A DNA stretch of 64,000 nucleotides, from assembly GCA_050633205.1 (NCBI GenBank), contig JBOEGA010000019.1, forward strand, positions 5,711 to 69,710, in the 5' to 3' direction. Origin of the DNA: Methyloligellaceae bacterium (GTDB lineage Bacteria > Pseudomonadota > Alphaproteobacteria > Rhizobiales > CBDHHC01). The position numbers and the translations under genes are program-made. Of this stretch, positions 1 through 64,000 are shown piece after piece. The notes beneath the pieces were generated by a model. It made no database searches. It saw only the letters and a program-made list of their open reading frames with translations, and was not told where the DNA came from. Numbering within the stretch: position 1 is the first letter of the stretch; the number at the start of each line of letters is the position of its first letter.

Positions 1-105
1 AGACAAAAAGAAGGTGTAAAGCGCCAGAGTATTTCGGCTCAGGTTGCAAGATCGCCTAAAGACGCAATTGAAATCAGAACGGTTGAGCCTGGTGCCGGGC
101 TTTAA
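1..105 (+). CDS. nuoJ: NADH-quinone oxidoreductase subunit J, 3' end only (partial)
   Basis: Frame 1 reads RQKEGVKRQSISAQVARSPKDAIEIRTVEPGAGL*, like the alphaproteobacterial NuoJ C-terminus; directly upstream of nuoK. Confidence 0.85.
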   Translation, partial: RQKEGVKRQSISAQVARSPKDAIEIRTVEPGAGL

Positions 106-138
106 GAATGAACAACGCAAAGTTACAGGACGAGATTG

Positions 139-447
139 ATGGAAATCGGTTTGTCACATTACCTAACTCTGGCAGCAATGCTTTTTACACTCGGGGTCTT
201 TGGAATATTCCTCAATCGTAAAAATGTCATTGTTATTTTGATGTCGATCGAGCTGATATTGCTTGCTGTTAATATCAACCTTGTCGCGTTCTCATATTTT
301 CAGGGCAATCTTATCGGTCAGATTTTTGCGTTGATGATTTTAACAATAGCAGCTGCCGAGGCGGCTGTCGGACTGGCTATCGTGGTTGTCTATTACAGGA
401 ATCGCGGCAGTATTGCAGTCGAAGATATTAACGCTATGAAGGGCTGA
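139..447 (+). CDS. nuoK: NADH-quinone oxidoreductase subunit K
   Basis: MEIGLSHYL...[19 protein letters not shown]...[11 protein letters not shown]; operon order. Confidence 0.97.
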
Positions 448-468
448 TTGCACAAGGGGGCAGTACAA

Positions 469-2418
469 ATGTCAATATATACAGCGATCGTCTTCCTGCC
501 CCTTCTGGGTAGTCTCATTGCCGGTTTTCTGGGCCGGGCAATGGAGGCGAGAACAAGCGAAATTGTTACAAGTATCCTGCTGTTTATCGCCGCTATGCTG
601 TCCTGGGTTGTCTTTATCAAGGTTGGTATGGGCCATGAAAAGGTACAGACTGTTGTTCTTCTGAAATGGATTGCATCCGGACAGCTTGATGTAAGCTGGT
701 CTATTAAGGTTGATACGCTTACAGCAGTAATGCTGGTTGTTGTGAACACGGTCTCGTGTCTCGTGCATATCTATTCCATCGGATATATGCATCACGATCC
801 ACACCGTCCACGTTTTTTTGCCTATCTGTCATTCTTCACATTCGCCATGCTGATGCTGGTAACAGCTGACAACTTCCTTCAGATGTTCTTTGGCTGGGAA
901 GGTGTTGGACTGGCATCCTATCTGTTGATCGGTTTCTGGTATAAAAAGCCGTCGGCAAATTCTGCTGCCATGAAGGCATTTATCGTAAACAGGGTAGGGG
1001 ACTTCGGTTTTGCCCTTGGTATTTTCGGTGTGTTTGCGGTGTTTAACAGTATCAGTTTCGATACTGTGTTTGCTGCTGCTCCAGCTAAAGCTGATGAGGT
1101 TATTTCTTTCCTTGGATATGAACTCAATGCAATGACGGTTATCTGTCTGCTTCTGTTTATGGGAGCGATGGGCAAATCTGCACAGTTCCTGTTGCACACA
1201 TGGCTACCAGATGCAATGGAAGGCCCGACGCCTGTATCCGCCCTTATTCATGCCGCAACAATGGTAACGGCTGGCGTATTTATGGTTGCCCGTCTTTCTC
1301 CACTGTTTGAATATTCGCAGACTGCGTTATATGTGGTGACATTCGTAGGCGCGACCACAGCATTTTTTGCAGCCACAATCGGGTTGGTCCAGAATGATAT
1401 AAAACGTGTGATTGCCTATTCAACATGTTCGCAGCTGGGTTACATGTTTGTTGCCCTTGGTGTCGGAGCCTATGGGGCTGCGATTTTCCACCTGTTCACA
1501 CACGCATTCTTTAAAGCATTGCTGTTTCTCGGAGCTGGTTCGGTTATTCATGCAATGTCTGATGAGCAGAATATCAAGAAAATGGGTGGTTTGCGTAAGG
1601 TCATTCCAGTTACTTGGATTATGATGATGATTGGTACTATTGCTTTGACAGGCTTTCCGTTTACAGCAGGATATTTCTCGAAAGATGCAATTATAGAGTC
1701 AGCATATGCTGCGCATTCAGATATCGGAATGTACGGATTTTATCTGACTGTTATTGCTGCATTTATGACTTCGTTCTACTCATGGCGCCTGATGTTCCTG
1801 ACATTCCATGGCCAGTCCCGCGCTAATCCTGAAACCTGGGAAAAAGCACATGAATCTCCATGGGTAATGCTTGGACCACTTGTTATTCTGGCTATCGGGT
1901 CATTACTGGCAGGTTATGTCTTTTATGAATATTTTATCGGACATGATCAGAAGCATTTCTGGGCAGGATCAATTTATACGCTTGAGAGTAACAAGATACT
2001 TGAGCATATTCACCATGTACCGTCATGGGTGAAGTTCTCACCACTGGTTATGATGATCGCTGGATTTGTATGCGCCTATGTTATTTACCTGCTCATTCCG
2101 AAGACATCCAGTGTACTGGCTGTTGCGTTTAAACCGATATACCTGCTGTTCCTGAACAAATGGTATTTTGATGAAATATATGACTTCATTTTTGTCAGAC
2201 CAACCAAATGGCTGGGTGCTCAGCTCTGGAAATACGGTGATGGCATGATCATTGATGGTCTGGGGCCTGATGGGATAGCCAATCGAGTTAAAGCACTTAC
2301 TAACCGGGTTGTTAAACTGCAAAGTGGATTTGTCTATCACTATGCCTTTGCGATGTTGATTGGTGTGGCTGCTCTGGCGACCTACTTTATGATCGCGACT
2401 TCCGGGGGGACACAATAA
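469..2418 (+). CDS. nuoL: NADH-quinone oxidoreductase subunit L
   Basis: Motifs [48 protein letters not shown]; ATG at 469 after AAGGGGG preferred over TTG at 448. Confidence 0.97.
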
Positions 2419-4040
2419 TGGATTGGCCAATTCTAACGGCGATAACATTTCTGCCTCTGTTAGGAGCAGTTTTCATTCTGGCAATCAGCTCTAATGATGA
2501 GATTGCCTCCAGAAATGCTAAATTTGTAGCCCTATGGACGACTGCATTTACATTTTTAGTGTCTCTGCTGATCTGGTACCACTTCGACCCTGCAAAATCT
2601 GATTTTCAGTTTGTGGAAAAATATGACTGGCTGGTTATAGATAAAACTGCGGCCACTAAGGCAGCAGAAACAGCAACAGATGCAGCGCCTGTTGTAGCTA
2701 AAAAAGGGACCGGTGCTATCAGCTACCATATGGGTGTTGATGGTATTTCAATGTTGTTTGTTATCCTGACAACATTCCTTATGCCATTGTGCATTCTGGC
2801 CAGCTGGGATTCGATCAAGACGCGCGTGAAGGAATATATGATTGCCTTCCTCGTTCTTGAAACATTGATGATCGGCGTCTTCTGTTCACTGGACCTGCTG
2901 CTGTTTTATATATTCTTTGAAGGCGGATTGATCCCGATGTTCCTTATTATCGGGGTCTGGGGAGGCAAGCGCAGGATTTACGCCAGCTACAAGTTTTTCC
3001 TGTATACGCTCCTTGGTTCTGTCCTGATGTTACTGGCACTTATGGCTATGTACTGGAGTGCAGGAACCACTGACATTACAGTGTTGCTTAATCATAAATT
3101 CTCATCTGAGGCCCATACGTTCCTGGGATATACAATTCCTGGTGGTATGCAGACATGGCTATGGCTGGCATTTTTTGCATCCTTTGCAGTCAAGATGCCT
3201 ATGTGGCCCGTCCATACGTGGTTACCGGATGCCCATGTTGAAGCACCGACTGCAGGTTCAGTTATCCTTGCCGGAATATTGCTGAAAATGGGTGGTTACG
3301 GTTTCCTCCGATTTTCAATACCAATGTTTCCGGTTGCTTCGGGGCTGATGGCTAACTTTGTATTTACTTTGAGTGTTATTGCAGTGGTTTATGCCTCGCT
3401 GGTCGCACTTGCCCAGAAGGATATGAAAAAGCTGATTGCTTATTCTTCAGTGGCTCATATGGGATTTGTAACACTCGGATTATTTACGTTTACTGCACAG
3501 GGCATTCAGGGGGGCATCTTCCAGATGTTGTCTCATGGTATTGTTTCTGCTGCCTTATTCCTTTGTGTTGGTGTTATTTATGACCGTACACATACCAGAG
3601 AAATTGATGCCTATGGTGGTCTGGTGAACAGAATGCCAATTTATGCGTTCTGCTTTCTGGTATTTACAATGGCAAATGTTGGTTTGCCTGGTACAAGTGG
3701 TTTTGTTGGTGAATTCCTGACATTGCTTGGTGCATTCAAAGTGAATACCTGGGCGGCTTTCTTTGCAACAACAGGAGTTGTGCTGTCTGCTGCTTATGCT
3801 CTCTGGCTTTATCGGCGGGTAGTATTTGGTGAGTTGAAAAAAGCCAAGCTGCAAAATCTTAAGGATATGAACCGACGGGAAATTGGTATTCTTGCACCGC
3901 TGGTGATATTGACAATACTGTTTGGCATTTATCCTTCATTATTGCTGGATGTGACAACTGCGTCAGTAGATAATCTGATTTCTAATTTTAAAGAAGTGAC
4001 CGCAGCAGCTGGCAATGTGCCTGTTGTTGCAGTGAAATAG
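2418..4040 (+). CDS. nuoM: NADH-quinone oxidoreductase subunit M
   Basis: [41 protein letters not shown]; TAATG coupling to nuoL. Confidence 0.97.
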
Positions 4041-4064
4041 AGATGCTCCAAAGGATCTAGACTG

Positions 4065-5537
4065 ATGGAAAATTTAAATGCGATCCTGACTACATATGCT
4101 CCACTTGCGCCGGAGTTTATCGTCACTATTGGAGCACTGACCCTGCTTGTCTTTGGAGCATTCAGAGAGCGTTCCGGTGAGTTTATCTGCTGGATTGCAA
4201 TGATGGTTATGGCAGGTGCCTGCTTTGCGCTGATTACAGGTTTTGGGGCTGAAGTTAAAGAACCACTCTTTAGTAAGGCGTTGGTGGTTAATGAATTTAC
4301 TTCGGCCATGAAGTTATTCATTCTTATTGGTTCTATAGTCTCAATACTACTGTCACTGCATTATATGAAAGCAGCCAGACTATTGCAGCCTGAACTGCCT
4401 GTGCTTATCCTGTTTGCCACACTTGGCATGATGCTGATGGTTTCTGCAAATGACCTGATTTCACTCTATATGGGTCTGGAGCTGCAAAGTCTGGCTCTAT
4501 ATGTGCTTGCTGCAATCAGACGTGATGCTGTGCGTTCCAGTGAAGCCGGTCTTAAATATTTTGTGCTTGGTGCCTTGTCTTCAGGTCTTCTGCTCTATGG
4601 TGCTTCATTTATCTATGGGGTTACACAAACAACCAATTTTGCAGAAATTAATGCGGCTCTACATGTCATTCAGCAGCAGGGCGTGGAAAGTGTTAAAATT
4701 CAGCTTATATTTGGTCTCGTATTCCTGCTGGCCGGCCTTGCATTTAAAATATCAGCTGTTCCATTCCATATGTGGACGCCAGATGTATATGAAGGATCCC
4801 CAACACCAATAACTGCTTTCTTTGCCTCTGCTCCTAAAATTGCAGCTATGGCACTTCTGGTCAGAACAATGATGGTGGCATTTCCAAGTGCAACACAGCA
4901 TTGGCAACAGATTATTATTTTCCTATCTATTGCCTCTATGGCCTTCGGAGCGTTTGCTGCAATCGGGCAGAATAATATCAAACGTCTGATGGCATACAGT
5001 TCTATTGGACATATGGGGTATGCTCTCGTTGGACTGGCTCCAAGCAGCAGTGAGGGGATTGGTGCTGTTATTCTCTATATGGGAATTTACCTTATCACTT
5101 CCCTCGGGGTCTTCGCCTGTATTTTAGGGATGAGACGTTCTGAGGGAATGGTTGAAAGTATTGATGAGCTTTCAGGGTTGGCGCGGAATAACCTGCCCAT
5201 GGCATTTATTCTGGCAATGTTATTATTATCGCTGGCGGGCATTCCTCCAATGGCAGGCTTTATCGCCAAATTCTTTGTATTCTCGGCAGCCGTAAAGAAT
5301 GAGCTTTACCTTCTTGCTGTTATTGGCGTGCTATCAAGTGTTGTTGCTGCATATTATTATCTACGCATCATTATCATTATGTTCGTACAGGACCCTGTTG
5401 AGAAGTTTGAACCGCTGCCAGGTTCGATAAAATTTGTAGCAGGATTGTCAGGGTTGTTTGTACTATGCTATATAGCTTACCCCGCTCCATTCGTTAGCTT
5501 TGCGACTGAAACAGCAGCTAAACTTGCATCAGGATGA
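4065..5537 (+). CDS. nuoN: NADH-quinone oxidoreductase subunit N
   Basis: SSEAGLKYFVLG, FKISAVPFHMWTPDVYEG, KRLMAYSSIGHMG. Confidence 0.97.
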   Translation: MENLNAILTTYAPLAPEFIVTIGALTLLVFGAFRERSGEFICWIAMMVMAGACFALITGFGAEVKEPLFSKALVVNEFTSAMKLFILIGSIVSILLSLHYMKAARLLQPELPVLILFATLGMMLMVSANDLISLYMGLELQSLALYVLAAIRRDAVRSSEAGLKYFVLGALSSGLLLYGASFIYGVTQTTNFAEINAALHVIQQQGVESVKIQLIFGLVFLLAGLAFKISAVPFHMWTPDVYEGSPTPITAFFASAPKIAAMALLVRTMMVAFPSATQHWQQIIIFLSIASMAFGAFAAIGQNNIKRLMAYSSIGHMGYALVGLAPSSSEGIGAVILYMGIYLITSLGVFACILGMRRSEGMVESIDELSGLARNNLPMAFILAMLLLSLAGIPPMAGFIAKFFVFSAAVKNELYLLAVIGVLSSVVAAYYYLRIIIIMFVQDPVEKFEPLPGSIKFVAGLSGLFVLCYIAYPAPFVSFATETAAKLASG

Positions 5538-6328
5538 CTTCGATTACCGGTTTGAACAATCATATAACACGTTCCACTCATGGCATGCCTAATGGCTACA
5601 GCCTTCTAGCTTATGAAGAAATCGGTTCTACAAATACTGAAGCTATGAGCCTTGCCAGAGATAATAGTGAAGACCATCTCTGGTTATGGACGCTTAAACA
5701 GACACAGGGTAAAGGGCGGAATGGTAGAATCTGGGAATCCCGGCAGGGAAACCTTCATGCCAGCCTGATTCTACAACTTAACTGTGAAGTTAATACTGTT
5801 GCACAATTGTCTTTACTGGCAGGCGTAGCTGCGTATGATGCACTGGCTTTACTGTGTGACAGTTCAGTTGTTAATCAGATACGGTTAAAATGGCCGAATG
5901 ACTTACTGTTAGATGGTGCCAAAATCGGCGGAATTCTGCTGGAAAGCACTAAACAGGCTGATCAGAAAACTGTTTCGGTTGTTCTCGGGACAGGTATGAA
6001 TTTGGCCTATCATCCTGAATTAGATGATAAAAAAACAACAAACCTTTCAATGTATAAGCAGGAAATTGAGCCCAGACAGGCTTTGGAATCTTTAGCGAAA
6101 GCCACTGCTGACTGGTTAAAAATCTGGGATCTGGGCAAGAACTTTGATCAGATCAGAGAAGCCTGGACATTGAGAGGGCAGAAAATAGGATCACCAATAA
6201 AGGTGAATTCCGGTCGAGAGATTATCCATGGGCATTTTGCCGGTTTAAATGAAACCGGGGGAATGATTTTGCAATTATCAACCGGTGCATATAAAGATGT
6301 ACACTTTGGTGATGTGATTCTCGGATAA
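5534..6328 (+). CDS. birA: biotin--[acetyl-CoA-carboxylase] ligase
   Basis: STN, QTQGKGRNGRIW, LKWPNDL, KIGGIL motifs; conserved position after nuoN. Confidence 0.93.
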   Translation: MTSITGLNNHITRSTHGMPNGYSLLAYEEIGSTNTEAMSLARDNSEDHLWLWTLKQTQGKGRNGRIWESRQGNLHASLILQLNCEVNTVAQLSLLAGVAAYDALALLCDSSVVNQIRLKWPNDLLLDGAKIGGILLESTKQADQKTVSVVLGTGMNLAYHPELDDKKTTNLSMYKQEIEPRQALESLAKATADWLKIWDLGKNFDQIREAWTLRGQKIGSPIKVNSGREIIHGHFAGLNETGGMILQLSTGAYKDVHFGDVILG

Positions 6329-6381
6329 ATACTCTGGTATTCATTAGCTAACCGGAAATAAAAGAAAAAGGTACAATAAGA

Positions 6382-8067
6382 ATGAGTGGGCATAAAAAAG
6401 ACGATAAAAGCCCTGAGCTCGTGTTTTTGCCACTAGGTGGTGTTGGTGAAATCGGTATGAACCTGTATGCATATGGGTTCGGTTCAGAATATAATCGCCA
6501 GTGGCTGGTCGTTGATCTAGGAATATCTTTCCCATCCGACCTGGAACCCGGTGTTGATGTTATTCTTCCAGATACGAAATTTCTGGAAGATGAAATCGAT
6601 AATATTGCAGGTATAATAATTACTCATGCACATGAAGATCATTATGGTGCGATAGGTGATTTGTGGCCGCGGCTGGAAGCACCGATATATGCGACGCCAT
6701 TTACATGTGGTCTACTGAAGGCAAAACTTCAGGAGTATGATGTGATTGATGACATCGACCTGCACGAAGTAAAACCCAAATCACGTTTTGATGTAGGCCC
6801 TTTCAACATTGAACTTGTGAATATGGCTCACTCTATCCCAGAAGCAAATGGTCTGGTTATTCGCACAGAAGCTGGAACTGTTTTTCATTCAGGTGACTGG
6901 AAGCTCGATGATAATCCCGGCACAGGTAACCTGACAGATGAAAAGCGCCTTAAAGAACTCGGTGATGAAGGTATAGATTTTCTTGTTTGTGACTCAACCA
7001 ATGCGTTGAGCGAAGGCCGTTCAGGTTCTGAAGCAGAAGTTGAAGAAGCGCTGAAAGAGATATTCCTTAAAGCGGAAAACCGTATAGCTGTGACGACTTT
7101 TGCTTCAAATGTTGCTCGGTTAAAAACAGTAGCGGATGCAGCAAAAGCTGCTGACAGGCACATCTGTGTCGTTGGCCGTGCCATGCAGCGCACTATTCAG
7201 GTTGCAAAAGAAACAGGCTACCTGGATGAAAAGATGGAATTTCTCAGTGAAGAAGATTTTGGATATTTTCCTCGCAATAAGGTTGTCGCCCTTTGCACTG
7301 GCAGTCAGGGTGAAAATCGCGCTGCTATGGCCAGAATTGCAAATGACCAACACCCGCAAATCACTTTAAGTCAGGGGGATCTCGTCGTTTATTCATCGAA
7401 GACAATTCCGGGTAATGAAGTTTTTGTTTCCAGAGTCCATAATAGTCTTGCCGCTCAGGGTGTTGATATTATTACTGATAGTGAGGCTCGTGTTCATGTG
7501 TCAGGGCACCCGCGTAAAGATGAATTGAAATGCCTGTACGAATGGCTGCGCCCAAAAGGGATGGCGCCAATGCATGGTGAGGAGCGTCATATACAGGCGC
7601 ATGAAAAATTTGCACGTTCTCTAGGTATCACAAATACTGTTATTGCACGAAACGGAGAAATGGCGCGATTACTTCCAGGTAAAGCTGAGGTTATAGATGA
7701 TGCGCCGTCAGGTCGCCTGTTCCGGGACGGGGATCTAATTATCACTGAAGAAGATCCGAGTATCCGTGAAAGAAGAAAACTGTCATATACAGGAGTGGTT
7801 GCCGTTTCTATCGTTCTTGGGCGAAATGGTGATATTATTGCAGACCCTGATTTGGTTACAGTTGGATTACCTCTCGAAGATGATGAGGGCGTGCCGATGG
7901 AAGAGCTTCTGATAGAAGAAGTTCTTGGAGTCTTAAAGAGCATTCCTCGTGCAAGGCGCAAGGATTTTGATCTTGTTGCAGAAGCTTCCAGGCGAGGTGT
8001 TCGTGGAGCCGTCAATCGTATCTGGGGTAAGAAACCCGTCTGTGAAGTCATGGTGGCAGTGATTTAG
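6382..8067 (+). CDS. rnj: ribonuclease J
   Basis: PLGGVGEIGMN, THAHEDHYG, HSIP, GDWK, TGSQGE, HVSGH metallo-beta-lactamase/beta-CASP motifs. Confidence 0.95.
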   Translation: MSGHKKDDKSPELVFLPLGGVGEIGMNLYAYGFGSEYNRQWLVVDLGISFPSDLEPGVDVILPDTKFLEDEIDNIAGIIITHAHEDHYGAIGDLWPRLEAPIYATPFTCGLLKAKLQEYDVIDDIDLHEVKPKSRFDVGPFNIELVNMAHSIPEANGLVIRTEAGTVFHSGDWKLDDNPGTGNLTDEKRLKELGDEGIDFLVCDSTNALSEGRSGSEAEVEEALKEIFLKAENRIAVTTFASNVARLKTVADAAKAADRHICVVGRAMQRTIQVAKETGYLDEKMEFLSEEDFGYFPRNKVVALCTGSQGENRAAMARIANDQHPQITLSQGDLVVYSSKTIPGNEVFVSRVHNSLAAQGVDIITDSEARVHVSGHPRKDELKCLYEWLRPKGMAPMHGEERHIQAHEKFARSLGITNTVIARNGEMARLLPGKAEVIDDAPSGRLFRDGDLIITEEDPSIRERRKLSYTGVVAVSIVLGRNGDIIADPDLVTVGLPLEDDEGVPMEELLIEEVLGVLKSIPRARRKDFDLVAEASRRGVRGAVNRIWGKKPVCEVMVAVI

Positions 8068-8093
8068 AATATTCCAAATCACTGCTTCTGTTT

Positions 8094-11000
8094 TTACTGA
8101 GGGACAGCTTCCTGAAGCTCTTTCTCAATGCCTTTATCATCTGCATTTCTTGGGCGGAAAAAGCCTGCTACAAGCAGGTAAATTGCGGGGGTCAGGAATA
8201 GAGTAAATGTTGCTGCCAGTCCAAGCCCTCCGAACACAACCCAGCCAATAGCTGCACGGGATTCCGCTCCCGGTCCAGAGCCCAGGATCAGTGGAAGCCC
8301 TGCCAGAATGGTTGAAACCATAGTCATGACAATTGGCCGAACCCGGATAAGAGAAGCTTCTCTGACAGCTTCATAGACATTCTTGCCTTCTTCCCTCAAC
8401 TGGTCGGCAAACTCAACCATAAGAATACTGTTTTTGGCCATAATGCCTATAAGCATAAGAATGCCAATCTGGCTGTATACGTTAATTGTCGTACCTGTCA
8501 GAGTGAGTGCAAATATAGCTGCACAAATTCCAAATGGTACAATGAACATAACAATCAGGGCACTTACAATATTTTCAAATTGAGCGACCAGAACCAGGAA
8601 TATAACCAGAAATGCTATGGCAAAGGTCCAGTTCATATCTGAAGAAGTCTCTTCCAGGTCTGCTGCAGCACCAAGAAACTTAATGCCAACTCCAACGGGA
8701 AGCTCTTTATCCGCCAAGTTCCTTAAAGCTGCGATTGCCTGTTTGAGTGTATAACCCTCTGCCTGATCCATATGTATTTCAATGGCTCGCCGTTGTGCAT
8801 GACGGTCCAGTTCAGCTGCAACTGCATATTCACGGAAAGTAATCAGTTGTGATAGCGGAACAAGGCGGTCATTACTGGCTCGGACATACAGATTGGTAAG
8901 GTCTGATGGGCTTCTGATTGCACCACGGCCAGCTTCGACAATAATAGGAACTGTCTGATCATCGAATGTAAGTTCTGAGACTTCCTCATTGTCGACAAGA
9001 ACCTTGATTGTACTGGCCAGATTTTCAATAGATACGCCCAGGTCTGCAGCCCGTCGGCGGTTTATACTGATATCCACCTGAGGCTGGGTGGCACGGTATT
9101 CTATTCGGATATTGGTGACCTGAGGTGTATCCTGCTCCATCTTTCCGGCAAAAGCTTTAGATACAGTATCAAGCAGGTCATAATTGGGACCTGTAATAGC
9201 AAACCTTATTCCTCCATCCGCATTACGCAGGTTGAGGCTGTTGCCTTTACTTATACGGGCACGTGAACCAGGAATTGTCCCTAGTTTTCTGTTCAGCTGG
9301 TTTATAATTTCGGATTGACTAATATCCCGTTCTGACCAGTCAGAAAGTGGAGCTGAGATATATCCTCTGTTTGGGTCCCACCGTCCGGAAATAGATGAAA
9401 TATTTTTGATAACTCCACTATCTTTGTAGGGCTGCAGGAACTGTTCAACGGCTTCTACCTGTCTGTCTGCATAGTTTAGACCGGTTCCGTCCGGGCCGAC
9501 CAGTCTTACAGTTACCAGCCCCCGGTCCTCTTCGGGGACAAGCTCTTCTGCCAGGTTCTGATAGGAAAGATATGCACCAAAAACTACCAGGAGGCAGAAG
9601 CCAACAAAGATAAGAGGAAGTGCCAGAACCCGGTCAAGGAGAAAAGCATAAAGCCTGTTTGCTTCACTGCCAATCAGAGCGAAGGGATTTGATGGTGAAG
9701 GAGAAGCTTCCAGATCCTTCATTCTTGAAGCCATCATAGGGCAGATTGTGAGAGCTACAAAAGACGATATGCTAACTGTAACAGCCAGCACAAAACCAAA
9801 TTCGGTAAATAGTCTCCCTGCTGTTGTCGGTAAAAATGATATGGGAATAAACACTGAGATAAGCGTTATTGTGGTTGCTATCACTGCGAAAAAGACTTGC
9901 CGTGTTCCGATAATAGCAGCGGCTCTGGAAGCCATTCCCTGCATGCGCAGACGCTGTATATTCTCAAGTACTACGATGGCATCATCTACGACCAGCCCGG
10001 TGGCAAGTACCAGTGCGAGTAGTGTTATGAGGTTTATTGAAAATCCCAGCCCCCAAATTGCTGCCACCGTTCCAATGAGAGCAACAGGCATTGCAACAGC
10101 CGGTATCATGGCAACTCTGAGACTCCCGATAAATATTGCAATAACTGCAACAACTATCATGATGGCAATCATCATACTTAGGAGGACTTCCCGGATTGCT
10201 CCTTCAATAAACTGGGAGTCGTCTGATATTGTAACCAGCTTCACGTCTCTCAGCCTCGTGTTAAGGCGTTCAACAATCTTTTTTACTTCCTGTGATATGG
10301 CTACAGTATTTGATTGCGCGCGCCTCACAATATCGAGGTTAATGACAGTTCGGCCATTAAGACGTGTATAGTTTTCAGGATCTGCAGGAGTATAATATGC
10401 CTGGGCAACATCTCCGATCTTGATTGGGTTTTTTATAATGAGGTTTTCAATATCTTCAGGCTTATGAACAGAAGCATTAGCCCTGACCAGAACTTCCAGT
10501 TCCTGTGATTTGAAGCTGCCTGCCGGAACGTCGTAACGGGCGTTTTTCAGTACAGCGACTACATCGGAGACTGTAAGTTTGTACCCTGCCAGCTTGATTG
10601 GGTTTAAGGCAACTTTCAGTACTTTTTTCCGTGCACCGAAAATCTGCACATCAGCTACACCTGTAGCAGCGGTCAGTTCAGGAATGACCTGATCTTCAAC
10701 AATTTTTGTAACTTTATCAATTGAAAGAGTTTCACTGTATGCCGAAAGCTGAATTATTGCACGTGCATCATCATCAGCCTTGATGACTGTAATATTCTCG
10801 ACACCATCAGGGAGGTCACGAGCAACACGGCTAACAGCTTCGCGCACATCATTAGCTGCGTCAATCAAGTCAACGTTAGCATTGAATTCAATATGTACAC
10901 GCAGGTTATTCTCTTCACTGGATGATCTGACACTGCGTATGCCGTTAACTCTGGCTACGGCACCTTCTATGCGACTAGTAATCTCCGCGTCAATTGTCTC

Positions 11001-11183
11001 AGGTGAGCCACCCGGGTAGTTAGCGCGGACTGAGACGATAGGCCTGTCTATATTCGGGAGTTCCCTGACTTCAACTCCGAGGATAGCACTTACACCTGCA
11101 AGTATAATAAGAAGATTTACAACAATTATAAAGTAAGGGCGTCTGATACTTAATGCAGGAAGATCATTGGCATTAGGAACCAT
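8094..11183 (-). CDS. RND efflux transporter permease (AcrB/AcrD/AcrF family)
   Basis: 1029 aa, GLVVDDAIVVLENI, KNSILMVEFA, RVRPIVMT motifs. Confidence 0.93.
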   Translation of the reverse strand: MVPNANDLPALSIRRPYFIIVVNLLIILAGVSAILGVEVRELPNIDRPIVSVRANYPGGSPETIDAEITSRIEGAVARVNGIRSVRSSSEENNLRVHIEFNANVDLIDAANDVREAVSRVARDLPDGVENITVIKADDDARAIIQLSAYSETLSIDKVTKIVEDQVIPELTAATGVADVQIFGARKKVLKVALNPIKLAGYKLTVSDVVAVLKNARYDVPAGSFKSQELEVLVRANASVHKPEDIENLIIKNPIKIGDVAQAYYTPADPENYTRLNGRTVINLDIVRRAQSNTVAISQEVKKIVERLNTRLRDVKLVTISDDSQFIEGAIREVLLSMMIAIMIVVAVIAIFIGSLRVAMIPAVAMPVALIGTVAAIWGLGFSINLITLLALVLATGLVVDDAIVVLENIQRLRMQGMASRAAAIIGTRQVFFAVIATTITLISVFIPISFLPTTAGRLFTEFGFVLAVTVSISSFVALTICPMMASRMKDLEASPSPSNPFALIGSEANRLYAFLLDRVLALPLIFVGFCLLVVFGAYLSYQNLAEELVPEEDRGLVTVRLVGPDGTGLNYADRQVEAVEQFLQPYKDSGVIKNISSISGRWDPNRGYISAPLSDWSERDISQSEIINQLNRKLGTIPGSRARISKGNSLNLRNADGGIRFAITGPNYDLLDTVSKAFAGKMEQDTPQVTNIRIEYRATQPQVDISINRRRAADLGVSIENLASTIKVLVDNEEVSELTFDDQTVPIIVEAGRGAIRSPSDLTNLYVRASNDRLVPLSQLITFREYAVAAELDRHAQRRAIEIHMDQAEGYTLKQAIAALRNLADKELPVGVGIKFLGAAADLEETSSDMNWTFAIAFLVIFLVLVAQFENIVSALIVMFIVPFGICAAIFALTLTGTTINVYSQIGILMLIGIMAKNSILMVEFADQLREEGKNVYEAVREASLIRVRPIVMTMVSTILAGLPLILGSGPGAESRAAIGWVVFGGLGLAATFTLFLTPAIYLLVAGFFRPRNADDKGIEKELQEAVPQ

Positions 11184-12354
11184 TTCCTACCTCCCGGCGG
11201 CTTACAGCCTGGCCTGTGTTACTGCTTTGATTTTTAAATTCAACCTGAATGCCGGGACGTAGTCTTTGAACGCCTTCAATGACAATCAGGTCACCCTTTT
11301 TTATGTCACCTTCGATAAGAATATTGCTGCTGATACGCCGGACCATTTTAACAATGACCCTTTGAGCCTTGCCATCATTTATGCGCCAGACATAGCTTTC
11401 GCCTTTACCCCATTGCAAAGCAAGCTCAGGTATAGTGGCTCTTGTTTCACCAGGAATTATAATCTCAACAGCAAATGACATGCCTGGCCGAAGTTTATCA
11501 CCCTTGTTTGGAATAGTGGCCCGAACTTTAACGGAGCGTGATGCAGCTTCAATGCGGCTATCTATGGATGAAACGCTACCTGTAAAATGACTATCTGCTA
11601 CACTCGGTGTGCTGGCTTTGACTTTTAATCCGGGCTTTATTCGTGAATGAAAATGCTCAGGAATATGAAACTCTACAGTCAGAGAGGTTCTGTCATCCAG
11701 AGTTACTATCTCTGAGTTTGTTTCAACGCGATCACCAACTTCAACTTTTGGAATTCCAAGAATGCCACTAAATGGAGCGCGCAGAACTCTATCAGATAAG
11801 GCTTCTGTAGCCTGGTCGAGCTCAAGTTGTGCGCGTGCCAGAATTGTATCCGCATCGTCAACATTGGCCTGCGAAGTAACATTTTGCTTTTTTAGTTGTC
11901 TGGCTCTTTCGGCTTTTCGTTGTGCTTCCAGAAGTTTAGTCCGGGCAACTTTGACTCCGAGCTCTGCTTTCTGAGAGTTTAGCCTGAGTATGATATCATC
12001 TTTTTTTACGTGATCTGCAGGCTTAACAGGGAATTCTGTAATTTCTCCTGCCGTATTTGTATAAAGCGTAACAAAGCGGATAGCACGTCCGTCACCAATT
12101 GCTTCAATGATATTATCATTGCTGGTCTCAGTAACTGACTCAACAATTACAGGCGCTTTTCTGTCACCTCTCCGCTTTTTTTTGTCGGCTGATTTTTCTG
12201 TCTTTAGCCCCGGTATATACTCGGCTACTATTTTCGGACTATATGCATAGAGCGAAATGAAACCAATAATTGCCAGAACAAATATGGATTGAAATCCAAT
12301 CGAAATACTTCGCTTCACAATATGGTCCTTAATAACAACGGGATTGATAGTCAC
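11173..12354 (-). CDS. RND efflux periplasmic adaptor (membrane fusion protein)
   Basis: N-terminal TM, lipoyl-like halves, LRAPFSG, LRPGM; upstream of RND permease; start uncertain. Confidence 0.9.
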   Translation of the reverse strand: MTINPVVIKDHIVKRSISIGFQSIFVLAIIGFISLYAYSPKIVAEYIPGLKTEKSADKKKRRGDRKAPVIVESVTETSNDNIIEAIGDGRAIRFVTLYTNTAGEITEFPVKPADHVKKDDIILRLNSQKAELGVKVARTKLLEAQRKAERARQLKKQNVTSQANVDDADTILARAQLELDQATEALSDRVLRAPFSGILGIPKVEVGDRVETNSEIVTLDDRTSLTVEFHIPEHFHSRIKPGLKVKASTPSVADSHFTGSVSSIDSRIEAASRSVKVRATIPNKGDKLRPGMSFAVEIIIPGETRATIPELALQWGKGESYVWRINDGKAQRVIVKMVRRISSNILIEGDIKKGDLIVIEGVQRLRPGIQVEFKNQSSNTGQAVSRREVGNGS

Positions 12355-12508
12355 TGTTCAGAATAACTTAGTCATTATGACACAAGGATGAATGTCTACA
12401 GTCACATTATTGTGTTTTATAACATTTCTTGCGACATCCAGCGCTAGTGTTTATACACTATTATTCCGAACTGCTGTAAGAATTTCGTAGGTATCAGGAG
12501 CATAAAAG

Positions 12509-12760
12509 ATGAGCATCCCTCTTTCAATTGCCATATATTTCATCTGTTGGTGGATGGTTCTTTTTATGATCCTCCCTATCGGGACAAGAACTCAAAGGGA
12601 AGAGGGGGAGGTGCTGGAAGGTACACCGGAGAGTGCTCCTGTTAACCCTCAGATCTGGAAGAAAGTGATTATAACAACAGTTGTATCTGCTTTCGTATTT
12701 GTCGGGGTTTATGCTGTTATTGTATTTAGAGTAATTGATATTAATAAATTCCCGTTGTAA
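12509..12760 (+). CDS. DUF1467 family membrane protein
   Basis: AIYFICWWMVLFMILPIG...GTPESAP pattern; usual neighbour of rnj in Hyphomicrobiales; AGGAG SD. Confidence 0.85.
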   Translation: MSIPLSIAIYFICWWMVLFMILPIGTRTQREEGEVLEGTPESAPVNPQIWKKVIITTVVSAFVFVGVYAVIVFRVIDINKFPL

Positions 12761-13342
12761 GTGAATTTCATGTCACAAAAGAACTTTCTTTATCTTACAG
12801 TACTATCTGAAGGCCTGCTGCTGTGTACTGCTATTATTTTAGCTTGGTATTTTAGCATTCCTTTATGGTCACGGATCAGCATTGAACTGACAGACGTTTC
12901 TTTGGGGGTAGCTGTCGCGCTAGCGATGGCTATATTTGCGATCTGGGCACTAAAGTCTGATCTGGCCTTGTTCTCGCAACTTAAAAAGGATACCCGGCAT
13001 GTGGTCAGGCTTTTGCAGGATTTTGGCATAGCGCCCATTCTTTGTGTATCAATGGCTGCCGGTCTTTGTGAGGAACTGCTATTTCGCGGGGTTTTTCAGA
13101 TATTATTTACAGACTGGTTCGGTTTGTCTGCGGGTCTGGTCCTTGCTTCTTTTTTCTTTGGCCTGGCTCATATGATATCTCTGAGCTATGTGATTTATGT
13201 CTCAATATTTGGCCTTGCCCTTGGGTGTATGTATGTCTGGACAGGTAACCTTCTTGGACCAATTATTGCTCACTTTTTATATGATCTGATTATGCTTTAC
13301 TGGGCTGTGCGTATTCAATGGCCAGCATCTGGTCGGCAGTGA
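12761..13342 (+). CDS. CPBP (CAAX/Abi) family intramembrane metalloprotease
   Basis: EELLFRG, FGLAH and AHFLYD motifs in a multi-TM protein. Confidence 0.88.
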   Translation: MNFMSQKNFLYLTVLSEGLLLCTAIILAWYFSIPLWSRISIELTDVSLGVAVALAMAIFAIWALKSDLALFSQLKKDTRHVVRLLQDFGIAPILCVSMAAGLCEELLFRGVFQILFTDWFGLSAGLVLASFFFGLAHMISLSYVIYVSIFGLALGCMYVWTGNLLGPIIAHFLYDLIMLYWAVRIQWPASGRQ

Positions 13343-13415
13343 GTTGCCGACAAAGTTTTCATAATATGATAAGGTTTAGCATTATATTCTCCAACAGGAT
13401 TTGGAGTGCAAACCT

Positions 13416-14624
13416 ATGCATCGGAAATTTAATACATTTATTGAAAGTCAGCTGGATCAGATACGCAGCAAAGATCTATATAAAGCTGAGCGAAATCTTA
13501 TTTCTCCGCAGGCTGGGCATATAAAGGTTTCTACCGGAGAGCAGGGTGCCCGGAATGTAATCAACCTTTGAGCAAATAATTATCTTGGTCTGGCAAATGA
13601 CAGCAGGCTTATTAATGCGGCAATAAACTCTCTTCAAAGTGATGGCTATGGTATGGCCAGCGTTCGCTTTATCTGTGGTACGACTGATAACCACAGAAAA
13701 CTTGAAAAAAAGCTGGCTGAGTTTCTTGGTAAAGATGATGCAATATTATACGCGGCCTGTTTTGATGCCAATGGAGGGCTTTTCGAACCATTGCTGGGAG
13801 ATCAGGATGCTATTATATCAGATGCTCTAAACCATGCATCACTGATAGATGGTATTCGCTTGTGCAAGGCGCGTCGGTATCGCTATTCAAATTCTGATAT
13901 GGATGAACTGGAAAGTCGGCTGAAAGAAGCAAGAGAGAATGGCTCCAGGTTCATTATGATTGTTTCTGACGGCGTATTTTCAATGGATGGGTACATAGCT
14001 AATCTGCCGGAAATATGTAAGCTGGCGGAGCAGTATGAGGCTTTGGTAATGATAGATGACTGTCATGCCACGGGTTTTATGGGGTCTAATGGTGCAGGTA
14101 CACCAGATCATTATAGTCTGGTTAGTCAAGTTGATATCCTAAGCGGAACACTAGGTAAAGCTCTCGGGGGAGCTGTTGGCGGATATGTTGCCTCCTCTCA
14201 ACCTATAATTGATATGCTCAGGCAGAGGTCCCGGCCCTATCTGTTTTCCAATTCTTTACCTCCTTCTATTGTTTCTGCAGGCCTCACAGCAATAGATATT
14301 GTTAGCCAGGATGATAGCTTAAGGCGTAAATTATTCAACAACAGTTGCTACTGGAGGAGCGGACTGGAGAAACTTGGCTTTAACATCCTGCCTGGAGAGC
14401 ATCCAATTGTCCCTGTAATGTTAGGAGAAGCAACTGTTGCTCAGGATATGGCCAGAGGGCTTTTTAACAAAAATATATATGTCAGTGGGTTCTTTTTTCC
14501 AGTTGTACCAAAAGGTCAGGCAAGGATCCGCACCCAGATGAATGCGAGCTTTACTCAGTCTGATCTGGACACTGCACTATCTGCTTTTGAAGAGGTAGGT
14601 AAAAAGCTGGGAATTATATCATGA
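13416..14624 (+). CDS. kbl: glycine C-acetyltransferase (2-amino-3-ketobutyrate CoA ligase) with in-frame TGA at 13569-13571; either recoded or a pseudogene
   Basis: From ATG 13416 (GGAG SD): [26 protein letters not shown]...[12 protein letters not shown]...[13 protein letters not shown] continues in frame into the listed 13653 ORF ([24 protein letters not shown]); upstream of tdh. Confidence 0.9.
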
Positions 14625-15667
14625 GCAGAATGATGAAGGCGCTTGTAAAGACATCTAAAGGTGCAGGTCTTTCATTAATAGATATGCCTCTTCCTGCGCC
14701 GGGAGCTGAAGAAGTTATTATTAAAATCAGTAAAACCGGTATATGTGGAACAGACCTGCATATCTGGAACTGGGATGAATGGGCTGCAAAAACAATTCCT
14801 GTGCCATTAACAATAGGCCATGAATTTTCAGGTGAAATTGCTGAATTAGGCTCAGAAGTACGAAACCTTCAACGAGGACAACGGGTCTCGGGGGAAGGGC
14901 ACCTTATAGGAGATAAAAGCAGGGCTGTAAGAGCAGGCAGGTTTCACTTGGATCCTGAAACCAGGGGTATTGGTATTAATGTACCCGGGGCCTATGCGCA
15001 GTATTTAAAATTACCTGCTTTTAATGTGGTTCCACTACCTGATGAGATCGATGATGAAACTGGCGCAATTCTGGATCCACTTGGCAATGCAGTGCACACA
15101 GCTCTTTCTTTTGATCTGGTTGGGGAAGATGTATTAATTACAGGGGCTGGTCCAATTGGCATTATGGCTGCCTGTGTTGCGCGTCATGTTGGAGCACGTC
15201 ATATTGTTATTACAGATGTAAATCCTGATCGTCTTGATCTTGCAGGCAGGGTTTGTGATGCCATTCCTGTAAATATCAATCAGGAAGATTTAAAAACTGT
15301 TATGGATACTATTGGGTTAAGGGAAGGTTTTGATGTAGGGCTGGAAATGAGTGGTGCTCACAATGCCTTTAATAATATTGCTGATGTTATGGTTATGGGA
15401 GGGCATATAGCAATTCTTGGTATTCCTGACGGGGAGTCAACCATAGACTGGTCCAAGGTTGCCTTAAAGGCTCTGACTATCAAAGGCATATATGGTCGGG
15501 AGATTTTTGAGACCTGGTACAAAATGATTTCCCTGCTACAGAATGGGTTGAATGTACGTAAAATTATAACGCACCGCCTGCCTGCAAATGATTACGAGAA
15601 GGGGTTTTCTATTATGTCGTCTGGACAATGTGGTAAAGTTGTTATGGATTGGCTGGATGTGAGTTAA
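14621..15667 (+). CDS. tdh: L-threonine 3-dehydrogenase
   Basis: [48 protein letters not shown]; ATGA overlap with kbl. Confidence 0.94.
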
Positions 15668-15769
15668 TAATTTATTAAAGATAGAGTTTGGTAATGTCTT
15701 AATAGTAATTTATCCAGAAAAATTTAATATATAGCAGTTATGCTATCCCCGGATTAGAGGATAATTGCT

Positions 15770-16150
15770 ATGGCTCTTATTGTTTGCATTGAAGATGTTG
15801 AAGATTTCAGAGAAGTTATTACCTATGAACTTGAAAAGGCCGGGCATAAAGTTATTGAGTGTACAAATGGTAATGAAGGCCTCGAAGTTATTCATAAAGA
15901 AGAACCGGATCTGATTATCAGTGATGTTATGATGCCTAATATGAGTGGTCTTGAATTGCTCATAAAATTACGGTCAAGTGAAGGTACTGCTTCAAATACG
16001 CCTATTATCATTATGTCAGCATCCACGCATCAGCATTATGAGGAAGAAGCGTTGAAATACGGCGCATTTGAATATTTATTAAAGCCAATTAACTGGGATA
16101 ACTTTCTATTTTCAGTACGACGTGCACTGGATAGCAGGGTCGTAACCTGA
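15770..16150 (+). CDS. single-domain response regulator (receiver only)
   Basis: IED, PDLIISDVMMP, IIIMSA, KP motifs; no output domain. Confidence 0.9.
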   Translation: MALIVCIEDVEDFREVITYELEKAGHKVIECTNGNEGLEVIHKEEPDLIISDVMMPNMSGLELLIKLRSSEGTASNTPIIIMSASTHQHYEEEALKYGAFEYLLKPINWDNFLFSVRRALDSRVVT

Positions 16151-16792
16151 GATCAGTTTTTATATAATTTTCAGGCATTTTGTTTTCAATAGGCATAATT
16201 CATCTGTCTTGTCATTCTCTGTTGTTTAGGTGGCCTCTCTGGCTGCACGATGACTTGAATAATTACCGTCTGCATTTTCCTGCATACGGTAATTGAAGTA
16301 ATCCAGCAATATTATAATAGCACCACTTGCAACTGGCTTGAACACATAGGCCTATCTGGTTTCAGTGCTTAAGTTCTATTGCATTTACATTTAATTGCCT
16401 TATGTGTAGAGCGGGTGCTCTCCGGCATCATTATTTTACTGGGCTGGGTGGTGGCCTGGGGCTGAGGAACCAGAGGTATTGTCAATATCTATAAAAGGCA
16501 GAAATAATGCCTTTGCAAGTAAGTCTGATAGAATTTGCAATGTTATGTGATGTTGTTCAAGGGTGAAATTTTTTAGATCAGCAGTATAGTATTTGATGCT
16601 CTTGTATTGCTTCTAATCAGTGCCCGATGTGAAAGAGTTATAAATCTATATCCCGGGAAATTAAAAGTCGATTACCGAAGGGGTGCACCCTTTATCTGTG
16701 ATAGGGGGAGCTTATAAGTCTGTAGTAGGAAGAATGAAGATGTAAATGCAATATTATTGAGTTTTTTTGGTGAGAATTAAATCTTTGGGTTG

Positions 16793-16833
16793 ATAAAAAC
16801 TCTGTGCAAAAAAATGAGGCACAGAGTTTTTAT
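16793..16833 (-). terminator. intrinsic terminator (15-bp perfect inverted repeat), possibly bidirectional
   Basis: ATAAAAACTCTGTGC...GCACAGAGTTTTTAT, 25 nt past the stop of the Cache gene. Confidence 0.75.
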
Positions 16834-16857
16834 AATCACGTATAGGAACTTATGAAA

Positions 16858-17346
16858 CTAGTTGATGATTTTGTCGTCACTAAGCTTTGAGAAAATACCT
16901 ACCCCAACAAAATATTCATTGTCCAGGCGTTCTACATAAGCGCTTTTCTCTTCAACTTTCTTAGTAATAGGGTTTGGGAAGCTATAGCTAGCCCATCCTT
17001 TTCCTTTAGTCTTCAAGACAGTAATCATATTTCTAAAGAAGTAACGGCCAGTCATGTCAGTATGATCAACAAAGTTCAACCCTCTAAGAGCAGGGATGAA
17101 ATGGGCTGCCATATAACCGTCGAAATGAACAATGTATGGATAAAGGTCTCTGTCTCTCAGGCCATGACTCAATTTTTTTACAGCCAGAAATGTTTTCTCA
17201 GGTCCGATAGTGGAGTACATACGCTTGACTTTTCTTACCATTGCAATTGCTTCTTCTGGCGTACCCCGTTTGGATTTTTGAGCATATGCATTGGTGCTAA
17301 AGAAACTAAGCACCAGAGCAAGAGTTATAAATTTTATTAATTTCAT
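16858..17346 (-). CDS. secreted stand-alone single Cache domain protein
   Basis: Signal peptide (AYA), GTPEEAIAMV, DRDLYPYI, GKGWASYSFPNP..KKVEEKSAYV. Confidence 0.85.
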   Translation of the reverse strand: MKLIKFITLALVLSFFSTNAYAQKSKRGTPEEAIAMVRKVKRMYSTIGPEKTFLAVKKLSHGLRDRDLYPYIVHFDGYMAAHFIPALRGLNFVDHTDMTGRYFFRNMITVLKTKGKGWASYSFPNPITKKVEEKSAYVERLDNEYFVGVGIFSKLSDDKIIN

Positions 17347-17590
17347 TTCTAGTAGTCTCCCTGGATATTAATTATATTGTTAGTTCAGTCTTTTTTATTT
17401 ACCTTAACAGTTTGTGTGGGGCATTATAAGTGAAAATTAATTCTAACTCCAGAAAACATAACGGCAATACTGATTCCCGCCACAATTTTAAGCTTCCTTA
17501 ATGGCTAATTAATATGTAAAATATTGACAGAAAATTGTTTAAGCTGTTAGCTAACAAAAAAATTACTTCTTTCGGGAGGGAGGTTCAACA

Positions 17591-18811
17591 ATGCTCGCGT
17601 TATTAGAACGTTACAAGTCGAAGCTATTTATATCTGTTGTTGCGGCAGCTACTACTTTAGTAGTAGGAGCGGCGTCTGCGCAGGCGCCAACTGCTCAAAA
17701 CACCAAAAACCAGATCATTAAGCATAAGGCAAACAAGAATACAATCACTCTGGTTACAGGGGGTATCTCTGATACTCAGATCAGTTTTGCGCAGGACTTC
17801 TCAGACGTTCTAGATAAAAAGGATGCACCTGGTCGTGAGGGACTTCGGGTACTTCCAATGCTCGGTAAGGGCGGGGTACAAAATGCTCTGGACCTTTTAC
17901 ACCTTAGAGGTGTTGACCTGGCTATTATGCAATCAGATACACTCGCGTATCTTCGAGGGGAAGATCCTCTTTTCTACAAGAACATCTTTGATCGGATTAA
18001 CTACATCTCAAGTCTATACTATGCTGAATGGCATGTTATTGCCCGCAAGAACATTAAGTCATTGGGAGAGTTGAGAGGAAAGAAAGTTAATATATCTCTT
18101 CCATTGAGTGGTACTTACGTTACAAGCAGGAAAATCTTTGAGCTTCTGTTTATCCGCGTTAAATACTCTGTAATGTCTGATAAGGTTGCGCTTCAACAGC
18201 TGAAAGCCGGCAAGATTGATGCGATGGCTCTTTTGGGTGGTAGCCCGATCAGTCTTCTGAAAACGATTAAGGAAGAAGATGGTTTGCATTTTGTGCCAGC
18301 AGACTTCTATACAAAAAGTAACCGGGAGTTCCCTTTTGTTCTGCTGCTAAGGCGTCTTTATGTTCCTTCATTGCTGAAGCATGAGCAGTATCCAAACCTT
18401 ATTCCTGAAGGTGGAAATGTTCAGACTGTAGCCAATGGTATCGTACTGGCTGCCTACAACTGGGCACCGAGGACCCATCGTTACCAGAAGGTTGTTCGCT
18501 TTTCGAAGTCATTTATAGAGAAGTTTAAAGAGTTTAAGGTTCCTGGTCGTCATAAAAAGTGGCGTGAAGTTAGTCTGGCTAATAAGCCATATGAGTGGCG
18601 TCGTTTCCGGTTTGCCGAGCAACTTCTTAAGCAGAATACAAGGCAGACTGCCAGTAGAAAGCGTATCCCTCGTACCCCTGGCGATGAAAAGCTGTTCCGG
18701 GACTTCAAACGGTTCATTAAACGTAAAGAAGCGGAAGGTGCTAAGATCTCTGAAGAACAGCAGTTGATCATGTTCAGGCAGTTCCGCGCATTTATGAAGC
18801 AGAATAATTAA
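17591..18811 (+). CDS. TAXI family TRAP transporter solute-binding protein
   Basis: Signal peptide, LRVLPMLGKGGVQNALDLLHLRGVDLAIMQSD, LRGKKVN, YPNLIP, WREVSLA; GGAGG SD. Confidence 0.82.
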   Translation: MLALLERYKSKLFISVVAAATTLVVGAASAQAPTAQNTKNQIIKHKANKNTITLVTGGISDTQISFAQDFSDVLDKKDAPGREGLRVLPMLGKGGVQNALDLLHLRGVDLAIMQSDTLAYLRGEDPLFYKNIFDRINYISSLYYAEWHVIARKNIKSLGELRGKKVNISLPLSGTYVTSRKIFELLFIRVKYSVMSDKVALQQLKAGKIDAMALLGGSPISLLKTIKEEDGLHFVPADFYTKSNREFPFVLLLRRLYVPSLLKHEQYPNLIPEGGNVQTVANGIVLAAYNWAPRTHRYQKVVRFSKSFIEKFKEFKVPGRHKKWREVSLANKPYEWRRFRFAEQLLKQNTRQTASRKRIPRTPGDEKLFRDFKRFIKRKEAEGAKISEEQQLIMFRQFRAFMKQNN

Positions 18812-18839
18812 AGTAGAAAAAATATACAGTAATAATTGG

Positions 18840-18876
18840 TAAAAAGGAGGGAATTATTATAATTCTCTCCTTTTTT
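18840..18876 (+). terminator. intrinsic terminator
   Basis: AAAAAGGAGGGAATTAT...ATAATTCTCTCCTTTTTT after the TAXI gene. Confidence 0.75.
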
Positions 18877-19038
18877 ATTGGATAAATCTATTTAATAATT
18901 TTAAATGTGATACATATCTAGCGTTTTTCTTAAAAGCGTCAGTCTATATAAAATACAGCTAATCAATGTTTAAATAATCATTTTGCGGCATTATGCAGTC
19001 AGCTTGATATTGCCAGGTGCCGTTGTTTGGAAAATACT

Positions 19039-19404
19039 ATGACGTTAATAATTTGTGTTGAGGATGAAGCTGAGCTGCGTGAGGGCATTGTTGAGGAACT
19101 GCGCGAAGAGGGATATGAGGTAATTGAAGCATCTGATGGTCAGGAAGGACTAGAACTGATTGTTCAACACAAACCAGCGCTTGTAGTAAGTGATATTACG
19201 ATGCCGAGAATGAATAGTCTGGAGATGCTTAGAAACCTTAGACAGAGAGATGATGAGCTGTCCGAAATTCCACTAATTTTTCTTTCAGCATTAGCGCATA
19301 AGCATTATTATGATGAGGCCAAACAGCTGTCAGCTACAAATTTTCTTATAAAACCGGTCGATTGGGATGTGTTTCTGACTGTTGTTGCCGGAACAGTCAA
19401 ATAA
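19039..19404 (+). CDS. single-domain response regulator (receiver only)
   Basis: VEDE, PALVVSDITMP, LIFLSA, KPVDWD; paralog-like to 15770. Confidence 0.9.
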   Translation: MTLIICVEDEAELREGIVEELREEGYEVIEASDGQEGLELIVQHKPALVVSDITMPRMNSLEMLRNLRQRDDELSEIPLIFLSALAHKHYYDEAKQLSATNFLIKPVDWDVFLTVVAGTVK

Positions 19405-19422
19405 ATCATATTAATCTTAATA

Positions 19423-19629
19423 TTACTTTCCGGGTTTGCTCATCCACCATATTACACCTCCAGCTGGCACTACACACAGTATGCCAATCACGGTGTAGAC
19501 AAGCATTTGCAGGTAAATATTACTGTTTACCGGCATGATATTCTCAACCTGGACTGCTATGATAATAGACAGAAAAAGGGTGATCAGAAAAAATATCATT
19601 CCTATAAATTTTCGCAAACGTGTCGACAT
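19423..19629 (-). CDS. DUF2842 family small membrane protein
   Basis: RLRKFIG + two TM helices ending WMSKP; divergent from ctaA as in other Hyphomicrobiales. Confidence 0.75.
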   Translation of the reverse strand: MSTRLRKFIGMIFFLITLFLSIIIAVQVENIMPVNSNIYLQMLVYTVIGILCVVPAGGVIWWMSKPGK

Positions 19630-19791
19630 GCTATTTTATATCCAGGTAGTTTTTGTGCTGATTACGACTGGGTATATGGCAATACACGAGAAACTCCGAA
19701 TATCAGATGACCCACTATGCCGCATCTTTCCTAATATGATTCATTGTAGTATCTACAGTTCCCATATTAATCAATGAAGGGCCTGTGGTCG

Positions 19792-20859
19792 ATGGCAAAT
19801 AATACTGACATCAGCATTTCCGATGAATCTGCAAGAGCAATCCGTATCTGGTTGCTGGTTATTATCGGGTTGATATTTGCTATGGTTATGCTTGGTGGAG
19901 CGACGCGTCTTACTAATTCAGGTTTGTCAATTACAGAATGGAAACCCATTCTGGGGGCTATTCCTCCGTTGACCAATGCAGACTGGCTTGATGCCTTTGA
20001 TAAATATAAGAAAATTCCCGAATATAAACTTGAAAATGAGGGAATGAGCCTGAGCGAGTTTAAATATATATACTGGTGGGAATGGAGTCACAGATTTCTT
20101 GGCCGCTTCGTCGGAATTGTATTTTTTATACCGATGCTGTTTTTCTGGATAGGTGGCCACCTGAACAGACCGCTCAAATTTAAACTGATGGTTCTGTTTA
20201 TTCTTGGCGGACTGCAGGGGGCACTGGGTTGGTATATGGTGCAAAGCGGTCTTGTTAAACGTGTTGATGTCAGTCAGTACAGACTGGCTGCGCATCTGGG
20301 CCTTGCGGTATTTCTGATTGGCGCTGTTTACTGGGTCTATCTCGATTTGCTGAAACGGCTGGGGCAAAGTATTACTGCTCGTCTGCTGAGAGTTAAGTTA
20401 TGGGGAACAGTTCTTGTTGCTGCAATATTTTCCCAGATATTGCTGGGTGCTCTTGTTGCAGGAATTCATGCTGGAAAATCCCATAATACCTGGCCTCTGA
20501 TGGATGGAAAAATCATACCGGATGGATTGGCTGCGATGTCGCCATGGTACCTCAACTTTTTTGAAAATGTGCTGACTGTACAGTTTGATCATCGCATGCT
20601 GGGTTACCTCATTTTTGTTCTCGTTATTGTGCAGATATATCTGGTGGCAAGCCGCATGGGAGAGGGAAGACATCTGAGCAGTATAGTTCTTTTATTTTTG
20701 GCTGTTGTTGGACAGATAGCGCTGGGTGTATGGACATTGCTTACGTTGGTGCCTTTATCACTAGGGCTTTATCATCAGGCTGGTGCTGTAATTGTATTGC
20801 TTATCTCATTAACGCATCTACATAGCTTATATTATCCCAGAAAGCATGTGCATCATTGA
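19792..20859 (+). CDS. ctaA: heme A synthase (COX15/CtaA)
   Basis: GGATRLTNSGLSITEWKP, WWEWSHRFLGR, GWYMVQSGL, VSQYRLAAHL, VQFDHR, HQ. Confidence 0.95.
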   Translation: MANNTDISISDESARAIRIWLLVIIGLIFAMVMLGGATRLTNSGLSITEWKPILGAIPPLTNADWLDAFDKYKKIPEYKLENEGMSLSEFKYIYWWEWSHRFLGRFVGIVFFIPMLFFWIGGHLNRPLKFKLMVLFILGGLQGALGWYMVQSGLVKRVDVSQYRLAAHLGLAVFLIGAVYWVYLDLLKRLGQSITARLLRVKLWGTVLVAAIFSQILLGALVAGIHAGKSHNTWPLMDGKIIPDGLAAMSPWYLNFFENVLTVQFDHRMLGYLIFVLVIVQIYLVASRMGEGRHLSSIVLLFLAVVGQIALGVWTLLTLVPLSLGLYHQAGAVIVLLISLTHLHSLYYPRKHVHH

Positions 20860-21023
20860 TGTCTGTAAAAGTGTACCAAGCTGTTGGGGGGCTTTCATTT
20901 TGCTACACCTTAATGTATAAGATGCAGCCTCATGTTCAGCATAATATTTCACGTGCTATGCATCATGAAGATTACCGTAAAATTTGATAGTCAGCGTTAT
21001 CTGGCTTTAGAAGGGGCGAGAGC

Positions 21024-22430
21024 ATGTCGGATATAAAACCGATTCATATTATTGGTGGCGGTCTGGCTGGGTCAGAAGCTGCATGGCAGGCCGCTCAAAT
21101 GGGCGTTCCCGTAATACTGCATGAAATGCGCCCCGTTCGCGAAACAGAGGCTCATCATACAGATGGCCTTGCTGAACTGGTTTGCTCTAACTCTTTTCGC
21201 TCTGATGACTGGGAGTATAATGCGGTAGGTTTGCTTCATGCAGAGATGCGTAAAGCAGGCTCCCTGATCATGAACAGCGGTGACAATAACAAACTGCCTG
21301 CCGGAGGCGCTCTGGCAGTTGATCGCGTTGCATTCTCAAATGAAGTTACGGAAAAGCTGAGTTCCCATGAGCTTATAACGATTGAACGGGAAGAAATCTC
21401 CGGATTACCGCCTGAAGAGTGGGATAGTGTTATTGTTGCAACCGGCCCTCTGACTTCTCCTGACTTAAGTAAGGCAATACAAGGCCTTACCGGAGAAGAT
21501 GAACTCGCATTTTTTGATGCAATTGCACCTATCATCAATAAGGAATCTATTGATTTTGATAAGGTCTGGTTTCAATCCCGCTATGATAAGCCCGGCCCTG
21601 GTGGTACAGGCGCAGATTATATAAACTGTGCCATGAACGAAGAAGAATATAATTGTTTTATTGATGCACTGCTTGCGGGAGATAAAACTGAATTTAAAGA
21701 CTGGGAAAAAGATACCCCTTATTTCGATGGTTGCCTGCCTATTGAAGTTATGGCTGAAAGGGGCAGGGAGACATTGCGGCATGGTCCTATGAAACCTGTC
21801 GGGCTGACAAATCCTCACCAGCCGGATGAAAAGCCTCATGCTATTGTGCAGTTGAGGCAGGATAATGCTCTTGGCACTTTGTGGAACATGGTTGGTTTTC
21901 AGACAAAGCTTAAATATGCTTTGCAGACAGATGTCTTCAGAATGATACCGGGGTTGGAAAAAGCGACTTTTGCAAGACTTGGCGGATTACACAGGAATAC
22001 ATTTCTGAACAGTCCGAAAGTTCTGGATAGATCTCTGCGCCTGAAGTCAGATCCGAGACTTCGTTTTGCTGGTCAGATTACTGGTGTTGAAGGGTACGTA
22101 GAATCTGCGGCTATCGGAATTCTTGCTGGCCGTTTTGCAGCGGCAGAAAGGTTGGGGCAACTTCTGGAGGCTCCTGGAGGAACAACAGCTCTTGGCGCTC
22201 TTGTGAACCATATTACTGGTGGCCACATTTCCGCAGATGTTGGTAAGCAGAGAAGTTTTCAGCCTATGAATATAAATTATGGGCTTCTACCACCTATTGA
22301 ATTGCCAAAGCCTGCGGATGGAAAAAGGTTGCGTGGTAAGGAAAAGGGCAGGGCAAGAAAAAGAGCTATGTCAGTACGTGCTCTCAATGATATTGAGCAG
22401 TGGCTTGGTATCAGGGAAGCTGCAGAATAA
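21024..22430 (+). CDS. trmFO: methylenetetrahydrofolate--tRNA-(uracil-54)-methyltransferase
   Basis: [56 protein letters not shown]. Confidence 0.96.
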
Positions 22431-22615
22431 TAAAACTAAACTAAACTAAATCCTACATGATAAATATCTAAAAAAAATACTAAATATACCTCATTCATTA
22501 GAACGAAAGACTAGTAGCCCATAAGCTTATAATGATGTCAGAATTAAGCTCAATAAAAAATATCGGTTAAACTGGCCGAAATACTGACGTCTATAGCGTT
22601 TAATAAGGGAGAGAG

Positions 22616-22828
22616 ATGATGAAGGGTATTGGTATAATACTTATTTTGATTGGACTGGTTTCAATCGGGCTTAATTTATTTGATACAGGTTTCGACCTGA
22701 AGATCCTGTCGTGGGTCGATCAATGGGGCGCCAATATTGGCTGGGCCATACGGGGTGGCGTTCTTGTCCTTGGCATTTTGCTTTGGTTCATAGGACAAAG
22801 TTCATCAAGATCTGCAGGCAATGCTTAA
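22616..22828 (+). CDS. small two-TM membrane protein, hypothetical
   Basis: Strong SD (AAGGGAGAG), two hydrophobic helices with WVDQWG loop. Confidence 0.7.
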   Translation: MMKGIGIILILIGLVSIGLNLFDTGFDLKILSWVDQWGANIGWAIRGGVLVLGILLWFIGQSSSRSAGNA

Positions 22829-23034
22829 GTTGAAATCCGTAAATTTTACATAGTATTCTGAACACTTTTAGTTCACCTGTAAAATTCTAATTCATATGTA
22901 ACTCATTGTTGCATATTGCGGAAAAGTCTGAGATAAAGCTGCTATTGCGGCGAAAAACACTCTGCGTACTTCAACCTTTATGGGTAGAATGCGCGGGGTG
23001 TTTTAAATACGGCATAAGTCTCTGCCACTAACTT

Positions 23035-23376
23035 CTAGGCTAGAATTTCAAGAACTTTATCCTGGGTATCCTGTAAAGCGCTTACGACAGCAGCGTTGGA
23101 TTTGTATGCTGTTTCTGCTTCCTTCAAAGAGACCAGGCCCTCTGCGAGGGAAGGTTCCTGAGATATTGCGGTGGTATCGGTTGCCAAAGGAGGCTTTGGC
23201 AGTCCCTGTCCGCTTGTATTGGTGTCAGGACCCAAGTCAGTATTGCCTGAGTTTTCGGCAACACTCGTCGTTGTCTGATTAACTTCGGGGCTATCTGTAA
23301 TAGTTCTGGCAGCAGTCTGAAATTGCTGACTGGCGCTATTTAGACCCGATAATGCATTCTGTAATGCTTGTACCAT
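23035..23376 (-). CDS. flagellar basal-body rod/hook-like short protein (N- and C-terminal helices only)
   Basis: ALSGLNSASQQF N-terminus and SLAEGLVSLKEAETAYKSNAAVV...VLEILA C-terminus resemble rod/hook terminal motifs. Confidence 0.7.
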   Translation of the reverse strand: MVQALQNALSGLNSASQQFQTAARTITDSPEVNQTTTSVAENSGNTDLGPDTNTSGQGLPKPPLATDTTAISQEPSLAEGLVSLKEAETAYKSNAAVVSALQDTQDKVLEILA

Positions 23377-23433
23377 AGGATCACTATGGGCCTCATATAT
23401 AAATACCGAGTTAAAATTTGGTATAACAAGACT

Positions 23434-23931
23434 TTATGTATCTATGTTAATTGATTCTGCTAGCTTTTTAACTGCTTTGCGCTGTTGAAATCCATTAAGA
23501 AGTGCAAGAAGTCTGGTTAAGCAGGTTTTAAAAAATGTATCGACACCGCTAGCATACATGAGTGTTGTAATACGAGTTCCTCCTTTTTCTTCCTCAAAGC
23601 CGGTGATGCAGTACATTGCGCGCCAGGGAAGAAATGAACTGCCATTTTCTGTTGGCTTGCCTTTCTCCAGAATCTGATAAGTATATTCAAAAGTTACCTG
23701 AGCGTTTTCTACGATTTTCAGGAGCTCCATGGTGCAAATCACAACGATATCACCATGGTTTGTAGCAACATAATACTGCTTGCCAATTTGGTTTGGAGAG
23801 AGATCGTTAGTGGTTATGGTTGCTTTTGGAAAATAGTTATTTTCTTTCTGTAGACGCATCAGGTCAATCAGATGTGAGAAAGATTCGGGCACTGTTTTTT
23901 TTATATGATAGCTATATTCAAGGTACTTCAT
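23434..23931 (-). CDS. hypothetical protein (possibly SRPBCC/START-like fold)
   Basis: 165-aa ORF with FEEEKGGTRIT and an amphipathic C-terminal helix; fold guess is weak. Confidence 0.55.
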   Translation of the reverse strand: MKYLEYSYHIKKTVPESFSHLIDLMRLQKENNYFPKATITTNDLSPNQIGKQYYVATNHGDIVVICTMELLKIVENAQVTFEYTYQILEKGKPTENGSSFLPWRAMYCITGFEEEKGGTRITTLMYASGVDTFFKTCLTRLLALLNGFQQRKAVKKLAESINIDT

Positions 23932-24042
23932 CGAGATTGTATATTATTAGTTGTTTTACTCGCTGTACGCTCAGCGTTTTCCGGAAGCTGTATTTAGAGC
24001 AACCATTGAACATAATAATGTAACTGCTAACCAAGGCAAACT

Positions 24043-24459
24043 TCAGGCGGCAAGGTAAGTATTTGCATCTCTTTGAATTCGTTCGACCATTGAAAAGAGC
24101 CCATTAGAGCGCTGACTGGTCAGATGTTCTTTCAGTCCAAGCTTTTCCAGTGTTTCTTTTGCATCAATGGTGGCGATTTCTTTTGCGGGTTTATCCTGGT
24201 AAATTGACATTAATATTGCAATCAGGCCGCGAACAATAAGAGCATCGCTATCTCCGGTAAAGTGGAGGTTTCCATCAGTAATATCAGTTTTTATCCATAC
24301 CTGGCTGGCGCAGCCCTGGACCTTATTTTCTGAAGTTCGGTCATCTTCATCCAGTTCTGGCAGCATATTCCCCAGCTCTATTACGTATTTATACCGGTCT
24401 TCCCAATCATCAAGAATTTCAAAATCTGAAAGAAGTTCGTTCAGGCGGGGTATAGTCAT
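24043..24459 (-). CDS. sufE: SufE family Fe-S metabolism protein
   Basis: DDWEDRYKYVIELG, KVQGCASQVW, GDSDALIVRGL, HLTSQRSNGL; start at MTIPRL after GAGG. Confidence 0.92.
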   Translation of the reverse strand: MTIPRLNELLSDFEILDDWEDRYKYVIELGNMLPELDEDDRTSENKVQGCASQVWIKTDITDGNLHFTGDSDALIVRGLIAILMSIYQDKPAKEIATIDAKETLEKLGLKEHLTSQRSNGLFSMVERIQRDANTYLAA

Positions 24460-24529
24460 GAAAAGTTTTATCCTCGAATGCTGAAAATATTTAATACAGC
24501 ATCTTCTATCAACAGAGTATGGAATAATC

Positions 24530-24585
24530 AAAAAAAAGAACGCATATCGATAAAAGGAGGCTTCGATTCCTTTATCCATATGCGT
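24530..24585 (-). terminator. intrinsic terminator, possibly the 3' end of an sRNA
   Basis: Minus strand ACGCATATGGATAAAGGA...TCCTTTTATCGATATGCGT followed by TCTTTTTTTT. Confidence 0.7.
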
Positions 24586-24652
24586 ATAGTTGGGGGGCTA
24601 CGGGAGTATTAAAAGGTACTCACCGTTGCCGGGGGATTTTTATAGATATCGG

Positions 24653-25147
24653 TTATATTCTACCGTTTTTCGAGCTTTCCAGTGCAGGTTCTACCCATTC
24701 AGCAGCACGATCTGTCTGGCTTAGTGTATCCTGCGAAGCTTTTTGACTATACTGATATGAGACAGGCTTTTTATGCCTGAGAGGTTTATCCTGATAATTG
24801 TCCTCAGTCATATCTGTTTCATTTTCCTGTGTTTTGGTATTAACAGCTTGATTCATACCGTCATCGGGGTTATCTATTGCAGCCGTTTTAAGGTCCGAAC
24901 TGGTAAATACTCCATACACAGTGCTTCCAATATAATTTGCCTTATCCTTTAAGCTGAAGAAGGCATTTTGTGTGTGCTGACAGGTTTCCGGAGTGCGAGA
25001 GCAGAAATTGCCAAGATCCTGCATCGCCCCGGTTACAATTTTGTAGACTGAATATCTGTTCCCCTCGGAAGTCGGTATCAATGCCAGTATCAATACCATC
25101 CATAATGAAAGTTTAAGTATTGTCATTTTCATCTTTCCGCTCAACAT
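24653..25147 (-). CDS. DUF5330-like protein
   Basis: LKLSLWMVLILALIP, FCSRTPETC, SQDTLSQTD...W pattern; next to sufE as usual. Confidence 0.72.
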   Translation of the reverse strand: MLSGKMKMTILKLSLWMVLILALIPTSEGNRYSVYKIVTGAMQDLGNFCSRTPETCQHTQNAFFSLKDKANYIGSTVYGVFTSSDLKTAAIDNPDDGMNQAVNTKTQENETDMTEDNYQDKPLRHKKPVSYQYSQKASQDTLSQTDRAAEWVEPALESSKNGRI

Positions 25148-25707
25148 CCAATTCCCTATCCAGGGAAGGTTAGCAAAGAGGGCGTAATAAATAAAAAAAA
25201 GTGGGTGTGGTATTTGATGTATTTTATATGTAAATAATATTAGAATTGTTTCTTGTTTATATTTTAATTTGGTTCAATTTTTAAGTATTAACTCAAATGC
25301 TTTTAATTGAAGTTGGGGTTGTATATTCTGCTAATTCAATTTATTCATGAGATAAGCTGTTAATTTTTCATTCATAATGAATTATATATAAATCTATACA
25401 GATATTTTAGTGCTTATTAGTCATTGAGAGATGAATCGATGTTCCAGGATTGCCTGCCCCTCAGAAATTGAGTGTCAGGCAGGCGAGAGGGTTTTTGTGG
25501 ATATTGCTGAATGCGGTAGTTCTCATACCTGTATAACTGATATTTGGTAACGTTTTATTTTCCATTGGATCGGTAACACTTCAAAGTGCTGCACTATGTG
25601 CTGTAAAGGGTATCTGGATGAAACTGGTGATTGTGGTACTATATATTGAAATGGGCTTGTCCTGTTTTCTGTTAATTTGGAGTTGATTGTTGGAGCAGAT
25701 TGGGGCC

Positions 25708-26403
25708 ATGACATCCTTTCAGGCACGGCTTAATCTTCTGGTGTTTATACTTATAGCGGGGCTTATAGCGGCGAACGCACTGTATTTCCAGGAGCCTGCC
25801 CACTCATCAAAAAATCAGACTGCAAATATTGAAAAAATTCCGCCAGCCGGAAATAAAAGAAGCTCCATACGTATCATTCCAAGTAAGCCAGAAGATACAA
25901 CCCAGTCTATAAATAAAGAAGAGCCAGTTGAAAAAAAAGAAGAGGAGGATGAGGATTCTCCTGCAGCAACGGCCGAGCTAGTTAAAGCAATTCAGAGAGA
26001 ATTAATGGAAAAGAAATATTCTCCTGGTCACGTTGATGGTGCACCTGGTCTGGAGACACGAGCTGCAATACTAGCTTTTGAATATGACAGGGGACTTCCT
26101 TTGACAGCTTCTCCGAGCGAGGAAGTGTTAAGAAAAATTATATTTGATCACCCAGATAAAAAGAAAAAATCCGGTCCGAGGAAGAGCTCAACTCCGGCCA
26201 GTAGAAATGTGGTTCGAATAGTACAAAAGATGCTGCACAGCCTGGGTTATGCAGCGGGGAAGATTGATGGGTCAATAAGCAAGGATACGCAGTTGGCCAT
26301 TAAAGAGTTTGAAGTTAACAGACGAATGAAAGCAACAGGGCGGGTTTCAGGCAAACTTATTCAGGAACTTGTTAAAGTAACGGATATACCAACGGGTAGA
26401 TAG
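25708..26403 (+). CDS. peptidoglycan-binding domain protein (two PG_binding_1 repeats)
   Basis: NALYFQ after TM; IQREL...GHVDG..G.ETRAAILAFE and VQKML...GKIDG...DTQLAIKEFE. Confidence 0.82.
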   Translation: MTSFQARLNLLVFILIAGLIAANALYFQEPAHSSKNQTANIEKIPPAGNKRSSIRIIPSKPEDTTQSINKEEPVEKKEEEDEDSPAATAELVKAIQRELMEKKYSPGHVDGAPGLETRAAILAFEYDRGLPLTASPSEEVLRKIIFDHPDKKKKSGPRKSSTPASRNVVRIVQKMLHSLGYAAGKIDGSISKDTQLAIKEFEVNRRMKATGRVSGKLIQELVKVTDIPTGR

Positions 26404-26423
26404 TGTTTGGTGGATTAGGGCAT

Positions 26424-26771
26424 ATGCGAGTTAAGGCTGAGATTTGGGTTAAATCATATATACGTCGGTGTCACTATAATGGAGCCTATGCAATGGTTCT
26501 TCGCCGTGGTGACAGTGATGCAGGGGCAATATTTATCAAGATCAATACTCTGGATGGTCAGGCATTGTTGATGATGCCTGCTCCCGCAGGTTTCTCGGCG
26601 GCTGATACTGACAGAATGTGGATTGCCTATAATGACGGTCAGGCAAATTCTGAAGACGTAGTGGATAATTATATAGAAAAACAAAAGAAATCAGACCCAG
26701 ATATCTGGGTTGTGGAAGTAGAGGATAAGGATGGTCGAATGTTCTTGGAAGAAGAAACTATGTCTATCTAA
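26424..26771 (+). CDS. DUF1491 family protein
   Basis: MRVKAEIWV, RRGDSDAGAIFIK, DPDIWVVEVED. Confidence 0.85.
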   Translation: MRVKAEIWVKSYIRRCHYNGAYAMVLRRGDSDAGAIFIKINTLDGQALLMMPAPAGFSAADTDRMWIAYNDGQANSEDVVDNYIEKQKKSDPDIWVVEVEDKDGRMFLEEETMSI

Positions 26772-26926
26772 GTATTTTTTAAAAATAAATGCATCTATTT
26801 CTGTGAGTATTTATTTTTTTTAAAAGCAATTGTGGGAAGCTGACCGTATATTCAAGATTAAGATAAGATTCATGAATCGTTTTTCATAATCTTTACTTTA
26901 GTTGGGAAGTGCGGGGAGTGAGCGTT

Positions 26927-27127
26927 ATGGGAGCTGTTTTAAAGTTCCGCAGGGATAGCAAGAGTGTATCCCGTTTATTTAAGAAGAAGAAAAGAAAATA
27001 TGTCGGTGAAGGAGAAGAGCTGGGGCAAATTATAATTTTCCCGGGTATTCGAATTGAGCGACATTGTGATGACTATCTTACAGATGAAGAAGATGATCAT
27101 GATAGTGATACAAAAAATGCAGGTTAA
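26927..27127 (+). CDS. small hypothetical protein
   Basis: MGAVLKF...GQIIIFPGIRIER resembles small conserved Hyphomicrobiales proteins; GGGGAG SD. Confidence 0.65.
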   Translation: MGAVLKFRRDSKSVSRLFKKKKRKYVGEGEELGQIIIFPGIRIERHCDDYLTDEEDDHDSDTKNAG

Positions 27128-27216
27128 TGGATAGCCTGTATTATATCTGTAGTACCCCTTTGTAGCGTTTGAGTTTTACGTGTAGCGGATAAAATCCATG
27201 CAAAGATAAAGCGCGA

Positions 27217-28398
27217 ATGCAATACCTACAGCGATCTATAATCTCTGACTTGAAAACTATTCTGATTTTAATTGGAGTGGTTTTTCTGTCTTCCTGTGCT
27301 CAAAAGGGGGATTTTGGTCGTCCAGGTCAATCCAGATTCCAAGAGATTGCATCTGCTTATGCTCATGATTTTTTTCTGGGGCCGGTAACTGGCGCTATAG
27401 AGCCTAAATCCGGGCAGTATCCAGGTGCTCCATTCGGTTTGACCAAGCACGAAATTATTGTTCGGGATGCTGCTGTTCATTTTAACCTGCCACTTACTAA
27501 AATGCACAGACCTCCTGGAAAGGAACTTTCACCAACTGCTTATGCGGAATATATGACAAGTTCAGAATTCACGCATGGAAAATCTAGAACTACCTTTATT
27601 TCAGCGCAGATTAAGAGTGATTTCGTGTGGTTGAAAAGATTTATTGCATCTGCACGAAAAGTGAAAATTGATGATGGTGAGAGAGCTTACTACCTGCAAA
27701 CGCGAAAATTCGGAATTACAAATCAGGATCATCTGAGAACATACTCCAGGATTAAGGATAATGAGCTTATAGTATATGGCGTATTTAAAGATCTTGATGA
27801 TCGGGTTGCCAGTTATGCTTATGCTATTGACAGGACGCCTTTGGAAACCCCCGGTGCGTCGACTGAAGCTTTGAAGACAGCTTTGCAGACATTGCGTAAG
27901 GAGCTTGCTCTTGCTCGTGTGCAATATGACAAGCTGGCTCGAAGGATAGCCCGTTATCGCGTTAATTTTCCCAAGCACCGGAAGTATTTTGTAAAAAAGA
28001 AAGTTGGCCATTCAGAGTATTACATAGACGAGAATGGGGAGAGGAGAAAAAAGAGCAGGAACAACAACAACGACACTCATAATGTAAATATGAGAGTGCG
28101 CTCTGGTGGTGATGGTTCTGAGATGACTGATGGTCAGTTGTCCGGCAACTCATTTAGCACTACCTATCAGGAATATGATAGCCGTAAGGATAATCGCCGA
28201 GAGAAAATTCGTAGGAGTACTTTGAAGAATGTCTCGCCAAAGCTAATGAAGCTGCGTATGCCCCAGAAGGTCAGGTATAAAAAAGCAAAGCCAATCAGGC
28301 CTGTTAAAAAAAACGTGAAGAAGAGTATGCCGTTGCCTACCAAGAGGATGTTACAGGCAGATTCGTGGCCAATGGTGATTACTCCAGCGCAAAAATAA
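27217..28398 (+). CDS. hypothetical lipoprotein with basic low-complexity C-terminal tail
   Basis: Lipobox LSSC then GDFGRP; long ORF. Confidence 0.7.
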   Translation: MQYLQRSIISDLKTILILIGVVFLSSCAQKGDFGRPGQSRFQEIASAYAHDFFLGPVTGAIEPKSGQYPGAPFGLTKHEIIVRDAAVHFNLPLTKMHRPPGKELSPTAYAEYMTSSEFTHGKSRTTFISAQIKSDFVWLKRFIASARKVKIDDGERAYYLQTRKFGITNQDHLRTYSRIKDNELIVYGVFKDLDDRVASYAYAIDRTPLETPGASTEALKTALQTLRKELALARVQYDKLARRIARYRVNFPKHRKYFVKKKVGHSEYYIDENGERRKKSRNNNNDTHNVNMRVRSGGDGSEMTDGQLSGNSFSTTYQEYDSRKDNRREKIRRSTLKNVSPKLMKLRMPQKVRYKKAKPIRPVKKNVKKSMPLPTKRMLQADSWPMVITPAQK

Positions 28399-28693
28399 TC
28401 AGATTTTCCCTGATTTGGCATTTCCTGGGGTGAAATTTTCAATAATCATCACAAAGAGTTAGCTTTTAAGCCTATATCGCCAGTATTTGCAGAGGCTGAA
28501 CCCATTTCTGCCTTCTAAACTCCGTACCAACCAGGTTGTGAAGACAGGTTTAAAGGTGTTATACCAAATATATTGCAGGCAAGTTCCGGGAACGAAACCT
28601 GACAGGTATGGTATTTGTCATTTTGCTATGGCATACCAGTACAAGATATATAAAATAAGAAGATGCGGGACACCGGAAAAAGGGATTAAGGCA

Positions 28694-29149
28694 TTGAAAC
28701 ACATTCAGGCATTTTGGCTCATTTCCATAATTGCTACACTTTCTCTGGCTGCCTGCAGCAAGGGAACTGGTAGTCTAACAAGTGTTTTTGGTAGTAGCCG
28801 CAGTCAGCCTGTGAAGCAAACTCCAAAACTTGATCCATTAGCGAGACCAATTCAAGTGGCCTGGACAGCAGCCCGCGCACAGAGATGTGGTTTTTATTTT
28901 GATGCTAACCAGCTTAGATCTGCATTCCTGTCTTATGAGGCAGGGCAGGGTGCGAGCGGTCAGCAGATTAAAAAATACCAACAGGCTTATGATTTTACTT
29001 TGAAAACTGTTTCCAAAAAAGTGAAGGCTGACCCCAAATATTGTAAGAAAAAAAGAAGGGTTGAGGAAATCCGTGCTGACTTGCAACGGCATTTGCAAGG
29101 TGACTATACACCACGACCTAGGAAAAGAGCAGATACTGAAGATTCCTAA
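28694..29149 (+). CDS. hypothetical lipoprotein
   Basis: Lipobox LAAC; RPIQVAWTAARAQRCGFYFD; TTG start at 28694 inferred so that the signal peptide is N-terminal. Confidence 0.68.
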   Translation: MKHIQAFWLISIIATLSLAACSKGTGSLTSVFGSSRSQPVKQTPKLDPLARPIQVAWTAARAQRCGFYFDANQLRSAFLSYEAGQGASGQQIKKYQQAYDFTLKTVSKKVKADPKYCKKKRRVEEIRADLQRHLQGDYTPRPRKRADTEDS

Positions 29150-29163
29150 GAGGTGGAGCGTTA

Positions 29164-29727
29164 TTACCAGAACAGTGCGCCTTCATTCAGAAACTCCTGT
29201 TCTTCTTGCGTTGTAGTTCGGTTCAGAATGTTATTTCTATGCGGGAAGCGTCCGAATTTTTTAATAATGTCCCTGTGTAGTTTGGCAGACTCGAAAGAGG
29301 GTTTGCTTCCCAATTTTTCATAAAGCCTGACTGATTGTTCCTGATGTGCCAAATCTTCTGAGTGCTGAAGCGGCATATACAGGAATATGTTTTCGTTTTG
29401 ACCAAGTGCTTTATCAAAACCGTTCTCAATAGACTGAAAAGAAACAGCAAGAGCTTTAGCATCAGTTGCAAATGACCTTGCCTGGTTTCTGAAAATATTT
29501 CTTGGGAACTGGTCCAGAACTATAATTGCAGCAAGACTAACTTTTGGTGTTTCCAGCCAGGGTACGGGGACAGTTTCTTTGAGCTCTTCCAGTGTTGGCA
29601 GGAACCTGTTTCGAATAACATCATCCAGCTCATTGCTACGCCACCACTGATCTGGTGTTATTTCCTCAAACCAGAATTTTAAAACCGTTTCTGCTTCTTC
29701 AGGTAATGTTGGTTTTAAACGTTCCAT
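29164..29727 (-). CDS. DUF924 family protein
   Basis: VLKFWF, IIVLDQFPRNIFR, YMPLQHSE, FGRFPHRN. Confidence 0.9.
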   Translation of the reverse strand: MERLKPTLPEEAETVLKFWFEEITPDQWWRSNELDDVIRNRFLPTLEELKETVPVPWLETPKVSLAAIIVLDQFPRNIFRNQARSFATDAKALAVSFQSIENGFDKALGQNENIFLYMPLQHSEDLAHQEQSVRLYEKLGSKPSFESAKLHRDIIKKFGRFPHRNNILNRTTTQEEQEFLNEGALFW

Positions 29728-30226
29728 TCTATCCCCATTATGTTGTATTTTGGCTTCATATGAATAAGATTTATATATTGTCCCGATTACGCCGTTTTAT
29801 AACGCATAATATGAATGGATAATAATCAAGCTTGGGTTTCTATTATTATGCATTCATATAACTTGCGTTTTTTATGTAACAAGTTCTTTTATTTAATAAA
29901 TAAACAAAAGGCTGTATATTATTGTGAAACATCCCTTAATTAGTACTATTTCAGGCCCGATAAATACATTATCTTAAATGGGTACCATACTGGTTTAACT
30001 TCATGAGGATTAGAATCAGCATGTATATTTGGGGGTTGTAGATTGCATGGGGAGTGTATAAAAAAACACGTCCAAATGTCATCGTTCAAATAGATACCAT
30101 TCATTATATCATAACGCTGATCAAACTAGTTGCCATACCGACTTAGCCTGTGGCATATGCACAACAACGCCCTCAATCGCTAAATGAATTTTAGTTGATG
30201 TCGGGCAGACAAGCAGTAAGAAACTT

Positions 30227-31945
30227 ATGCATAAGAATGTTGGAATGCAAAATTCATTTTCCTGTACAAAGACCACGCTTGGTACCCTTCTGCGTGCAAG
30301 CGATGAATATACCATCCCCCCTTTTCAACGTTATTATTCATGGGATATTGGAAATTTTGCAGATTTTTGGGCTGATATTTCAAGCACTTTTCTTGAAGAA
30401 AATATGGAGTACCTTCTGGGCTCAGTTGTGTTTAATATTGAGGATACTCCCCAGCTATTTGTCATTGACGGGCAGCAAAGACTGACAACAGCTTCTATTT
30501 TACTTTGCGCCCTAAGAAACCATCTGAAAAATTGTGGAAAGACTGAGCTGGCTAATCAGGTTGAAGAGCAGTTTCTCGTTAATACAAAGGGGCCTGGGCA
30601 TTTTTTCCCGAAACTAAGCCTGAACGGGTATGATCGGGAGTTTTATGAAAATCATATATTTAAAAGCAGTTCTCCTGAAAATGCGAAGCTGATAGCGAAA
30701 AATGCCGGGCTGCCAACGTCCAATAAGTATCTGGCTGCATGTTACAAATATATGCAAAATAAAATTGACGAGGTATGTAAGGAAGACTGGCATATTGATG
30801 ATCTTACGACTGCCATTCTGACCGCTTTTGACCAGAAGCTTATCCTTATACGCATTGATGTAGGTAATGATCAGGATGCCTTCAGATTGTTTGAAACGCT
30901 TAATGAAAGAGGGCGTGACCTATCAAAATTTGATCTTTTAAAAAACCATATGTTTTCTGTTTCCAGAAGCAAGCTGCGGTCGGTTCAGAGTAACTGGGAA
31001 GTCATCAGTCAGAATCTTGGTTATCAACGTACAGTAAAATTTATCCGTCATCACTGGATGTCAACACAAGGTGAGGTCAGAGAAAAAGATCTATTTACTA
31101 AAGTGCAGTCCTTTGTAATTACTCCTGAACTTGCAGAAGACTATACGGCCAAGCTTGTTGAGCCGTCTGAACTCTATGGCGCTTTTTTTGCTCATGACCA
31201 CCATGTATGGGATAAATTCGCAAAAGGCCAGAAGCATCTGTTGCATCATTTGTTGAATGCAACCAAGACCATGCAGGCGGAACAGTTGTTCATAGTATTG
31301 CTTGCCATACTGGAGGTTAATCCGAAAGTCTGTGTTGGGATGCTGAGGATGCTGACCATCCTGACTTTTCGATACAGTACTATTTGTGGTATGCCAGCGG
31401 CGAACCTTACTCCAGTTTACATAAATGCAGCTCATTATATCAGAGCTAATCCTACTGCTACAGTAGAAGAGATGTTTGAAACGCATTTTAAAGCTGTTTA
31501 TCCGAATGATGAAGAGTTTCATGAAGCATTCTGCAAGAAAACAAGTCGGGATAAAGCGCTTGCAAGATATATTCTGAGTGAAATCAATAATTCTCTTGAT
31601 GGGCGCCCTTCAATGGAAACCCAGACAAATACTTCGGTGACAGACCTTGAACACATATTGCCGCACCGTTACGAGGAATACTGGAATATTGATGATGAGG
31701 ATTACCCTGAGGGACCAGGTCAATATATCCATTGTCTGGGAAATATGACTCTGCTTTCAGCAAAACTCAATCAGGGAGTTGGTAATGCTGATTTTAATAC
31801 TAAAAAACAAGCCTATATGCAGGATGTCATAGCCATAACAGAGTGGGTTATTAATGCTGAAAAGTGGGGTGCGGAAGAAATTCTTCACCGCCAGAAGTTG
31901 ATGGCAGATGAGGCTGTTAAGATATGGAATTACCATAACAGCTAA
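30227..31945 (+). CDS. DUF262 + DUF1524 (HNH) protein, GmrSD-like type IV restriction endonuclease
   Basis: IPPFQRYYSW, VIDGQQRLTT, FETLNERG (DUF262); LEHILP...LGNMTLLS..LN...GN (DUF1524 His-Me finger). Confidence 0.88.
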   Translation: MHKNVGMQNSFSCTKTTLGTLLRASDEYTIPPFQRYYSWDIGNFADFWADISSTFLEENMEYLLGSVVFNIEDTPQLFVIDGQQRLTTASILLCALRNHLKNCGKTELANQVEEQFLVNTKGPGHFFPKLSLNGYDREFYENHIFKSSSPENAKLIAKNAGLPTSNKYLAACYKYMQNKIDEVCKEDWHIDDLTTAILTAFDQKLILIRIDVGNDQDAFRLFETLNERGRDLSKFDLLKNHMFSVSRSKLRSVQSNWEVISQNLGYQRTVKFIRHHWMSTQGEVREKDLFTKVQSFVITPELAEDYTAKLVEPSELYGAFFAHDHHVWDKFAKGQKHLLHHLLNATKTMQAEQLFIVLLAILEVNPKVCVGMLRMLTILTFRYSTICGMPAANLTPVYINAAHYIRANPTATVEEMFETHFKAVYPNDEEFHEAFCKKTSRDKALARYILSEINNSLDGRPSMETQTNTSVTDLEHILPHRYEEYWNIDDEDYPEGPGQYIHCLGNMTLLSAKLNQGVGNADFNTKKQAYMQDVIAITEWVINAEKWGAEEILHRQKLMADEAVKIWNYHNS

Positions 31946-32230
31946 AAAATCAGCGTAGAGCAGTTAATGATCCGGACAATATACCCCTTGACCTTTTTCA
32001 GCTAACGACTATCTAAAACTCATATTATGTAGAATTTTGTTGAGCCCTGCTTCAGATCTATATGTATTTTATCCATAATTGGTGAATTGTGTCTTTCATG
32101 TTCTTGCATAGAGAGATCAGAATCATGGATGTTTACGTTCAAGATAACGGCATATTAATTAATGGCCGGGGATAATAGCACCACCAGTATTGCGTATTTG
32201 GTTGGTAGTAGAAACAGAACAGGCTAACTT

Positions 32231-33007
32231 ATGTATCAGGATACGCAAAATACTGACGTACAGCTGGACTCAAGAGGACGCGCAAAGAAACTCAGCCAGC
32301 GCATAATGAATGCTAAATACCTTACGCTTCAGGCCAGACTCTGGAGACGGAATTTCCTGTTTACCATGCATTCTTTGACCTTTGATCGTGAATTTGAAAA
32401 ACTGCTTTTTATTTCCTCAAAAGGGGCAACCAGAAAAGTTCAGCTGCAATTTAATCCATCAGGAGAAATTGAGGAGACGAGCACAGAAGTTGTTCCGGTG
32501 AAGTCTGTTAAGTGGGCAATGGATATTCTTACTGAAGAAGATTATCAGGGCACATTTGTTGATATTCAGGCCGGACGTGGAAACAGATTACTGATTGCTG
32601 CAGGCAGGCCTTTTGAGAAAATTACCGGTGTAGAAACATCAAGTGCATTGCGGGATGGCGCTAGAATGAATATAGCGCAATTTCCACGGTCCTATATGCG
32701 GTGTCGACAGGTAGAGTGTCTGAACGTTGATGCAGCAAATATACCTGTTCCAGAAGGAAGAGTTGCCTACTTTTTCTATAAGCCGCGTCATATGGGTGAT
32801 CTTCAAACTCAAATAAACAGGATAGCTGGCGAATATAAGAAAAACCCCAGAAGGTTTCATATTATTACACTCGGCGCATCTCCCCAGGTTGAAGAAATGA
32901 TTCTTGAATGTGGCATTTTTGAAGCTGCCCCTTATTCTCCTGTAGCGCGTTTAAAGCATCGTCTTCTCAGCCCTCATCGTATCCGTGCATATCGCACTCT
33001 TGTTTAG
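32231..33007 (+). CDS. class I SAM-dependent methyltransferase-like protein (divergent)
   Basis: TFVDIQAGRGNRLLIAA..PFEKITGVE...ARMN...DAA...AYFFYKP fits a Rossmann MTase layout. Confidence 0.65.
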   Translation: MYQDTQNTDVQLDSRGRAKKLSQRIMNAKYLTLQARLWRRNFLFTMHSLTFDREFEKLLFISSKGATRKVQLQFNPSGEIEETSTEVVPVKSVKWAMDILTEEDYQGTFVDIQAGRGNRLLIAAGRPFEKITGVETSSALRDGARMNIAQFPRSYMRCRQVECLNVDAANIPVPEGRVAYFFYKPRHMGDLQTQINRIAGEYKKNPRRFHIITLGASPQVEEMILECGIFEAAPYSPVARLKHRLLSPHRIRAYRTLV

Positions 33008-33030
33008 GCCATAATTTCAAGAGTATAGAT

Positions 33031-33064
33031 CAAACTACCGTGAAAATATAATCATGGTAGTTTG
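33031..33064 (+). terminator. hairpin, probable terminator
   Basis: CAAACTACCGTGA-N8-TCATGGTAGTTTG after the MTase stop. Confidence 0.55.
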
Positions 33065-33161
33065 CAGTTCATATATTAGACAACATTTGCACTATATTAG
33101 CTTCACATGGCTGAAATGCTTTTTCAGAAAAGAACCCTGTTGATACGAAAAAGAAAGCTAC

Positions 33162-33857
33162 ATGAAGTATCTGTTTTTATTGTCATTCTTCTTTTTTACT
33201 CTGAATTTTACCGGAGTTATAAATGTTTATGCAGCTGCTATGGCTGTGAAAGTTGCTCCTGTATATGATTTTCAGGGATTAAAGATAAATGTCGGGAAAT
33301 ATAGTAAGAGCCTAAGAAATAAGAAGCTTCAGGTTATTCTTGAAGTTGCCCGAGCGATGGAGCAGGAAATAAACACCTTGTCTCCTTCTGAAATGTATGT
33401 GCTTTCAATTCGTTTGTATGACCTCGGGGCTAAAGATGATGCTGTACTCTGGTATTATCGCGCTCAATATCGCTCCAAACTTTTTTTTAAAACATTGCTT
33501 TATCCAGGGCAGATGTATGGGGCAGAAAAGAATGCTGCCGGGAAGTTATGGTCGTCATATACATCTTTCACAAAGCAGGTTGGCACCCACATTACAGGAT
33601 ATGCAGGGTGTAATATTGAAAACTGGATTTCTGTTATTCGTCAGGTTGAGCAAAGCTCCCGGACAATTCCGGATATGAAAGCTATATTCAAGAATGTAGA
33701 GTTTAAAGAAAAAGACGAATGGATTAATGCCAATATAGAAGTTTCAGCGGAAATGCAGAAGTTATGGCAGGCCATTTCCAGTCGCAAGAACAAACTGAAG
33801 CAGATGAGGAACGACAGAGATATGGATGCAAAATACTGTAATCAGAGTGCATCCTGA
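33162..33857 (+). CDS. exported hypothetical protein, helical
   Basis: Hydrophobic signal peptide; RLYDLGAKDDAVLWYYRAQYR. Confidence 0.7.
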   Translation: MKYLFLLSFFFFTLNFTGVINVYAAAMAVKVAPVYDFQGLKINVGKYSKSLRNKKLQVILEVARAMEQEINTLSPSEMYVLSIRLYDLGAKDDAVLWYYRAQYRSKLFFKTLLYPGQMYGAEKNAAGKLWSSYTSFTKQVGTHITGYAGCNIENWISVIRQVEQSSRTIPDMKAIFKNVEFKEKDEWINANIEVSAEMQKLWQAISSRKNKLKQMRNDRDMDAKYCNQSAS

Positions 33858-34034
33858 TTCTTATTTGTTCATATTGTATTCAGCTATCAGTATCTATATA
33901 AAGCCCAATATACAGTTCAAACGTCATTAAACAGGAGGGGCGCATGTCAAAAATTTCATATGCAAAAATTAATAACCCGAACCTGTTAAATGATTTTGTG
34001 TCGGCATATGACCGGCAAGAGAGCTGTTATTCCT

Positions 34035-35183
34035 ATGGGCAATTCCCCAAATAACGCGTCTGCTAAAATTCGTATCGTAAAGACAGACGCTTCCTGGATT
34101 GAAAGTAAAGCTGTTCATCAGCTTGAGACTGTTTCCAAATTAAAAGGCATTGATGCTGTTGTTGGTCTGCCGGACCTGCATCCGGGCAAAGGTTTGCCAA
34201 TTGGTGCCGCTTTCATATCCGAAAATTATATTTATCCAACATTAATCGGTAATGATATCGGCTGTGCCATGAGTTTCTGGCAGACGGATGTTAAAACCAA
34301 AAAACTGAAACTCGATCGCTGGTCTAAAAAGCTCAGTAACCTGGAAGTGCCGTGGGAGGGAGACGACGATTACTCCCGTGAAAGCTGGTGTGAAGAGCGT
34401 GGCCTTAAAGAAGGCCTGCATAATATCGCAATTGGCACTATTGGTGGCGGTAATCATTTTGCCGAGTTACAGCAGGTTGAAACTGTTGTCGATCAGGATG
34501 CGTTTGATGGGCTTGGTCTTGATAAAGCTGCCTGCGCATTACTTGTTCATTCCGGTTCAAGGGCGCTTGGTCAGAGTATTTTTCAGCGCATTATCGATAG
34601 CCGTAGTTCAGAGCCTTACAAAGATGGTGAAGATGGTGCAGCAGAATATATGGAAGACCATGATGAGGCATTGAAATGGTCGAAAGCCAATCGTGAACTG
34701 ATTGCATATCGCTTTATGCGCCAGATTGGCGGTGACTGCCGACCCGTTAGTGATGCGCCTCACAACATGATTATGCGTGAGAAATGGTATGGTAAAGATG
34801 TTTGGGTTCACCGCAAAGGTGCAGCATCTTCCAGGCATTATGCAATTATGATCCCCGGTTCCAGAGGAACATTCAGCTATCTTGTTACTCCTGTGGGGGA
34901 GCAGGATGATACTGGCTGGTCATTAGCTCATGGGGCAGGGCGTCGCTGGCAACGTGGCTTTGCAAAGTCAAGAATGTCTCACAAATATCGTGTCAAAGAT
35001 CTGGAGCGAACCGCTTTTGGAGGTCATGTCATCTGTGAAGATCGTGATATAATTTATGATGAAGCGCCTCAGGCCTACAAGGATATTGAGCAGGTTATTG
35101 AGGATTTAAAACAGGCGGGATTGATAAAAATTATCGCAATCTATCGCCCGCTGCTGACCTATAAACAAAGGAGGTCTGTATGA
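34035..35183 (+). CDS. rtcB: RNA ligase RtcB family protein, PrfH-coupled (RtcB2)
   Basis: GLPDLHPGKG, GNDIGC, GTIGGGNHFAE, HSGSR, HN, HRKGA, IPGSRG, SLAHGAGR; MGN start; overlaps prfH. Confidence 0.93.
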   Translation: MGNSPNNASAKIRIVKTDASWIESKAVHQLETVSKLKGIDAVVGLPDLHPGKGLPIGAAFISENYIYPTLIGNDIGCAMSFWQTDVKTKKLKLDRWSKKLSNLEVPWEGDDDYSRESWCEERGLKEGLHNIAIGTIGGGNHFAELQQVETVVDQDAFDGLGLDKAACALLVHSGSRALGQSIFQRIIDSRSSEPYKDGEDGAAEYMEDHDEALKWSKANRELIAYRFMRQIGGDCRPVSDAPHNMIMREKWYGKDVWVHRKGAASSRHYAIMIPGSRGTFSYLVTPVGEQDDTGWSLAHGAGRRWQRGFAKSRMSHKYRVKDLERTAFGGHVICEDRDIIYDEAPQAYKDIEQVIEDLKQAGLIKIIAIYRPLLTYKQRRSV

Positions 35184-35818
35184 GCAATGAACATTGTTGG
35201 CTTCAGGTTACTTCCGGGCGTGGACCTGTTGAATGTCAAAGAGCCGTTCTTAAAGTTGCAGAGAAGATTGTTGAAGAAGCGACTTCTCAGGGTTTTAATG
35301 CCAAAACTATTGAAGTCCTTGAAGGCGAAAAAAGAGGGACGGCATTGTCGGCTTTGATATCCGTTTCCGGCTCAGGCCTTTCTCAGTTTACCAGACAGTG
35401 GAAAGGAAGTGTGCTCTGGATTTGTCAAAGTCCTTATCGGCCAAACCATAAGCGTAAAAACTGGTTTGTTGGTGTTGATGTTATAACACCACTGGAAGAC
35501 AGGGAAATAAATATTAGTCCAAAGGATCTGACTATTGAGGTCTTTCGCTCATCGGGTCCGGGTGGTCAGCACGTCAATACGACGGACAGTGCTGTTCGGA
35601 TCAAACATAAACCAAGCGGAATAATGGTTGTTTCAGAAGCTGAACGTTCTCAGCATATGAATAAGAAACTGGCGATTGTCCGTCTGACTGAAAAACTGGC
35701 GGCTATTCAGGATGAGAGAAAAAAGGGTGTGAAAAAGGATCAGTGGGATCAGCACAATACACTTCAGCGAGGAGATGCATTGAGAGTATTTGAAGGCAGA
35801 TCATTTCGTGAGAAATAA
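35180..35818 (+). CDS. prfH: peptide chain release factor H
   Basis: LQVTSGRGPVEC, WICQSPYRPNHKRKNWFVG, RSSGPGGQHVN. Confidence 0.94.
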   Translation: MSNEHCWLQVTSGRGPVECQRAVLKVAEKIVEEATSQGFNAKTIEVLEGEKRGTALSALISVSGSGLSQFTRQWKGSVLWICQSPYRPNHKRKNWFVGVDVITPLEDREINISPKDLTIEVFRSSGPGGQHVNTTDSAVRIKHKPSGIMVVSEAERSQHMNKKLAIVRLTEKLAAIQDERKKGVKKDQWDQHNTLQRGDALRVFEGRSFREK

Positions 35819-35824
35819 TATGCT

Positions 35825-36460
35825 TTAAGGGATGCCTATCATTTTGTGTGTTTGCAGACTTAACTTCCATTGGGGATGGGATTTGCAATATTCAACGGTT
35901 TTGGAAATATTGTTCAACTGCTCATCCCCATCCATTGGTTGCAGATAGTAATTGGTGAACTTGAGTGTTTCTACTGTTTCAGGGAGCAGGGTGGGTTGAG
36001 GATATACCAGCTTCAGTTCATCTCCTGTTCTCTGTACCAGCTCAGCACCGGCTTTGGGGCTTACGCAGATCCAGTCAATAGATCGAGGTACTTCGTGTGT
36101 GCCATTGGTTTCTATTGCAATTTCAAATCCGACTTTATGCAAAGCGTCTATCAAAGGCCCATCAACTTGTAGCATTGGTTCGCCACCAGTCATCACAATA
36201 AAAGGGTTGCTGTTACATGCTGGCCATTGCTCTCTGCAGGCCTTAGCAACGTCTTCCGGAGAGTAAAACTTCCCGCCACCTGGCCCATCAGTTCCGATAA
36301 AGTCCGTATCGCAGAACTGGCAGATGGCTTTTTCCCTGTCACGTTCCAGTCCTGTCCATAGGTTACATCCGGCAAAACGGCAGAAAACAGCCGGGCGTCC
36401 CGCATGAGAGCCTTCCCCCTGGAGAGTATAGAATATTTCTTTGATGGAATATATTTTCAC
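35825..36460 (-). CDS. queE: 7-carboxy-7-deazaguanine synthase (radical SAM, Cx14Cx2C type)
   Basis: KEIFYTLQGEG, CNLWTGLERDREKAICQFCDT, TGGEP, ETNGT, CVSPK, SLQTHK. Confidence 0.94.
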   Translation of the reverse strand: MKIYSIKEIFYTLQGEGSHAGRPAVFCRFAGCNLWTGLERDREKAICQFCDTDFIGTDGPGGGKFYSPEDVAKACREQWPACNSNPFIVMTGGEPMLQVDGPLIDALHKVGFEIAIETNGTHEVPRSIDWICVSPKAGAELVQRTGDELKLVYPQPTLLPETVETLKFTNYYLQPMDGDEQLNNISKTVEYCKSHPQWKLSLQTHKMIGIP

Positions 36461-36542
36461 GAATTTTCCGGTAACTTGGTTATTGCTGGTCCATATCTAT
36501 AGAGTTTTTATATCTGGTTGAACAGGTTTTCATATCAAAAAT

Positions 36543-36559
36543 ATTACCTTGCATGTAAT
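36543..36559. promoter_or_regulatory. palindromic operator candidate ATTAC-N7-GTAAT
   Basis: Inverted repeat 65 nt upstream of the CMD/XRE pair; likely site for the adjacent HTH regulator (inference). Confidence 0.45.
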
Positions 36560-36624
36560 TGCGGGGAATAAGTTTTCAAACAAATATTGGAGCATAAATA
36601 AACCAAACCCGTGGAGAACAAGAT

Positions 36625-37179
36625 ATGACCACTATGGTAAATACTGTCTCATTTGAGATGTATACCCCCGAAAATGCTCCTGTAAACTCTAAAGCTGCCC
36701 TGGACAGGCTGAAACAGTCCGTAGGGGCTATCCCAAATCTGGCAGCGACAATGGCTGGTTCTGGGGCATTGATTGAGGGCTTTGTAACACTGAGAGAAAT
36801 AGTGAATGAAACAGTAGGCTTTTCTCCAGAGGAGAGAGAGCTGATCTTTCTGGCCAATGCTACAGCAAATGAGTGTAACTATTGTATGGCAATACACTCA
36901 GCATTTGGTCAAAAAGCAGGGTTGTCTTCACAAACACTTGAAGCAGTCAGGTTTGGCACTCCGTTGAGTGATCCACGTAAAAATGCGATTGTAAACTTCA
37001 GTAAAGCAATTGCAGTAAAGCGGGGGAAGGTATCTGCTACTGACCTGAAGACTTTTCTGGATGCTGGGTTTGAAAAATCACATGCACTGGATCTTATTGC
37101 CTGTTTTGCTCAATCTGTAATGGCTAATTACACCAACCATATAGCACATGTGGAATTAGATGAGTTTCTCAAAGGCTGA
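36625..37179 (+). CDS. carboxymuconolactone decarboxylase / AhpD-like protein
   Basis: GAIPNL, ERELI...NECNYCMAIH, NYTNH. Confidence 0.87.
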   Translation: MTTMVNTVSFEMYTPENAPVNSKAALDRLKQSVGAIPNLAATMAGSGALIEGFVTLREIVNETVGFSPEERELIFLANATANECNYCMAIHSAFGQKAGLSSQTLEAVRFGTPLSDPRKNAIVNFSKAIAVKRGKVSATDLKTFLDAGFEKSHALDLIACFAQSVMANYTNHIAHVELDEFLKG

Positions 37180-37948
37180 TTATCAGGATCAAAAGGTAAG
37201 CTCTAACTTTGGTGAACTCCTGCGCTACTGGCGTAAGCAACGCGGGAGAAGCCAACTGGATCTTTCCCTGGATACCGGAGTCTCACAACGGCATATCAGC
37301 TTTATTGAAAGTGGCCGGAGTATACCAAGTCGCGATATGGTGCTTGATCTTACTGATGCGCTTGATGTGCCGTTAAGAGAAAGAAATGCCCTGCTGCATG
37401 CGGCAGGGTTTGCTCCCATCTATGTCGTGGATGAATGGGAGGCAAATGATATGCGGCCTGTAATAAAAGCACTGGAGCAGATGCTGAAGCAGCATGAGCC
37501 TCATCCGGCAGTTGTCATGGACCGGTACTGGAATATTCTCATGACAAACGAAGGAGCACCAGCATTCTTTAACAGGTTTATTGATTTGAGCGCCAGGGAG
37601 GGGCCGAAAAATATCCTTCACCTGATGTTTGATCCATTGGGCATGAAACCTTTCGTAGTGAATTGGGAGGAGGTTGTTTCTGCGCTTTTGCAGCGTGTCC
37701 GTCAGGAAACTGTTGGCCGTGTTATTGATGAGGAAACGAAGCTGCTATTGAAAGACCTGCGTAAATATCCGGAGGTGGATGCCATTGCCCGAAAAAATTA
37801 TACTCCGGGACAATTGCCAATTATCCCGGTTCAGTTTGCAAAGGATGGGGCAACGTTCTCGTATTTCTCAATGGTTACCACAGTCGGTACGCCGCAATGT
37901 ATTACGGCGCAGGAGCTTCGTGTAGAAACCATGTTTCCGGCTGATTAA
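37160..37948 (+). CDS. XRE-family HTH regulator with MmyB-like ligand-binding domain
   Basis: FGELLRYWR...SQLDL...[34 protein letters not shown]...[11 protein letters not shown]. Confidence 0.9.
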
Positions 37949-38664
37949 ACAGCTTGAGACTTCCATTGCTGATAACCGTTAGATCTCAATTCACATGCCG
38001 GGCAGGTGTTGCAGCCATATCCCCAGTCATGTTTTGTTGTATGGTCACCAAGATAACAGGTGTGGCTGTTTTCAGTGATGATTGAAACAAGATCATCGCC
38101 GCCCAGTTGCTGAGCCATTTTCCATGTTTGTGCTTTATCGACATACATGAGTGGGGTCTCGATTGTGAATTCCAGATCCATTCCCATTGTGATTGCATTG
38201 CCAAGAGTATCAAGCGTATCCTTGCGGCAGTCAGGATAGCCGGAATAATCAGTTTCACACATACCGCCAATGAGAGATGTAATGCGCCTTCTGTAACCTA
38301 AAGCGGCTGCATAGGTGAAAAACAGCAGGTTCCGGCCCGGTACAAAAGTATTTGGTAGCCCGGCGGCTCCCATCTCTATTTCAGCTTCCCGCGTTAAAGA
38401 CGTTTCTGAAATCTGGCCGAGAGTTGGCAGGCACAATATATGGTCTTCACCAATTTTAGGGGCCCAGTCAGGGAATTTATTCTTAATGCCACTGAGAACA
38501 TTCTGTCGGCATTCCAGCTCAATATGATGGCGCTGGCCATAATCAAAGCCAATTGTTTCAACTAGATCATAGCGTTGCAAAGCCCAGGCAAGGCAAACTG
38601 TGGAGTCCTGACCACCTGAGAACAGGACCAGTGCAGACGATGATGCGGGGGTTGTTTCTGTCAT
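37945..38664 (-). CDS. queC: 7-cyano-7-deazaguanine synthase
   Basis: [33 protein letters not shown]...[11 protein letters not shown]. Confidence 0.95.
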
Positions 38665-38753
38665 AATTTCACACTTGTAAGTCGTTCTTGAAAAAGCGCT
38701 GGCACATGCGTAAAAAAAACACACTTTTATCTGCCTGATTACTGAGCTATTAA

Positions 38754-40106
<1,353 letters not shown>

Positions 40107-40326
40107 AATCTGTAATCGTTTAGGTTACAAAGAGCCTTTAGTTCTGCTGGTGGGTGCTGTTATGAATGGAGAGTTATCTTTTGTGACATCACCCACATTT
40201 CCCCAAAGGGGGCGGAATAGAATGGGTATCATTTTATATGGGTTTTTACATGAGTAGAAACACAAATATTCTCGCCACCAGTCTGATGCGAAGCTATACC
40301 CAGTCTCTCGCCCTTTAATGCAAGGG

Positions 40327-40394
40327 CTATACGGAGCGCAGACGCGCTGCTCTAAGTAAAGTAAAGGATTGCAGAACATCTGCGCTCCGTATAG
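40327..40394. repeat. 16-bp perfect inverted repeat element (MITE/REP-like)
   Basis: CTATACGGAGCGCAGA (40327-40342) and TCTGCGCTCCGTATAG (40379-40394). Confidence 0.7.
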
Positions 40395-40527
40395 GTGTTT
40401 TTCGCCTCAGTCGACTTGCAGCGTCAGCCCCCCATACTCAAATGGCAAAGCCTGTGCCTGAAATGGTTCTGCATAAATAGTCCATGCAGGAGGGAAAATA
40501 TCAGCAAATTAGATAGTTCCCCTATAC

Positions 40528-40653
40528 CAAGTCGAGACCGCCTTCAGCAAGTCCAGCCTGTGGTTTTCCAGGGCCGTTATTCCTGGAACCTTCAGAACAC
40601 CGCCTGCCACGGAACCGAGACGGTCTGCAGTTACCACCCTTGCGGTGACAGGC
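40528..40653 (-). ncRNA. putative small structured RNA
   Basis: TATACT -10-like box at 40660-40665 on the minus strand; hairpins GTCACC/GGTGGT and TTCCAGG/CCTGGAA, closing helix AGACCGTCT/AGGCGGTCT; GC-rich island in an AT-rich spacer; boundaries approximate. Confidence 0.6.
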
Positions 40654-40958
40654 GAGATCAGTATATGAGCGGAGTATCGGGTGGGGGATAAGTTTTTTGT
40701 TTTGGGTGGAATGCTTTAATTCTGTAAAGTGCTCTAAAGACTTTGTTCTTTTGCTACACCTCTTTTCTACCCATTGGAGAGAAGTATACTGCAAAGCAGT
40801 GGGTAGGGGGAGCAGCCCATCAGCAAATATTATATTGCATGTAAAACGTTTCTTCATACTACCCTATTAATAGGCCAACCTGAATTTTGAATTACAGCCT
40901 TGTTTTCAGCTCAGTCCCTGCATATATCTGACATGCCCTGTAAAAGGAGAATGACCCT

Positions 40959-41369
40959 GTGATTGAATTCCACGATAATCTGGCGGGAAAGATAATAGTT
41001 CGCCCGGATGTTTCCCACCATTTCATGAGACTTCGGCCATTAAGTATTATTGTTACCGCCAGCTACAACAATACAGAAATAGCCGTCAGCTCAGCTGCAA
41101 TAAAACTTTTCGAAGTCGGAAAAGATTTTTATGACCCCGTCATCTACTTCCCCCGCTCTGATATAAAGATGGAACTGCTGACAGGCGTAGAAAATCTGTC
41201 AACCCACTGCCCTCTGAAAGGCGACACAGAATATTTTGATATTTCAACTCATGATAAAACTTTGGAAAAAGCTGCCTGGTCCTATAACAAGCCACTTCAG
41301 ATAGCTGAAGAACTTCGTGATTTGATTGCTTTTGATGCTTCAGTAATAGACATTGTCGAGCGCAAATAA
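40959..41369 (+). CDS. DUF427 family protein
   Basis: YFPRSDI, THCPLKGDTEYF, AAWSY; AAGGAG SD. Confidence 0.85.
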   Translation: MIEFHDNLAGKIIVRPDVSHHFMRLRPLSIIVTASYNNTEIAVSSAAIKLFEVGKDFYDPVIYFPRSDIKMELLTGVENLSTHCPLKGDTEYFDISTHDKTLEKAAWSYNKPLQIAEELRDLIAFDASVIDIVERK

Positions 41370-41371
41370 AA

Positions 41372-41401
41372 AGAAGCCGGATATTAAAATACCCGGCTTC
41401 T
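41372..41401. terminator. probable terminator between convergent genes
   Basis: AGAAGCCGG...CCGGCTTCT with an A run on the left. Confidence 0.65.
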
Positions 41402-41429
41402 GGAGAGTTTATAGATGGAGGAGTATTTA

Positions 41430-42155
41430 TTAGAAAGAGGCTGACAGAGTAGCTGTAAAGCGCTCGTCAGAAGCAGCAGTGTCTACATCAGTGTCGTGGT
41501 AACGCAGGTCAATTGCATAATTGCTTGCGAAGCCCAGAGATACACCAGCATTCCAGTAAGTATAATCACCACCAAGACCTGTGAAGTCAGTGTCATCATC
41601 AACCAGACCAACAACAGCTTTGAATGTTGGAGTGAATGGCCCTATTTTAGATGAAAATGCTTTTTCAAAAGCAAACTCATATGTGTAAACTTCATCATCT
41701 GTATTCAGGTAAGTTGTGAACCCAAGCGTTGCACCAGCATAAACTTCAGCACTCGCACCAAGCTTGACCTCAACAACTTCATCGGCATCGTCATAAGCAT
41801 ATACGATTACACCAAGATCAAAAGTAATGCCCTTGTACACAGGTTTGATACCTGCATAAAAATCAACTTCTACAGTTGTATCATCACCAAAATCTACGTT
41901 TGAGCCCCAAACACCCGCGTAGAAGATACCGCATGAAGCGTCAACACCACCCTGTACAGCAGCATCGCCATCAGTCTGTGTAACGCCACGGAAAATGTAA
42001 TCATTGGTCAAAGCCACGTTAGCTGAAAGGCCACATGCACTTTTTTGGGCTGGAGGAGCCATAAGATCACCACCTGCAAATGCAGAAGCGCTCATCATTA
42101 CTGCGGTAAGGCCACCCAGAATGCCAGTCTTTAATGTTTTTGAGATTGTAGACAT
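41430..42155 (-). CDS. TorF family putative porin (outer-membrane beta-barrel)
   Basis: Signal peptide, NDYIFRGVTQT...AVQGGVD, YAGVWGSNV, EVDFYAG, terminal Phe. Confidence 0.85.
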   Translation of the reverse strand: MSTISKTLKTGILGGLTAVMMSASAFAGGDLMAPPAQKSACGLSANVALTNDYIFRGVTQTDGDAAVQGGVDASCGIFYAGVWGSNVDFGDDTTVEVDFYAGIKPVYKGITFDLGVIVYAYDDADEVVEVKLGASAEVYAGATLGFTTYLNTDDEVYTYEFAFEKAFSSKIGPFTPTFKAVVGLVDDDTDFTGLGGDYTYWNAGVSLGFASNYAIDLRYHDTDVDTAASDERFTATLSASF

Positions 42156-42474
42156 ATAACTTGCCTCTATTTTTCTAACTATTTACTGATCAAGCAGGTA
42201 AAGTGCATAAATTCAATACAGGTTACCCGAGAATTTCAGAGCAAAATAAGCCTGTCTTCTAGACTGCTTTTCCGGCTCAGCAACATCCATGAGTAAAGAT
42301 TACTCTACAGTTAGATTTAGTAAATACGGGAAATGACCTGTCATATGCTTGTCATAAACATGAAAGCAGTTTTGCAACAGTCGGACTAAAAGTGATAAAT
42401 TAATAGACAGCTATGCTGAGAAATTAGTCATAATAACACATGCAAAAAGGTATTATATAACCTCAGTATGTTTT

Positions 42475-43395
42475 TTAGGCAGGTACACCAAGACGCTTGA
42501 TCTCCCAGTGAAGATCAATTCCCGAATTTTCCATGACCCGGGACCGTACTGTCTCGCCCAGAGTTTCAAGATCATTCGCAGTGGCGTTGTCAACGTTCAG
42601 AAGAAAATTACAGTGCATCTCAGAAACCTGGGCACCACCAATTTTCAGCCCCCGGCAACCAGCCGCATCAACAAGCTTCCAGGCACTGTTCCCTTCAGGA
42701 TTCTTGAATGTTGAACCACCGGTACGGCCTTTGATTGGTTGATGCTGTTTGCGATATTCGGAAACCTCTGTCATCTGCGCAATAACAGTCTCTTTCTCGG
42801 CGGGTTGCCCCTGAAAAACGGCCTGGGTAAATATCCAGTCATCCGCGACAGAACAGTTACGATAAGAAAAACCCATCTGCTCATTACTTAGAGTATGAAT
42901 CTTCCCTTCAGGATCAACAGCACGCGCCTCTACCAGAACATCTTTGGTCTCGGTGCCATGTGCACCACCATTCATGCGAAGAGCACCACCAACACCACCG
43001 GGAATACCATTATAAAAAGCAAGTCCGGAAAGACCTGCATCAGCCGCGGCGCGCGCAAGCCTTACATCTGGAACAGCAGCTCCTGCCCGGATACGGCAAT
43101 CTTCCTCGGCAGCAATCTGATTGAAACCACGCCCAAGACGAATAACAACACCCGGTATACCACCATCACGAACCAGCAGATTCGATCCAAGGCCAATCAC
43201 GAGCTTTGACAGTTCTTTTGGAGCATTTTCAAGAAAATAGGCCAGGTCTTCCTCATCCAGAGGGGAGTAAAGCACCTGTGCTGGTCCGCCAACACGGAAC
43301 CAGGTAATCCCAGACAGAAGACTGTTTGCTGCCAGCCTGCCACGCAGTTCCGGCATCAGATCTTTCAGATCGGCAGTAATATCTGGAAAACTCAC
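42475..43395 (-). CDS. murB: UDP-N-acetylmuramate dehydrogenase
   Basis: [49 protein letters not shown]; GTGA overlap with murC. Confidence 0.96.
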
Positions 43396-44846
43396 GCCCC
43401 GACTCCAGCCTGATTTAGTGATGCTGCAGGTTGAACCTGCGAAATAAGAGCACCGGGAAGCGCATGAGACCATTCTGTAATTGATCCGGCTCCAAGACCT
43501 ATAACCAAATCACCTGGTTCTGCAAACTTGCTCAACCACCCTGTTAATTCTTCAAGGCTGGAAACGCTGAGGACATCCTTATGACCTGTGGCCTGAATAC
43601 CTGATACCAGTTCATTCTGCCCAAACCCGATAATAGGATCTTCACCAGCAGCGAAGACCGGAGCAATCACTACGGCATCGGCATCACCGAAGCATCCGCA
43701 GAAATCCTCAAACAGGCTTTGCAATCTGGTATAACGGTGCGGCTGCATAACAGCAATCACACGGCCTTTGGTAACATTTGAAGACGCTTTTAAAACCGAA
43801 GAAATTTCAACTGGATGGTGGGCATAATCATCATAGAATGAAATATCATTCCACTGCCCTGTATTCGTAAAGCGGCGTTTCACTCCACCAAAACCAGCCA
43901 GAGCATTTCTTGTAACATGATCAGGAATATTCAGCTCCATTGATACAGCTATGGTCGCCAGTGCATTAAGAGCATTATAGAGGCCGGGAACCGACAGGCG
44001 AACATCTTCCATACGCCCGGAATGCCCATTCATGGCTCCACCGAGAATAACATCAAAGACCATTCCGGCACCATCAGCGCGTAAATTCTCCAGACGGATA
44101 TCAGCATCAGCAGCTTCGCCGTAAGTCAGGATACGCCCAGGACTTTCCATCCCACGGCGTTGCTCAACCATCTGACGAACAACCGGGTGGTCTATGCAGG
44201 CAACTGTCAGGCCATAGAATGGAATTTGAGCGAAAAACTTCTGAAAGGCCGCATGCATCCCTTCTACAGAACCATAATAATCCAGATGTTCAGGGTCAAT
44301 ATTGGTCACAATACCAATCTGAGTTGGCAGCTTTACAAATGTTCCGTCAGACTCATCAGCCTCAACAATCATCCACTCGCCGTTACCGATCCGTGCATTG
44401 GACTTCCAGCGGTTGATAATACCACCATTAATCACTGTAGGATCAACCTCAGCTTCTTCCAGCAATGTCGAAACAAGAGAAGTCGTTGTTGTTTTTCCGT
44501 GAGTTCCGGTAATGGAAATCGTAGACTTGGAGCGCATTAGCTCCGCAAGCATTTCAGCGCGACGAATTATCGGATGGCCCTGCGCTCTGGCTGCATCATA
44601 TTCAGGGTTTCCCGGCTTTACAGCCGTAGAAATCACCACATAGGCAGCATCTGCAATATTTTCAGCTTCATGGCCAATGAAGATTTTAGCACCTTTTTCG
44701 CGCAAACGCTGCGTATTGGCGCTGTCCTTCAGATCACTACCCTGAACCTTGTATCCCCGCGCAAGCATAACTTCAGCAATCGCGCTCATGCCAATACCGC
44801 CAATACCGACAATGTGAAACGGTCCTATTCCATGGGGTAGCTGCAT
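43392..44846 (-). CDS. murC: UDP-N-acetylmuramate--L-alanine ligase
   Basis: [49 protein letters not shown]. Confidence 0.97.
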
Positions 44847-45120
44847 AATTATTATTCCTTTAGTTCATGAGATATTCGGCTTTAAAAACCTCAGGACCTC
44901 TTGCCTGTCTACACATCACCTTTAACGGTGTTTCCCGGCGTCTGCTGCGAATCAACTTCAGTTTACGTTATTTTCCCGAAATTCAATAAACCACAACAGT
45001 AAAACTCTGACAGGAATATCCTACAACCTTGATATTTCCTAATCTTTTTATCACAACAGTGTAAACAGTCTGCAAGAAATCTTGCTCAAATTGCGGCAAC
45101 AGGTGTGGTACCAAAGTCCC

Positions 45121-46221
45121 TTATCCACCATTTACCATATCTTCGACCATGTCAGCCAGCAAACTGACGGCCTGTGGTTTACCAACCTGTCTGGCTGCCT
45201 GAGCAGCCTGAACCAGCTTACCGGGATTATTCAGCATCCCTTCCAGTTCCGCTGCCATACGCTGAGGTGTAAGATCTTTTTGAGCTATACACCAGGCACC
45301 GCCAGCTTCCATCAGACGATTTGCATTCTGTAACTGGTCATTGTCAAGAGCATGAGGCAATGGAACCAGTATCGAAGGACGCCCCAGAACAGCCAGTTCC
45401 GTAACACTGGAAGCTCCCGAACGGCCAATCACCAGATGACAGGACGCCATAATCTCGGGTAAGTTCTTGAAAAACGGCGCAAGCTCAGCCTGCACACCAA
45501 GAGACTGGTAGATCTGATTAACCCGATCAAGATCTTCTTCCCTGCATTGTTGTACAATTCTAAGGCGACCACGGAGATTCTCAGGTAAAAGTGCAATTGC
45601 CTCAGGCACTGTGTCAGAAAAGAAACGGGCTCCCTGACTTCCACCAAACACCAGCAGGTTAAATGGACCGTTCGGTATAGGTGTATCATACAGCACAGAA
45701 CTGGAATCCAGGACAATCTGGCGGACAGGATTACCCGTGACACGCACTTTTTTCAGGAATTTATCCTTAACATTCTTAGTCTTATCAAAGGACGCGGCAA
45801 TATTCTTAACCAATGGAGCCATCATTCTATTGGCCCGCCCCATTACTGCATTCTGCTCATGAACAGCAGAGGGTACTCCCCGCATCTTTGCTGCAATCAG
45901 CGGAGGGAAAGTCGGATATCCGCCAAAGCCGACGATTGCTTTGGGTTTAATCCGTCCAAGATGTCGATAGGCTGCAAATGTCCCGCGCATTAACATAAAG
46001 GCTGTACGCATCAATCCAATCGGAGAGCGGCTGCTGAATGTCGCGGAAGGGATTTTGTAAACTTCACGTGCCGGAAACCCTGAACCATAACGGTCTCCAC
46101 GCATATCAGTCATCAGATCGACCACATATCCACGGCGCTGTAACTCTTCTGACAAGGCAAATGCAGGAAACAGGTGTCCACCAGTTCCCCCAGCTGCCAA
46201 TACAATGGACTTCGAAGACAT
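45121..46221 (-). CDS. murG: undecaprenyldiphospho-muramoylpentapeptide beta-N-acetylglucosaminyltransferase
   Basis: AAGGTGGHLFPA, GFGGYP, HEQNA, TGNPVR, GGSQGA, RSGASS, DQLQNA. Confidence 0.97.
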   Translation of the reverse strand: MSSKSIVLAAGGTGGHLFPAFALSEELQRRGYVVDLMTDMRGDRYGSGFPAREVYKIPSATFSSRSPIGLMRTAFMLMRGTFAAYRHLGRIKPKAIVGFGGYPTFPPLIAAKMRGVPSAVHEQNAVMGRANRMMAPLVKNIAASFDKTKNVKDKFLKKVRVTGNPVRQIVLDSSSVLYDTPIPNGPFNLLVFGGSQGARFFSDTVPEAIALLPENLRGRLRIVQQCREEDLDRVNQIYQSLGVQAELAPFFKNLPEIMASCHLVIGRSGASSVTELAVLGRPSILVPLPHALDNDQLQNANRLMEAGGAWCIAQKDLTPQRMAAELEGMLNNPGKLVQAAQAARQVGKPQAVSLLADMVEDMVNGG

Positions 46222-46250
46222 GTGACTAATCCTCTCTTATTATTATTCTT

Positions 46251-47381
46251 TTATGCCCGGTTATCTGTAAAATATCCTGATTGCTGCCGCATTAGACCCA
46301 ACAGCATCCCCATGGTCAAGCCCATTGCCAACATTGATGAACCACCATAGGAAATGAATGGCAGCGTCATTCCCTTGGCAGGAATCAATGCCAGATTTAC
46401 AGACATATTAATAATTGCCTGCAATCCAAATAACATGGTCAAACCGACGATGGACAGCCTGATGAAGGCATCAGGCTCATTTAAAGCCCTCATAAACCCT
46501 CTAATTACCACAAAAGCAAACAAAACCAGCAAGATCAGACAGGCTATAATTCCAAACTCTTCAGCCACTACAGCAAAGATAAAATCTGTATGAGAATCTG
46601 GCAAACTGAACTTGATCTTGCCCTCTCCTGCTCCGCGTCCAGTCCACCCACCAATACGAAAAGACTCCAGAGCCCGTTTCATCTGAAATGAGTCGCCAGT
46701 GTCAGGGCTGATAAAACGATTAATCCGGTTGGCCACATGTGGAAGAGCGGAATACGCAACAATCAACCCGGCAACAGAACTGCCCGCAAGGATACCAACC
46801 CAGCGCCAGGACAAGCCGGCAAAGAAGAATAAACCGCCCCATACCATTGTTATCAATAGTGCCTGCCCTACATCAGGCTGTAATATTAACAGTAAGGCAA
46901 AAATTCCATAAACGCCGAGAGCTATCTGTGTTGCCGGCATATCGGGGTAACTATATCTCTGGGCAAACAGCCATGCTGCCAGAAGTACAAATGCAGGCTT
47001 GGCAAACTCAGAAGGCTGTAGAGACAGCCCCCCAATTAGAATCCAGCGCTGTGCTCCATTCACTTCAGCTCCGATAACCAGCACCATAACCATCAGAACA
47101 ATGCAGATAAAAAATATAGACAGAGCAGCTCGCCTTAAGCTTTTCGGATCAAGCAGTGAAACGAAAATCATAATGAGAACTGCAGGGAAAAAGAACAGAA
47201 CCTGACGCTTAGCGAAATAAAAGGCGCCAAGATCTCTTTGTGCTGCAATAGGAGGACTACTGGCAGCAACAGAAACCAGTAAGCCCGCCATCATTATCAA
47301 CATGATAGCACCAAGCATCAGTCTATCGACAGAGAACCACCATTCGCTAAGCAGGCTGCGATCTTCACGGCGCAGCCTCAT
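46251..47381 (-). CDS. ftsW: peptidoglycan glycosyltransferase FtsW
   Basis: WWFSVDR, GAQRW, QPSEFAK, LQPDVG, PDSHTDFIFAV..EE, PFISYGGSS; upstream of murG. Confidence 0.94.
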   Translation of the reverse strand: MRLRREDRSLLSEWWFSVDRLMLGAIMLIMMAGLLVSVAASSPPIAAQRDLGAFYFAKRQVLFFFPAVLIMIFVSLLDPKSLRRAALSIFFICIVLMVMVLVIGAEVNGAQRWILIGGLSLQPSEFAKPAFVLLAAWLFAQRYSYPDMPATQIALGVYGIFALLLILQPDVGQALLITMVWGGLFFFAGLSWRWVGILAGSSVAGLIVAYSALPHVANRINRFISPDTGDSFQMKRALESFRIGGWTGRGAGEGKIKFSLPDSHTDFIFAVVAEEFGIIACLILLVLFAFVVIRGFMRALNEPDAFIRLSIVGLTMLFGLQAIINMSVNLALIPAKGMTLPFISYGGSSMLAMGLTMGMLLGLMRQQSGYFTDNRA

Positions 47382-47402
47382 GCCTGTTTCTACCATATCC
47401 AA

Positions 47403-48863
47403 TTACTTGGCTACGGGAACGGCAACAAAACGCCAGTCCCCTTTGTTGTCAGCAAGCAGAAGTAATACAGACTTTCGCCCTGCCTCTTTAGCCATTGCTA
47501 CCCGGTGAGCAACATCGGCTGTAGATTTCACTTCCTTTTGTGTAACCTCGACAATGACATCGCCAACTTTAATATTTCTCTCGGCTGCGATGCTGCCTTT
47601 TTTAACATCAATAATTATAACGCCCTGAACCTTATCCTTCACATTATATTTTTTGCGAAGCGCAGCGCTTAAAGCCGTGATTCTGATCCCTTTCAGAACA
47701 TTACTTACACCAGATGCATTGCGGGCAACTTTCTTCCTGGATTCATCCTCGATAAGACGGCCGATTTTGACCTTGATAGTTTTTTTCTTACCTTTCCTCA
47801 GGATAAGAACATCAACCTCTACATCAATATCAGTTTTAGCGACGATCCTTGGCAGTGCTCTCATGGTGGTAATATCCTGATTATTAAATTTCAGGATAAC
47901 ATCACCGACCTGTATTCCAGATGCATCAGCAGGGCTTCCAGGTGTTATACCCGCCACCAGCGCTCCTGAAGGCGTACTCAGGCCGAGGCCTTCTGCAATT
48001 TCATCCGTCAGGGCCTGTATTCGAACACCAAGCCATCCCCTTCTCGTTTCACCATATTTTTTGAGCTGGTTAATAACGTGAACGGCTGTTTGTGACGGCA
48101 CTGAAAACCCGATACCGATAGACCCGCCGGTAGGAGAAATGATTGCCGTATTAATTCCGATTACCTCGCCTTCCATATTAAACAGAGGGCCACCGGAATT
48201 ACCCCGGTTGATTGCGGCATCTGTCTGGATGAACTCGTCATATGGTCCTGATTTGATATCACGCTTTTTTGCTGACACAATACCAACAGTAAGGGAACCA
48301 CCAAGGCCAAATGGATTTCCAATAGCCATAACCCAGTCACCAACACGTATTTTTGACGAGTCGCCAAACTTTACTGCTTTTAAGGGTTTTTTGGGCGCAA
48401 CCTTCAGAATAGCAATATCCGTCTTAGGGTCCACACCAAGTATTTTGACAACCTTTAGTTTTGTACCATCATTAAAGTTAGCAACTATTTCTTCCGCACC
48501 ATCAATCACATGGTTGTTGGTAACAATGATCCCGCTTGGATCAATAACAAAACCTGAGCCTAGTGAACGAACGCGCCGTTGCTGATCCTGACCATTAGGC
48601 CTGTTAAAAAAATCATCAAAGAACTCTTCAAATGGTGAGCCCTTAGGAACATTTGGCAGTGGTATACCCTGAGCGCCTTTTACAGTCTGAGATGTAGAAA
48701 TATTAACAACTGCGTCCAGAAGAGGCTGAGCTACATCAGCTACGGATTGCGGGCCTTTGGCCTGGGCCGGATGAATAATTGCTGATACAGCAAAACAGAT
48801 TATGATCAGGAAAGCTTTCAGCTGACCTATGTATTTCCCAGAATTATGAGATGCACCAAACAA
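47403..48863 (-). CDS. Do/DegQ family serine endoprotease with two PDZ domains
   Basis: SLGSGFVI, TNNHV, DIA, QTDAAINRGNSGGPL; follows hflKC; start uncertain. Confidence 0.93.
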   Translation of the reverse strand: MFGASHNSGKYIGQLKAFLIIICFAVSAIIHPAQAKGPQSVADVAQPLLDAVVNISTSQTVKGAQGIPLPNVPKGSPFEEFFDDFFNRPNGQDQQRRVRSLGSGFVIDPSGIIVTNNHVIDGAEEIVANFNDGTKLKVVKILGVDPKTDIAILKVAPKKPLKAVKFGDSSKIRVGDWVMAIGNPFGLGGSLTVGIVSAKKRDIKSGPYDEFIQTDAAINRGNSGGPLFNMEGEVIGINTAIISPTGGSIGIGFSVPSQTAVHVINQLKKYGETRRGWLGVRIQALTDEIAEGLGLSTPSGALVAGITPGSPADASGIQVGDVILKFNNQDITTMRALPRIVAKTDIDVEVDVLILRKGKKKTIKVKIGRLIEDESRKKVARNASGVSNVLKGIRITALSAALRKKYNVKDKVQGVIIIDVKKGSIAAERNIKVGDVIVEVTQKEVKSTADVAHRVAMAKEAGRKSVLLLLADNKGDWRFVAVPVAK

Positions 48864-49219
48864 ACTGATTATTCCTTTTTTTGACCTGAGAGAATACGCA
48901 TTTCAAGAATTCCATAATCACTCTCTATAGAATAAGAAAAAAACTGAACTGAAGCTCTGTACACGACAGCCAGTGCTATACGCCGATGATACGAATACGA
49001 TATTACACGATAACTTAAATTCTAATAGTCTTACATTATGCCATATGTATCAGAAACATAAATCCGGAATTACTGCTTTTTTCACAAATGAAATAAATTT
49101 TTTGAGAACCTTTCCAGCGAACACACCTCCCAAAAGAGGTGAAAATAAATAAGGCCCATACAAATTCATTTGCATGAGCCTTAATGATTTATAGTATTTC
49201 ACCAGTCAGGAAAACCGGA

Positions 49220-50101
49220 TTATTTTTTCTCAACAGTTCCTGTTGAACTCTTCAGATATTTAAAGAACTCGCTGTCAGGTGAAAGAACAAAGCGTGTGTT
49301 TGCACCCTTAAAGCTTTCCTTGTAAGCCTGCATTGAGCGATAAAATGCAAAGAATTCAGGGTCTTTAGAAAAGGCTTCAGCGAAGATTTTGTTTCTCTCT
49401 GCTTCACCCTGACCACGAATGATACGTGCATTACGCTCTGCTTTCGCGACTATCTCAACAGCTTCACGGTCAGCCTCCGCCATAATACGGATCTTTTCAG
49501 CTTCACCCTGAGACCGGATGGCCTGAGCTTCTGCTGCACGCTCGGAAACCATTCTCTGATAGGTATTTGTCAGAACTTTCTGGGAAAGATCGGTTTTCCG
49601 AATACGAACATCCACAATCTCAATACCAAGATCACTGGTTGTTTCTTTCATCTTGTCACGAATCTCAACCATCATTCTTGCACGGTCTTCAGTCAGGGCA
49701 GCACGGAATGAGCGCTTACCATAAACCTCACGAAGAATACCGTTAAGCTGTCTGTCAATACGAAGGTTGGCTTTAACAGGGTCTGCACTCAATGTTTCAC
49801 GAAACTTCTGTACATCAGAAATCCGGTACATTGTGATTGCATCCACTTCGAAGATACTGTCGTCATTAACATATACTTCAAGGTCTTTGCTTTCCTTGTA
49901 CAAAATCCGTTTGTCAATAAACAGAACCTGATCCCATGGAAGCTTGAACTTCAATCCAGCTTCAGGGTACTGCTTTTGAACTTTACCAAAACGGATAACC
50001 AGTGCTGTCTTGCTCTCATCTACGATGAATATACAGAAATATGTCGTAAGCACCAGGCCGGCAAGGATTACAATAAATAATCCAGTCAGAAAACTACGCA
50101 T
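49220..50101 (-). CDS. hflC: protease modulator HflC
   Basis: N-terminal TM, SPFH domain, RMVSER, DPEFFAFYRSMQAY, SPDSEFFKY. Confidence 0.94.
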   Translation of the reverse strand: MRSFLTGLFIVILAGLVLTTYFCIFIVDESKTALVIRFGKVQKQYPEAGLKFKLPWDQVLFIDKRILYKESKDLEVYVNDDSIFEVDAITMYRISDVQKFRETLSADPVKANLRIDRQLNGILREVYGKRSFRAALTEDRARMMVEIRDKMKETTSDLGIEIVDVRIRKTDLSQKVLTNTYQRMVSERAAEAQAIRSQGEAEKIRIMAEADREAVEIVAKAERNARIIRGQGEAERNKIFAEAFSKDPEFFAFYRSMQAYKESFKGANTRFVLSPDSEFFKYLKSSTGTVEKK

Positions 50102-51171
50102 TATTGACCTCCTCTTCTCTGGTTATTAAGCTCTGATAATGGCAGGTAAGGAACTACTCCAGACTTACCATTCTGCTCAATAATGACTTTATTTGCATTA
50201 CTAAGAACATCCTGAATCGTATTCAGGTAAAGCCACTTGCGTGTTACGTCTTTGGCTTTGGCATATTGTTCATAGACTGATAGAAAACGCTTGGCCTCAC
50301 CTTCTGCTTCAGCAACGACCTTGGCTTTGCCACCTTTTGCGTCCTCAACCTGCTTGGAAGCACCACCGCGGGCTTGACCAAGAACAGTTTCTCTGTGCTT
50401 GTTTGCTTCCTGTATTGATTTGGATTTATCCTGCTTGGCTTTTTGCACATCCTGGAAAGCATCTTTCACTTCTTCAGGAGGGGCAACCGCATTCAGAACC
50501 ACGTCACGAATAAGAATACCGGATTTATATCTGTCCAGTGTCTTCTGGATGATATCCTTAACCTGGTTTCTGATAACATTCTTATCAGTTGTTCTTACTT
50601 TTTCAGCAGGTGTTCTTGCTACAATCTCACGAATAGCACTATCCGCAACAATGCGCACAAGTCTGTCTGGTGCCTGAGTCTCAAACAGATATTGTTGAGC
50701 ATCAGTCACACGCCACAGAACAGTAAAACTGATATCAACAAGGTTCAGATCGCCTGAAAGCATTACACTTTCACGACCTTGAGGAAAAGTATCAGTATTC
50801 TGAGAGGTAAATTTTACAATTGTTAGCGTATCAATTGGCCAGATAACAAATTTCAGACCACCATCTATATAAGTCTTGTGATATTTGCCAAATCTTTTAA
50901 CAACACCACGCTCATCAGGCTGGATCGTATAAAAACTGTTAGCTGCCCAGATACCAAGTGCCGCAACAATGACAATCAGCCATATCAGGCCACCGCCACC
51001 GCCGGGCATTGCCTGTTTGAATTTATCCTGACTGCGTTTAAGCAGATCTTCCAGATCAGGTGGCTTGTTTCCGCCACCGCCGCCAGAACCGCCGCCTTGA
51101 GGTCCTTGCCCCCAAGGGCCGCCTCCGCCGCCTTTCCAGCCGCCACCACCATTTTGATTGTTCCAAGGCAT
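50101..51171 (-). CDS. hflK: FtsH protease modulator HflK
   Basis: MPWNNQ Gly-rich start, PPDLEDLL, SPFH domain, VVPYLPL. Confidence 0.95.
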   Translation of the reverse strand: MPWNNQNGGGGWKGGGGGPWGQGPQGGGSGGGGGNKPPDLEDLLKRSQDKFKQAMPGGGGGLIWLIVIVAALGIWAANSFYTIQPDERGVVKRFGKYHKTYIDGGLKFVIWPIDTLTIVKFTSQNTDTFPQGRESVMLSGDLNLVDISFTVLWRVTDAQQYLFETQAPDRLVRIVADSAIREIVARTPAEKVRTTDKNVIRNQVKDIIQKTLDRYKSGILIRDVVLNAVAPPEEVKDAFQDVQKAKQDKSKSIQEANKHRETVLGQARGGASKQVEDAKGGKAKVVAEAEGEAKRFLSVYEQYAKAKDVTRKWLYLNTIQDVLSNANKVIIEQNGKSGVVPYLPLSELNNQRRGGQ

Positions 51172-51388
51172 ATATTTTATTCCCCAGGTGTTTTTAAGAA
51201 TTTAAAGTTACAGTCAGCCGCCAGGCCAACCAAAGTCGTTCAATTAATATGTATGGAAGAAAAACTTCACATTCACACAGATTAGATTTTTATGATCCAG
51301 ATACAGACTATTTAGCTTGAAAAGTTTTTCTCAGACCAAAAAAACTATTAAAACCAACAAACAATCCGCAAAATGCCCTGCCCCGTGT

Positions 51389-51417
51389 ATATAGGACACC
51401 AGCACCAATGGTGCAAT
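51389..51417 (-). promoter_or_regulatory. RpoH (sigma32)-type promoter candidate for hflK
   Basis: Minus strand ATTGCA-N16-CCTATAT, close to the rhizobial RpoH consensus CTTGAA-N15/16-CCTATAT. Confidence 0.5.
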
Positions 51418-51507
51418 GTATTGACAAGGGTACAGGGCAGGTTTTTTTAGGGTCAGGACAAAGTTTCAGAAATCCCTGACGAAAAGGTTAATAAAGGTCT
51501 GAATTAT

Positions 51508-52623
51508 CTAAAAAACTACTACCGACCGTATCGATTTGCCCTCATGCATTAAATCAAAAGCCTTATTGATTTCCTCCAGAGGCATAACATCGGTAATCAA
51601 ATCGTCAATATTAATTCGACCATCCATATACCAGTCAACAATTTTTGGAACATCAGTCCGCCCTCTGGCACCACCAAAGGCTGTACCCTTCCAGGTTTTA
51701 CCGGTTACAAGCTGAAACGGCCTTGTGCTGATTTCCTCACCGGCACCTGCAACACCAATAATTACAGATTCACCCCAGCCCTTGTGACTCGATTCCAGCG
51801 CCTGCCGCATGGTCTCAGGCCGACCAATACATTCAAAACTGTAATCAGCGCCACCATCGGTCAATTCCATAAGATGTCCGACCAGATCTCCACTGACATC
51901 ATTGGGGTTCACAAAATCAGTCATACCAAACTGTTTGGCAAGAGCAGCCTTGGAAGGATTAATATCAACCCCAACAATCTTCTTGGCTCCGACAAGTCTG
52001 GCCCCCTGAACGACATTCAGGCCAATTCCACCTAACCCAAAAACAATGACATTACTGTTCGGCTCAACTTTCGCGGTATTCAGCACAGCACCAAGTCCTG
52101 TCGTCACACCACAGCCAATATAACAGACCTTTTCCAGAGGAGCGTCTTTTCTGATCTTCGCCAGCGCAATCTCGGGCACAACCGTGTAATTGGAAAAGGT
52201 TGAAGTCCCCATATAATGATAAACAGGTGAACCGTTGCGGGAAAAACGGCTTTTGCCATCAGGCATTACACCTTTACCCTGCGTTTCACGAACTGCCTGG
52301 CACAGATTGGTTTTAGGGTGGAGACAATACTCACATTCCCGGCATTCAGGAACATAAAGCGGTATCACATGATCACCAACAGCTATACTTTTGACATTTT
52401 TGCCGACTTCTACGACAACTCCAGCCCCCTCATGCCCCAGAACAGACGGGAAAATACCTTCAGGGTCCTTCCCGGAAAGAGTATATGCATCAGTATGGCA
52501 AACACCTGTCGCCTTTAACTCAACAAGAACCTCACCGTCTGAAGGACCTTCCAGATCGATCTCTTCAATAACCAATGGCTTTCCGGGTTCCAACGCCAAT
52601 GCAGCTCTGGTTTTCATATGCAT
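51508..52623 (-). CDS. frmA: S-(hydroxymethyl)glutathione dehydrogenase / class III alcohol dehydrogenase
   Basis: [27 protein letters not shown]...[22 protein letters not shown]. Confidence 0.95.
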
Positions 52624-52754
52624 TCCTCTCTTGATTTCCGCAAATTCCGATTTATATCGGGTACCCTATCATGTTTAGTAATTCTTTTAACGAAAAGAGG
52701 TCAGAAGTGTGGAGAAACAGGCATTATTAATCAAATTACTGACAAAGCATAAAA

Positions 52755-52790
52755 AGAAAGCGCCCCATTACTGAAAATGAAGCGCTTTCT
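52755..52790 (-). terminator. intrinsic terminator
   Basis: AGAAAGCGC...GCGCTTTCT with a T run on the minus strand, after the 52819 stop. Confidence 0.6.
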
Positions 52791-52818
52791 ATGTGTATTA
52801 AACTGAAATTATTTTATT

Positions 52819-53238
52819 TCAGGAAAGTTTAGTAACCCATCCGGAGAGAGCTGATTTCTGCTCTACACCATTTGCATCACGCAACCGTTTGAACTTAACC
52901 TTGCAGTTTTCGCGTATTGCAGCACGTTCAAGGGCTTCAAACCTGTATTTAATCTGCCCCAGTTCAGCTGATGGCTCTGCACCACCCCGTTGCGCCGTCA
53001 ATGCTATAGGCCAGACAATTACCGAGCTATTTACAGACTGCTCACTGGCAATTCCTGATACCTGCTGGGCCTGACGTGTCAGAATTCTTGCCTCATCAGC
53101 AACCTGACTACACTCAAGCGTTTCATATAAAATAGGCGATACATAACTGACTGGCTGAGGAACATGCGCCCCGCCGCCGGCACATCCTGCCAAAGTCGCC
53201 GCCAACAATAATCCTGTGATAACTTTTACGAAGTGCAT
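52819..53238 (-). CDS. hypothetical lipoprotein
   Basis: Lipobox LAGC; YVSPILY..LEC, IVWP, ELGQIK...LERAA..ENC. Confidence 0.75.
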   Translation of the reverse strand: MHFVKVITGLLLAATLAGCAGGGAHVPQPVSYVSPILYETLECSQVADEARILTRQAQQVSGIASEQSVNSSVIVWPIALTAQRGGAEPSAELGQIKYRFEALERAAIRENCKVKFKRLRDANGVEQKSALSGWVTKLS

Positions 53239-53638
53239 ATCTACACCCCCGCTGTTTAATTGTGTTTCCCGATCATTCTGAGATGATCCCCCGGTTCCAC
53301 CAGATACGGGCCCTTTCTTTTGAAGGCCTGCGAGAACCTGCAGCCAGATAATCAGATTCTCTCTTCATAACAGCCTCCCCAGGATGGCTTATTCACATAA
53401 TGCACAGGGCTTTTTTCATGTAGATATTACACTGTGTTCCATACGACACAAATTCCATACGAGAAACTCAAAACCTTCCCCATTGCATAGGATGGCAATG
53501 GTGCTCAGGTAGTAAAACCGGGCCCGACCTTACGAAAATTTAATTTATCTGCAACTGTGTTGTAAGGAGATGCCACCTATATTCCAATCAAGAATGATTA
53601 TGGATCATTGTAGGATTCCTATAGGAGATGCACACCAG

Positions 53639-55135
53639 ATGTTGAAGGAAAACAAGACATTGTCAAATATGCAGACTGCGTCAGACAAACGTAAATGGAA
53701 GAAAACTGCTCTGTTCGCTATGGCAGGCGCAGCAACATTGGGACTTGCAAGCCTGCAACTCGCAGATGGTATCTCTTCTGCCAAAGCAGACCCCAAAGCA
53801 ACAACAGGCCAGAGCGTTCCATTGGGATATGCGCCAATAAGCTTTGCCGACCTGGCTGCAAAAGTAAAACCTGCTGTCGTAAGCATCAACGTAAAAAGCG
53901 GCGGTAAAAGCAACAGACAACTGCCAAAAATCCCGAAAGAACTTTTTAAGCACTTTGGTATTCCGCGCGGGGGGCAGTTACCTCCAAGCCGGGCACAGGG
54001 ATCAGGCTTTATCGTTTCTGAAGAGGGTTTTGTCGTAACCAACAATCATGTGGTTGAAAAAGGTGTGGAAATTACTGTCACATTTGAAAATGGCGATACT
54101 CTTCCGGCAAAGCTGATAGGAAGTGACCCTCGTACAGATCTGGCACTATTGAAGATTACCAAAAAAGGCAAATATCCGACAGTTAAATTCGCGGAAAAAG
54201 CTGCACGCGTTGGTGACTGGGTTCTTGCTGTTGGTAACCCGTTTGGACTTGGCGGCACTGTAACTGCTGGTATCGTTTCCGCTAAAAACCGCAACATCGG
54301 CTCAGGACCATATGACTATCTTCAAATTGATGCTGCAGTGAACCGTGGCAACTCCGGTGGCCCTGCATTTAACCTTGCCGGCGAAGTCGTTGGTGTAAAT
54401 ACCGCTATTTTCAGCCCTTCCGGCGGTAATGTTGGCATCGCCTTTGCTGTTCCGGCGACATTGACGAAAAAAGTTATAGAACAACTGAAGCAGTCAGGTT
54501 CTGTTAGCCGTGGCTGGTTGGGTGTACATATTCAGACTGTAAGTGAAGATATTGCTGAAGGTCTGGGCATGGAAAAAGCATATGGCGCGATCGTAACCAA
54601 AGTTACAAAAGGCGGCCCTGCAGATAAATCTGACCTGAAAAACGGCGATGTCATCATCAATGTAAACGGTTCAGAAATCAAGGACTCCAGAGATCTTGCA
54701 AGAAAAATTGCTGCCCTTCCTCCAAAACAGGATGCCAATCTGATTGTATTCCGTGACGGCAAGGAAAAACCGATCACTGTGAAACTTGGCCTGTTCCCTA
54801 ACAACAGACAGTTTGCCCGTCTGCAAAGCGGTCAGGAACTGGGTGAAGAGCTTGATGATCTTGGTCTGACTCTGGCACCGGCGAACAGCCGTCCGGGCAA
54901 AGACAAAGAAGGCGTTGTCATTACAGAAGTAGCGCCCGGCTCTGCAGCTCTTGAAAAAGGCCTGAAAGCTGGTGACGTTATCCTGAAAGCGGGCAGATCA
55001 ACGGTTAACCAGCCGGATGATGTGATTAAAGCAATCTCGGCAGCTAAAAAAGCTGGGCAGCCAAGCATTCTGCTTTACATCAAATCAGGTGATCGCCGCA
55101 GCTTTGTAGCTGTATCCCTGAAAAAAGCCAGTTAA
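53639..55135 (+). CDS. degP: Do/DegP family serine endoprotease with two PDZ domains
   Basis: AQGSGFIV, TNNHVV, DLAL, QIDAAVNRGNSGGP; AGGAG SD before ATG 53639. Confidence 0.9.
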   Translation: MLKENKTLSNMQTASDKRKWKKTALFAMAGAATLGLASLQLADGISSAKADPKATTGQSVPLGYAPISFADLAAKVKPAVVSINVKSGGKSNRQLPKIPKELFKHFGIPRGGQLPPSRAQGSGFIVSEEGFVVTNNHVVEKGVEITVTFENGDTLPAKLIGSDPRTDLALLKITKKGKYPTVKFAEKAARVGDWVLAVGNPFGLGGTVTAGIVSAKNRNIGSGPYDYLQIDAAVNRGNSGGPAFNLAGEVVGVNTAIFSPSGGNVGIAFAVPATLTKKVIEQLKQSGSVSRGWLGVHIQTVSEDIAEGLGMEKAYGAIVTKVTKGGPADKSDLKNGDVIINVNGSEIKDSRDLARKIAALPPKQDANLIVFRDGKEKPITVKLGLFPNNRQFARLQSGQELGEELDDLGLTLAPANSRPGKDKEGVVITEVAPGSAALEKGLKAGDVILKAGRSTVNQPDDVIKAISAAKKAGQPSILLYIKSGDRRSFVAVSLKKAS

Positions 55136-55149
55136 TAAAAATACATAAT

Positions 55150-55181
55150 GAGTATGGCGCGGTAGATATTGCGCCATACTC
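55150..55181 (+). terminator. hairpin after degP (terminator or stabiliser)
   Basis: GAGTATGGCGC...GCGCCATACTC. Confidence 0.6.
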
Positions 55182-55228
55182 CTTCTATTATACTCTGATA
55201 TCTTGAATTCATATAAAGACTATAGCCC

Positions 55229-55909
55229 ATGCGCATACTCATCATAGAAGATGACAAGGAAATGTCTGCCTTTCTCGTGAAGGCCTTCAGGGAAAGCGGC
55301 CATCAGGCCGATGCGGAATGGGATGGTGAAGCAGGCCTGGCAGCAGCCAGAAATGACAACTATGATGTTCTCATCATTGATCGAATGCTTCCCAAAATGA
55401 ATGGTCTCACAATCATCGAAACACTCCGCTCGGAAGACAATCAGACCCCGGCACTCATTCTCAGTGCACTGGGAGAAGTCGATGACCGTGTTACTGGCCT
55501 GAGAGCCGGAGGTGATGACTATCTGACAAAACCCTATGCCTTTTCAGAACTGCTTGCCCGTATTGAAGTTCTGGCAAGAAGACAGCGCCCGGAAGAAGCC
55601 AACACACGCTATGTCGTAGCTGATCTCGTGCTCGATAGACTGGCCCATAAAGTCAGCCGTGGCTCGGAAACTATCCTGCTCCAGCCCAGAGAATATCGCC
55701 TGCTGGAATATCTCATGAAATATGCTGATCAGGTCGTAACACGAACCATGCTTCTTGAAAATGTATGGGACTACCATTTTGACCCTCAGACAAATGTAAT
55801 TGATGTACATATTTCCAGGCTGCGCTCGAAGATAGATAAAAACTTCGACAAGCCATTGCTGCACACCATTCGCGGCGCGGGGTATATGGTCAGTGACAGC
55901 TCTGTATAA
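55229..55909 (+). CDS. OmpR-family response regulator
   Basis: Receiver (IEDD, IDRMLP, GGDDYLTKP) plus winged helix (VWDYHFDPQTNVIDVHISRLR, TIRGAGY). Confidence 0.95.
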   Translation: MRILIIEDDKEMSAFLVKAFRESGHQADAEWDGEAGLAAARNDNYDVLIIDRMLPKMNGLTIIETLRSEDNQTPALILSALGEVDDRVTGLRAGGDDYLTKPYAFSELLARIEVLARRQRPEEANTRYVVADLVLDRLAHKVSRGSETILLQPREYRLLEYLMKYADQVVTRTMLLENVWDYHFDPQTNVIDVHISRLRSKIDKNFDKPLLHTIRGAGYMVSDSSV

Positions 55910-57293
55910 ATTATTCAAGACAACAACATTTCGTTTGTCGTTGATCTTTCTGGTCTTCTTCGGAATTTCCGCAAGTCTTGCTCTCGGTTATATCTACTGG
56001 AACGCCAAAGTCCTGATGATCCGCCAACTCAATCAGACCGTAGAAGCAGAAATACTTGGCCTGTCAGAACAATACAGACAAGGTGGAATTCGCCAGCTCG
56101 TAAAAACCGTTGCTGCAAGAAGTAAAATTCCCGGCAACAGCCTCTATCTGGTCACAAGCCCCAGCGGTGAGTATATTGCCGGGAACCTTGCCACAATTAC
56201 AGTCCAGCTCTGGAATACCGAGGGCCCTGTACGCTTTACCTACAAGCGTCCAGCACAGGGTGGCCCGGAAACCAGGCAGGCCTTTGCAAAAGGCTTCCGC
56301 CTTCAGGATAACTTCAGATTACTTGTCGGACGAGATATTGAAGACCGTAGAATATTTGAACGCGTAATTGCGGATGTTCTCTGGGGGCTAGGCTTTATTA
56401 CTCTGTTTGGAATATTCGGTGGCTGGCTTGTAAGCAGAAATATCCTTTCCCGCATCGATACCGTTACAGATGCAAGCAAACGCATCATGAGTGGAGACCT
56501 GAGTGAACGGATTCCTGTAAAAGGCAGCGGCGATGAGCTGGACCGGTTATCTATAAACCTAAATGAAATGCTTGATCGTATTGAACGTCTTATGGCTGGT
56601 ATGCGTGAAGTTTCAGACAATATAGCTCACGACCTCAAAACACCACTCAACAGAATGCGAAACCGTATTGATGCAGCCCTGAGAGATGGTACTACCAGCC
56701 CGGCCCATAAGGAAATCCTTGAAACAACAATAGAAGATGCAGACTTCCTGATACAGACTTTCAATGCACTGCTGAGCATTGCCCGCATGGAAGCAGGCAC
56801 AGGCAGCAGAAATATGGAAACGATGGAAATCGCGCCAATATTATCTGATATTGCTGAACTCTATGAGCCGGTAATGGATGAACAGAATTTTGAACTGAAA
56901 ACAGATTTTCAGGGTAATATAATTCTGAACATTGACAAACAACTGATAGGTCAGGCAGTTGCCAACCTTATTGATAATGCTATAAAATATGCAGCTCATA
57001 CAGAAACTGAGAATACCGACCGTAAACCGCAAATATTTATCGCCACAACCAGACAGGGCGACTTCGGAGAAATTATAGTTGCAGATCACGGTCCGGGTAT
57101 CCCTGAAGAAGACAGGGAGCATGTTTGCGAACGCTTTGTCAGACTGGAAAAAAGCCGTTCACTTCCCGGAAGCGGCCTTGGATTAAGCCTCGTGTCTGCT
57201 GTCGTTCAGCTTCATAATGGCAAACTTATTCTGGAAGATAACGATCCAGGTCTGAAAGCAATAATCCAGTTACCTCTGGTAGAAAAAAAATGA
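55893..57293 (+). CDS. HAMP-domain sensor histidine kinase
   Basis: Two TMs, HAMP, IAHDLKTPL H-box, NLIDNAIKY, DHGPGI, GSGLGL. Confidence 0.94.
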   Translation: MTALYKLFKTTTFRLSLIFLVFFGISASLALGYIYWNAKVLMIRQLNQTVEAEILGLSEQYRQGGIRQLVKTVAARSKIPGNSLYLVTSPSGEYIAGNLATITVQLWNTEGPVRFTYKRPAQGGPETRQAFAKGFRLQDNFRLLVGRDIEDRRIFERVIADVLWGLGFITLFGIFGGWLVSRNILSRIDTVTDASKRIMSGDLSERIPVKGSGDELDRLSINLNEMLDRIERLMAGMREVSDNIAHDLKTPLNRMRNRIDAALRDGTTSPAHKEILETTIEDADFLIQTFNALLSIARMEAGTGSRNMETMEIAPILSDIAELYEPVMDEQNFELKTDFQGNIILNIDKQLIGQAVANLIDNAIKYAAHTETENTDRKPQIFIATTRQGDFGEIIVADHGPGIPEEDREHVCERFVRLEKSRSLPGSGLGLSLVSAVVQLHNGKLILEDNDPGLKAIIQLPLVEKK

Positions 57294-57967
57294 AACCCGC
57301 TTTGAACCTAAAATGGCCCGACACCGAAGCGCAGGCTCTTGATCTTCAGTCTGAATTGGCACCAAAGGTCATCAGGGAAGACACCTTCAGTACCATTAAA
57401 TACATTGCCGGGGTTGATGTCGCCTATAGCTCTGATGAAAACGAACTTTACGCAGCGGCAGTTGTGCTGGACGCTGAAACATTAAAAACCATGGAAACAT
57501 CTGTAACAAAAAGCAGAGTGACCTTCCCCTATATCCCCGGCCTTTTCAGCTTTCGCGAACTGCCCCCACTTATGACTGCTCTGGCAAACCTTAAAACCAT
57601 AGCGGATCTGATCGTCTGCGATGGTCAGGGGCTGGCACATCCCAGACATTTTGGACTTGCATGTCATCTGGGTCTGATGTTTGACACACCAGCAATCGGG
57701 TGCGGTAAAACACGCCTGTCAGGAGAGCATAAGATGCCCGCAGAAGAGAGGGGTTCTGCAGCTCCGCTCAAGGATCAGGGGGAAACTGTTGGATCTGTAT
57801 TACGAACTCAAAATGGAGTTAAGCCGGTTTATGTCTCAATTGGGCATAAAATCTCACTTGCAACCGCATGTGACTGGATACTAAAACTCTCCCCGAAGTA
57901 CAGACTGCCAGAAACAACAAGAGCTGCAGATCAGGCTGTCCGTGCAGCTTCCAAAAAGCCTCTTTAA
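57290..57967 (+). CDS. nfi: endonuclease V (deoxyribonuclease V)
   Basis: IAGVDVAY, FPYIPGLFSFRE, DGQGLAHPRHFGLACHLG, PVYVSIGH, YRLPETTRAAD. Confidence 0.94.
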   Translation: MKPALNLKWPDTEAQALDLQSELAPKVIREDTFSTIKYIAGVDVAYSSDENELYAAAVVLDAETLKTMETSVTKSRVTFPYIPGLFSFRELPPLMTALANLKTIADLIVCDGQGLAHPRHFGLACHLGLMFDTPAIGCGKTRLSGEHKMPAEERGSAAPLKDQGETVGSVLRTQNGVKPVYVSIGHKISLATACDWILKLSPKYRLPETTRAADQAVRAASKKPL

Positions 57968-58045
57968 ATATCAGCCTGCATTCCCATATTACTGCTTCTT
58001 GCATATTTATTTTCAGAAAAATCAATTTCAGAAAGGACGGTTTAT

Positions 58046-58255
58046 ATGTCTCAGGATGTTATTAATCAGATAATTCATGTTGTAGATCACTATGACGACC
58101 TGCAGGAACCAATGGAAGAGCTAAACCAGCTCAGAAAGACCCTGCAAAGACAAGCCCATGACGCTACAGATGCACAGCTTGAAATCTATGACCGAGCTTA
58201 TGAAGAAGCAGGAAAGATTATCCGGAAAATGGCCAAAGACTTTCCAGAATTATAA
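58046..58255 (+). CDS. small hypothetical protein (helical)
   Basis: 69 aa with AAAGGA SD and a downstream terminator. Confidence 0.6.
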   Translation: MSQDVINQIIHVVDHYDDLQEPMEELNQLRKTLQRQAHDATDAQLEIYDRAYEEAGKIIRKMAKDFPEL

Positions 58256-58276
58256 TTTTCTTTTTAATTAAAATGA

Positions 58277-58314
58277 ATAACTGCCCTACAGGTTATTTCC
58301 TGTAAGGCAGTTAT
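58277..58314. terminator. bidirectional terminator hairpin
   Basis: ATAACTGCCCTACAGG...CCTGTAAGGCAGTTAT between convergent genes. Confidence 0.7.
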
Positions 58315-58317
58315 CTT

Positions 58318-59457
58318 TTAAGAACAACTGCGCGCGCACCTCTTATATAAATATGTGCCCTTACCCCATACATCGATACATTCCCGACGTATTCTAATGC
58401 AGCGCTGCTCTTTTCTGTCAATCTCCGCGCTGTTTTCGGAAACATCACTATTTCTGTCACCATCACATTCTCTGGCACATTTTCTATAGCTGGTGCCCGT
58501 ACTGCCCCACTGGGCACGACACCCTCTTCTGAGTTTTACGCAATAACTGGCGCTGCGCTCCTCATTACGCTCGCGGCGGCGGCTCTGAGGTTCCCGACTT
58601 GAGCAATGGCGAATGCAATGCTTGTACTCTGTACTGGTTCTCCCCCATCTGGCCCGACAGTTATAACGTAGTTTTCTGCAGGAATTACTCGCCTGGTTAC
58701 GGGGGGCATCAGTTCTCTCTCGAGAAGGAGCACTATCTCTGCGTGTAGGAATATTATCAACCTCATCATCAACCCGGCTCAGACATTTGCGGGCACAATA
58801 TCTATAGCTCGGCCCGGTTCTGCCCCAGCTTCTGCGACATGCATTTCTTAAATTCTGACAATATCTGCCACTCTGGGTAATAACTGGTGGTGTACGCCTC
58901 GCAGGTCTCTGCCTTGCCGGCTTCCGTTTCACCTGTTTACGGCTAAGGCATTTACGGGCACAATAACGGTAATCCGGTCCTCTACTGCCCCATCTCACAC
59001 GACAGGAACGGCGTACCCGCTGGCAATAACGATTGCCTTTATGAATTGCAGGCCTGCGTTTGCTGAGACGGCTTTTAGGTCTCTTGATACATTTTCTGGC
59101 ACAGTATCTGTAATTACGCCCCGAACGCCCCCACCGTTTACGACAGGAATTCCGCACACGCTGGCAATAGTTTCTTCCACGCCTAACAATAGCGGGTCTT
59201 CGCCTGGACTTTCTTTTACCCACACAACCACGGGCACAACTCTGGTATTTGCGTCCTTTACCAAATAACCAGCGACAGTGATTTCTCAACCTGACACACC
59301 TGCGACTTCGGTTCAAAGCAGCAACTTTTATAAAACTGGAAGAAATTTGGTTTACACCAATAGCGCTGCGATCAGGATTAAGATGAACTGCGTTTACTCT
59401 GGTAGAAACAGAAACAACAGCCAGCAAAAACAGCGTAATTGTTATCAGATTTCTCAT
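58318..59457 (-). CDS. secreted Arg/Cys-rich protein with seven Cx6Cx12-13Cx3C repeats
   Basis: Signal peptide MRNLITITLFLLAVVSVSTRVNA with GAGGGAAG SD; seven copies of C..xR..CR..WG..G..Y..CAR.C. Confidence 0.82.
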   Translation of the reverse strand: MRNLITITLFLLAVVSVSTRVNAVHLNPDRSAIGVNQISSSFIKVAALNRSRRCVRLRNHCRWLFGKGRKYQSCARGCVGKRKSRRRPAIVRRGRNYCQRVRNSCRKRWGRSGRNYRYCARKCIKRPKSRLSKRRPAIHKGNRYCQRVRRSCRVRWGSRGPDYRYCARKCLSRKQVKRKPARQRPARRTPPVITQSGRYCQNLRNACRRSWGRTGPSYRYCARKCLSRVDDEVDNIPTRRDSAPSRERTDAPRNQASNSCRKLRYNCRARWGRTSTEYKHCIRHCSSREPQSRRRERNEERSASYCVKLRRGCRAQWGSTGTSYRKCARECDGDRNSDVSENSAEIDRKEQRCIRIRRECIDVWGKGTYLYKRCARSCS

Positions 59458-59753
59458 TACAGAAATGCTTCCCTCAATTTTCGGCAATCCCACCCGTTAT
59501 TATGAAAAATGATCAAGCCGATTTTGTTAACCTTTACATTTTGATAACATTATAAATTACAACAAAGTATGAACAGGAAGGCGTAATCAACTGCAATAAT
59601 GAGGAAAAATACCACTAATATTGAGAATGCCAGCCTCATTATTCCGTATAATGGAATTGAATTCTCCTCCAATAGGTATCTGGCCCAATACCGAAGTTTA
59701 AACCATGATTGCCCTCACATTTTCAGACCTGCTATCAAATTGAGGGGAAATAT

Positions 59754-60557
59754 ATGTCTAACAGTGAAGCCGCCACAGAAAACAGGGAAGTCATTATCTA
59801 TGACATTATGGCATGTAATGTTTATTGGGACTTTGAAAATACACCGCTGAATAAAGAACAGCACAAGTTCGTAATTTCACTACACCCTACTCCCGGCATA
59901 GAAACTCCCGAACTTATTGAAAGTATCAGGGTAACAGGACCTGACGGTTATGAAGCTTCCATCTCAAACCAGAAGCAGAACAATGTGAACAGAGACGGCT
60001 GGATATATGATCCAAGCCTGAACTATTACTGGTACATGATGAATACCAATAACGGTTTCATGAAAGCTGGTGAATATACCGTAACCATTACATGCAAGGA
60101 CGGTTCTGTTGTAACCCGTTCCCGTATCCAGGATGACTCTGCATCACAGGCTGTACTTGATGCATATATCAACAACCGCGATACGATCTTCAATTCCTTC
60201 ACGCCATCTGAGCAAAATCCGCTTTCACCGGAATCTCCGCTGAAACACATTGTTGCGAACTGGAAGACAACAAAAGATGTAGCCGGTGTCGATACGTTTA
60301 ATGTTTTACGCATCGGAGAGGCATCAACATCGCTGGAGTTCGATACTCAAAATCTGGCATGGTGGGATAATATCTTTATGCAGCGTGTCTATAATAATGA
60401 CCCGCTTGCCGGGCAGAACAGGAATGAAGTAACAATTGCTGCAGAACTGAAACCTGCAACAAGCTATGGTTACTTTATTGAAACAATTGATTCAAATGTG
60501 CAGGGCGAAACGAATATCTGTATCCTGCAGCCGCACCACTTCTTCACGACACCATAA
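59754..60557 (+). CDS. hypothetical protein, beta-rich
   Basis: GAGGGG SD before ATG 59754; long open frame ending at a strong hairpin; family not recognised. Confidence 0.72.
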   Translation: MSNSEAATENREVIIYDIMACNVYWDFENTPLNKEQHKFVISLHPTPGIETPELIESIRVTGPDGYEASISNQKQNNVNRDGWIYDPSLNYYWYMMNTNNGFMKAGEYTVTITCKDGSVVTRSRIQDDSASQAVLDAYINNRDTIFNSFTPSEQNPLSPESPLKHIVANWKTTKDVAGVDTFNVLRIGEASTSLEFDTQNLAWWDNIFMQRVYNNDPLAGQNRNEVTIAAELKPATSYGYFIETIDSNVQGETNICILQPHHFFTTP

Positions 60558-60569
60558 CCCTGGTTGTCA

Positions 60570-60597
60570 TCTATAGGGGACACCGGTCCCCTATAGA
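60570..60597. terminator. perfect hairpin between convergent genes
   Basis: TCTATAGGGGAC-ACCG-GTCCCCTATAGA. Confidence 0.7.
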
Positions 60598-60609
60598 ACT
60601 GCCTCCCGA

Positions 60610-61554
60610 TTACCGAATGGCAATTGGGTTGATAATCATCTGAACCGCACCGCGCAGGCGGGCAGCACCAAGGACAAACATAAACTCAGTCACCTTGTCT
60701 TTAACAAGACCACGGCTATCCATGTTTTCCAGAATATAAATACCGTTTTTGGCGATCAGGTCCTGGTGCACTTCAAATACACCTGTCCCCTTAGGGAACG
60801 GTACGGCTTCAAGCCCCCAGGTATCGGCACCAACTGCAACAACACCAATTTCTGCCAGATAGGCCGCTCCGGACTTACCCAGACCAGGCTCAGTGGTTAC
60901 ATATCTTTTGGTATCCGGCTTTTCTCCATCAAGAAGATTTAACCAGCCGGAATGAAAAAGAACAACATCGCCCTTTTTAATTTCGACTCCCTGCTTTTTT
61001 GCAGCAGCTATAATATCTTCTTTGGTATAGGCAGTGCCCTCTTTCACAATATCAACGCCATAATGAGCAGCCATATCAATCACGACACCACGGGCAACCA
61101 TAGGCGGTATTTTTTCGATACCAAGCTTTGTCAGACCCGTAACTTTACCGATATCAGCATTCTTCAGACCATTATAATAGGTATGATTAATCCCGATATG
61201 ACCAAGACCGTCAATTTGCGGCCCGATGCCAAGCCAACCCGTAAACATGTCATCATTATATGTAAGGTTGGTTGGGCCAAGGCCTTTGGTTTGGATCTGG
61301 TTTGGCTGAAGAACAGTCACACTCATGGAACGGGGAGCGAAGGCAGGTGTCTTGGAATCAACGACAATGCCGAGGTGGTAGGTTTTACCTGTTTTGACAA
61401 GCTTGGAAGCTGCCATAACAGATTCCGGAGTAATCAAATTTGCGGCCCCGATTTCATCTTTGGGTCCCCATTTTGATTTTGTCCAGTCATCAGCACTGGC
61501 GATACTTGCTACACCAGCACTGAGGCAGAGGGTTAGTAAAAGACGCTTAAACAT
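60610..61554 (-). CDS. cyclase family (kynurenine formamidase-like) metal-dependent hydrolase, secreted
   Basis: WGPKDEIGAANL, QIDGLGH, ARGVVID, GDVVLFHSGW, VGADTWGLE, GIYILEN, NPIAIR. Confidence 0.88.
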   Translation of the reverse strand: MFKRLLLTLCLSAGVASIASADDWTKSKWGPKDEIGAANLITPESVMAASKLVKTGKTYHLGIVVDSKTPAFAPRSMSVTVLQPNQIQTKGLGPTNLTYNDDMFTGWLGIGPQIDGLGHIGINHTYYNGLKNADIGKVTGLTKLGIEKIPPMVARGVVIDMAAHYGVDIVKEGTAYTKEDIIAAAKKQGVEIKKGDVVLFHSGWLNLLDGEKPDTKRYVTTEPGLGKSGAAYLAEIGVVAVGADTWGLEAVPFPKGTGVFEVHQDLIAKNGIYILENMDSRGLVKDKVTEFMFVLGAARLRGAVQMIINPIAIR

Positions 61555-61617
61555 ATTTTAGTCCTCCCTTGATTATACGGCATTCGCATAAGCAGGCTGC
61601 CGATTGGCCTGAGCTCT

Positions 61618-62811
61618 TTACAAAGCTTTGGAGTAGATATTATAGGCATCCTCCAATGTTACTTCGCGTGGATTATTCACAAGCAGTCTGGTTTGGTTCA
61701 TTGCAAACTCTGCCAGCCTGTTCAGATCCTCCGATTTAATTCCTACCTGCTCCAGCCGTGTTTCAAGACCAAGATCTTTTGTGAGGCCAGCCATAGCTTC
61801 AATAAAACGACTGCACACAATCTGCGAACCACCACTGGTATCAATTTCAGGAAAAATAACAGGCGCCAGCTCTGCATACTGTTCAGTACAGGCAGGTGCA
61901 TTAAACTCCATCACATGCGGCAGAACCAGAGCGTTGGACAAGCCATGCGCCACATGAAAAAAACCGCCAATCGGATAAGCCAGCGCATGAACAGCAGCCA
62001 CTGGCGAATTTGCAAATGCCTGCCCGGCAAGCATAGAACCCAGCAACATTCCAGAACGGGCTTCTTTATTATTTTTCCCGTTAAAGACAGCTTCTCTGAT
62101 ATTTGATCCAAGCAGGTGCAATGCCTGTTTTGCCAGACTTTGAGATATAGGGTTATTATTAGGACTTGCGGAAGTATACGCCTCAAGAGCATGAACCATG
62201 GCATCCACGCCAGTTGCGGCGGTAATATGAGGAGGAAGCCCCATGGTCAGATCCGCATCAAGCAAAGCAAGGTCAGGGTAAAGCAGCGGAGAAACCACTC
62301 CCTTTTTCTCGGATTCACCAGTTGTTACAATTGATATTGCAGTAACTTCTGATCCCGTACCTGATGTTGTTGGCACAAGAATAAGTGGCAACCTCGTCCC
62401 TCTGGCCAGATTTACACCATAAATGTCATCGAGATTTTGTTCTGATTTTGCGAGCAGCGCAACCAGCTTGGCAACATCCATGGAACTACCGCCACCAAAA
62501 CCAATTACTGCGGTAATATTCTGATCTTTAGCCTGTTGAACGGCCTTTAATACAGTTGTCTGGGGTGGATCAGCGGAAACTTCTGTAAACAGTTCAACTG
62601 CAATATTCGCACTTTGCAGACTGGCCATTGCCTCTCTGTGAAGCCCAAGATTAATGATACCCGGATCAGTAACAATCAGAACCCTTGTCCCACCTTCATT
62701 TTGCCAGACAAGGTTCTCAGCAATCTCAGCAATACGGGCAGCAGCGCCCTGTTCATGATGAATATAGCGGGCAGTATTAAATGAAAACGGCTTCATTTCT
62801 GTTATCTCCAA
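61618..62811 (-). CDS. iron-containing alcohol dehydrogenase
   Basis: GFGGGSSMDVAK, PTTSGTGSEVT, DAMVHALEAY, HALAYP, HGLSNA. Confidence 0.93.
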   Translation of the reverse strand: MEITEMKPFSFNTARYIHHEQGAAARIAEIAENLVWQNEGGTRVLIVTDPGIINLGLHREAMASLQSANIAVELFTEVSADPPQTTVLKAVQQAKDQNITAVIGFGGGSSMDVAKLVALLAKSEQNLDDIYGVNLARGTRLPLILVPTTSGTGSEVTAISIVTTGESEKKGVVSPLLYPDLALLDADLTMGLPPHITAATGVDAMVHALEAYTSASPNNNPISQSLAKQALHLLGSNIREAVFNGKNNKEARSGMLLGSMLAGQAFANSPVAAVHALAYPIGGFFHVAHGLSNALVLPHVMEFNAPACTEQYAELAPVIFPEIDTSGGSQIVCSRFIEAMAGLTKDLGLETRLEQVGIKSEDLNRLAEFAMNQTRLLVNNPREVTLEDAYNIYSKAL

Positions 62812-62814
62812 AAA

Positions 62815-63465
62815 TCAGGTAGCCAGCTCAGTAATCTGACCACGCTCTATCGAATAAACCTTGTCTACCAGATCTGCAGAGTGCGTATAATCCGACTCTG
62901 AAACCAGTACAGTCAGCCCCTTTTTTTTCAAACTGACAAGCACTTCCATTAAACGCCGTGCCAGCGCAGGGGCAACCCCTTCAAAAGGTTCATCAAGTAA
63001 TAACAGCTCAGACCCGCAAACCATAGCCCTGCCAAGGGCTACAAGCTTCTGCTGCCCCCCGCTCAGGGACAATGCTTTCCTGTCCTTAAACCTGGCAATC
63101 TCAGGCATGAGACCGTAGACCCAGTCTACACGCCCGAGATCTTCCTTGCGCTTTGTTGCCCACAAGGGGACCTGGATATTTTCCTCAACCGTAAAATGCG
63201 GTACCAGCCGCCTGTCTTCCGGCAGGTACCCAATCTTTAATGCTGCACGTTTATGCGGAGGTTGTTTGATAAGGTTATCTCCATCAAAAAAAATACCTCC
63301 TCCATCTGATGGAACAAGTCCCATAATAGACCGCATCAGAGTTGTCTTCCCAGCACCATTACGCCCGATAAGCCCAACAGTCGATCCTCTTGGAATCTCC
63401 ATGTTGACACCTCTGAGTATGGGAGCACGAGCGATAGAAACCTTAAGATCCTTGACTTCCAACAT
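62815..63465 (-). CDS. branched-chain amino acid-type ABC transporter ATP-binding protein (LivF-like)
   Basis: GRNGAGKTT, PEDRR, LSGGQQ, LLLDEP. Confidence 0.9.
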   Translation of the reverse strand: MLEVKDLKVSIARAPILRGVNMEIPRGSTVGLIGRNGAGKTTLMRSIMGLVPSDGGGIFFDGDNLIKQPPHKRAALKIGYLPEDRRLVPHFTVEENIQVPLWATKRKEDLGRVDWVYGLMPEIARFKDRKALSLSGGQQKLVALGRAMVCGSELLLLDEPFEGVAPALARRLMEVLVSLKKKGLTVLVSESDYTHSADLVDKVYSIERGQITELAT

Positions 63466-64000
63466 TACGCAGTCCCTCCTTTTCGGTGGAACTCCGAACC
63501 GATCACATACTCACGGACTTCCCTGTTTTCCAGAACTTCTGCTGTAGCCCCGTCTGCCAGCACCTTTCCCTCATAAAATGCCATTACGCGTGGGCTGAAA
63601 TGCTCGACAATTTCCATATCATGTTCAATAAACAGAACAGTGGTTTTCCTGCGCTTAAGTGCGGTAATCAGAACTTCCATAATCTGCATCTTTTCGTCTG
63701 CGCTGACACCACTTGTCGGCTCATCCAGAAACAGAAGTTCCGGACTTCCAACGGTAGCCATGGCAATATCCACAAGCTTGCGAACACCCTGAGCCAGTGT
63801 CCCCACGATCTGGTCGGCCTGGTCAGCAATTTTGAAACTATCGAGTATCTCCCTGGCTTCCTCGATAATTTCCGGTGTCATTGCCGGCCTGAATAAAGAT
63901 GGCTTGCGTTCTTTGGCAACGGTCAGGGCAATAATCACATTATCCAGCACTGACATCTCAAGAAATAATTGTGGGATCTGAAATGAACGGCAAATACCAA
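63465..64000 (-). CDS. branched-chain amino acid-type ABC transporter ATP-binding protein (LivG-like), 5' end outside the window
   Basis: Frame stays open to the window edge (GICRSFQIPQLF), LFLDEPTSG, IEHDM. Confidence 0.88.
   Translation of the reverse strand, partial: GICRSFQIPQLFLEMSVLDNVIIALTVAKERKPSLFRPAMTPEIIEEAREILDSFKIADQADQIVGTLAQGVRKLVDIAMATVGSPELLFLDEPTSGVSADEKMQIMEVLITALKRRKTTVLFIEHDMEIVEHFSPRVMAFYEGKVLADGATAEVLENREVREYVIGSEFHRKGGTA

Follow-up and report, generated by a model that had tools for sequence, protein, structure and literature searches.

The stretch of DNA analysed here (64,000 nucleotides, hereafter the window) contains a kbl gene, encoding glycine C-acetyltransferase (2-amino-3-ketobutyrate CoA ligase), which opens a kbl-tdh pair for threonine catabolism and has a single lesion (Table 1). 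Inspection of the plus strand places the start codon of kbl at 13416-13418, followed by 51 sense codons ending in NVINL, by a premature TGA as codon 52 and then, in the same frame, by ANNYLGLA. From codon 53 onwards the frame remains open until the terminal TGA, and full read-through would give a protein of 402 amino acids. The initial annotation had described this arrangement, from the ATG with its GGAG motif and the 51 Kbl-like codons to the TGA and the in-frame remainder lacking any other lesion, and all of it is present in the sequence. Under translation table 11 the list of open reading frames at kbl holds only the entries 13401-13571 (56 amino acids) and 13653-14624 (323 amino acids), and the Kbl frame is interrupted by the TGA in codon 52, so that a gene which is kbl by descent is broken in this allele.

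Table 1. Features of the kbl-tdh locus, with positions given in the numbering of the window.
Feature	Position	Strand	Remarks
GGAG Shine-Dalgarno-like motif	13403..13406	+	9 bases before the kbl ATG; read from the sequence
kbl codons 1-51 (N-terminal stub)	13416..13568	+	N-terminal alignment with 10 orthologues
Premature TGA, codon 52, at the invariant Cys	13569..13571	+	Position 13571 polymorphic: A (window, X1, X3) or T (X2)
Proposed SECIS-like hairpin	13572..13618	+	Drawable; stability not above that of shuffles; identical in the TGT strain
Remainder of kbl, codons 53-402, and terminal TGA (14622-14624)	13572..14624	+	No further lesion
tdh (L-threonine 3-dehydrogenase)	14621..15667	+	Intact; start overlaps the kbl stop (ATGA)

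The identity of the gene is evident from its read-through translation, which matches the glycine C-acetyltransferase equivalog NF005394 with 624.6 bits (cut-off 460) over 1-401 of 403 residues and TIGR01822 with 594.1 bits (cut-off 493) over the full length, while the neighbouring tdh product matches NF003808 with 513.9 bits (cut-off 380). Both an equivalog match above the curated cut-off and the pairing with tdh thus place the read-through product in the Kbl family. The locus shares with other kbl-tdh operons the full-length Kbl match and a tdh gene directly downstream with overlapping stop and start codons, but differs from them in that codon 52 is TGA instead of Cys, so that table 11 splits the gene into a 51-codon stub and a 323-residue open reading frame devoid of start context. 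Upstream of the pair, the frame at 12761-13342 (plus strand) resembles CPBP-family intramembrane proteases through weak matches only, all of them under the cut-off, and no NCBIfam family matches the 83-residue open reading frame at 12509-12760. Downstream, the frame at 15770-16150 (plus strand) encodes a response-regulator receiver domain that stands alone.

The first survey of codon 52 comprised 40 related genomes together with that of the window, and gave Kbl-level matches in 10 relatives, the other 30 having only paralogues at ≤35% identity. Cys precedes ANNYLGL in all ten aligned orthologues, encoded by TGC in six and by TGT in four, and the proposal that the TGA has taken the place of a conserved Cys is therefore correct; Cys is the ancestral residue at this position. 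The identity of the Kbl of the window to its orthologues is 54-66% in this set and reaches 70% in a survey of the phylum, where the 402-residue query was run against 401 genomes, including the window's own, and matches were taken at E ≤ 1e-100. This second survey yielded 93 Kbl matches in 92 of the 401 genomes, and only one of the 93 has an internal stop, namely that of the window itself. Occurrence of an independent TGA at codon 52 in relatives, which the initial annotation had named as a check of its proposal, is accordingly lacking among these matches, and so is an internal stop in any other Kbl. Apparent internal stops in the kbl genes of three genomes (TGA in G032, TAA in G002 and TGA in G018) were rejected, as they proved on alignment to be the terminal stop codons.

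With regard to the relationships of the protein, the closest intact Kbl sequences (63-70% identity, family f49) belong to the same class but to another order, and the best Kbl matches inside the window's own order and family have 64-66% identity. This distribution may be due to sampling or to an ancient transfer of kbl together with tdh.

An in-frame UGA at a position where homologues have Cys is also a property of bacterial selenoprotein genes, in which an fdhF-type UGA and a SECIS element are decoded via SelA, SelB, SelC and SelD. The initial annotation suggested that the TGA in kbl is read as selenocysteine, which would make Kbl a new selenoprotein family and the hairpin directly downstream of the TGA its SECIS element. 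The position of the UGA at a Cys that is invariant in ten of ten orthologues is in line with this suggestion, as is a kbl gene that has no other lesion, while the lack of an internal stop in any of the other Kbl sequences of the phylum survey speaks against it. The stem-loop itself can be drawn at roughly the right spacing, with the pairings GCA/TGC, AATAA/TTATT, CTTG/CAGG and GTC/GAC and the loop TGGCAAAT at 13591-13598, 19 nt past the TGA. The geometric criteria for bacterial SECIS elements that the initial annotation invoked are loose.

While the pairings, the loop and the spacing of the hairpin are as they had been described, the significance attached to them as SECIS-like is not supported by the folding energies. 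The minimum free energy of the 57 nt from 13569 to 13625 is -8.8 kcal/mol compared with a mean of -9.89 for shuffled sequences (z = +0.44), and 132 of the 200 shuffles reach the same or a greater stability; the surrounding 121 nt are even less structured than every one of 200 shuffles (z = +2.59). The corresponding 57-nt stretches of the ten relatives that encode Cys have energies from -7.9 to -19.8 kcal/mol, making the hairpin of the window the second weakest of 11, in a comparison that favours the relatives through their higher G+C content. No Rfam family matches the region 13350-13800 at E ≤ 10, and the bases of the hairpin are identical between the TGA allele and the TGT allele described below. 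The hairpin is no more than what is expected by chance.

According to the main texts of two recent sources (PMC12013277, PMC13326102), bacterial insertion of selenocysteine requires a SECIS element, SelA, SelB, tRNA-Sec and SelD, and the former of these texts regards SelB as the signature of the selenocysteine trait and classifies as users of selenocysteine those genomes that have SelB, or SelA together with SelD. The genome to which the window belongs (4.61 Mb in 243 contigs, 95.05% complete, with approximately 5% unassembled) has none of the three proteins. In the profile searches, selA gave no match; the best selB-like match (TIGR00475, 189.2 bits, cut-off 242.25) is restricted to the GTPase part and represents EF-Tu (544 bits); and the best selD-like match (59.6 bits, cut-off 125) is ThiL (239.1 bits). 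The sole match to the tRNA-Sec family RF01852 above the threshold (48.4 against 47 bits) is identified by ARAGORN as tRNA-Leu(taa), and the matches next in rank are tRNA-Ser and tRNA-Leu. None of the 36 tRNAs that ARAGORN detects in the whole genome has the anticodon tca, which taken alone is weak evidence given that the tRNA set is incomplete, those for Trp, Ala and Ile being among the ones missing. The missing part of the set is probably unassembled, the neighbourhoods of rRNA operons being the likely location.

The result obtained for this genome is repeated in its relatives, since selA, selB and selD also stay under their cut-offs in a genome of the same genus (G001, 100% complete) and in a complete genome of the same family (G002). 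That the selA search works is seen from the two genomes, out of 41 of the order, in which selA was found at 557-563 bits, neither of them belonging to this family, and the selB control search passes its cut-off in two of 14 named genomes. The unassembled 5% and the gaps in the tRNA set leave some space for selenocysteine, but its decoding would need the whole of the machinery to reside in that 5%. In contrast to bacterial selenoprotein genes, the present locus thus occurs in a genome in which SelA, SelB and SelD are missing and no tRNA-Sec was found in the incomplete tRNA set, the structure after the TGA is at chance level, and the TGA is unique among relatives. We consider it exceedingly improbable that kbl encodes a selenoprotein, and the central proposal of the initial annotation is not supported. 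Of the outcomes which that annotation had listed as speaking decisively against its proposal, two were observed, namely a genome in which selABC was not found and relatives that share neither the TGA nor a conserved hairpin.

The same ARAGORN analysis detected a permuted, two-piece tmRNA with the tag ANDNNIAPAAVAA on another contig of this genome, outside the window (C117:2062-2405, minus strand). Such a permuted form is characteristic of the tmRNAs of Alphaproteobacteria and of a small number of other groups.

A change of the genetic code, with TGA as a sense codon, was rejected. The gene for release factor RF2 (prfB) is present (517.7 bits, cut-off 370), and TGA closes 494 of the 1,892 crude stop-to-stop frames of at least 300 codons, about a quarter, and kbl itself. 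The window also has a frame for peptide chain release factor H (prfH, TIGR03072) at 35186-35785 on the plus strand (238.5 bits, cut-off 166.65), which came third among the prfB-like matches of the genome.

The allelic state of codon 52, which gave the deciding result, was studied in Logan contigs from four DNA runs (X1-X4), all from one study and with no RNA run among those listed, which were compared with positions 13000-15000 of the window; a further run (X5), with 0.05 of the sampled words, was left out of the contig comparison. Base 13571 is A, as in the window, in two of the contigs, that of X1 (word depth 6.08) and that of X3 (word depth 4.31), and T in the contig of X2 (word depth 13.3), where codon 52 is consequently TGT and encodes Cys. 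Among the three runs that cover the site (X4 does not), TGA is therefore found in two and TGT in one, figures that come from one study, with low depth (4-6) for the TGA, with X1 as perhaps the assembly's own source and with minor variants hidden in contigs. The X2 contig has only three differences from the window in 1,019 bases (approximately 99.7% identity). Besides position 13571 these are an A>G difference at 13450, which changes Gln12 to Arg at a variable position (with the frame read by eye), and a synonymous T>C difference at 13514.

The X2 run also yields two contig variants over positions 13989-14157 in kbl, one of them without any difference from the window (depth 5.7) and the other with seven differences (depth 6.38), so that the X2 sample must contain two strains or more.

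The TGT in the near-identical X2 contig could be taken to mean that the real genome has TGT and that the TGA is an error of sequencing or assembly, and the low depth at which A is read, together with X1 being possibly the sample from which the window derives, would be compatible with this explanation. However, separately assembled contigs from the runs of two different samples both have A at 13571, and the two additional differences close by identify the X2 contig as that of a different strain and not as a corrected copy. An error is on these grounds very unlikely. Because the contigs of both X1 and X3 have A, the TGA is not a sequencing error of a single assembly; it exists in the DNA of two samples or more, hence an allele which is not vanishingly rare. 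Since the near-identical strain in X2 has TGT, the change is specifically TGT>TGA, and the ancestral TGT survives in that strain. The read support at 13571 that the initial annotation wished to see confirmed is thereby divided, with the TGA backed by X1 and X3 and the X2 strain having TGT. Of the more mundane explanation offered there as a fallback, a one-base change from TGY to TGA that is either a nonsense mutation or a sequencing error, the first half stands and can now be given as TGT>TGA, whereas an error confined to one assembly does not agree with the contigs.

Overall, our data make it very probable that the TGA in kbl is a very recent, strain-level nonsense allele, produced by the one-base change from TGT (Cys52) to TGA, and that the strain of the window is a loss-of-function variant with respect to kbl. 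A TGT>TGA transversion would create the premature stop in codon 52, ribosomes would terminate at the UGA through RF2, presumably with good efficiency, and a stub of 51 amino acids would be formed. The mutation would then segregate as one allele in the natural population, with kbl as a pseudogene at birth. The 323-residue internal open reading frame from ATG 13653 would not be expected to give a working enzyme, and the loss of kbl would be tolerated because the pathway appears dispensable in the lineage. The lack of a second lesion in kbl would be due to the very young age of the loss-of-function allele, although continued selection on the gene would fit it as well.

Of the bacterial stop codons, UGA is generally the most leaky, and a leaky stop would be compatible with the nonsense allele proposed here, in that a low Kbl activity could persist through near-cognate read-through or through re-initiation at ATG 13653 and make the allele a hypomorph and not a null. 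The intact rest of the frame would permit the former, and the in-frame ATG 13653, which opens the 323-residue frame, the latter. On the other hand, RF2 is present, neither GGAG nor AGGA is seen on inspection just upstream of ATG 13653, and a product starting there would be devoid of the first 79 residues, including the CANNYLGL block that is invariant in 11 of 11 aligned sequences. We regard residual Kbl activity of this kind as very unlikely.

It is highly improbable that the TGA allele is maintained, whether through a selenocysteine-independent read-through of UGA that sets Kbl at a tuned low level or through an adaptive loss of kbl with tdh left intact. In the first case, read-through by a near-cognate tRNA-Cys or tRNA-Trp would give the low, tuned level of Kbl, and in the second case 2-amino-3-ketobutyrate could, for example, be diverted to aminoacetone and pyrazine products.

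The threonine pathway seems to be dispensable in this lineage, because the complete genome from the same genus has orthologues of neither gene: its best match to Kbl is at 9.8e-57 with 32% identity, and its best match to Tdh reaches 100.7 bits against the cut-off of 380. In the genome from the same family (G002) and in a more distant one (G032), kbl adjoins tdh.

In comparison with nonsense pseudogenes and segregating loss-of-function alleles of bacteria, the locus has in common a stop made by one base, no recoding machinery, an intact allele at a distance of 3 in 1,019 bases, and a pathway which is absent from a sister species. Its sole oddity with respect to ordinary nonsense alleles is that the stop falls on a conserved Cys and so mimics the Cys/Sec signature. 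The locus is thus of an ordinary and already known kind, and nothing suggests that Kbl should be called a selenoprotein. In the literature searched, no report links Kbl and selenoproteins in its title or abstract. Terms related to Kbl are absent from the main texts of deep-Sep (PMC12013277) and BSepDB (PMC13326102), whose supplementary family lists could hold a Kbl entry.

A stop at a conserved Cys, followed by a drawable hairpin, is exactly the kind of pattern that generates false selenoprotein calls, and in the present case three cheap checks were decisive, namely the selenocysteine machinery of the genome, the codon in relatives and the other strains in the reads. In annotation, the gene should be labelled as a pseudogene or a nonsense allele of kbl, instead of calling the 323-residue open reading frame from 13653. 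For the organism the biological weight of the finding is small, as it concerns a single, young loss-of-function allele, in an environmental bacterium, of a catabolic gene that is accessory.

Follow-up and report, generated by a model that had tools for sequence, protein, structure and literature searches.

A secreted-type protein of seven four-cysteine modules from a Methyloligellaceae bacterium and its unnamed family of predicted helical hairpins

In twin-Cx9C (CHCH) proteins and in two-disulfide helical-hairpin toxins, two nested disulfides join core positions of the helices. Among the Rhizobiales, the order-restricted BA14K family (PF07886) of Brucella and other members comprises small signal-peptide proteins that carry a low-complexity stretch of basic and aromatic character and, at the C-terminus, a short domain containing Cys. 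According to excerpts of two papers, BA14K is secreted and subject to regulation by stress and envelope systems. In the excerpted text of PMC11591084, the alpha-hairpinins, whose occurrence is given there for plants only, are characterized by the motif C-X3-C...C-X3-C or by a six-Cys form, and plant modular precursors consist of a signal peptide and, after it, a series of as many as 12 four-Cys helix-loop-helix modules, which are freed by proteolysis.

Within a 64,000-nucleotide stretch of DNA of a Methyloligellaceae bacterium (the window) we analyzed a gene encoding a protein of 379 amino acids with seven four-Cys modules. As far as the plant precursors are described in that source, they share with this protein a helix-loop-helix structure (predicted here) and cationic, non-identical modules in one precursor. 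The first Cys gap is 6 in all seven modules, as opposed to 3 in the plant peptides of that description, so the defining motif is absent; moreover, proteolytic release is documented there for the plant precursors and hypothetical for the bacterial protein. The likeness to alpha-hairpinins proposed in the initial annotation holds for the predicted helix-loop-helix but not for the C-X3-C...C-X3-C motif; alpha-hairpinins do occur among the structural neighbors, which are weak and below significance. No sequence relationship between the two groups was detected, and the protein can reasonably be regarded as an analogue, not a member, of the alpha-hairpinins, the analogy being to disulfide-stapled hairpins in modular precursors.

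The general layout of BA14K recurs in many relatives of the family described below; however, the BA14K model matched neither the seven-module protein (E ≤ 1), nor three relatives (E ≤ 10), nor 32 family proteins (E ≤ 0.1), and gave no above-cut-off match anywhere in the bacterium's own genome. The CHCH proteins and hairpin toxins differ in Cys spacing (6 and 3 here, not the 9 of CHCH) and in compartment or organism, with no sequence or significant structural match and no Pfam match to CHCH. Cys-rich proteins with Sel1-like repeats were likewise considered and gave no Pfam match for the protein.

Gene, modules and predicted fold

The initial annotation had claimed an open reading frame for a secreted Cys-rich protein. 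This frame exists (P0001; Table 1) and the gene is real; its interval contains no other long frame, and the opposite strand is without a competing one. The ATG is a better start codon than the in-frame GTG at 59493, because it is preceded by the Shine-Dalgarno-like GAGGGAAG, while no comparable stretch precedes the GTG (both judged by eye). The inverted repeat adjoining the stop codon looks like a bidirectional terminator common to this gene and a convergent 69-aa ORF. A sigma-70 scan upstream of the gene yielded no promoter-like site, the EcfG-type promoter pattern had 0 matches in the whole window, and no RNA run is present among the sequencing runs listed for the stretch.

Table 1. Features of the seven-module gene, its product and its flanks (positions within the window)
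Feature	Position	Strand	Details and basis
CDS of the 379-aa protein, including stop codon	58318..59457	-	ORF and translation
Shine-Dalgarno-like GAGGGAAG	59468..59475	-	ends 10 nt upstream of the ATG; read by eye
Putative signal peptide	59389..59457	-	residues 1-23; -3/-1 rule and family alignment
Leader	59299..59388	-	residues 24-53; predicted disordered; alignment and pLDDT
Module 1	59224..59298	-	residues 54-78; C-x6-C-x12-C-x3-C; helices 52-65 and 69-78 (AlphaFold2)
Module 2	59089..59166	-	residues 98-123; C-x6-C-x13-C-x3-C; helices 89-109 and 114-125 (AlphaFold2)
Module 3	58948..59025	-	residues 145-170; C-x6-C-x13-C-x3-C; module folded alone
Module 4	58783..58860	-	residues 200-225; C-x6-C-x13-C-x3-C
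Module 5	58603..58680	-	residues 260-285; C-x6-C-x13-C-x3-C
Module 6	58465..58542	-	residues 306-331; C-x6-C-x13-C-x3-C
Module 7	58324..58401	-	residues 353-378; C-x6-C-x13-C-x3-C; one residue left before the stop
17-pair hairpin, putative terminator	58276..58315		directly 3' of the stop codon; consensus scan

The N-terminus resembles a signal peptide, as had been proposed: one Arg on the N-terminal side is followed by a hydrophobic stretch and by V-N-A before the cut predicted by the -3/-1 rule, the established criterion for such sites. In an alignment of 24 family proteins, at least 90% have the Ala of position 23, and AlphaFold2 places a helix at residues 2-15. The leader (pLDDT 48-64 across residues 21-50) ends with a short hydrophobic-K-V motif of the family, a few residues before the first Cys (family alignment). 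A Sec signal takes a protein no farther than the periplasm. Since the N-terminus is signal-peptide-like and the genome encodes DsbA-like proteins and DsbB, export and oxidation of the protein are plausible. Two secretins are also encoded in the genome, with no established link to the seven-module protein.

A regular-expression search identified exactly seven modules (spacings in Table 1), which contain all 28 Cys residues, and thus bore out the initially annotated repeats, except that the sixth had been quoted one residue too long after its last Cys. When the protein sequence was shuffled 20,000 times, the module pattern arose 0.0043 times on average (maximum 2), so the sevenfold pattern is far beyond chance. 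The modules differ from one another (35-68% identity to module 2), and each carries a net charge of +5 to +10. The protein is composed of 21.9% R, 7.4% C, 6.1% K and 1.3% His; its mature part contains 104 K+R versus 24 D+E, and the net charge counted from the first Cys is +76. The linkers are 19-34 aa long and poorly conserved. Linkers 1-3 have net charges of +9, +9 and +10, and linkers 4-6 of -1, +2 and -3, in agreement with the earlier remark that the later ones turn acidic. The same remark had called the linkers rich in KR/RR pairs: such pairs are present, but no more frequent than composition predicts (17 versus 14.0 +/- 2.5 in shuffles; fraction at or above the observed value, 0.15), and 13 dibasic pairs lie inside the modules.

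Synonymous sites are saturated between modules (pooled pS 0.83, versus pN 0.38). In contigs from four sequencing runs, seven of nine strain SNPs are synonymous, the other two being conservative changes in linkers, and indels in the gene number 0. Both the divergence and the SNPs indicate that the gene is under purifying selection. Tandem Repeats Finder detected no DNA-level repeat with the module period, and the repeats are therefore old.

Modeling of a single module, suggested in the initial annotation, was carried out for module 3 with AlphaFold2 (39-row alignment) and gave a helix-loop-helix with helices 2-16 and 21-32 and a pLDDT of 84.2. For residues 1-127, two hairpins were predicted (pLDDT 86-96; 93-96 for residues 101-120 of module 2), the first helix of module 2 extending into the linker; the low-confidence linkers and a pTM of 0.34 imply no fixed packing between modules. 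An ESM Atlas model of the whole protein reached a pLDDT of 0.54, with no usable feature match and every structure row at TM ≤ 0.21. The four Cys of the predicted module lie on facing sides of the two helices, and their positions relative to the turn suggest that the pairing is probably C1-C4 and C2-C3. Across 39 modules, column 8 is hydrophobic (37/39), column 16 aromatic or His (39/39), column 17 Gly (35/39), column 23 aromatic (39/39) and column 27 aliphatic (39/39), the other positions being mostly Arg; the modeled module would thus have a small core and a charged surface, with no evident exposed hydrophobic face.

Structural searches with one module found nothing at E ≤ 1e-3 in the PDB (Foldseek; best rows E ≥ 3) and no row at Z ≥ 5 in a wide VIA-align search (rows Z ≤ 4). 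Plant alpha-hairpinins occur among the weak rows (VBP-8, VBP-10, luffin P1 and vicilin leaders), but 6wqj, 6o3q, 6o3s, 7uv1 and 9q1l (Foldseek E ≥ 5.9; VIA Z 3.5-3.8) score no better than unrelated helical hairpins. The weak neighbors also comprise a scorpion hairpin toxin with two disulfides, and a wasabi-receptor toxin chain is listed among the VIA rows. With 34 residues, a helical hairpin is so generic a shape that neither program can settle relationships.

An unnamed family of secreted four-cysteine proteins

A match of the repeat to a characterized Pfam domain of other function had been named at the outset as grounds for abandoning the initial reading. The seven-module protein matched no Pfam or NCBIfam entry, the sole row of the Pfam search (E ≤ 1) being VATC, which at E 0.099 did not reach its cut-off. 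In word-indexed homologue searches, the whole protein and a 128-aa paralogue each retrieved nothing but the query. Whole-protein searches gave chance-level rows in 60 relatives, with no close homologue in the same-genus or same-family representative, and 81 pattern matches, 0 of them confirmed, in a collection of one genome per species (185,579 species). A class-level sample of 400 further genomes gave matches at E ≤ 1e-3 in three, with frames of 31, 33 and 64 aa that are probable chance hits.

The repeat itself was searched as a profile, as the initial annotation had proposed. A profile built from the protein's own seven modules matched proteins in its own genome and in relatives with 21-27 bits per module; these are signal-peptide proteins with C-x6-C-x12/13-C-x5-C modules. 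With a wider module profile, 38 matches at E ≤ 1e-3 were obtained among 1.84 billion representatives, 34 of which are credible and range from one- to seven-module forms. The top score (261 bits over 7 stretches) belongs to the seven-module protein, whose own modules are part of the joint profile. The family proteins are mostly 80-190 aa long and combine a signal peptide with 1-3 modules of the above pattern; one module is found in 5 proteins, two in 23, three in 4 and five in 1, and seven is the highest number in the credible set. Where records with family members bear a name, it is of the Hyphomicrobiales type, the genera including Stappia, Hongsoonwoonella and Tepidamorphus, which so far places the family almost only in one order of Alphaproteobacteria. 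A full-text literature search retrieved no description of this family.

Residues 1-127 are colinear with the 23 two-module proteins, and all eight Cys of this region are invariant. Shared traits include (i) the conserved Ala of the signal-peptide cut site, (ii) a short motif, hydrophobic-K-V(-Q), that precedes the first Cys, (iii) an Arg in helix 1, an aromatic-Gly turn, a Tyr or Phe at the third residue ahead of C3 and an aliphatic-Arg pair after C3, and (iv) a last Cys at most 3 residues from the C-terminus (30/34 proteins). The C2-C3 gap of 75 family modules is 13 in 43, 12 in 31 and 11 in 1. The C3-C4 gap is x5 in 58 of the 75 and x9 in 10, while x3 occurs only in the seven-module protein (7/7 modules); since everything else aligns, we read x3 as a two-residue shortening within the family. 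The linkers of the other members are much shorter than those of the seven-module protein. On this evidence the latter is no isolated invention but belongs, in expanded form, to a bacterial family that had no name before.

The set of 34 family proteins contains 27 basic ones. It also comprises a His-, Glu- and Asp-rich subfamily (P0004, P0012, P0028 and P0036) and a protein (P0038) in which two acidic modules are fused to an FGE-sulfatase-type domain. Because five of the 34 are neutral or acidic, the scaffold, not its positive charge, is the conserved family feature, which weakens the case for a polyanion-binding role across the family.

Proposed role and rival explanations

We tentatively propose, at somewhat less than even confidence, that the seven-module protein is exported and oxidized, stays uncut, binds polyanions multivalently in the envelope or the biofilm matrix, and arose by internal duplication. 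In this scheme, an ordinary one- or two-module member of the family would have been duplicated internally, and the product would be exported by Sec, freed of its signal peptide and oxidized in the periplasm into seven helix-loop-helix hairpins, each probably stapled by the two nested disulfides. Every hairpin would be held by one aliphatic or aromatic residue of helix 1, a Trp-Gly turn, a Tyr and a small aliphatic residue of helix 2, and would expose Arg, Lys or polar residues at its other surface positions. Strung on flexible linkers like beads, the seven modules could provide avidity, so that the intact protein would bind or cross-link anionic polymers electrostatically through many sites, candidate ligands being lipopolysaccharide, acidic exopolysaccharide and extracellular DNA. 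We infer that disulfides form and how they pair, where the protein ends up, that it is not processed and that its ligand is a polyanion, the last of which is a guess from charge.

Intact action is favored because the linkers are not enriched in dibasic pairs, because helix 1 of module 2 runs into its linker, and because no protease, exporter or immunity gene is common across genera among the 67 flanking ORFs scanned at 28 family loci. Linkers of 19-34 residues that are predicted to be disordered are, on the other hand, exactly what a protease would cut, and the plant analogues of the same architecture are cleaved, according to the excerpted text (PMC11591084).

The initial annotation had envisaged a multi-core precursor. 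In this reading, envelope or extracellular proteases would cut the linkers and release seven different stapled cationic hairpin peptides for antimicrobial action or competition, as a bacterial counterpart of the plant modular precursors. We consider this unlikely. The architecture is that of the plant modular precursors in the same source, the long, poorly conserved linkers are predicted with low confidence, and non-identical modules are what a peptide cocktail would lead one to expect. The weak fold neighbors include alpha-hairpinins and the scorpion toxin, but all structural matches are below significance. The DNA is also present in runs labeled plastic-surface biofilm metagenome, a competitive habitat, although the source sample itself may be among these runs. 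Against cleavage, the linkers bear no cleavage-site mark: their dibasic pairs follow composition, and such pairs also occur within the modules; the usual family form, two modules with short linkers, is unlike a precursor; and the modules appear to lack the exposed hydrophobic face usual in membrane-active peptides. Furthermore, neither this locus nor 28 family loci have an accompanying protease, exporter or immunity gene: the 67 ORFs scanned from the 28 loci, where the initial annotation had proposed to look for conserved neighbors, show none; they are unrelated housekeeping genes and include no such gene common across genera. A ribosomal peptide or bacteriocin cluster was considered too, but its modification enzyme, dedicated exporter, protease and immunity gene are absent here and at the 28 loci. 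That a bacterium independently evolved the plant strategy of modular Cys-hairpin precursors, with seven peptides acting on competitors or on the marine biofilm matrix, seems distinctly unlikely. Were the precursor reading true, the family would represent unrecognized Sec-dependent, ribosomally made, disulfide-stapled peptides of Alphaproteobacteria without a dedicated biosynthetic cluster.

The four invariant Cys of each module could instead make the protein a periplasmic store or buffer of metal, or a redox buffer. Both the His/Glu/Asp-rich subfamily and the fusion of acidic modules in P0038 would suit such a function, which we nevertheless regard as improbable. Cys4 metal sites are usually built from CxxC knuckles, whereas the Cys here are predicted at i/i+7 and i/i+4 in mid-helix; exported Cys pairs are normally oxidized where DsbA and DsbB are present, as in this genome; and the seven-module protein is poor in His. 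Finally, a chance or decaying open frame of no function is extremely improbable. Although the listed runs include no RNA and close homologues are missing from the same-genus and same-family representatives and from the one-genome-per-species collection, the protein sequence has retained its sevenfold repeat despite saturation at synonymous sites, the strain SNPs are mostly synonymous and free of indels, the Cys pattern far exceeds its expectation, the protein shares a colinear layout with a family of 34 credible members, and the other strand offers no competing long frame.

If the proposed reading is right, it establishes a new domain family of narrow taxonomic range, a two-disulfide helical hairpin of approximately 28 residues without a Pfam or NCBIfam entry, and the seven-module gene is its extreme. 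The stability of small disulfide-stapled hairpins makes them valued peptide scaffolds, and this one would be a bacterial, Sec/Dsb-compatible scaffold whose surfaces vary naturally between about +10 and acidic per module and whose production and engineering would be easy. In marine and environmental Hyphomicrobiales, the family may contribute to the envelope or the biofilm matrix and have been overlooked there or, alternatively, may be a cluster-independent class of secreted peptides.

Neighboring genes

The seven-module gene is flanked by genes for endonuclease V and a cyclase-family protein and by two orphan ORFs, the 69-aa ORF, convergent across the putative terminator, and a divergent 270-aa ORF. 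Neither orphan has a signal peptide (by eye). They had been put forward as possible partners; this is not supported, as both were found in the own genome only, among 61 genomes searched (the own one and 60 relatives), although four of the relatives carry family members. Endonuclease V and both orphan ORFs were not found in the same-genus genome with these queries. An upstream histidine kinase is retained in the same-genus (67% identity) and same-family (63%) genomes, after which the loci diverge; in the same-genus genome, the next ORF after the kinase encodes 985 aa and appears glnE-like by eye.

The seven-module gene and its product

The N-terminus of the seven-module protein, composed of one Arg, about 15 hydrophobic residues and then V-N-A, reads as a Sec signal peptide that, by the -3/-1 rule for cut sites, would be removed after residue 23. 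The arrangement described in the initial annotation, a signal peptide followed by seven four-Cys repeats (here, modules), was confirmed: all 28 Cys lie inside the modules, spaced 6/12/3 in module 1 and 6/13/3 in the other six, and 20,000 shuffles of the protein gave a mean of 0.0043 occurrences of the module pattern (maximum 2). Arg makes up 21.9% of the residues, and the mature chain contains 104 Lys and Arg vs. 24 Asp and Glu. Each module carries a charge of +5 to +10, and the linkers between them turn acidic later in the chain, as initially noted: +9, +9 and +10 for linkers 1-3, and -1, +2 and -3 for linkers 4-6.

By eye, a GAGGGAAG stretch ends 10 nt 5' of the ATG at 59457, and no stretch like it was seen upstream of an in-frame alternative GTG at 59493. 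The inverted repeat past the stop codon reads as a terminator for both directions. The TATAAT hexamer upstream is absent from the promoter-scan output, and inspection by eye gave no good -35 hexamer to go with it.

Features of the window and family genes elsewhere in the same genome
Feature	Position	Strand	Remarks
DegP-like serine protease, OmpR-type response regulator, histidine kinase	53570-57293	+	in a row
Endonuclease V	57290-57967	+	4-base overlap with preceding histidine kinase
69-aa ORF	58046-58255	+	convergent, beyond putative terminator; acidic; no signal peptide by eye
Inverted repeat	58276-58315		17 pairs, hairpin; directly past stop codon, common to 69-aa ORF
Seven-module protein CDS	58318..59457	-	open frame, 379 residues
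TATAAT hexamer	59549-59554	-	perfect; about 90 nt upstream of ATG
270-aa ORF	59745-60557	+	divergent from seven-module gene
128-aa family protein	L002:194-580 (G000 contig C178)	+	two modules; last gap C-x5-C
151-aa family protein	L033:1198-1653 (G000 contig C3)	+	Lys/Arg/Tyr-rich tract, one module, Pro/Phe-rich tail; C-x5-C

Three lines of evidence establish this as a real gene. No tandem repeat of module period is present in it at the DNA level, and pooled comparisons between modules gave a saturated synonymous difference of 0.83 per site and a non-synonymous difference of 0.38; the repeat is therefore old and has been kept at the protein level. Contigs from four public runs of one study, which may include the source sample of the genome, cover the gene without indels and differ from the window at nine coding sites. 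Seven of these differences are synonymous; the other two, I90V and K133R (the latter resting on a 61-base contig of low depth), are conservative and fall in linkers. Assuming that roughly a quarter of sites are synonymous, by our own arithmetic the probability of at least seven synonymous changes among nine is near 0.001. The opposite strand contains no competing long frame across the gene, and it is extremely improbable that the seven-module frame is non-functional.

Predicted fold of the modules

AlphaFold2 prediction of a single module from a 39-module alignment (mean pLDDT 84.2) gave a helix-turn-helix, as the initial annotation had anticipated, with helices at residues 2-16 and 21-32 joined by a four-residue turn. 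For residues 1-127, modeled with the family alignment, a signal helix, a low-confidence leader (residues 24-53) and two hairpins (52-65/69-78, pLDDT 86-91, and 89-109/114-125, pLDDT 93-96) separated by a low-confidence linker were predicted; helix 1 of module 2 begins directly after a linker Pro, and the pTM of 0.34 indicates no defined packing between modules. The ESM Atlas model of the whole protein is poor (pLDDT 0.54), which fits a predicted beads-on-a-string arrangement.

Among the 39 modules, conserved positions include (i) a hydrophobic residue three after the first cysteine, C1 (37/39), (ii) an aromatic residue or His at the turn (39/39), followed by Gly (35/39), and (iii) an aromatic residue three before C3 and an aliphatic one after it (both 39/39). 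Together with the Cys residues they are spaced at i, i+3/4 and i+7, and thus occupy one face of each helix. Since C2 and C3 lie at similar depths from the turn, as do C1 and C4, we infer nested C1-C4 and C2-C3 disulfides in each module. The genome encodes DsbA-like proteins and DsbB, which makes it plausible that the modules fold oxidatively in the periplasm. When the module was used in fold searches, only generic, non-significant helical hairpins came back, including plant alpha-hairpinins (VBP-8, VBP-10, luffin P1 and vicilin leaders), CP12 and a scorpion toxin with two disulfides.

A family of small secreted four-cysteine proteins

Searches of Pfam and NCBIfam with the seven-module protein gave only rows far below the cut-off, so that the repeat matches no characterized Pfam domain, and word-indexed searches with it and with its 128-aa relative returned only the query. 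Profile searches with the repeat, suggested in the initial annotation, did recover single- and multi-copy forms. A profile of the protein's own seven modules, searched against 400 genomes from the order, gave noisy output that included several small signal-peptide proteins whose modules begin C-x6-C-x12/13-C, as in the seven-module protein, and end C-x5-C. Besides the 128-aa protein of the same genome (see table), they comprise a 118-aa two-module protein of the same-family genome and single-module proteins of about 80 aa. The 151-aa protein (see table) is the third member in the genome.

A 14-module profile searched with HMMER against 1.84 billion cluster representatives matched 38 proteins at E <= 1e-3. 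Four (P0013, P0020, P0025 and P0034; 579-878 aa) were dropped as false matches sharing only a short helix-2 motif; these are large repeat proteins in which a Y-R-R-C-A-R-R-x-G-C-like motif recurs every ~120-130 residues. The 34 credible proteins, including the seven-module protein, are a lower bound, because the score of a single module falls close to the threshold and each 50% cluster is represented by one protein. Five contain one module, 23 two, four three, one five and one seven. The C3-C4 gap is five residues in 58 modules and nine in 10, and is three only in the seven modules of the protein studied here. The last Cys lies at most three residues from the protein end in 30 of the 34; counted from the first Cys, 27 are basic (+5 or more) and five neutral or acidic. 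Two divergent subtypes were distinguished: acidic proteins rich in His, Glu and Arg (P0004, P0012, P0028 and P0036), and proteins with a C-x9-C last gap, Gly-rich linkers and up to five modules (P0003, P0018 and P0023, with five in P0003). The few source names available read "hypothetical protein". A Pfam scan of 32 family proteins identified no domain except in P0038 (301 aa), the sole fusion seen, in which an FGE-sulfatase-type domain (PF03781, E 1.6e-54) is joined to two acidic modules; this hints that the module may serve as an accessory domain.

The 14-module profile had matches at E <= 1e-4 in 25 of the 400 further genomes searched from the order, and a class-wide sample gave only 3/400 at the looser E <= 1e-3, in very short frames that are probably chance matches. 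The same-family genome has three matches and the same-genus genome none. A pattern scan for the commonest C-terminal subtype yielded 54 loci, whose titles name Hyphomicrobiaceae, Dichotomicrobium, Anderseniella, Tepidamorphus, Stappia, Hongsoonwoonella, Rhodobiaceae, Methyloligellaceae, Aestuariivirgaceae and Devosia, the remainder being unclassified Alphaproteobacteria or Pseudomonadota. Many relatives consist of a signal peptide, an often long Arg/Tyr/Gly/Pro-rich low-complexity tract and a single C-terminal module. Tandem arrangements of family genes occur in several genomes (three genes inside 3 kb at L055, two each at L044, L050, L051 and L062).

A one-genome-per-species collection of 185,579 species yielded nothing closely related to the seven-module protein. 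Residues 1-127 of that protein, which run from the signal peptide through the leader, module 1 and the first linker to module 2, can be aligned over their full length with 23 two-module proteins. None of the eight Cys varies in this alignment, the Ala that precedes the predicted signal cleavage site is kept in at least 90% of rows, and ahead of the first Cys lies a short hydrophobic-K-V motif (usually K-V-Q in relatives, K-V-A here). Modules 2-4 are the most similar (59-68% identity to module 2), and linkers 1 and 2 have in common an R-R-P-A-I stretch, so the duplicated unit took in part of the linker. In the simplest history, a normal family member would have duplicated internally and lost two residues from the C3-C4 gap.

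Putative function, processing and neighborhood

In general layout the protein is similar to BA14K-type proteins, which come from the same bacterial order; the BA14K Pfam model matched neither it nor the other family proteins scanned. BA14K is described as secreted and under the control of stress and envelope systems. Modular alpha-hairpinin precursors are known from plants, according to PMC11591084; these cassettes are like the seven-module protein in architecture and predicted fold, but it fails their defining Cys motif and lacks detectable homology. Modular secreted proteins built of disulfide-stapled helical hairpins are already known in principle. The domain family, the range of bacteria that host it and the polycationic form with seven modules appear to be undescribed, and full-text literature searches turned up no account of the family.

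The data show or strongly support an exported protein under selection, with seven predicted helical hairpins, invariant Cys and kinship to a small secreted family. Each hairpin is probably stapled by two disulfides, and the seven, strung on flexible linkers, would present a surface that is almost wholly cationic and polar; multivalent electrostatic binding of anionic polymers would best suit such an object. We tentatively favor a protein that acts intact, binding or cross-linking polyanions of the envelope or biofilm matrix. The family also includes acidic, His-rich members, so it is the scaffold rather than the charge that is conserved, which calls for caution with every charge-based idea. 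The main alternative, proposed initially, is a precursor whose linkers are cut to release the modules; it parallels the plant precursors (PMC11591084), and the linkers are long and predicted to be disordered. The KR/RR pairs on which it drew are present, but their number matches composition (17 in linkers vs. 14.0 +/- 2.5 expected; 13 in modules vs. 14.9), no cleavage signal stands out in the linkers by this test, and we consider release of the modules unlikely. A metal or redox role for the modules appears more improbable still, and the remaining probability falls to functions that we cannot name.

The conserved neighbors sought in the initial annotation did not emerge across genera: a Pfam scan of 67 flanking ORFs at 28 family loci found unrelated housekeeping genes, recurring only between genomes of one genus. 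In the window, the 69-aa ORF and endonuclease V lie to one side of the gene, and the opposite side holds the 270-aa ORF together with a cyclase-family gene. Neither orphan ORF has a Pfam or NCBIfam match above cut-off, and both, once proposed as partners, were found only in their own genome among 61 searched, though four of the 60 relatives (G002, G034, G050 and G055) carry family members; the partner idea is therefore unsupported. Synteny with the genomes of the same genus and of the same family does not extend past the upstream histidine kinase. The same-genus genome retains the regulator and kinase (the latter 67% identical), followed by a 985-aa ORF, glnE-like by eye, so synteny ends exactly at the end of the kinase.
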